From NCBI GenBank assembly GCA_029856435.1, contig JAHQXB010000157.1, positions 1 to 27,758 of the forward strand: a stretch of DNA of 27,758 nt, in the 5' to 3' direction. Under the pieces are notes generated by a model. It saw only the letters and a list, made by a program, of their open reading frames with translations, made no database searches and was not told where the DNA came from. The translations under genes were made by a program, and so were the position numbers. Source of the stretch: Candidatus Jordarchaeia archaeon (GTDB taxonomy: Archaea > Asgardarchaeota > Jordiarchaeia > Jordiarchaeales > Jordiarchaeaceae). This document shows, piece by piece, positions 1-27,758 of this stretch (position 1 is its first letter; each line of letters starts with the position of its first letter).

Positions 1-174
1 ATAGATTCGCAAAATCTCGTGTTTTTGGGCCTTTTTTGGCTCTTCTCAAAACTGTTTCTCACCACTTAAAGGGGATGGAAATATTAAAAATTGAGGAAAA
101 ACACCGATAAAACCATAAATTATCAGGGAACATAATGGCAAAAAACCATAGCAAAGATCCCGCGAATCTATCGC
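1..174. repeat. IR-flanked 151-bp segment, copy 1 (left IR truncated by the window edge); reverse complement of 27330..27506
   Basis: 1-10 ATAGATTCGC and 162-174 GCGAATCTATCGC are inverted repeats. The core 11..161 is the reverse complement of 27343..27493 except for one substitution and two single-base homopolymer indels. Confidence 0.93.
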
Positions 175-419
175 CCGGGGAACAGTTGAAGCAGACACAT
201 CTCTCCTGCTTTCGGTGGGGATGTTCCCGATTGTGGCCCTGCCCTCCTTTGGGCTTTTTAGAACCTTCCGCATTCCGGGCTTTGGCCGGAATCCGGCTGC
301 CCGACATGTTATGTGTGGTTGTTTTTGAGGAACGATGGATTTTATGGTTTTTCTTTAAAGTTAACTGTTGGAAGTTAACAAGCTTTTATTCTAAATAGCA
401 GTTTTAACAACCCACAAAG
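175..419 (+). repeat. ~245-bp dispersed non-coding element (element B), copy 1; hairpin-rich, possible structured RNA
   Basis: Direct repeat of 27507..27747 (roughly 85-90% identical by manual alignment). Visible stems: GGGAAC/GTTCCC, AAGCAG/CTGCTT, GCCC/GGGC, ATTCCGG/CCGGAAT. Confidence 0.85.
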
Positions 420-571
420 GGATTCTCAAATCCGCGAAAAAGGGGTTTTAAAAGATTGTACCATTACCTTTTTTATGGGGCTTTGGTAGCTTTTAACTCA
501 ATGCGTTGCTAAACATTAAAACCAGTTAGATTATGAGGAGAAGTGAAGGTAGGAGAATTCAATTAAAGCGT

Positions 572-3500
572 CTATTCGCCCACGCGTTCTGCGACGTCTT
601 TGGCTTTGTCGAGAGCAATTTTAAGCCTTCCTAGTTTTTCGTGTATTAGTCTAAGTTTATCAAAGTCGTCGAGTCCCTGTCTAGATAGTTCTCTGTCCAA
701 GCTTTTAAGTACTGCCCTAACCTCGTTGACGGTGTTTCTTATGGTGTTCCGGAGTTCCCTGTCAAGTTCAGGTATTAGTATTTTCTTGCGTAGACGTCTT
801 CTTTCTAGTAGGTAAGCTGAGGCAACTATCAAAGTGATTGTCCCTATAATGGCGAATCCAAAAAGTATGTATTCCCTTGATGCTTGGGGATAGTAGAGGG
901 TGGGTATTGTGGGCTTCTCTGGTTCCACTCTAAAATTGTAAATGTAGTGTGTGGTGGTATAGTTGTGAGCCTTTGCGTATAAGATCATTGTGTAGTCTCC
1001 AGTTTCGTTGGTGAAAGCTGTGAGGAAGAGGCCGACATACCATCCCGGCCGGTCTGTTTGAAATGCAGGTATTGGCAGGAAGGTGCCATTTGGTAGAATG
1101 TAAACAGTTAACAGTGTAATGTTACTCGTAATTTCTTTTCCGTGTATGTCTGTGACATGTATGTCTGCGTACAGGCTTTCTCCCAGATGTATTTTTCCGT
1201 CAGGATTGGGCAAAAACAGGGTGGTGTGGAGTATGATTCTGTTTTCAAGTAGCCAGTTAACTGCATTCACTGCGAGTTGGGTGTTGTTCAACAGGTTTAT
1301 GTGGCGACTGTCAAAAACGGAGGAGTCCCCTATTACCAGAAGTTTACCGTATCCCGCCTCTGTGGCAGCTATCACTATACCGCCATCAGAGGTATTGGCA
1401 AGAGCTACTGCTCCCATGCTGGTATTCACATTTAGAATTGCTACATTTTCCATTTCTATACTGTTAAGGTTTCGGGTAACAGGGTGGGATTGAGACAAAG
1501 AGGTAATTATTTTTGTTCCCGGTTCGCTTGAACTTACCGTGATTCCGTAGGTTTCTGTTATAAGGTTGACCGCGGTCCAGTTGCATTCATCCTGCGGTTC
1601 TAAACATATGAGGATGTTTGTTCCGTTGTGGAGCAGGCTGTGAAGTAGTGATATTTCCTGTTCTGTGAATCCCTTTTGGGGACTGAATATGAGTATTCCA
1701 TCGTAAAATGTGAGTAGTTCAGCTTGGTATTCGCTGAGGGAGGGAATCTCGTCTATGTCGCATCCTTGTTTGTATAGGGCTTCCGATAGGTGGTAGTAGC
1801 CGCTGTAGATGCTCTCAAGCCTTTTTCCCCAAGTCTCTAGGCCCACTTCTTTATGAATGCTGTCAAAGAATAGTCTGCCTTCGGGATAGCTTAGATTAAA
1901 ATTGATGCTTACGTTTCCCAAGTGCTCCCCGTTAGCCATGATTTGGATCGAGCCCTCGTAGTAGCCGGGACGTGGAAAAAGCGTGGTGTTAAACGATACT
2001 AGTATATTTGCATAGTTATTATGGATAATTTTTTGTGGAGTATTGTTGAAGAGTTGGGTTGCGTTACCAGAATAGAATATTTGAATGTCTTCCAGATTGT
2101 GGGAACTTATTATGGTTAGATTATTGTAGGCGAAGTCTAGGGGGAAACGAAGTTCAAGTGGCTTATGGGGGATAACTTTGGGGAAAAGAATGCTACAGTT
2201 AGGAGGAGGGCCCACAAACACATTTCGAGCAATGAAATTGTCAAGAAGATAGGTTTCACTTACCTTAAATGTTATGTTCCCAGAGATTATTTGCTCCAAT
2301 GTTAAAAAGTTGGGAAGCTCAGTTGTCACCCAGCCCACAGCGTAGACCCCACTGTTTGTGGGTTCCCAGCTAGTGGAAATTTTCCTGAAGGAGAAAGGTT
2401 GTAAGTCATAGTACTGGAATATTTCAAGATATACAATACTGCTCCCATCACTTGACTTGTTCGCAAAAAAGAAAACAGTGGCATTAGTCACATTGGTACC
2501 TAGGTTTAGAATAAGGCTTTCTGAAGCAAAAGGAGTATAGGGTTTACCCACCCTACCGATAGAAGCGTTAACTACACATAGGTCTGTAACATTTTGCACT
2601 TCGGCCCACAAAGTATTGTTAATTGCAGCTTGCATCTGGTTATAGTTTCCACCGACTCCCAAAGCCCCCACAAAATTCACTTTACCTCCAGGGCTCAACT
2701 CTTCAGACATGCTCCACCTTAAAGCAAGACCAACACTGCCAGTATAATACGAAATATTGTTCAGTTCGTCGCTTAAAAAGTGTTTGAAAACCGTATCATT
2801 TTCTCCTACTTCATGGGCACTTGAAGTGTTGCCCATGAACCCCACATACAAAACCTGTTCCGGATAATCATTGTGAGAATCATAAACATAGATTAAGTCG
2901 TCCACATCACTATATTGAGCAATGTCATCTGCGGCATAGTTGGACTCGTTTAGGAAAAGATCTATGTCCCAAACAGTCAACAACGCTAAATCCCTAAGAG
3001 TGGTGTTCCCAACATTCAATAGGGTTATCATTATCCTGAATGCTCCTGTGGGGCCCGTACTGTTCCAACAGTCTACAGATATTAATATGAGCACCTCCCC
3101 ATTTCCCAGCACAGTCACCGCCCTCTCATAGTCTCCCACTCCGGGAACCGTAATTGAGTGCATTTCCCTATACACAGTGGTAAGCAGAAAAGGAGTAACA
3201 CTACTGCTCCCATTATATTTCAATCCAAATCGACCTTGCAACAAGTGGGTGCTATTAAAATCGGAAGTCAGGTTTCGGGTCAGTATCCCGACAAAAGTAG
3301 CATAAGTCCCCACCAAACAGTAAGTCTCAAGTTGGGAAGCAGAGTCATTCGAGTAGAAAAACCCTGTGTAAGGTAAACTGGGAGTAAATACTCTAGTGAC
3401 TTCTCCTAAAGGCTCCCCAAGATTTTTCAAATAGTGATAAGTCGCATTAGCATCCAGAATCCCCGCCCCCTGAGTATTAGGATCCTCACCTAAATCTATA

Positions 3501-4810
3501 GCGGTCTTCATCATCGCCACTCTCAAAGCCTCAGGAGTAAGGAAGGGAAAAGCTTGAAGTAGAAGAGCCGCCACTCCCGCCACATAACCAGTAGCAGCAG
3601 CCGTTCCAGTTGCACAAGTGTAATTCACGTCTATGGGGCTGCCGTAACCGCTAATGTTAAAGTAGGGGAAACTAATGTTCAGTCCTAGGTCGATTTTTGC
3701 TCTACAGGAAGTGATATTATATCCAGGAGCCACAATATCGGGATCCATCCACATATAGAAACTGGGACCTCGGCTACTATTATAGCATACCTGTCCAGAG
3801 GAGGAGTTATAGGACCCTACAGTGATGCAACTTAGAGCCATTCCCGGCGATCCCACACTGAGGTAGGCGGGACCATCGTCTCCAGCCGCGGCTATTACCG
3901 TGACACCGGATTCAACAGCTTTGTCCACTGCGGTGCATAGGGGGTCGTCTGGGTAGCCTGGTCCCGCAAAGGGAATGACTATGATGTCTGCTCCATGACT
4001 GATGCTCCATTCTACTCCCGAGAGTGTCCATGAATAGAAGCTTAGTCCCTCATCATCAAATACTTTAACGTTTAGTAATCGTGCTTGAGGCGCAATTCCC
4101 CTATAGGTTCCATTTGAAGCATTTCCCGTCCCAGCTATTATGCCAGCCACATATGTTCCATGACCGTTAAAGTCGTAGGGGAACGGGTCATACTCAACCA
4201 TGGAAACGCTTGCTATGACTTTGGGGTCACTTGTACTGCTGTTATCGTCTAGGTCGTCGAGGTCTGGGTGGCTTGTGTCTATTCCACTGTCTAGGAGAGC
4301 AATTATGATGCCGCTACCATTGAGATTCTCGCCCCATAGTTCCTCTATATTTGAATCGGGGGCGGCTTCACCGCCGGGTGTATTTGACTGTTTCAGGGTT
4401 TTGGGTTCCAATTGGATGGGATAATCGTACCAAACCTTGCTTACTTGTGGGAGGGATGCAATTTTTGGGATATTGCTCAGGGGGGATGTTATGGCGGCTG
4501 CTGGTATGTAATCATAAATTTTTTTTACTTCTATGCCTGGAAATATTGAATTCAAGGCCTGGAGTCCAGAGCTGAAACTGGATTCTTGGAAAACGATTAT
4601 TATACTGGTTTGGGAAGAATTGTGGAGTCCTCCATTTTGAATTAGGGACATAAGGTAGGGATCCATTTTTGACTCAATGGACCCGTAATTGTTGTTTATG
4701 AGGCTTGTTGGGTAAACATTTCGTTGGGGGAGGATAGTTAGGCCGGTGTGGAAAGTTAGCAGGAGGGCTGCTATTAGTAGGAGGGCTGTGACTTTTCTGG
4801 AGGGTTTCAT
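572..4810 (-). CDS. Membrane-anchored S8 subtilase-like protein (signal peptide, prodomain, S8 domain, beta-rich/CARDB-like region, GIFT/GATase-like domain, C-terminal TM and helical cytosolic tail); catalytic Ser replaced by Ala
   Basis: 1412 aa. N-terminal hydrophobic segment VTALLLIAALLLTF; Asp motif IALLDSGID; His motif NGHGTYVAG; Ser motif reads TGTAAATGYVAGVAALL; TM YILFGFAIIGTITLIVASAYLL followed by ERRRLRKK; many N-x-S/T sequons. Confidence 0.9.
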   Translation of the reverse strand: MKPSRKVTALLLIAALLLTFHTGLTILPQRNVYPTSLINNNYGSIESKMDPYLMSLIQNGGLHNSSQTSIIIVFQESSFSSGLQALNSIFPGIEVKKIYDYIPAAAITSPLSNIPKIASLPQVSKVWYDYPIQLEPKTLKQSNTPGGEAAPDSNIEELWGENLNGSGIIIALLDSGIDTSHPDLDDLDDNSSTSDPKVIASVSMVEYDPFPYDFNGHGTYVAGIIAGTGNASNGTYRGIAPQARLLNVKVFDDEGLSFYSWTLSGVEWSISHGADIIVIPFAGPGYPDDPLCTAVDKAVESGVTVIAAAGDDGPAYLSVGSPGMALSCITVGSYNSSSGQVCYNSSRGPSFYMWMDPDIVAPGYNITSCRAKIDLGLNISFPYFNISGYGSPIDVNYTCATGTAAATGYVAGVAALLLQAFPFLTPEALRVAMMKTAIDLGEDPNTQGAGILDANATYHYLKNLGEPLGEVTRVFTPSLPYTGFFYSNDSASQLETYCLVGTYATFVGILTRNLTSDFNSTHLLQGRFGLKYNGSSSVTPFLLTTVYREMHSITVPGVGDYERAVTVLGNGEVLILISVDCWNSTGPTGAFRIMITLLNVGNTTLRDLALLTVWDIDLFLNESNYAADDIAQYSDVDDLIYVYDSHNDYPEQVLYVGFMGNTSSAHEVGENDTVFKHFLSDELNNISYYTGSVGLALRWSMSEELSPGGKVNFVGALGVGGNYNQMQAAINNTLWAEVQNVTDLCVVNASIGRVGKPYTPFASESLILNLGTNVTNATVFFFANKSSDGSSIVYLEIFQYYDLQPFSFRKISTSWEPTNSGVYAVGWVTTELPNFLTLEQIISGNITFKVSETYLLDNFIARNVFVGPPPNCSILFPKVIPHKPLELRFPLDFAYNNLTIISSHNLEDIQIFYSGNATQLFNNTPQKIIHNNYANILVSFNTTLFPRPGYYEGSIQIMANGEHLGNVSINFNLSYPEGRLFFDSIHKEVGLETWGKRLESIYSGYYHLSEALYKQGCDIDEIPSLSEYQAELLTFYDGILIFSPQKGFTEQEISLLHSLLHNGTNILICLEPQDECNWTAVNLITETYGITVSSSEPGTKIITSLSQSHPVTRNLNSIEMENVAILNVNTSMGAVALANTSDGGIVIAATEAGYGKLLVIGDSSVFDSRHINLLNNTQLAVNAVNWLLENRIILHTTLFLPNPDGKIHLGESLYADIHVTDIHGKEITSNITLLTVYILPNGTFLPIPAFQTDRPGWYVGLFLTAFTNETGDYTMILYAKAHNYTTTHYIYNFRVEPEKPTIPTLYYPQASREYILFGFAIIGTITLIVASAYLLERRRLRKKILIPELDRELRNTIRNTVNEVRAVLKSLDRELSRQGLDDFDKLRLIHEKLGRLKIALDKAKDVAERVGE

Positions 4811-4875
4811 GAGGATATATTTTTACTATATGTTTATTAGCTTGTCTATTATTACATTCTTTCTGGTGGAAAGCT

Positions 4876-6492
4876 TTGAAAGATGAATTCGTAGAAGAGG
4901 CATACTTCAGTGGAAAAAGGATTGGCCAGGCTGTTGCGTGGTGCGAAGACCGTGAAGGCAACGTGATAGAAGTTGAGGTACAGGGCAAATGGTTTGAGAC
5001 AGGTGAAAACTTCAGAGGCAAAGGAGTTTATCTGGATTCCCACTCCTCACCCATGCGAAGCATAATAGCAGTAAGCCTAAAACAGGGCAAACGGGGAAAC
5101 GAGAACATTAACCCCGGCGAAATCGTGACTATTGGAGCGCCCTCTTCTAAGGAGGATGTTCAAGCTGAAAACCTTATTCTAAGAAACTTTTTGGAGAAAA
5201 ATTTTTCCGAAGACCGATTTTTTGAAGGAAGCAATTTCCCATCCGCTATATTTTGGCTCAGGGACAAGCTCAAACGCTACAAAGTCGATGTTAAAATTAA
5301 AGGCATGTGGGAAGGGGAGCCTCTCAACGCTGAGGGCGACGTAGTTGGTGTCGAGGAAAGCATAACGGGGGGGCACTTCGCCGTGCGAATAAAAAGCGGA
5401 ACAGTTGGCGATAAACCAATAGAGCCCAACACCATCCTTAGAGTCGGCGGACCAGTGAAACTACGAAAAAACCAGACTGACGTGGTGGCCAAGAAAATCC
5501 TGTTTATGCCAGCAGAAAAACCCAAACTCAAAACCACCGATAACATTGTTCTCAGCGTCCGCGGACTAACAGTATCGTATGACAATAAGCGAGTTATTTC
5601 AGATGTCAGCTTCGAGATAAAAGAGGGTGAAATCCTGGGAATCGTAGGCGAGTCGGGAAGCGGAAAGTCAACCTGCATGAAAGCAATCATCGGAGACATC
5701 AAACCCGACTCGGGAGAAATCAAAATATGCGGATACGATGTCCGAGACAAAGACAATGTAGCGCCCCTCTTTGGATACGTACCCCAAGACCTGAGCCGCA
5801 TGTACATGGACTTCACACCTATGGAAAACATAGTCTACTTCGGAAAACAGTATGATATCCCAGAAATTGACCTCATACGCAGAGGAAAACAAATCCTTAA
5901 AGACCTAGGAATATTTGAAAAAGGTGGAGAGAGGGTAGAAAACCTTAGTGGAGGCGAAAAAAGAAGGGTAAGCATAGCCATAGCCCTAGTACACTTACCA
6001 AAAATACTATTTCTTGATGAACCCTCAAGCGGATTGGATTTGGTAAGGAGACATGAGCTCTGGAACTATCTTGATAGGATTAATAAGCTTTATAGGACTT
6101 CTCTGGTGGTAATAACGCATTATCCTTCTGAGATTGATTATTGTGATAAGGCGGCGATATTTGTTAGGAATAGGGGCTTCATTGATTTTGGAACCGCGGA
6201 GGAGCTTAAATCCCGCTTGCCCGGAAAAGGATACGCTATAGGGCTATTATTAGAAGAGTATGATTCTGAGTGTGTGGAAATGATAAAAAATGTGGAGGGT
6301 GTAGAATACGTGATCCAGAAGGGGCATCAACTGAAGGTATTTCCCAGTGGGGAGAACACCGCCGTGCTGAAAAAAATAGTGGAGAAACTTGGAGAAAAAG
6401 GGGTTGCGGTTCGAAAAGTTGAACCCAAAGTTGAAGTTGACATGGAGGACTACTTCATTTACATTACCGGAAACACTGAAGGTATAGATTAA
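4876..6492 (+). CDS. ABC-2 exporter ATP-binding protein with a ~210-aa N-terminal tandem-repeat extension
   Basis: Walker A GESGSGKST, signature LSGGEKRR, Walker B ILFLDEP, H-loop ITH; TTG start; the N-terminal part contains two similar repeats. Confidence 0.9.
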   Translation: MKDEFVEEAYFSGKRIGQAVAWCEDREGNVIEVEVQGKWFETGENFRGKGVYLDSHSSPMRSIIAVSLKQGKRGNENINPGEIVTIGAPSSKEDVQAENLILRNFLEKNFSEDRFFEGSNFPSAIFWLRDKLKRYKVDVKIKGMWEGEPLNAEGDVVGVEESITGGHFAVRIKSGTVGDKPIEPNTILRVGGPVKLRKNQTDVVAKKILFMPAEKPKLKTTDNIVLSVRGLTVSYDNKRVISDVSFEIKEGEILGIVGESGSGKSTCMKAIIGDIKPDSGEIKICGYDVRDKDNVAPLFGYVPQDLSRMYMDFTPMENIVYFGKQYDIPEIDLIRRGKQILKDLGIFEKGGERVENLSGGEKRRVSIAIALVHLPKILFLDEPSSGLDLVRRHELWNYLDRINKLYRTSLVVITHYPSEIDYCDKAAIFVRNRGFIDFGTAEELKSRLPGKGYAIGLLLEEYDSECVEMIKNVEGVEYVIQKGHQLKVFPSGENTAVLKKIVEKLGEKGVAVRKVEPKVEVDMEDYFIYITGNTEGID

Positions 6493-6520
6493 AATTTACA
6501 GCAAAAAGGGATGGTCTGAT

Positions 6521-7684
6521 ATGATGATGAGAATGCTTTCTTTAGTGAAGGTGAAGCTGGCTCCACTTTTTGGTAGCGTTAAAAGGATAGGGGCCTTAAT
6601 CAGAAAGGAATTGGAGTCGCTTATGAAGGATAGGTTAGCCCTGCTGGTCATTTTTCTGCTTCCAATAATAATAACTGGCGCGATGGGGATGGCGCAGTAC
6701 CGGGTCACCACCCTTGATGATTATTACAAGATAGCGGTAATAAATCAGGACACCACGCTGACAGCTGAAAATTTGAGTTTATCTAACGCGTTGATAAACG
6801 AGATGTATATGCATGCAAACGAGTGTATAATCATTCCCATGCAGAGCTATGATTTGGCAGTCTACCTCTTGTGGCAGAGACAAATAAACGCTGTTCTCGT
6901 AATTCCTTTTGGCTTCACAAGCCAGCTGGCCAGCCAAATGATTCCCGCATATGTGAACTTGACCCTTGACGGAAGCGATGTGGAGGGGCAGGGCGCAATC
7001 ATAAAAGGAGTAACCAACGCAATAGCACAGTTAAAAATGGACTACAACTATACCAAGTACGAGGTTATCCCCTCTTCCCAAGCAATATGGCCCAGCGATA
7101 CGAAAGGAATAAGCGACATTAAAATCACAGTGCCTCTAATTCTACCCATGCTACTTATAGGAGCAGCACTGGTGATAACGAGTCAGAGTGTGGTCGGCGA
7201 CATTCCTCTGAGAAGAATGCTACTCACGCCGGCAGGAAAATCAGAAGCCCTAATCGCAAAAACCATATCATACCTACTAGTCAGCCTACTCCAAATCATG
7301 ATAGTTCTCGGAATACTAATTTTATTGTACAGCTTCCAACCGGTGGGAACACTGTTCAACTTTCTGATAGTGCTCGTCTTGACCTCCTTCTTTGGAATAA
7401 GCCTAGGCCTATTCATATCTGTGGTAAGCAACTCCCGACTCCAAGCAAACCAGTACTTCATATTCTCCTATCTAACTCTAATAGTAATACTACTAGCAGT
7501 ACCAGTAAAATCAATACAAAGACTTGACCCACTACAACTGGCAAGAGAAGCCATAGCCAGTGTAACAGCAAGAGGACTAACACTCATAGACATAGGGCAA
7601 CAAATACTGTACCTCTTCGGGTTCTCCGCATTCTTCCTCAGCCTGGCATTCATAGCATTCTTCTTCAAAAAAGGCCTAGTCTAA
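6521..7684 (+). CDS. ABC-2 type permease
   Basis: 387 aa; N-terminal TM, large extracytoplasmic domain, then about five C-terminal TM helices; lies between two ABC ATPase genes. Confidence 0.88.
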   Translation: MMMRMLSLVKVKLAPLFGSVKRIGALIRKELESLMKDRLALLVIFLLPIIITGAMGMAQYRVTTLDDYYKIAVINQDTTLTAENLSLSNALINEMYMHANECIIIPMQSYDLAVYLLWQRQINAVLVIPFGFTSQLASQMIPAYVNLTLDGSDVEGQGAIIKGVTNAIAQLKMDYNYTKYEVIPSSQAIWPSDTKGISDIKITVPLILPMLLIGAALVITSQSVVGDIPLRRMLLTPAGKSEALIAKTISYLLVSLLQIMIVLGILILLYSFQPVGTLFNFLIVLVLTSFFGISLGLFISVVSNSRLQANQYFIFSYLTLIVILLAVPVKSIQRLDPLQLAREAIASVTARGLTLIDIGQQILYLFGFSAFFLSLAFIAFFFKKGLV

Positions 7685-7711
7685 ACCCAATTCGACAAAG
7701 AGGAAAACAAA

Positions 7712-8716
7712 ATGAAGAACAGCCCGGCAAACGATAAAGACATAGAACTAAGAAACGTGACCGTAAAAATACGCAAAACCACCATACTGCAGGACGTAAG
7801 CTTCTACGCCAAGCGGGGAGAAATATTAGCCATAATAGGAGGATCCGGAGCAGGCAAATCAACATGTCTCCGAGTTCTAACATCACAGATAAAGCCAACC
7901 AGAGGAGAAGTCTACATAGCAGGATGCGACGCAACAAAGGAGGAGGAAAAACTCAAAGAAATATTAGGATATGTACCCCAACCCGAAGAAGTCTCAGCGT
8001 ACCCCGAATTCTCAGCCCTCAAAAACGCCTACTTCTTCGGAAAAATGTACAACCTCCCCAGTGACCTAATCGAAAAAAGAGCAAGACAAATACTCCAAAT
8101 ACTTGGATTCGACACCGAAGAAATGATGAAGAAACCATTCAAAAACCTCTCCGGGGGAGAAAAAAAGAGAGCCTCAATATGCATAGGGCTCATCCACAAC
8201 CCAAAAGTACTACTCCTAGACGAACCCCTCACGGGAATTGACGCGCATCTTCGTATTGAGTTGCTTAATTATTTGCGTGATTTGAATAGGCAGCTGGGTG
8301 TTACTATTTGTATTGTGGCTCACGATTTGGAGACTGCGGATTACAGTGACAGAATCGTCATTCTGGACAGGGGGAGAGTTGCTATTTTTGGTGAGCCTAA
8401 AAGTTTTCTCAGGGGGTTGCCTAATGGGGGTAAATGTTTTAGGGTTAAATTTAAACGTTTAACTGTGGATGACCAGAAGCGTGTGGAGAAAATCAAGCCT
8501 ATTAAGTATTTTTTGGTTGTTGGTAGGAATACTTTGAAGGTTTTCCCCAAAGAGGGGGAGCATAATCTGGCTGGGCTGGTGGAGGAGTTTTATGCTAAGG
8601 GTCTTGAGCCTCTAGAATTGGAGGAGACTGAAGCGACTTTTGGGGACTACTTCAGGCTATTTTCTCAGGGCGCATTTGGTGCAAGGAAGGACATTTTCAG
8701 TATTAATTTCGAGTAA
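7712..8716 (+). CDS. ABC-2 exporter ATP-binding protein
   Basis: Walker A GGSGAGKST, Q-loop GYVPQ, signature LSGGEKKR, Walker B LLLDEP, H-loop VAH. Confidence 0.92.
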   Translation: MKNSPANDKDIELRNVTVKIRKTTILQDVSFYAKRGEILAIIGGSGAGKSTCLRVLTSQIKPTRGEVYIAGCDATKEEEKLKEILGYVPQPEEVSAYPEFSALKNAYFFGKMYNLPSDLIEKRARQILQILGFDTEEMMKKPFKNLSGGEKKRASICIGLIHNPKVLLLDEPLTGIDAHLRIELLNYLRDLNRQLGVTICIVAHDLETADYSDRIVILDRGRVAIFGEPKSFLRGLPNGGKCFRVKFKRLTVDDQKRVEKIKPIKYFLVVGRNTLKVFPKEGEHNLAGLVEEFYAKGLEPLELEETEATFGDYFRLFSQGAFGARKDIFSINFE

Positions 8717-8727
8717 GGTTTTCCTTA

Positions 8728-9600
8728 TCACAGATTGCCGTGAGAATTACTCCTTTCACTTTTGCTTGCTAGAGCGCTGGCTAGGGTTATTGCTCCGAGG
8801 TATTCGTTTATTGGTCCTACTCGGGATGTGTCTATTATGGTTTTAGGTATATTGGTGTACGGGGCTCCGTAGGATTTTCCTTCGCCCAAGTGTATTAGTG
8901 TTCTGTATATTAGGTTTCCGGAGATTCCGTCGGGTGCAAGTATGAGGTTGGCCTGGCTTTTTATGGCGTCCTCTATGAGAATTTGGTAGTTTTCTATGTT
9001 TTGTGTAATGTTTCTTTTTTTGATTTCTTGTACGGTTTCTTCGGCTTCCCTTATTGTTTGGTCTACTATGGGATCTCTTCCTATGTCTCCGGCCCTTCCG
9101 CCAGATAGTATAGCAACCTTAGGGGTGATCCCTATTTTTTGCATGAGGTTGACTCCTTCCTGTACGAAGTTGATTTTTTCCGGTATGGTTCTTGCTTCAT
9201 CTATTCCTACTGGGGCAAAGAAGAACTGGTGACCCTTGGCGGATTCCAGCAGTGCGATTCTACGGAGGCTTTTGACGTGGAATTGCGCTTTTACATTTTT
9301 TAGAAAGCTAGTGGCGGGTAGGGAGCCTCGTACCACGGCGTCTACTTCGTTTGAGGCTAACATTTTTAGGAGTGTCTCTTCAGGGGTGAGGGATCTTTGG
9401 AGCTGGATGGTTTCTTTTTTCAGGTATTTTTTTGGGATTTTTTCTATGTTTCCTAGGACTATTATCTTGGCTACTCCTTTTTGGGCTGCTTTTTGGGCTG
9501 CTTGGACTGTTCTGTGAAGGTACTCCTCCTGGTCTCCTACGCCTATGGCTACTGTGGATTTTGACTTTTTAGCGATTTCCGCCAGTTTTTCGAAAATCAA
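8728..9600 (-). CDS. mtxX: MtxX / methanogenesis marker protein 4 family (phosphotransacetylase-like fold)
   Basis: Motifs DAVVRGSLPA, FFFAPVGIDEA, KVAILSGGRAGDIGR, ILIEDA, ILAPDGISGNLIYRTL and IIDTSR match my recollection of the MtxX/Mmp4 family. Confidence 0.75.
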   Translation of the reverse strand: MIFEKLAEIAKKSKSTVAIGVGDQEEYLHRTVQAAQKAAQKGVAKIIVLGNIEKIPKKYLKKETIQLQRSLTPEETLLKMLASNEVDAVVRGSLPATSFLKNVKAQFHVKSLRRIALLESAKGHQFFFAPVGIDEARTIPEKINFVQEGVNLMQKIGITPKVAILSGGRAGDIGRDPIVDQTIREAEETVQEIKKRNITQNIENYQILIEDAIKSQANLILAPDGISGNLIYRTLIHLGEGKSYGAPYTNIPKTIIDTSRVGPINEYLGAITLASALASKSERSNSHGNL

Positions 9601-9664
9601 GGGAGTTTACACCTGTTTTGAAATCTATTAGAAGTGTTCTTAATAAAAAGGGGAAGTGGGATTG

Positions 9665-10729
9665 TTAGAAGTATTTGTGAGCGTTTTCTAGGGAGAGCTT
9701 TAGGAGTTTGACGGCGTTTGATAGGTCTTCAAGGCTTAGTACCTCTATGGGGGAGTGGATGTAGCGCGTGGGTATGCTGATTGTGGCAGAGGGCACTCCT
9801 CCTCTGGAGGTTGCCGCTGCTGTGGCGTCGGTAGTTCCTCCCTCAAAAATCTCCAGTTGATACGGTATGTTGTTTTTTTGGGCGGTTTCTGTTAAGAGTT
9901 TCAGCACCTTGGGGTGGGATATGAGACCTCCGCCCAGACTTTCCCGTCTTCCGTCGGCTATGGTTATTCCTGGTCCTTTTCCTATTTTTACTGGAATTTG
10001 TCTTTCTTCTACTCCGGGGTGGTCCCCAGTTGCTGATACGTCTATGGCGATGGCCAGGTCGGGGTTTATTGTGAAGCTTGAGGTTTGGGCTCCTCTTAGT
10101 CCTACTTCTTCCATGACTGATGCGACTCCGATTACTGTACATTGGGCGTTTACTTCTTTAAGTGCTTGTACCATAACCGCGCAGCCAGCTCTGTCGTCAA
10201 AGGCTTTGCCTGTTACCATATTGCTTCCTAATTCTTCCAGTTGGCCGAGCCAGGTGATGGGGTTGCCTATTTTTACTCCCCATTCCTCTGCTTGCTCTCT
10301 GGAGGTGGCTCCTATGTCTATGAACATTTTGTCCCGGTTTATGGGTTTTTTTCTTTCCTCCTCGGGTAGGAGGTGGGGTGGCACTGAGCCTATTACTCCT
10401 TTGATGTCGCCCTTTTCTGTGTGTATTAGTACTCTCTGGCCTAGAACCATTTGGTCGAAAAATCCTCCCAGATATGAGAATCTTATGAAGCCCTCTTTTT
10501 CTATATATCTTACCAGCATCCCTATCTCGTCAGTGTGCGCTAGAATCATGGCTTTGGGTGTATCTTTTGCTCCCTTCTTTGTGCATATGAGGTTTCCCAG
10601 ATTATCCACCTTTATTTCATCTACGTAGTTGGTTAATTCTTCCTTGATGATGTTTCTAACAGTTTCTTCGTGTCCTGAGGGACCATTGGCTTCCACCAGT
10701 TTTTTGAGAAGCTGTTTGAGTTCTTCCAT
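9665..10729 (-). CDS. M42 family aminopeptidase (TET/FrvX-like)
   Basis: GPSGHEE, AHTDEIG, GKAFDDRAG, EEVGLRGA, GGTTDA, RYIHSPIE. Start placed at MEELKQ (10729) because GGAGG lies just upstream; the ORF track extends to 10768. Confidence 0.93.
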   Translation of the reverse strand: MEELKQLLKKLVEANGPSGHEETVRNIIKEELTNYVDEIKVDNLGNLICTKKGAKDTPKAMILAHTDEIGMLVRYIEKEGFIRFSYLGGFFDQMVLGQRVLIHTEKGDIKGVIGSVPPHLLPEEERKKPINRDKMFIDIGATSREQAEEWGVKIGNPITWLGQLEELGSNMVTGKAFDDRAGCAVMVQALKEVNAQCTVIGVASVMEEVGLRGAQTSSFTINPDLAIAIDVSATGDHPGVEERQIPVKIGKGPGITIADGRRESLGGGLISHPKVLKLLTETAQKNNIPYQLEIFEGGTTDATAAATSRGGVPSATISIPTRYIHSPIEVLSLEDLSNAVKLLKLSLENAHKYF

Positions 10730-10867
10730 AAATTTTCCTCCAGTGTTTAAACGTTGCATTTCTACCATAAAAGAATATTTATGTGCGTCTAACAGTAAAT
10801 AATTTTTTGTGGGAAACAGGAGGTGGGTCTTGGTCTTATGAGAATGCTTCCCATTTATGTTTGCGAT

Positions 10868-11578
10868 TCAGAGGAATTTTATTAGAAATAAGAGGAGGTC
10901 GCCTTGGAAAAAGGAAAACACTACCGAAAAGGTGATGAGGGGTATCAGGGGCTTGGTGAAGTAGACCCAAACACCCTTCTCATAGAGTTTAGCGTTTGAC
11001 TTATTTTTAAAAGAGTCCATTTTTTCTTTGCTTGCGCTGTTTCTGGTGAAGCTTGGGGAGGCTTCTGTTTTGCCACCTCGATCGTGCTTTAAGGGATGGA
11101 AACGTTTACTTTTTGGAGGTTTTTCTAGCCAGACGCAGGTTAAGAGAATCACAAGTTTCTCCCACACAGATTTTGAAGCCAGTTCAGAGAATAGGTCGTT
11201 CCCCTTTACATACTGTGTTAGGTTGTAGCCTAATATTGCAGTGTAGAGTATGCCTAGGAGAATAAAAGTGTTGAGAAGTACCGTGAGGGCGAAGGTGGGG
11301 GTAAGAGAAGCTGAAACATTCTGTGGGAGAATCAGCGCGGTGCATATCAGAGCCTTCGCGTCCGCCCCCCCAAAGATTTTGCAAACATGTAGGAACAGGG
11401 AAACTAGAAAGGTAACCATAATTGAAAAGATGGGTAATAGTAATTCTGCGGTGTAAATCCATCTGGCTGCAGTGATGACTAAGCCACACAATATCATGAT
11501 TATCCAGACCCGGTTTCCCACCGCTCCTTTTTTCCAATCGTAGTAGGAAGCAAAAATGAGGGGCCCAAGGCAGAGCAT
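10868..11578 (-). CDS. A24 prepilin/preflagellin peptidase (FlaK/PibD-like)
   Basis: Multi-TM protein with the two catalytic aspartate motifs SYYDWK and FGGADAK and a C-terminal PLIPLI motif. Confidence 0.85.
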   Translation of the reverse strand: MLCLGPLIFASYYDWKKGAVGNRVWIIMILCGLVITAARWIYTAELLLPIFSIMVTFLVSLFLHVCKIFGGADAKALICTALILPQNVSASLTPTFALTVLLNTFILLGILYTAILGYNLTQYVKGNDLFSELASKSVWEKLVILLTCVWLEKPPKSKRFHPLKHDRGGKTEASPSFTRNSASKEKMDSFKNKSNAKLYEKGVWVYFTKPLIPLITFSVVFSFFQGDLLLFLIKFL

Positions 11579-11680
11579 GAATGCGGTGTAATTTATTAGT
11601 GTTTGAAACAGTTTAAGGAACCCCTTTTTCGCTTTTTTGCTTGTCTTCTTTTATTTTTTTGCGGAGTGTTATAAAAAGTC

Positions 11681-13414
11681 CTAGTTATGTGCAAAGAAGG
11701 CTACTATTTGGGGAGTTACTTGGTCTATCCTGCAGAAGCCGTATCTCTCAAATTGGACCAGTTGGCCCTCTTTCAATTGTTGGCACATTGGTTCTCCGAA
11801 GCCTTTAACAATTGTTCCATCGGGTTTTATGACGGTTATGGGAACGTTTTTCTCCATGGGTACCCAGTGTATTATTTTTGCATTTACTTCGCGGGCCTCC
11901 TCTATTGTGTGGCTGTGAAATTCGCATTCCAGTGGATTAAGGTTTTTTATAACTACGTTAATGAGATCTTTTAGGCGAATTATACTATTAACCTTCATTA
12001 TGGCTCTGTCCTGTTCTGAAACTAGAACCTTAATCACACCGTTTTTGGCGCTTACTGGTATTTTTCGCGTTCCTTTCTTGGGAAAATCGGGGTGCAGAAG
12101 AGGTTTGGCCTCAAGTTCACCGTTGGGAACATTTTTGACAGTAAGCTCTGTTGGTGACTCCACGAAAAAGTAGCGATGGGCAGATGGATCCACAATTTTT
12201 CTGTTTACAGCGTAGAGAATCTCGGGACTGTACTCAATGTCTATCATACTTAAACCCAGATCAATCATGGCCCTCCTTATCGCTTCCGGCCTTATTCCCC
12301 GCCTTCTTAGTGATTGTAAACTCCAGGTCCGGGGGTCAGACCATCCCAAGTAAACTCCATTCTTTATTAGTTTCCTAGCCTTAGATTTGCTGAGTTTTAA
12401 GCCCTTAAAGGTTATTATTCCATAGTGGACAAATTCAACAGCAGGCCAACCCATCTTCTTCCAGACATGCTGCTCAATTATATCCTCCTTTATTAAGTCC
12501 TTACCGCGTAGAATGTGGGTTATCCCTAATAGATGATCATCGACAGCCCAAGAGAATTCTAGGAGGGGCCAAACACGGTACTTTAAACCAACCCGAGGAT
12601 GCTCCCTCTCAGAAATCCTCATTATAATATGATCCCTAACAGCTGGGTCCGGACAGTCCATTCCAGTTTTGAGTCTGACTACTGCTTCTCCCTCACCGTA
12701 ATCTCCTTCCAGCATCTTTTTCCAATACTCTAGATTTACTTCTAACGCTTGATTGCGGTGGGGACACGCCTTTCCAGTTACTTTGTACTTGTCTCTCCAC
12801 TCTTTTGCTTCACAAAAGCAAACATATGCTTCATTCTTCGAAATTAGTTGTTCACAGTACTTGTAAAATTCGGGTATACGGTCGGATTTGTAAAGTTCCT
12901 GGTGCCACTTGACTTCCAGCCATTCAAGCCCTTCCCTTATAAGATCATAGGCTTCCGGCTCGATTCTTTTCTCTTCGCTGCCAATGGTGTCATCGAAAAC
13001 CAGAATCAACTTGCCTCCATATTTTTTAACATACTCGTCGTTTAAAATGACCATTCGGGTGTTACCAATGTGGAGTGGCCCTGAGGGATAGGGAGCCAAC
13101 CTCATGACAACCTGTTTGTAACGCTCAACGTTTGGGAGGGGAGGAAGCTCCTTTACCTCCTCCACCCTTTTTTCTTCCTCTAGAAGTTCGGGAGCTACTT
13201 CCAGCAATTTCTTCTTCTGTTGGTCTAAAGTATACTTATTAACATCTTCAACTATTTGTGAGACTAGTTTTCCTACCTCTTTGATCTGGCTCTTAAGGTC
13301 AGGGTTCTCAGCAATTATTTTTCCCATAACTGCTTTAAGGTTAGCTTTACCACTGAACTTAACAGCGTTTGCCAAGGCATACTTTAATATTATTTGTTCA
13401 AGGTTCTTCGACAT
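11681..13414 (-). CDS. gltX: Glutamate--tRNA ligase, archaeal type
   Basis: RLAPYPSGPLHIGN (HIGH), HILRGKD, KLSKS (KMSKS), archaeal N-terminal helical domain, C-terminal VQFERYGFCRID. Confidence 0.97.
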   Translation of the reverse strand: MSKNLEQIILKYALANAVKFSGKANLKAVMGKIIAENPDLKSQIKEVGKLVSQIVEDVNKYTLDQQKKKLLEVAPELLEEEKRVEEVKELPPLPNVERYKQVVMRLAPYPSGPLHIGNTRMVILNDEYVKKYGGKLILVFDDTIGSEEKRIEPEAYDLIREGLEWLEVKWHQELYKSDRIPEFYKYCEQLISKNEAYVCFCEAKEWRDKYKVTGKACPHRNQALEVNLEYWKKMLEGDYGEGEAVVRLKTGMDCPDPAVRDHIIMRISEREHPRVGLKYRVWPLLEFSWAVDDHLLGITHILRGKDLIKEDIIEQHVWKKMGWPAVEFVHYGIITFKGLKLSKSKARKLIKNGVYLGWSDPRTWSLQSLRRRGIRPEAIRRAMIDLGLSMIDIEYSPEILYAVNRKIVDPSAHRYFFVESPTELTVKNVPNGELEAKPLLHPDFPKKGTRKIPVSAKNGVIKVLVSEQDRAIMKVNSIIRLKDLINVVIKNLNPLECEFHSHTIEEAREVNAKIIHWVPMEKNVPITVIKPDGTIVKGFGEPMCQQLKEGQLVQFERYGFCRIDQVTPQIVAFFAHN

Positions 13415-13574
13415 TTACAGTCTCCCACGAGCAGTTTTTAAAGCCTAGGTGCTTAAAGTGTGTTTAGGAAACAAAATTATATTCGTCAATTATAAGATTA
13501 CCTCAATGTATCACCGAACCTGACATAAAGGCAGTTTTTGCAAGTTTACCAATCGCAGGCAGGAGAGTTGAACC

Positions 13575-14234
13575 TTGAATCTTAAAGACATTAGAGCCAT
13601 ACTATTTGACCTGGATGGAACCTTGATAGACACCAGAAGCCGATTCTACTTGGTTTTTAACAAGTCTCTGGAGAACTTCGGCTTACCAGTCTTGAGCAAG
13701 AAGGTTTTTGAGGAAGTATACTCCAATGCTTCCCTTGACAGCATAGTACCAGAGGAATTAGCGGTACAGTTTTGGGATTATTTTCTGGAAAACTATTCCA
13801 AGAATATGTCCCCAAGTGAATCCAGTATCCCTGGCTCAAAGGAAGCCCTCCACCAATTAAAAAAGCTAGGATTAAGTATTGGTGTTGTTACCGGCAGAAT
13901 CGCAAGTGTTGAAAGTGTCCGGTCAGAGTTAAAAAGGTATGAATTAGACCAATTCGTAGATGTAGTTCTAACCAGGTTAAAGGAACAAAATAGGAATGAA
14001 AACTATTTCTCCAAGGAACAGAACCTTCTAAAAGCATTAAGTATTTTGGGCCACACCCCCTCCCACAGCATGTATGTGGGAGACTACGTGGCAGACATAA
14101 GATCCGGCAAAAGCATTGGAGCGGTGACCGTGGCAGTATTAAGCGGAGGCATCAAAAAAGAGATTCTGGCAAGAGAAAAACCAAACCTCATCCTGAAAAG
14201 TGTTGCGAAGCTCCCCCCGATACTCAGCAAGTAA
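13575..14234 (+). CDS. HAD-superfamily hydrolase (phosphoglycolate phosphatase-like)
   Basis: Motif I FDLDGTLID, motif II VVTG, motif IV YVGDYVADI; TTG start with AGGAGAG upstream. Confidence 0.9.
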   Translation: MNLKDIRAILFDLDGTLIDTRSRFYLVFNKSLENFGLPVLSKKVFEEVYSNASLDSIVPEELAVQFWDYFLENYSKNMSPSESSIPGSKEALHQLKKLGLSIGVVTGRIASVESVRSELKRYELDQFVDVVLTRLKEQNRNENYFSKEQNLLKALSILGHTPSHSMYVGDYVADIRSGKSIGAVTVAVLSGGIKKEILAREKPNLILKSVAKLPPILSK

Positions 14235-14299
14235 ATAATTCTAAAAAGCATAAAGCGACAAATGGAGACCCGGCTTCACACCAATATTACCATATTTTT

Positions 14300-14998
14300 C
14301 TAGGTACCTTCAACCTTTTCGTGTGTTTCCTTTTTATCGTTGCCAAATTCCCACTTCTTTAGTTGGATAATCAGAGTGCAGTCTTCCTGTAAGTCTGGGC
14401 AGTCAAGCTTAACGGCAACCCTATCGCTACTCTTGCCTATTATTTCCGGGTTTTGCGCACGCTCAGTTAACCTGTCCATCAAAAATAGTACAAAGGCATC
14501 CGTAATAACGTTTAAACTCCCTTCAAGTAACTTTTTGCCCATTTCACCCAGAAAGTAGTGCACTCTTCGACCCTCCTTTTTCATATCTATTAGGTTGGTC
14601 TCAACCATCTTTCCCACGTGCCAGCGAACAGTGTCATGGTGAACACCCAGGTTTTTCGCTATCTCCCTCTGGTGACAGCCCGGATGGTCAAGGATGTAGC
14701 GGAATATTTTCTTGGCTGTCTCACTCCTGAGATTGAAAAAGGCCTTCTCAGTCTCCTTATCACGCAGAACCTTGGGGAAATAAATCAATTTCCCCCCATA
14801 CTTAAAGCTCCCAATTAGCCCCGCCTTTTGCAGAGTTCTAAGATGCCAGGAAAGGGTGCCCGGAGGAGTAGCCAGCTCGCTTGCAATCTCCAAGAAATAG
14901 GTTCCCGGTTTTTCACAGATCATCCTGTAGATTTCCCTGCGTACCGGGTGGAACAACAAAGTAAGCCGCTTCTCAGACAAGACAACACCCTCTTCCAA
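14300..14998 (-). CDS. Transcriptional regulator with two tandem winged-helix domains (COG3398-like)
   Basis: wHTH 1: RREIYRMICEKPG...GTLSWHLRTL. wHTH 2: KIFRYILDHPGCHQREIAKNLG...TVRWHVGKM. Confidence 0.85.
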   Translation of the reverse strand: MEEGVVLSEKRLTLLFHPVRREIYRMICEKPGTYFLEIASELATPPGTLSWHLRTLQKAGLIGSFKYGGKLIYFPKVLRDKETEKAFFNLRSETAKKIFRYILDHPGCHQREIAKNLGVHHDTVRWHVGKMVETNLIDMKKEGRRVHYFLGEMGKKLLEGSLNVITDAFVLFLMDRLTERAQNPEIIGKSSDRVAVKLDCPDLQEDCTLIIQLKKWEFGNDKKETHEKVEGT

Positions 14999-15257
14999 CG
15001 GTGAAAAGATAAATTACTAAAAACGTTTGAAACCAACCCCAAAAGATTTCAGTCAATATAAGGAAACGGGGTAAACTTTTTAATTCTTTCTAGCAACTAA
15101 ACCAAAAAGTAGAAAATATATTTTAAAAAGATAAACCTAATCTATTTTAGACACAATAAAAGAAGCTAGAACAGCCCAAAAAAGCGAAATTTGAAATTAA
15201 AAAACATTATACAAGACGGACAAGAAAGGAAAAATAAAGTGATAGGGGAGTGCATTT

Positions 15258-16031
15258 TTGAAGACAATCGATTTAACTCAGCCCTACCTCTACGATTTTA
15301 TAGGAAGAGCAGCATTTCCGAATTCTTTCAATTACGAATTTCAAGTAAAAACCGTGGGACACACCATAACCATAGAAAATCAAGCCTACCACTACCTATC
15401 CGCAATCATAAATCTGGAAACACATTGCGGAACACACATTGACTTCCCCTCCTCCCTATTCTTGGCCGGCAAAAAACCCTACGACTACGATATATCAAGC
15501 TTCATATGTGAGGCTCTAACAGTTGAGTTCAAAAAAGGTGAAAACGAACATATCACAGCCGACGAGCTAATAGAGAAGCTCAAAGACATAACCACCCTAA
15601 AAGGCAAAGTGCTACTGATTAAAACCGGGTACGGCAAACTCTGGAAAACAAATCAAGAAAAATACTTCACCGACTTCCCAACACTTGAAAAAAAATGCGC
15701 CCAAATTATTGCAGATTTCGGTCTAGTTGCCCTAGGAATCGACTGCCCAGCACTAGACCTGCCCGATTTTCCACCCTCCTTCCCATACATAGTCGATGAG
15801 GGAGCAAATGGCTTCCTACAACCAATAAAAGACCCAAAATCCACAAATCTCACAATCCTGCTAAACTCAAACTGTATGATCATTCAAAACCTCAACCTAG
15901 AAAAAGTTAGAGACAAGGAAAGCTTCATCTTCTGTTTCCCACCCCTAAAATTGGAACCCCAAGACAGCATGGCAGAAAAATCAATACCTGTAACAACCCT
16001 ACCATGCAGAGCATTTGCCATCAAAGAATAA
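15258..16031 (+). CDS. Cyclase / kynurenine formamidase (KynB)-family protein with degenerate metal ligands
   Basis: HCGTHIDFP matches HxGTHxDxP; LLIKTG, LGIDCPALD and PPLKL also fit the family. Confidence 0.85.
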   Translation: MKTIDLTQPYLYDFIGRAAFPNSFNYEFQVKTVGHTITIENQAYHYLSAIINLETHCGTHIDFPSSLFLAGKKPYDYDISSFICEALTVEFKKGENEHITADELIEKLKDITTLKGKVLLIKTGYGKLWKTNQEKYFTDFPTLEKKCAQIIADFGLVALGIDCPALDLPDFPPSFPYIVDEGANGFLQPIKDPKSTNLTILLNSNCMIIQNLNLEKVRDKESFIFCFPPLKLEPQDSMAEKSIPVTTLPCRAFAIKE

Positions 16032-16079
16032 AACAAAAGCCAAAACATACCCAAAAAAAGGAAAAGAAGGAGAACTGAT

Positions 16080-18461
16080 TCAAAACGCGAGAAGGTTTTT
16101 AGCCTTTTCAAGGCCCGCTATTTTTTCAGCCATACCTCTAATTTTCTCAATCAGCTCGCCCGCATCATGGCAATCTCCGAAAAAGGCTTGCAACCTCTCC
16201 TTTTCGATACCGAACTGCTCCAGAAGTTTTTGCAACATAGAAACCCTCAGGTTGGCGACATCAGCTCCCCTCAAATAGTGGCATCGATCACAACCTATGA
16301 GCATCACCCCATCTGCCCCGCTGTTAAATGCATCTAAGACGACTTGGGGGTCAACAGAAGCTGTGCAGGGAACGTCGACGATACTCACATTTACCGGGTA
16401 CTGCATACCAAGCATACCCGCATCATCTATAGTTGAATAACCGCACTCCAGACAGGCTATAGCAACAATTTTCTTGGCTTCTCCGCCATTTCCCAGAACC
16501 CCATCAATAGCAGCTGTCAACTGTTTACTAGTATGACGCCTTAAAGTGATGCAGCCTGAGGGACAAGCAGCCGCGCATATACCGCAGCCGAAGCACTTTG
16601 CTTGGTCAACTTGGGCTGCTTCATCTCCCACGTGAGCCGCGTCGAAGGGACAAGCCCATTCACATATCCTGCAGGAACTGCAAATCTCTTCATTAACAAA
16701 GGACGTTAGGAGAGGCTTCTCAATCTCCTTCTGGTTCAGCAGCTTCACCGCACCTATAGCCGCACCAGCAGCATATGACACAGCGTTAGGTATATCCATC
16801 GGTGTCATTGCGCCTCCAGCTAGTAATACTCCCACAACGTTTGTTTCTGAGGGACGCACTTTTGGGTCTACCGCGCTGAAGAATCCATCTGGCCCTAAGG
16901 CGACTCCTAGCATCCTAGCGAGTTCTTGGGTTCCTTTTGAGGGAACCATTGCCATGCTTAGCACAACAAGGTCGGCCTCTATCTTCTCAAATTCGCCGGT
17001 GAAGCTGTTTTCGCCCTCCACCACCAGTCGTTTACCATTAGAGATTACTTCGCTGGGTCTTCCTCTTATGAAGGTTACTCCGAGTTCTCTTGCTCTGCGG
17101 TAGTATTCCTCGTATCTTGAGCCTACTGGACGTATGTCCATGTATTCGATGACTACGTCTATCTCTGGGAAGTGTTCTTTTATCATGATGGCGTGTTTTA
17201 GGGCTACCATGCAGCATATGTTTGAGCAATAGTAATTGTGTTTCTCATCTCTGGAGCCTACGCACTGTATCATAACTATTCGGTTGACTGGTTTTTTATC
17301 AGATAAACGGATTGGCCTACCTCCAGTTGGTCCAGTGACATCTAGTAAACGGGCTAATTCTATCTGGGTAATCACGTCGGGATATCGCCCATAATTGTAT
17401 TCCTTTACTAGGGCGGGGTTGTATTCTTCGAACCCGGTGGCGATTATTATGGCGCCCGCATCAAGAGTGAAGGTCTCCTCCTTCTCCTTTAGATTAATGG
17501 CGTTTGTGGGGCAAACCTTAACACATTTTTCGCACTCTTGGAATTTGCAGTTTTTAGGGTCAATGGCGTAGACTTGCGGTATGGCTTGAACAAAGGGCAT
17601 ATAGATTGCTTTCCTTTTGGTAAGTCCCAGGTTGAAGCCGTCTGGCACCTCAACGGGGCAAACCTTAACGCACTCGTTGCATCTGATGCATTTTTCCTCG
17701 CTCACGTATCGGGGATTCTTTTTAACTACGACTTTAAAGTTGCCTATGCTGCCTAGAACGTCCACCACTTCACAGTTGGTGTAAAACTTTATTTTGGGGT
17801 TAAACTCGAGGTTAGCGCGATATATGCATCGGCGTGGAGAGCCGTCGCCCAATCCGGGACAGCCCGTTGTTCTTACGCAGAGGGAGCAGTCCTGTGTGGG
17901 GAACACCGTTCCTAGTTCTAGGCATAGTCCTCCCACTGTGGGCTGCTTTTCAATGACGTCGACTTGAATTCCCAGTTCTGCAAGTTCTTGGGCGGCTGTT
18001 AATCCCGCTATTCCCCCTCCAATCACCACAACCTTTTGGGTGATGGGTATTTTTTCGTAGGGGATTTCTTCTAGGGCTTCGGCTCTGTTGGCTGCTGAGA
18101 GTATTAGGCCTTTTGCCTTTTCTGTTACATGCTCTTTGGGTTCATCCATGTGTACCCAGGAGCATTGTTCGCGAATGTTTGAGATTACTAGATCGTAATA
18201 GTTCATTCCAGCGTCTTGGAGAAGGCGTCCCCAAGTGGACTCATAGAGTTTGGGTGTGCAGGCTGCAACCACTACTTTGTCGACTTTTTTTGCTTTAAGC
18301 TGTTTCAGCATTTTTTCCAAGTCTGTTTTACAAAGAACGCTGCTTCTCACTATAAAAGAAAATTTTCCAGTTTTTTCCAAATCTGAGGTCAGCGAGTCGA
18401 AGTCTATGTTTTTGGTTAGGGTTTTTCCGCAGTCGCATATAAATAAGCCAATTTTAGGCAA
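16080..18461 (-). CDS. hdrA: Heterodisulfide reductase subunit A fused to a C-terminal MvhD/FlpD-like [2Fe-2S] domain
   Basis: N-terminal LFICDCG, FAD motif VIGGGIAG, ferredoxin motifs CIRCNECVKVCP and CSSCRICEWACP/CFGCGICAAACP, QCVGSRD...YCSNICC; C-terminal ACLECGY...VPCTASVD...GADGVMLIGC..CHY (MvhD-like). Confidence 0.93.
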   Translation of the reverse strand: MPKIGLFICDCGKTLTKNIDFDSLTSDLEKTGKFSFIVRSSVLCKTDLEKMLKQLKAKKVDKVVVAACTPKLYESTWGRLLQDAGMNYYDLVISNIREQCSWVHMDEPKEHVTEKAKGLILSAANRAEALEEIPYEKIPITQKVVVIGGGIAGLTAAQELAELGIQVDVIEKQPTVGGLCLELGTVFPTQDCSLCVRTTGCPGLGDGSPRRCIYRANLEFNPKIKFYTNCEVVDVLGSIGNFKVVVKKNPRYVSEEKCIRCNECVKVCPVEVPDGFNLGLTKRKAIYMPFVQAIPQVYAIDPKNCKFQECEKCVKVCPTNAINLKEKEETFTLDAGAIIIATGFEEYNPALVKEYNYGRYPDVITQIELARLLDVTGPTGGRPIRLSDKKPVNRIVMIQCVGSRDEKHNYYCSNICCMVALKHAIMIKEHFPEIDVVIEYMDIRPVGSRYEEYYRRARELGVTFIRGRPSEVISNGKRLVVEGENSFTGEFEKIEADLVVLSMAMVPSKGTQELARMLGVALGPDGFFSAVDPKVRPSETNVVGVLLAGGAMTPMDIPNAVSYAAGAAIGAVKLLNQKEIEKPLLTSFVNEEICSSCRICEWACPFDAAHVGDEAAQVDQAKCFGCGICAAACPSGCITLRRHTSKQLTAAIDGVLGNGGEAKKIVAIACLECGYSTIDDAGMLGMQYPVNVSIVDVPCTASVDPQVVLDAFNSGADGVMLIGCDRCHYLRGADVANLRVSMLQKLLEQFGIEKERLQAFFGDCHDAGELIEKIRGMAEKIAGLEKAKNLLAF

Positions 18462-18472
18462 GGTAATCTCCT

Positions 18473-19360
18473 CTACAATTTTTCTATTTTTTCAAGAACC
18501 GCGTCAGGCTTTATTCTTTGGAACTTAAAGTTCAGTTCGTCAGCTGAGACACCTTGAGCCAGGGCTAATAATTGAGGGTAGTAGAAGACGGGTATGTTAT
18601 AGTCCGTACCCAGCGCCTTATTGATTTGGAATTGTCCAATGTCGTATTGAATCAGACAGAAGGGACAAATTACACAGAGAAGATCAGCGCCCGATATCCT
18701 GACATATCTGAGTTTTTCTTCTATCATCCTATTCGTGGTAGCTTCGTCCACGGATCGAACGCCCACCCCACAGCATAGGAACTTTTTCTCGTAATCAACA
18801 GGCGTAGCACCAGTAGCCTTTACTATTCCCTCAAAGCAGGTGGGATTAAACGGATCGTCCACCTGAACCACTTCACTTGGCCTGAGAACATGGCAACCAT
18901 AGTGAACAGCCACCTTTATCCCACTCAGAGGCTTCTTAACCGTAGATTCTATCTTTTTAGGTCCCACATCCTCGTACAACACTTGGAGGAGATGTCTAAC
19001 CTCAACACTGCCCCTATACTCTTTGCCCACCTTGGCTAGGGCCTCATTAACCTTATTCTTATACCCTCCATCGTGCTTGAGCACATAGTTTGCGGTTTTC
19101 AGAGATTCAAAACACCCACTGCAAAGCGTTAAAATGTCCAATCCCTGTTCCTCAGCTACAGCCAAGTTTCTGGAGGCTAAAACAATCCAAGTGAATCTGT
19201 CCAATGCAGAGAAACCCACAGGATCAGGACAGCAAGCAAATCCGGGCAAATCCTTAGCATTCACATCCAAACTCTTCAGCGTTAGTCTAGTTGCCACCTC
19301 AAGGTGGGGCAAACGGTTCGGTATGGTGCAACCAAGAAACAAAGCGTATTCTCGGCTCAT
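18473..19360 (-). CDS. hdrB: Heterodisulfide reductase subunit B
   Basis: Two CCG domains: FLGC, CCPDP, LCSGC, HYGCH, CCGVG, CPFC. Confidence 0.95.
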   Translation of the reverse strand: MSREYALFLGCTIPNRLPHLEVATRLTLKSLDVNAKDLPGFACCPDPVGFSALDRFTWIVLASRNLAVAEEQGLDILTLCSGCFESLKTANYVLKHDGGYKNKVNEALAKVGKEYRGSVEVRHLLQVLYEDVGPKKIESTVKKPLSGIKVAVHYGCHVLRPSEVVQVDDPFNPTCFEGIVKATGATPVDYEKKFLCCGVGVRSVDEATTNRMIEEKLRYVRISGADLLCVICPFCLIQYDIGQFQINKALGTDYNIPVFYYPQLLALAQGVSADELNFKFQRIKPDAVLEKIEKL

Positions 19361-19917
19361 TCTTCTACTGCCTCCTTCTTTTGTATTTCTCCTTCCATAG
19401 GTTTCTTACCCGCCACCAGTTTATCAAAACCAGTAAAGCTCGTTAATGCTCGTATCTCTTCGGGAGGCGCATTCTCAATCACAGGCAAACCCAGCTTTTC
19501 CCTGCGGGACAGTATAGCTTTGCTACTAGGGCTCACCATGCCAAACTCCAAAAGCGCCTTCGCTTCTTCCTGCAAGTGTATGGGGAACAAGCCCTTTTTG
19601 CTTGAAAGGTTTTTAAGCTCAATGATGATCTCTGAAACCTTAACCCCTTGAGGACACTTCTCTGTGCAGGTATGGCACACGGTGCAGAACCAGATGGTGG
19701 GGCTATCTACTGTGCGATCCTTCCTACCCAGTAAAGTGTTTTCAATGATTCTCCGAGGGTTGAACTTAGGATTGTATCTGAATACTGGGCAACAGCCGGA
19801 GCAAGTCGAGCACTGGTAGCAGAAATTTAGTGATTCCCCCTCGTGGGTTGCGGTAATTTCGCTGCGGAAGCTACTATTCATTTCCGATGATGCCTCAACC
19901 AAGTTTGAATCCTCCAA
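19357..19917 (-). CDS. hdrC: Heterodisulfide reductase subunit C
   Basis: CYQCSTCSGCCP and CTVCHTCTEKCPQGV; ATGA overlap with hdrB. Confidence 0.95.
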   Translation of the reverse strand: MEDSNLVEASSEMNSSFRSEITATHEGESLNFCYQCSTCSGCCPVFRYNPKFNPRRIIENTLLGRKDRTVDSPTIWFCTVCHTCTEKCPQGVKVSEIIIELKNLSSKKGLFPIHLQEEAKALLEFGMVSPSSKAILSRREKLGLPVIENAPPEEIRALTSFTGFDKLVAGKKPMEGEIQKKEAVEE

Positions 19918-20666
19918 TTTTTATTAACAAAATAATTTTTATTACTCTACATTAAACGTTCATAGTTTAAACTGTTTTTTCGGTTTTTGATTATTCATCA
20001 TTAGCTTCTTTTGGTGCTGTTAACTTGTTTTCGGTTAAGCGCAGAGTGCGACCATTAAATCTGTGATGGATCAAAACTGCCCTATTTTTTAGGCGTGTTT
20101 GTGGGGATCACTGGCTGACACCGCTTGAGAACTGCCCGCGATGTTCTTACTATTAACTATCCACGCATACAGTTTTCTTTCCATATAAAATCTTTTTGTA
20201 ATGTTTAGAATTGATTTATGAGAAAAATTGTTGAGAAAACAAGTTTGGAAAAGTTAAAAAACCCAAAAATGAGAAAAGGCCGAAAACAGGAGGTGGAAAC
20301 CCTAAAAACAAGGGAAGCTCCCCCTACACGTTATCCTTTAAGTACCTTTTCTTTTTTTACGGCTTCTAAACTTAAATGGAACCAATTTAATCTCTCCGAC
20401 CAGGTTATTACCGATAAAAGGTTCAGCCGCACCTCCGAACGTAGCGGTTCAAAGATATTCTTCTCCACGGCCTTAGTTAAACTACAACTTGAATAGCTAC
20501 ACAAAAGCATCTATGGTTACTCTATCTTTGCTTGCCAGCAGCATTTTAAGTTCAATTATGCCTGTGAGGGAGCTCCTAGAAAAGCGGGGTGAAATGAAAT
20601 CTAGCCACCTGTTCTTGCCCAGAATAAAATTTTAAAAGGAACACCGCATATCTAAGCTAAATTTTG

Positions 20667-20702
20667 TTGACACTCCCCGCGACTAAAAATTGGGGACTTT
20701 CT
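20667..20702. other. GC-clamped hairpin resembling an IS200/IS605 terminal hairpin remnant (alternatively a terminator)
   Basis: TTGAC followed by ACTCCCC-GCGACTAAAAATT-GGGGA-CTTTTC; TCCCC/GGGGA stem. No tnpA or tnpB nearby. Confidence 0.3.
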
Positions 20703-20744
20703 TGCTAACAGCTTTGTAAGGAAGCTAAAAAGAAATGGTAATTC

Positions 20745-21014
20745 TCAGTCTTCTAGGTTATTTTTTTGTGAATTATTGGAAGATGCTGAGTTTTGGTTTC
20801 TTTTTCTTTCTAGCAAAAATTTTAGTCTTATCATTGAGCGGCAGAGATTATTTAGTAGAATTAGGTCGTCCGTTGTTTTGTGTTCTTTTGTTCTGAGTAG
20901 GGTTTTGTAAGTTTCTTGAACTTGTTCTAAGAATGTTTGGATGTCATCCTCATCAAGTAAAGCTTCACTTGCCAAAACAAAAGCCCCGCTGATTTTGGAT
21001 AGGATATCATGCAA
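20745..21014 (-). CDS. Small helical hypothetical protein, paralog of 21117..21332
   Basis: 89 aa; 18 of 43 residues identical to the neighbour over the core (FxEQxxExY...LRxK...DLxLLNNL..S). Confidence 0.75.
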   Translation of the reverse strand: MHDILSKISGAFVLASEALLDEDDIQTFLEQVQETYKTLLRTKEHKTTDDLILLNNLCRSMIRLKFLLERKRNQNSASSNNSQKNNLED

Positions 21015-21116
21015 GGGACGTTATTATTTAGTTATGTAAAATCTGCGAAATACGCAAAAGAGTATCTTAGTGTTACCTAATCTACCAATAAAAAGGAGGG
21101 GGATAATAGTGGTGAG

Positions 21117-21332
21117 CTATTTGGAATTTTTTATCTTTATGAAGTTTCTGATTTCTACAATTGAGTTATAGAGGTTGTTCAGCAATTCTAGGTCTTCGTC
21201 GCTTTTCTCGTCCTTGTCACGAAGCATTGAACAGTAGGCTTCCTCTAGCTGTTCCATAAATGAGTAGAGATCTTCGGGTGTAAAATTTCCGTTCAGTTTA
21301 CTCTCTCGTAGCTTGGACATAGGGATCCCCAA
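21117..21332 (-). CDS. Small helical hypothetical protein, paralog of 20745..21014
   Basis: 71 aa (67 aa if the ATG at 21320 is the start); shares the core motif with the downstream ORF. Confidence 0.75.
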   Translation of the reverse strand: MGIPMSKLRESKLNGNFTPEDLYSFMEQLEEAYCSMLRDKDEKSDEDLELLNNLYNSIVEIRNFIKIKNSK

Positions 21333-21526
21333 AAACAGGTTGCCGCTTGACAGTCATTAGAAAAATTTGAGAGAAACGAGTAGTACTTCATTGTATTGGT
21401 TTATTTATATTTTTCTTTAAAGGTGTTTTAAATTTATAAAAAATATGGAAAAGTAAATGTTCTTTGTAAAATGAAAGTGAAGACGTTTAAAAAAGGTTGG
21501 TGAGTATCTGTGATGGGTTTAAGGTG

Positions 21527-22426
21527 CTAATCGCTTTTTTTGGAGCTAGGTTGTTTCTTCTTCTCCCTAAGATCCTTGACCATCACGGCTGGCTGCCCCA
21601 TCCACACCGTGTGGCTGGGCAATACTTTGCCTCGTGTTACCATACTGTAAGAGCCTACTGTTACGTGGTCTTCCAAAGTTACACCAGGCCATATCAGAGC
21701 TCTTGTGCCAATTACGCAGTTTTTCCCAATCTTGGTTCTGGCTATGAATAGAGTGTCTCCTTCTATGGCGTGGGCAGCTATCAATGCGTATGCCCCCAGA
21801 ACTGTGTTATCGCCAATCTCTGTGAGAGGAGGATCTACAATGACAGTTGGAAGAACGTTTTTTCCAATCTTGCATCCTAAAGCTTTGTACATCAGTCGCG
21901 ACAATGCGGCGCTGCCCCAAGGTGTTTCTTTATAGTAGTTTTGGAAGGTGCCCGTTATCATAGCGTTTAGTATCCACTGTCTTACTACGGGGTGGTTGGG
22001 AGTGTAGGGATATCTGCCCTCGGGTACTGGTTTTACCCACAGTTTTGCTAATGGAAGCATGAACAGGAAGTAGAAGAACTTTATAACTACGTAGAATAGG
22101 GGTGTGAAGGTAAATATAAAGGCCCATGTCAATAGGCTATCCTGCCAAACGCCTCTTATCCCAGTTACGGTTATCTGTGGATACCCAAGAATTGGCCACA
22201 GGAAAGGTATGCCTAGGTAGGGTGAGGCGAAAAACCAATCCACGATTTTCAGAAGCAGTAGGAAGATCATTATTGTCACGATGAATGCGGGTAAAGTAGG
22301 CAGCACAATAAAGGCTGTATGATGAATAGCTAGCCACTGGCCGCCGTATTTGCCGAGCCTATGCTCCTTGACGACGCCTTTAATCTCAATTTCTTCTTCG
22401 GGGCTAAGATTTTTTCCACTGGGCAA
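21527..22426 (-). CDS. Membrane-anchored hexapeptide-repeat (left-handed beta-helix) acyltransferase-like protein
   Basis: N-terminal TM segments, then GCKIGKNV, IGDNTVLG, IGKNCVIG and LEDHVTVG repeats; GGAGGT upstream of the TTG. Confidence 0.85.
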   Translation of the reverse strand: MPSGKNLSPEEEIEIKGVVKEHRLGKYGGQWLAIHHTAFIVLPTLPAFIVTIMIFLLLLKIVDWFFASPYLGIPFLWPILGYPQITVTGIRGVWQDSLLTWAFIFTFTPLFYVVIKFFYFLFMLPLAKLWVKPVPEGRYPYTPNHPVVRQWILNAMITGTFQNYYKETPWGSAALSRLMYKALGCKIGKNVLPTVIVDPPLTEIGDNTVLGAYALIAAHAIEGDTLFIARTKIGKNCVIGTRALIWPGVTLEDHVTVGSYSMVTRGKVLPSHTVWMGQPAVMVKDLREKKKQPSSKKSD

Positions 22427-22618
22427 ACACTTACCTCCATTTATAACTTATAGTCAAAGAGAAAGAGTAACTACATTTATAACTTTTATCTCTACATAAA
22501 AAGGCAACTGCGTAATTTAGCGGTTTTTGAAAAATAGCAGAAGGCGGGGTGGAAGTGTGAAAGTGTGGTTTAAATTTATTTCTTTTTTAGCCAATTTGGG
22601 GGATTATTGGGATTGTTT

Positions 22619-22909
22619 TTAGAGGCTTAACATTATTTCTCTTATTCTTCCCTCTATTAGTCTCACGTTATATTTTTTGAATGTCTCTCCCAAGGTTTCT
22701 ATGATTTCTCTGGCGTTCTTTTTGGATTCTAGCACTATCTGGTGAAGTATCATCATTTGGTCAATTTTGCCGAAGAAGCTTAGGCAAACTTTTTGTTTAT
22801 TTGTGGACTCATCTTTCCCAGGATCGATTTCGATGTAGACTTCATCTTCTACTCGTCTTTCGAGGAGGTATAGGAAATCTTCCAGTTTTTCGACCCTTAG
22901 AAATATCAT
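22619..22909 (-). CDS. Hypothetical protein (96 aa, alpha/beta)
   Basis: ATG start, globular amphipathic composition, same strand as its neighbours, no competing ORF. Confidence 0.7.
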   Translation of the reverse strand: MIFLRVEKLEDFLYLLERRVEDEVYIEIDPGKDESTNKQKVCLSFFGKIDQMMILHQIVLESKKNAREIIETLGETFKKYNVRLIEGRIREIMLSL

Positions 22910-22969
22910 AGTAATTTGCTCCCATCGTTCTCAAAAATAAAAAAGGGCAAGGGTTGCTATTTTATTTTT

Positions 22970-23116
22970 CTACTCTTCCTCCAATGCTTCATAGAAGAGA
23001 AGCTTGCAGTCTACACACTCATTTACATTCACTCTTTTGCCCCTAGTTTTACCAATTGCTACCGTGACTTGCCCTAGGTTTATGGATTTCCCCTTACATC
23101 TGGGACACTCACTCAT
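22970..23116 (-). CDS. Small zinc-ribbon protein (48 aa)
   Basis: MSECPRC...ECVDC (two CxxC pairs). GGAGGAG lies upstream of the ATG at 23116, so the ORF-track start at 23197 is probably too long. Confidence 0.8.
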   Translation of the reverse strand: MSECPRCKGKSINLGQVTVAIGKTRGKRVNVNECVDCKLLFYEALEEE

Positions 23117-23424
23117 AGTTTCTCCTCCACAAATAATCAAATTAGAATATGCGTCTGGTTCATTATATTTGTTTTCTATAATTTTCACTAAAAACATTAA
23201 TTTTTCACGTTTTTACAGAGGAGATTTTGTGAACCATCGGTCCTAGACCAAGCTTTCACCTGCCCTTCTGAAAAAATCATTGTTTTCATTCTATAAATAG
23301 GCCATATGGTAATAACCATAATCTCGTGAACGGAGTTAGGTGGAAACAAATCTGGAATTAATTGTTTCAATTTTGGTGTTTGCCAATTTGTGATTTAAAA
23401 AGGGGAATAGTTATGGCGAACGGT

Positions 23425-24150
23425 TTATTCTGTCTTTGTAGGTTTTACTTCTATTCCCTTCTCGGTTACTTTAAAGTCTCCCATCGTTGCCGCTTTGCCG
23501 CTTTGCCTCACATGTAGCGTATTACCTTTAATTTCGATTATAACGTCTGCTAGCTGCAATATCTGCATCATTACATTCTTCTCGGTTAATTCGGACTCCA
23601 GAAGGGTGACGAATAGTCCCTTGACTAGTCGCATCCGAGCCTTGAGGAAGGAGAGAAATCGGATAGCAGCGGCATCAGTGGTAAAGGTGATAATGCTTGA
23701 TAGGGAGTCTAAGACCATTCTTAGCCTTCTAAAATTCTCAGTTAAACTGATTATTGCCTCAACTATTTTTGAGCTTAGTCCCGCTAAGTCAGTTGCAGCG
23801 GGAACATACATAACTGTTTTTGTGTCTTCCACATTGGGATTTACTGTTTGGGTGTAAGTATCAATTATTTTGTATGCAACTTTTTCCTCCTCACCGTAGG
23901 AAGTTAGGAACCAGCCAAAATCTTCCATTTCACTGGATACATCTTCAGCAAAATTATTCGTGGTAATATAAATTCCCGCCTCTCCCTTTTCGAGACCCCG
24001 ATAAAAGAACTCCTTAGCTAGAACTTCTTTTCCACAGAGTGGCTCACCCATAACTATGCACAGAGAACCCGGACGCAAACCATTATTTAGCAATTCATCT
24101 AGGCCCTGTATCCCTGTAGGTATTCTCTTTTCCTTTTCCCACTCCGGCAA
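23425..24150 (-). CDS. KaiC/RAD55-like RecA-fold protein with a degenerate Walker A (probably inactive)
   Basis: RIPTGIQGLDELLNNGL, P-loop GEPLCGKE, Walker B MVLDSLS, LADVIIEI, C-terminal FKVTEKGIEV. Confidence 0.88.
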   Translation of the reverse strand: MPEWEKEKRIPTGIQGLDELLNNGLRPGSLCIVMGEPLCGKEVLAKEFFYRGLEKGEAGIYITTNNFAEDVSSEMEDFGWFLTSYGEEEKVAYKIIDTYTQTVNPNVEDTKTVMYVPAATDLAGLSSKIVEAIISLTENFRRLRMVLDSLSSIITFTTDAAAIRFLSFLKARMRLVKGLFVTLLESELTEKNVMMQILQLADVIIEIKGNTLHVRQSGKAATMGDFKVTEKGIEVKPTKTE

Positions 24151-24287
24151 GTAACGTCACTCCTTCCGACAAGCCCTTCCATTTATTTTTGAGTCCCGTA
24201 ACAAGATAATAATGGCGCTATCAACTAGAAATTTAATCTGGTGGTATGAGTTAGTAAACTTGAGTTTTGTAAAATAAATTTTAGTAA

Positions 24288-24650
24288 TTATTTAAATATT
24301 TTCATAATATCCTTTCGGTGAGCTTCTATTTCTTTGAGTAGGCTTTCGATATCAGCCCTGTCATTAAGTAATACTACAAGAATCGTTTTGGGACCTGCAC
24401 CTAAAGCTAACAGTTTCCCCCTTTCCACTTCTATTATTGCTCTCTTCATAAAGGATTTTAGCAGTGCTGCCACAGTTTCAGAAGCGCCAACAAGGGATGC
24501 AGTCATAGCCGCAAATTTTTGCCCATCGACGTCCTGTGGGAGGCTACTAGTCATCAGTGTCCCATTTCGGGTTATTACAGCAGCGCCCTCCACATCCGCA
24601 ATGTTTTGCAAGCTGGACAAAATTCTATTTACCTCTTCCGTATCACCCAT
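24288..24650 (-). CDS. Roadblock/LC7 (MglB-like) domain protein
   Basis: VEGAAVITRNGTLMTSSLP...FAAMTASLVGASE...AIIEVERGKLLALGAG. The ATG at 24650 follows GGAGG and overlaps the stop of the GTPase gene; the ORF-track start at 24698 is probably too long. Confidence 0.92.
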   Translation of the reverse strand: MGDTEEVNRILSSLQNIADVEGAAVITRNGTLMTSSLPQDVDGQKFAAMTASLVGASETVAALLKSFMKRAIIEVERGKLLALGAGPKTILVVLLNDRADIESLLKEIEAHRKDIMKIFK

Positions 24651-25815
24651 TCTCAATTCTAATTCCTCCAAACAGGATGATGTCGAGGAGAACATCAATC
24701 ACCAGAGTTAAGTTATTTTTGGTCTTCGCACTGCAACCTATTACGGGTATCTTTGAAGGAAGGGACAACTTTTCCTGGACGCTAGGTGGAGGTAAGGCTT
24801 CTTTGAGATCCTGTTTGTTTGCCGCTATTACGGAGGGTAAGTTGTAGCCCCCGCACTTCTCAAAAAGAATTTTGGCTCTCTCGAAAGTTTTCACGTCACT
24901 GCTATCCACTATTAGAATTAATCCCATAGCTTCCCTAGCTATCGTTTCCACCAAGGGATCAAACTGTGGCTGGCCAGGAGTTCCAAAGAATTCTATATAG
25001 AACCCTCGATAATCCAATTTTCCATAGTCGAGAGCTACCGTGGTTCCCATACGATCTACGCTTATCGCTTCATCAGCTACTGCATGGAGAAAGGTTGTCT
25101 TTCCTGCGTGGTAGGCCCCGGTCACTACAATTTTTGGTATATATACCCTTAATCCCCCAGGAATTAGTATCCTTACTGGAATTTCAAAACCTGCATTATT
25201 AGTCCATGTCACCTTTTTTATGTAGAGAGATTCCCTAACGTAGAAGAGCTTTTTACTGGGTTTAATTTCGAAAACACCTTCAAAAAATTCGTTGATTTTG
25301 CCAACATACTCTGGCTGATAAGTCCATAGGGAAAAGAGCCCAATAACAATAGCTTCACGAAGATAACCAATCAGATTCAGAACCTCTTCTACCCCATTTC
25401 CATGCATGTCTATGAAGCTACTTATCGAGTCAAAGATCACAACGGTTTTTGCAGATGATAACTGGGACAGTTTTTCTCGGGTTTCATCAGTATCGTAGGG
25501 GTTTGTGACAAATTTTTCTTTACTGTCTATCCCACTGTATCCGCAGTAAGCATCCACCAAGATGAATGAACCTTCCTTCTCAAAATGCTCAGTTGCCCAA
25601 CCTAAGGCTTTGGCCTTTTTTCTCACAGCGTCGGGAAGTTTGTTGTTCACCACATACATTATTCGGTATCCATTGTCCAAACCTACTTTTGCGAAGTGCA
25701 GCCCTATGAGTGAGGGGTCTATTTCTGGCGCTACCATGAACACGACCTTTTTGTTTTCCGGAATTCCACCAATTTTTTTGTCAAAAAAGGGAATGTTTGT
25801 TTTTAACATGGGCAC
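24643..25815 (-). CDS. Fusion of an inactivated KaiC-like domain and an MglA/CvnD-type small GTPase
   Basis: N-terminal KTNIPFFDKKIGGIP with P-loop replaced by VAPEIDPS, plus VIFDSIS. C-terminal G1 GAYHAGKTT, G2 TTVALDYG, G3 GTPGQ, G4 NKQD, G5 CSAK. Confidence 0.9.
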   Translation of the reverse strand: MPMLKTNIPFFDKKIGGIPENKKVVFMVAPEIDPSLIGLHFAKVGLDNGYRIMYVVNNKLPDAVRKKAKALGWATEHFEKEGSFILVDAYCGYSGIDSKEKFVTNPYDTDETREKLSQLSSAKTVVIFDSISSFIDMHGNGVEEVLNLIGYLREAIVIGLFSLWTYQPEYVGKINEFFEGVFEIKPSKKLFYVRESLYIKKVTWTNNAGFEIPVRILIPGGLRVYIPKIVVTGAYHAGKTTFLHAVADEAISVDRMGTTVALDYGKLDYRGFYIEFFGTPGQPQFDPLVETIAREAMGLILIVDSSDVKTFERAKILFEKCGGYNLPSVIAANKQDLKEALPPPSVQEKLSLPSKIPVIGCSAKTKNNLTLVIDVLLDIILFGGIRIENG

Positions 25816-25823
25816 AGTGTCTC

Positions 25824-26618
25824 CTAGTAGATTACGCTAATGCCATCATTGGTTATTGAAAGCCTCCTCCTACCCATGTAATGAGCTGTGCCCCTCATCT
25901 TGAAAACTTCAATATACCTGTTCCTTTTATCACCTTCAGCTTCCCAATATAGTACTATAACTCCATTCGCTAAATATTCCTCCACCCCAAAACGAGTGAT
26001 GCTATTTGGATCATTTCCAGTCTCAGTTACAAATATGGAGGTACACTTATTCTTACGCAGCATACTAGAAATAATGTTTAACTCCCTGCGAATCACACCA
26101 GTATTAGGATACTGTAAGAACAAGACGGAGACGGAGTCAAGAACCACCCTCTTTATCCCCAACTCCCTCACAGCAGCTTCAAGCGTCACATACAAACCAT
26201 CAAGGTTGAAAGCTTCAGGATTCAAAGATAGAGCTCTATCACCCACAGTCATAAGTGTAAAATCTGCTATTAATAGCTTCTTCTGCCTAATAAGTTCAGA
26301 CAGATTCCATCCAAAGTTTTTACCATTACGTAGCAAACTCTGCATAGTTTCCTCAAAGGTTACATACAATCCCGGTTCATCAAATTGAGAAGCCCCTCTG
26401 TACAAAAACTCCAATGAGAAGATAGATTTCCCAGCACCAGAAATTCCAGTCACTATGTAAGTTTCGCCTCGCAATAGGCCCCCCTGAATCATCTCGTCGA
26501 ATCCCTTAATGCCTGTGGGCGTCCTTTCACTCAACTCTGATTCACCCTCAAAAATTTTTGTCCTTCTCCGAAGCTCCCCCAGAAGGGTGTCACGGCGGGG
26601 GCTGCCTCTATCACCCAT
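25824..26618 (-). CDS. kaiC: Single-domain KaiC-family ATPase with intact motifs (resembles the CI domain)
   Basis: TPTGIKGFDEMIQGGL, Walker A GISGAGKS, YVTFEE, Walker B VVLDSVS, FGVEEYLANGVIVL, KMRG; directly downstream of a kaiB homolog. Confidence 0.88.
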   Translation of the reverse strand: MGDRGSPRRDTLLGELRRRTKIFEGESELSERTPTGIKGFDEMIQGGLLRGETYIVTGISGAGKSIFSLEFLYRGASQFDEPGLYVTFEETMQSLLRNGKNFGWNLSELIRQKKLLIADFTLMTVGDRALSLNPEAFNLDGLYVTLEAAVRELGIKRVVLDSVSVLFLQYPNTGVIRRELNIISSMLRKNKCTSIFVTETGNDPNSITRFGVEEYLANGVIVLYWEAEGDKRNRYIEVFKMRGTAHYMGRRRLSITNDGISVIY

Positions 26619-26626
26619 GATTATTT

Positions 26627-26914
26627 TTACCTCCGCTTTTTTATGTCTTCTAAAATCTCTGTAAGCTCATCCACAGTTGGTACTCCAATAAATCTCCAAT
26701 TCAAACCTACAAGATCCAGGGTGGGCGTAGTTAGTACCCCATCTTTTAAGGCTCTCTCAGGATTTTTATCTAAATCTACCTCCTCAATCTCAAGATCTAA
26801 TTTCAGATTTTCCAAACTTTTCTTAATATTATTTAAAACCTGGTTATATTTAGGTGTTCTTTGAGACTTGTAGAGTACCAGTCTATACTCTCCCGCCGTC
26901 ACTTCTAACCACAA
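26627..26914 (-). CDS. kaiB: KaiB-like protein (thioredoxin fold without CxxC)
   Basis: LVLY..RTP, EEVDLDKNPERALKDGVLTTPTL and RFIG parallel KaiB motifs (LY..[24 protein letters not shown], RIIG); no cysteine in the protein. Confidence 0.85.
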   Translation of the reverse strand: MWLEVTAGEYRLVLYKSQRTPKYNQVLNNIKKSLENLKLDLEIEEVDLDKNPERALKDGVLTTPTLDLVGLNWRFIGVPTVDELTEILEDIKKRR

Positions 26915-26931
26915 CCTAAAACGGACCGCAT

Positions 26932-26950
26932 ATTTAATATAAAAATTATA
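26932..26950 (-). promoter_or_regulatory. Probable TATA box of the kaiB-kaiC operon (leaderless transcript)
   Basis: Minus strand TTTATATT at 26943-26936, centred about 26 nt upstream of the kaiB TTG; no SD sequence upstream of kaiB. Confidence 0.45.
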
Positions 26951-27026
26951 AATTACACTAATAAGGATTTAGGGGCCTAAATATAAAAAGAATAGAAAAC
27001 AAATAAAACTTTTTTAAACATTAAAG

Positions 27027-27250
27027 AAAATAAGTATACAAACCCGCAAATGCCCAATTATGGTGAGAAAAACAAATTTTAAATGAAAAAATAAGTATCC
27101 ATGTAAAAGAAATTTATAAAAATTTAAAAATAAGTATGTTTTGGCTTCTGAGTCCAAATAACAGATTATAAGACCCCAAACCTCGAAAAAGAGTCTATTT
27201 CACCCTTTTTTGCGAACTTTAACCGCCAAGTAAAAGAACCTAAAATAAGT
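27027..27250 (+). repeat. Direct repeats AAAATAAGT(AT), four copies, in an AT-rich intergenic region
   Basis: AAAATAAGTAT at 27027, 27088 and 27127; AAAATAAGT at 27242. Confidence 0.6.
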
Positions 27251-27328
27251 CCCGTTTCAAAAATGGAGCTTATAACGCCAGATCAGTCCTCATCATGAGC
27301 TAAAACCCATATGTTTAAACAACACTCC

Positions 27329-27507
27329 GGCGATAGATTCGCAGGATCTTTGCTATGGTTTTTTGCCATTATGTTCCTGATAATTTATGGTTTTATCGGT
27401 GTTTTTCCTCAATTTTTAATATTTCCATCCCCTTTAAGTGGTGAGAAACAGTTTTGAGAAGAGCCAAAAAAAGGCCCAAAAACACGAGATTTTGCGAATC
27501 TATCGCC
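27329..27507. repeat. IR-flanked 151-bp segment, copy 2 (complete)
   Basis: GGCGATAGATTCGC (27329-27342) and GCGAATCTATCGCC (27494-27507) form a perfect 14-bp IR. An equally valid reading is a 13-bp TIR with CCG directly repeated on both sides (27327-27329 and 27507-27509). Confidence 0.95.
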
Positions 27508-27747
27508 CGGGGAACGGTTGAAGCGGGCATATCTCTCCTGTTTTCGGTGGGGATGTTCCCAGTTGTGGCTCTGCCCTCTTTTGGGCTTTTTCGAACTTTC
27601 CGCATTCCGGGCTGGAGTCGGCTGCACGGCACATGTGTATGTGTGGTTGTTTTTGAGGAATGATGGATTTAATGGTTTTTCTTTAACGTTAACTGTTGGA
27701 AGTTTTAGCAAGCTTTATTCTAATTAGCAGTTTTAACACCCCTAAAG
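27507..27747 (+). repeat. ~240-bp dispersed non-coding element (element B), copy 2
   Basis: Direct repeat of 175..419 with about 20 substitutions and several short indels. Confidence 0.85.
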
Positions 27748-27758
27748 CATATCTTCTA

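Follow-up and report, generated by a model that had tools for sequence, protein, structure and literature searches.

A Jordarchaeales gene cluster of KaiC-like, KaiB-like, MglA-type GTPase and Roadblock proteins: an order-specific version of a module widespread in archaea

Introduction

A gene cluster that sets KaiB-like and KaiC-like proteins beside a small GTPase and a Roadblock protein raises the question of whether a clock-type device has been wired to a GTPase switch. Such a cluster lies in a 27,758-nucleotide stretch of DNA from a Candidatus Jordarchaeia archaeon (contig JAHQXB010000157.1), hereafter the window. The initial annotation read its five genes as a KaiB, an active KaiC, an inactive KaiC fused to a small GTPase, a Roadblock protein and a further inactive KaiC, and proposed that a timer or energy sensor is thereby joined to a eukaryote-like output. 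Pfam matches and motif reading bear out the gene identities and the division into active and inactive KaiCs. The cluster is an uncharacterised, lineage-specific variant, belonging to Jordarchaeales, of a widespread archaeal module. The evidence does not support reading it as a KaiABC-type circadian oscillator, and nothing seen shows timekeeping.

Cluster Layout and Start Sites

All five open reading frames are co-oriented on the minus strand (23425–26914), as are the other features given here. The order is that of a KaiB-like, Cys-less thioredoxin-fold protein (26627–26914; 95 residues from TTG 26914); KaiC1, the intact single-domain KaiC ATPase (25824–26618; 264 residues); the dead-KaiC::GTPase fusion (24643–25815; 390 residues); the Roadblock/LC7 (MglB-like) protein (24288–24650; 120 residues); and KaiC3, a degenerate stand-alone KaiC-like protein of DUF7504 type (23425–24150; 241 residues). 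As annotated, the first three junctions are gaps of 8 bp and 8 bp and an 8-bp overlap of the Roadblock start with the fusion stop, and the fifth gene follows after 137 bp. The reported SD-like motifs, of GGAGG type, are indeed found before kaiC, the fusion and the Roadblock gene. Two starts are probably downstream of those annotated, to judge by homologue lengths: GTG 26902 for the kaiB-like gene, giving 91 residues, and ATG 25809 for the fusion, giving 388. It follows from the latter that the gap between kaiC1 and the fusion is 14 bp rather than 8 bp.

The flanking signals are a matter of sequence reading. An A/T-rich region (26915–27150) is a candidate cluster promoter; several boxes of TTTATA/TTTAAA type lie in the ~120 nt that precede the start of the kaiB-like gene. 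At the other end, the T5 run CCCCTTTTT (23397–23401), 24–28 nt past the KaiC3 stop, is a candidate archaeal terminator. The 137 bp that separate KaiC3 from the Roadblock gene (24151–24287) carry TTTATTTT at 24278–24271 and an A/T-rich stretch, and may hold a weak terminator or an internal promoter. The KaiC3 start, TTG 24150, is preceded at 8 nt by GGAGTG. The corresponding spacer is just 22 bp in the Jordarchaeales sister family.

The Fusion Protein and Its Roadblock Partner

The N-terminal domain of the fusion (residues 1–224; 25144–25815) is a KaiC-fold domain (PF06745, residues 5–224, E 3e-16) that reads VAPEIDPS at the P-loop and VNNKL, with NNK in place of the catalytic Glu pair, and lacks the Arg finger. 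The loss of the P-loop is common to all 34 fused homologues examined. Thus, the annotation of a broken P-loop stands for this domain. The AlphaFold2 (AF2) model of the fusion (pLDDT 90, pTM 0.85) joins the two domains without a linker by one continuous strand, residues 221–233, and its N-terminal domain matches the hexameric RecA-superfamily ATPase PH0284 (2dr3; TM 0.80). The fused KaiC domains, the window's among them, make up a single clade (SH-like support 98), and two changes of the label "fused" suffice on both trees, one of them being the split Hadarchaeota form. On this phylogenetic evidence, the fused KaiC domains share one origin.

The C-terminal domain (residues 225–390; 24643–25143) has Arf, Ras and small_GTP matches (Arf/Ras, residues 228–378, E 2e-13 and 2e-10) and is intact in all of its motifs: G1 GAYHAGKT, G2 MGTTVALD, G3 GTPGQ, G4 NKQD and G5 SAK. 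The G3 segment of the window protein reads FFGTPGQ. Across 24 homologues its FGT-GQ core does not vary, and the Pro varies in three. In G2, T258 and T259 are invariant in the alignment, a Thr replacing the intrinsic arginine finger. A GTPGQ G3 and a Thr-Thr G2 define the prokaryotic MglA groups 2–5, which are coupled to MglB (PMC4316618). The window GTPase has the GTPGQ motif, the Thr beside the G2 threonine and a Roadblock gene within four genes, but it is not the single-domain protein of about 160–250 residues typical of these groups, being the latter part of a 390-residue fusion with an N-terminal KaiC-fold domain of 224 residues. By its motifs, then, the GTPase is a complete prokaryotic MglA-type enzyme, and the term "eukaryote-like" does not fit it.

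The Roadblock protein belongs to Robl_LC7 (PF03259, E 1.4e-14; 54 bits against a threshold of 23), and its PDB matches are the Roadblock/LC7 proteins 9jue and 7yh1, CvnB5 (3leq) and MglB. A Roadblock gene adjoins the fusion in 33 of the 34 loci in which both flanks are present, and three proteins (P0111, P0112 and P0114) are triple fusions of dead KaiC, GTPase and Roadblock. Because of this adjacency and these fusions, its assignment as the cognate partner of the fusion GTPase is supported. An overlapping DUF7504 KaiC-like gene precedes one of these triple fusions, which serve as Rosetta-stone evidence.

KaiC3 and Its Counterparts

KaiC3 matches PF06745 (E 1e-26) and DUF7504 (E 3e-10). It has TTNNF in place of the catalytic Glu pair and no Arg finger, and its P-loop, GEPLCGKE, keeps the Gly and Lys but has Glu for Ser/Thr. 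It follows that this P-loop can rightly be called broken as regards hydrolysis, whereas nucleotide binding need not have been lost. A partner with GxxxxGK[E/D/K/N] goes with the fusion in Bathyarchaeia, Methanosarcinales, Methanocellales, Parvarchaeota and Nanohaloarchaea, and in methanobacterial and ANME-2 modules the KaiC-like partners have an intact GPPKTGKS. The Gly and Lys kept across phyla suggest that KaiC3-type partners have retained nucleotide binding.

KaiC1 and the KaiB-like Protein

KaiC1 (PF06745, E 6.5e-67) has the Walker A GISGAGKS, the catalytic FEET, the Walker B LDSVS and the Arg-finger segment KMRGT; that is, it retains the Walker A and B motifs, catalytic Glu pair and Arg finger of a circadian KaiC. 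Its scores against PDB KaiC chains are 176–184 bits for the CI half and 62–66 bits for the CII half, the CI domain being the nearest structure-known protein. KaiC1 is thus, on sequence grounds, an intact single-domain ATPase that resembles clock KaiC most closely in its CI half. A second, CII domain is lacking in these 264 residues, which hold a single PF06745 domain as against the tandem CI and CII of about 500 residues, and the match to PRK09302 covers positions 11–239 of 515 at 229.8 bits (cut-off 408). Since the protein ends directly after its single domain, there is no C-terminal A-loop. In the alignment to PDB KaiC, the Ser/Thr autophosphorylation sites of CII (S431/T432) have no equivalent in KaiC1, which has Glu-Glu (GVEEY) there, as in CI. 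No KaiA match was found among the five cluster genes in Pfam or NCBIfam.

The KaiB-like protein sits at the border of its family. It scores 26.9 bits against a cut-off of 27.0 for Pfam KaiB (PF07689), just under threshold, 26.3 bits against 24.8 for Thioredoxin_3, and 19.6–19.9 bits against the NCBIfam KaiB equivalogs, far below their cut-offs of 110–145; thus, it does not reach the curated family models for KaiB in either database. Its top PDB sequence match is nonetheless 8fwj_M, the KaiB of the Rhodobacter KaiBC complex (E 5e-6), with archaeal thioredoxins next. Like KaiB, it has a thioredoxin-related fold without redox cysteines: the window protein has zero cysteines, and CxxC occurs in none of the 11 family members. 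The AF2 model (pLDDT 76) has the topology b-a-b-a-b-b-a, with thioredoxins as top fold matches (TM ~0.7), and shows the thioredoxin fold only, with no sign of the slow fold switch of KaiB, which AF2 cannot exclude. The clock-type input proposed by the initial annotation is therefore not supported, in view of the plain thioredoxin fold of this model, the single CI-like domain of KaiC1 with its Glu-Glu and missing CII and A-loop, and the failure of the five genes to match KaiA.

Distribution and Conservation

The five-gene cluster is present as a single copy, in the same order, in 11 of 11 Jordarchaeales species genomes. Close relatives share its proteins at 82–96% identity and the sister family at 46%, and across the two families protein identities go down to ~40–58%. 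The fusion gene is found in all 11 genomes, as is the KaiB-like gene, which adjoins KaiC1 on the same contig 1.1–1.5 kb upstream of the fusion and is the sole copy in the window's genome. KaiC3 is present in 10; in the remaining genome, to judge by where the fusion gene lies, the contig stops short of it. Because the same five genes keep the same order at such identities, the arrangement is more than chance, and tight linkage together with order-wide conservation argues for one functional unit. The functional linkage posited at the outset is thus well supported. No effector or sensor gene is conserved beside the cluster, the neighbours being syntenic in close kin only.

A survey of synteny across Asgard and other archaea, as the initial annotation advised, gives a divided result. 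The five-gene cluster was not found among ~190 other Asgard genomes, and within Asgard even the core of fusion, Roadblock and stand-alone KaiC-like gene was found in Jordarchaeales only. The core recurs in Methanobacteriota, Halobacteriota, Bathyarchaeia, Thermoplasmatota and DPANN lineages, with 29 further loci from about ten archaeal lineages, a spread over non-Asgard archaea that also speaks against a eukaryote-like output. The fusion is linked almost without exception both to a Roadblock gene and to a stand-alone KaiC-like gene. The parts by which we define the module are all found in the window: a P-loop-less KaiC domain fused N-terminally to a GTPGQ GTPase and, next to this fusion, genes for a Roadblock protein and for a stand-alone KaiC-like protein. 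KaiC1 and KaiB-like orthologues were found in Jordarchaeales only (no other single-domain KaiC exceeds 41% identity to KaiC1), so this pair could be a separate unit merely sitting upstream. In the tree, KaiC1 falls in another KaiC clade than the module-type paralogues, and at two Bathyarchaeia loci (L017, L028) the module has beside it a canonical, active KaiC from KaiC1's own clade.

Proposed Mechanism and Alternatives

That the cluster belongs to the conserved module as characterised here is very probable. The way in which the module would work is proposed tentatively, at somewhat less than even chances, and the two taken together, as a Jordarchaeales version of a pan-archaeal signalling module, make a reasonably probable reading. 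The core consists of the dead-KaiC-fused MglA-type GTPase, its Roadblock (MglB-like) regulator and the second degenerate KaiC-like protein, to which Jordarchaeales have added an active KaiC ATPase with one CI-like domain, together with a KaiB-like partner of thioredoxin fold. Since ring formation is a property of KaiC-fold proteins, the dead KaiC domains are proposed to act as an oligomeric scaffold holding several GTPase domains. The GTP/GDP state of these domains would be set by the Roadblock dimer, as GAP and/or GEF. A KaiC1 ring would couple ATP binding and hydrolysis to the dead-KaiC scaffold, with the KaiB-like protein binding one nucleotide state of KaiC1, and the outcome would be a kinase-free switch that depends on both ATP and GTP. 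We infer every protein–protein contact in this scheme. Gating of the GTPase via the Kai proteins is purely conjectural, and binding of the KaiB-like protein to KaiC1 is conjectured from one line of support, the linkage of their genes in 11/11 genomes. The mixed rings of active and inactive subunits previously envisaged are constrained, on motif evidence, by the missing Arg fingers: without KMRG, neither dead KaiC domain can complete a neighbour's ATP site, and since only KaiC1 has the finger, it would need KaiC1–KaiC1 interfaces.

The ATP-dependent part of this proposal has to be weighed against a fairly unlikely reading in which ATP has no part in the core switch, the dead KaiC domains oligomerising or localising the GTPase while sensing no nucleotide, and KaiC3 serving as an adaptor. 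The disappearance of the whole P-loop from the fused domain in 34/34 homologues and of the Glu pair and Arg finger from both dead domains speaks for this reading. It sits poorly with the Gly and Lys that KaiC3-type partners keep across phyla, the intact GPPKTGKS of methanobacterial and ANME-2 partners, and the fully active KaiC in Jordarchaeales and Bathyarchaeia modules. The Bathyarchaeia loci where an active KaiC of the KaiC1 clade adjoins the module speak against the unlikely case of two independent units, a KaiB-like/KaiC1 pair lying beside fusion–Roadblock–KaiC3 by inherited synteny without functional coupling. The absence of the KaiB-like gene from every module locus outside Jordarchaeales and the separate clade of KaiC1 point that way, and arCOG01174 KaiC genes accompany genes for KaiB-like proteins of the thioredoxin family in many archaea (Makarova et al. 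2016, PMC4858521), so such a pair can stand alone. Coupling is favoured by the gene order kept in 11/11 genomes of two families at 40–58% protein identity, by the kaiC1–fusion gaps of 8–14 bp in the window's family and by the want of a second KaiB-like gene in the genome.

The slow ATPase of the CI domain sets the pace of the clock, and KaiC1, whose nearest structure-known relative is that domain and whose KaiB-like partner is translationally linked to it, might for this reason be thought a genuine timer or hourglass, in which slow ATP hydrolysis and delayed KaiB binding would periodically gate the GTPase–Roadblock switch. Bacterial MglA/MglB systems can oscillate (PMC6785124). We nevertheless regard timing of this kind as very unlikely, given a KaiC1 without CII, Ser/Thr phosphosites or A-loop, no KaiA match among the five genes, a KaiB-like protein modelled in the thioredoxin fold only (subject to the limit of AF2 on slow fold switching) and a core module that in most lineages works without KaiB or a CI-like KaiC. 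Doubtful too is a single assembly of all five proteins, in which the CI-like KaiC ring, read by the KaiB-like protein, stacks or docks on the GTPase-bearing dead-KaiC ring. If true, a G-protein switch would be set directly, without kinase or transcription, by the cell's ATP/ADP state or by a slow hourglass timed by an ATPase, and archaea would possess a new kind of signal transducer, combining the clock ATPase with the Ras-superfamily/Roadblock lineages. Our preferred reading remains the switch outlined above, built on the conserved archaeal core.

Comparison with Known Systems

Among the papers searched, none was an experimental study of the module and none joined KaiC with MglA, MglB or Roadblock in this sense. 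We know of no link between the archaeal module GTPase and polarity or motility. Among MglA proteins, archaeal Group 4 was reported to have no conserved neighbours (Wuichet and Sogaard-Andersen 2014, PMC4316618). The window GTPase resembles groups 2–5, Group 4 included, in its GTPGQ, in the Thr that stands for the intrinsic Arg beside the G2 Thr, in lacking the bacterial G1–G2 insertion and in its directly adjacent Roadblock gene. It differs from groups 2–5 in being the C-terminal half of a dead-KaiC fusion, and from Group 4 in that KaiC-like genes are constant neighbours of the archaeal module GTPase.

Archaeal KaiC-like ATPases have been described as signalling hubs (Makarova, Galperin and Koonin 2017, mBio 8:e01959-17, as relayed in PMC5847659 and PMC4858521). 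As far as these sources relay it, the likeness to our cluster lies in a KaiC family that has expanded and includes inactivated members (iKaiC), in fusions with signalling domains and in the pairing of certain KaiC genes with genes for KaiB-like proteins of the thioredoxin family. The cyanobacterial KaiABC and Rhodobacter KaiBC clocks share with the cluster a KaiC that matches best at the CI half, with Walker A/B, Glu pair and Arg finger kept, and a small KaiB-like protein encoded just upstream of it. They differ from it in their two-domain KaiC with phosphosites and A-loop, in KaiA, matched by 0/5 cluster genes, and in a KaiB that the window protein approaches from just below the family threshold, as a modelled plain thioredoxin fold.

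The actinobacterial conservon (CvnA–D; Mfp of Mycobacterium) likewise is a multi-gene signalling operon with an MglA group 2-type GTPase (GTPGQ) and a Roadblock protein, its CvnB5 being among the best PDB matches of the window Roadblock. No match to the CvnA histidine kinase or to CvnC (DUF742) was found in the five cluster genes or eight downstream-side ORFs. Thus, in place of the CvnA-type histidine kinase and CvnC of the bacterial conservon, the archaeal cluster has KaiC-fold proteins.

The Five-Gene Cluster

Five co-oriented ORFs, all on the minus strand, occupy positions 23425–26914, as the initial annotation had it. The spacings read there (8 bp, 8 bp, an 8-bp overlap, and 137 bp) hold, as do the SD-like motifs, which are of the GGAGG type and lie upstream of genes 2, 3, and 4. 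Gene identities were assigned by Pfam and NCBIfam searches. Gene 1 (26914..26627, 95 aa) encodes a KaiB-like protein with borderline family scores: 26.9 bits for KaiB (cut-off 27) versus 26.3 bits for Thioredoxin_3 (cut-off 24.8). Gene 2 (26618..25824, 264 aa) encodes KaiC1, a strong KaiC-domain match (PF06745, E 6.5e-67). Gene 3 (25815..24643, 390 aa) encodes the fusion, with PF06745 over residues 5–224 and a small GTPase over residues 228–378; database entries call it "ATPase domain-containing protein" or "GTP-binding protein". Gene 4 (24650..24288, 120 aa) encodes a Roadblock/LC7 protein (E 1.4e-14), and gene 5 (24150..23425, 241 aa) encodes KaiC3, which is KaiC-like and also matches DUF7504. 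Judging from homologue lengths, GTG 26902 is the probable start of the kaiB-like gene (91 aa) and ATG 25809 that of the fusion (388 aa). Two other identities for the cluster, a conservon and a RadA-type DNA-repair role, were rejected because their defining parts are missing from the Pfam and NCBIfam results.

Just 3′ of the cluster, also on the minus strand, lie a 75-aa ORF (22970–23197) that is Zn-ribbon-like with two CxxC pairs, and a 96-aa ORF (22619–22909) without a family match. These two ORFs and a membrane hexapeptide transferase on the same side were considered as members of the unit and set aside, since their synteny is found in close relatives only and is missing at the sister-family locus. 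When the window flanks were compared with the relatives' loci, no sensor or effector gene with a conserved place beside the cluster was found. Elsewhere in the window, a heterodisulfide-reductase-like set (16080–19917, minus strand) comprises a 4Fe-4S protein, an HdrB-like CCG-domain protein, and an HdrA-like flavoprotein of 793 aa that carries a fused MvhD/FlpD domain. This set bears no relation to the five-gene cluster.

The Fusion and Its MglA-Type GTPase

The GTPase of the fusion has a complete set of G1–G5 motifs: GAYHAGKT, MGTTVALD, GTPGQ, NKQD, and SAK. MglA groups 2–5 are defined by a GTPGQ G3 motif and by a threonine replacing the intrinsic arginine beside the G2 threonine; in the archaeal MglA Group 4, the bacterial insertion between G1 and G2 is absent, and no conserved neighbours were found for this group (Wuichet and Sogaard-Andersen, PMC4316618). 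The window's GTPase carries both of the motifs that define groups 2–5, and a Roadblock gene adjoins it. The output described in the initial annotation as eukaryote-like is therefore a prokaryotic MglA-type switch and, by its motifs, the GTPase is not among the eukaryote-like Rab/Arf/Rag GTPases for which the Asgard archaea are known. Its nearest solved relatives by sequence are Arl2, Arl8, and Arl3, as expected for the archaeal branch.

An AF2 model of the fusion, made from a 24-sequence alignment, has a pLDDT of 90 and a pTM of 0.85. In the model, a single strand, residues 221–233, leaves the KaiC-fold domain and continues as strand 1 of the GTPase; thus, the two domains are fused without a linker. 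The N-domain superposes on the hexameric RecA-superfamily ATPase PH0284 (TM 0.80, rmsd 3.0 Å) and also on KaiC. Foldseek aligned the whole model loosely with two-domain KaiC (rmsd 11–12 Å over about 430 columns). We rejected the idea that the GTPase substitutes for CII, since any two stacked P-loop domains could yield such an alignment.

Active and Dead KaiC Domains

The proposed split between active and inactive KaiC domains is upheld. KaiC1 has an intact Walker A (GISGAGKS), catalytic Glu pair (FEET), Walker B (LDSVS), and arginine-finger motif (KMRGT). In alignments with solved KaiC structures, KaiC1 scores 176–184 bits against the CI half but only 62–66 bits against the CII half. Its Glu-Glu aligns with the CII phosphosites S431/T432, and CI likewise has Glu-Glu. 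The fused KaiC domain has VAPEIDPS at the P-loop position and NNK at the Glu-pair position, and it has no arginine finger; these three features are missing from the fused domain in all 34 fused homologues aligned. An apparently intact Walker A in four fused domains proved to be a false regex match to an upstream GGIPxGKS, and the aligned motif table shows the P-loop missing throughout.

KaiC3 is degenerate in a different way. Its P-loop, GEPLCGKE, keeps the glycine and the lysine, the Ser/Thr is replaced by Glu, and the Glu pair and finger are absent. The variant GxxxxGK[E/D/K/N] recurs among the fusion's partner genes in several phyla, which hints that KaiC3-type partners have kept nucleotide binding and lost hydrolysis. 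The KaiC-like partners in methanobacteria have an intact P-loop.

Since both dead domains lack an arginine finger, ATP hydrolysis would need KaiC1–KaiC1 interfaces. It follows that strictly alternating mixed rings are disfavoured; the motifs favour either KaiC1 homo-rings docked on a pseudo-KaiC assembly or rings in which KaiC1 subunits sit next to one another in stretches.

The KaiB-Like Protein

The gene 1 product has no cysteines, and its family carries RTPKY where thioredoxins carry CxxC. Among PDB sequences, its top match is the KaiB in the Rhodobacter KaiBC complex (E 5e-6), with archaeal thioredoxins next, over the C-terminal half. Its AF2 model (pLDDT 76) has the topology β-α-β-α-β-β-α, and the top fold matches are thioredoxins (TM about 0.7). 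Fold-switched KaiB, the form that binds KaiC, has this topology too. Given the borderline family scores and the thioredoxin-type model, the product is named KaiB-like rather than KaiB. The gene is single copy in the window's own genome (G000). In many archaea, an association of arCOG01174 KaiC genes with genes for KaiB-like members of the thioredoxin family has been described (Makarova et al. 2016, PMC4858521). A word-based homologue search found no homologues outside Jordarchaeales, and HMM mapping onto the ORFs of module loci from other lineages found no KaiB-like gene there.

Conservation in Jordarchaeales

The five-gene form is fixed across the order. Four close relatives have the same five genes in the same order (82–96% identity), and so does the sister family (about 46% identity), with a spacer of just 22 bp ahead of the fifth gene. 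Eleven species genomes of the order, from two families, were surveyed. Each has one fusion gene and one KaiB-like gene, the latter 1.1–1.5 kb upstream on the fusion's contig, and ten of the eleven have one copy of the fifth gene. In the eleventh, judging by where the fusion gene lies, the contig stops before the fifth gene. The survey proposed in the initial annotation thus places the five-gene form in Jordarchaeales but not in about 190 other Asgard genomes sampled, whereas the core module occurs across other archaea. In that sample, the fused-type domain was not found, and just two weak matches were obtained, to stand-alone proteins of 243–248 aa.

The Core Module across Archaea

A word-index search with the fusion gave 123 matches; the fusion is common outside the Asgard phylum. 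In addition to one Methanomassiliicoccales locus, 29 further full-length fusion loci were collected, from Methanobacteriota, Methanosarcinales/ANME-2, Methanocellales, Methanoperedens, and Archaeoglobaceae, and from Bathyarchaeia, Altiarchaeota, Hadarchaeota, and Woese-, Parv-, Aenigm-, and Nanohaloarchaea. A profile of the fused-type domain matched 113 representatives of 50%-identity clusters at E ≤ 1e-30, and many of the top-scoring matches are of fusion length. The profile also matches internal or C-terminal parts of five database proteins of 700–1000 aa (P0281, P0288, P0302, P0332, and P0355), and so the domain is combined with modules other than the GTPase as well.

Linkage of the fusion with Roadblock and a KaiC-like partner is near-obligate. 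When the ORFs of the loci were scanned with home-built HMMs, a Roadblock gene was found directly adjoining the fusion in 33 of the 34 loci with both flanks present, locus L027 being the exception (L034, L044, L046, and L049 are cut by contig ends). At least one adjacent stand-alone KaiC-like gene is present in 34 of 38 distinct loci; of the four without one, three are cut off on one side. Three database entries, each about 530 aa long, combine dead KaiC, GTPase, and Roadblock in a single chain; an overlapping DUF7504-type KaiC-like gene precedes one of these.

The fusion has one origin. In trees of 88–91 KaiC domains, the fused domains form one clade (SH-like support 98), and two changes suffice for the "fused" label, one being a split form in a Hadarchaeota MAG. 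KaiC3 groups with the module-type partners. KaiC1 is in a separate canonical-KaiC clade, which also includes the active KaiCs encoded next to the module at two Bathyarchaeia loci.

The sensors joined to the module in other lineages vary. An example is a Bathyarchaeia locus (L017:659–3765), where a 791-aa PAS-rich protein, a candidate sensor input, overlaps the start of the module's first KaiC-like gene. Some loci are more elaborate. A Halobacteriota MAG (L030:1653–7538) has the dead-KaiC::GTPase and Roadblock module twice, the copies lying some 2 kb apart on either side of two additional Roadblock genes. The Methanomassiliicoccales locus (L013:4270–10716) and a related one (L047:2709–9060) have, besides the module, another Roadblock gene and additional KaiC-like proteins, some of them large (590–815 aa) and with altered P-loops (GxPGTMKS/GxPGTFKT); at L013 there is, in addition, a second GTPase that stands alone.

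Proposed Mechanism and Alternatives

We propose that the dead KaiC domains oligomerize like KaiC-fold proteins and would thereby form a platform for several GTPase domains. A Roadblock dimer would serve the GTPase as a GAP and/or GEF, in the manner of MglB with MglA, and KaiC3 may bind nucleotide without hydrolysing it. In Jordarchaeales, the active CI-like ATPase and a KaiB-like state reader would feed into this platform. G000 has 18 PF06745 matches above cut-off and 14 further small-GTPase-domain matches, a large pool in which cross-talk between paralogues is possible.

The platform might be a scaffold only, with ATP not sensed. This reading is doubtful, since the Gly and Lys of the partner P-loops are conserved and the methanobacterial partners keep the P-loop whole. 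It is unlikely that the cluster is two independent units side by side whose synteny is merely inherited: against this stand the order-wide fixation, the tight gene spacing, the single copy of the KaiB-like gene, and the recurrence in Bathyarchaeia of an active KaiC beside the module. The timer suggested by the initial annotation we regard as very improbable. CII and the phosphosites are missing, KaiA has no match among the five genes in Pfam or NCBIfam, and the core does without KaiB in most lineages. The cluster is a real and conserved, lineage-specific Jordarchaeales form; nothing in the analysis marks it as a clock or as an Asgard-specific eukaryote-like feature. With a GTPase of the prokaryotic MglA type and a module that extends beyond the Asgard archaea, the cluster lacks the hoped-for bearing on eukaryogenesis.

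Significance and Relation to Known Systems

The KaiC-like ATPases form the most expanded family of candidate signalling proteins in archaea, and the small-GTPase/Roadblock-longin regulators of eukaryotes have their prokaryotic relatives in the MglA/Roadblock pairs. To our knowledge, there is almost no experimental work on either in archaea. The module unites a KaiC-like domain and an MglA-type GTPase physically, in a single polypeptide, and is spread from DPANN through methanogens to one Asgard order. It therefore offers a compact soluble set for testing the control of a G protein by an ATPase-derived scaffold. The Jordarchaeales form, with its active CI-like ATPase and KaiB-like partner, is a clean handle for asking whether KaiB-type state readout is older than, or exists outside, circadian clocks. 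Among the papers searched, none deals with this module or links KaiC to MglA, MglB, or Roadblock. Of characterised systems, the MglA/MglB switch comes closest to the module. In concept, the nearest is the KaiC signalling hub, reportedly proposed by Makarova, Galperin and Koonin in 2017.
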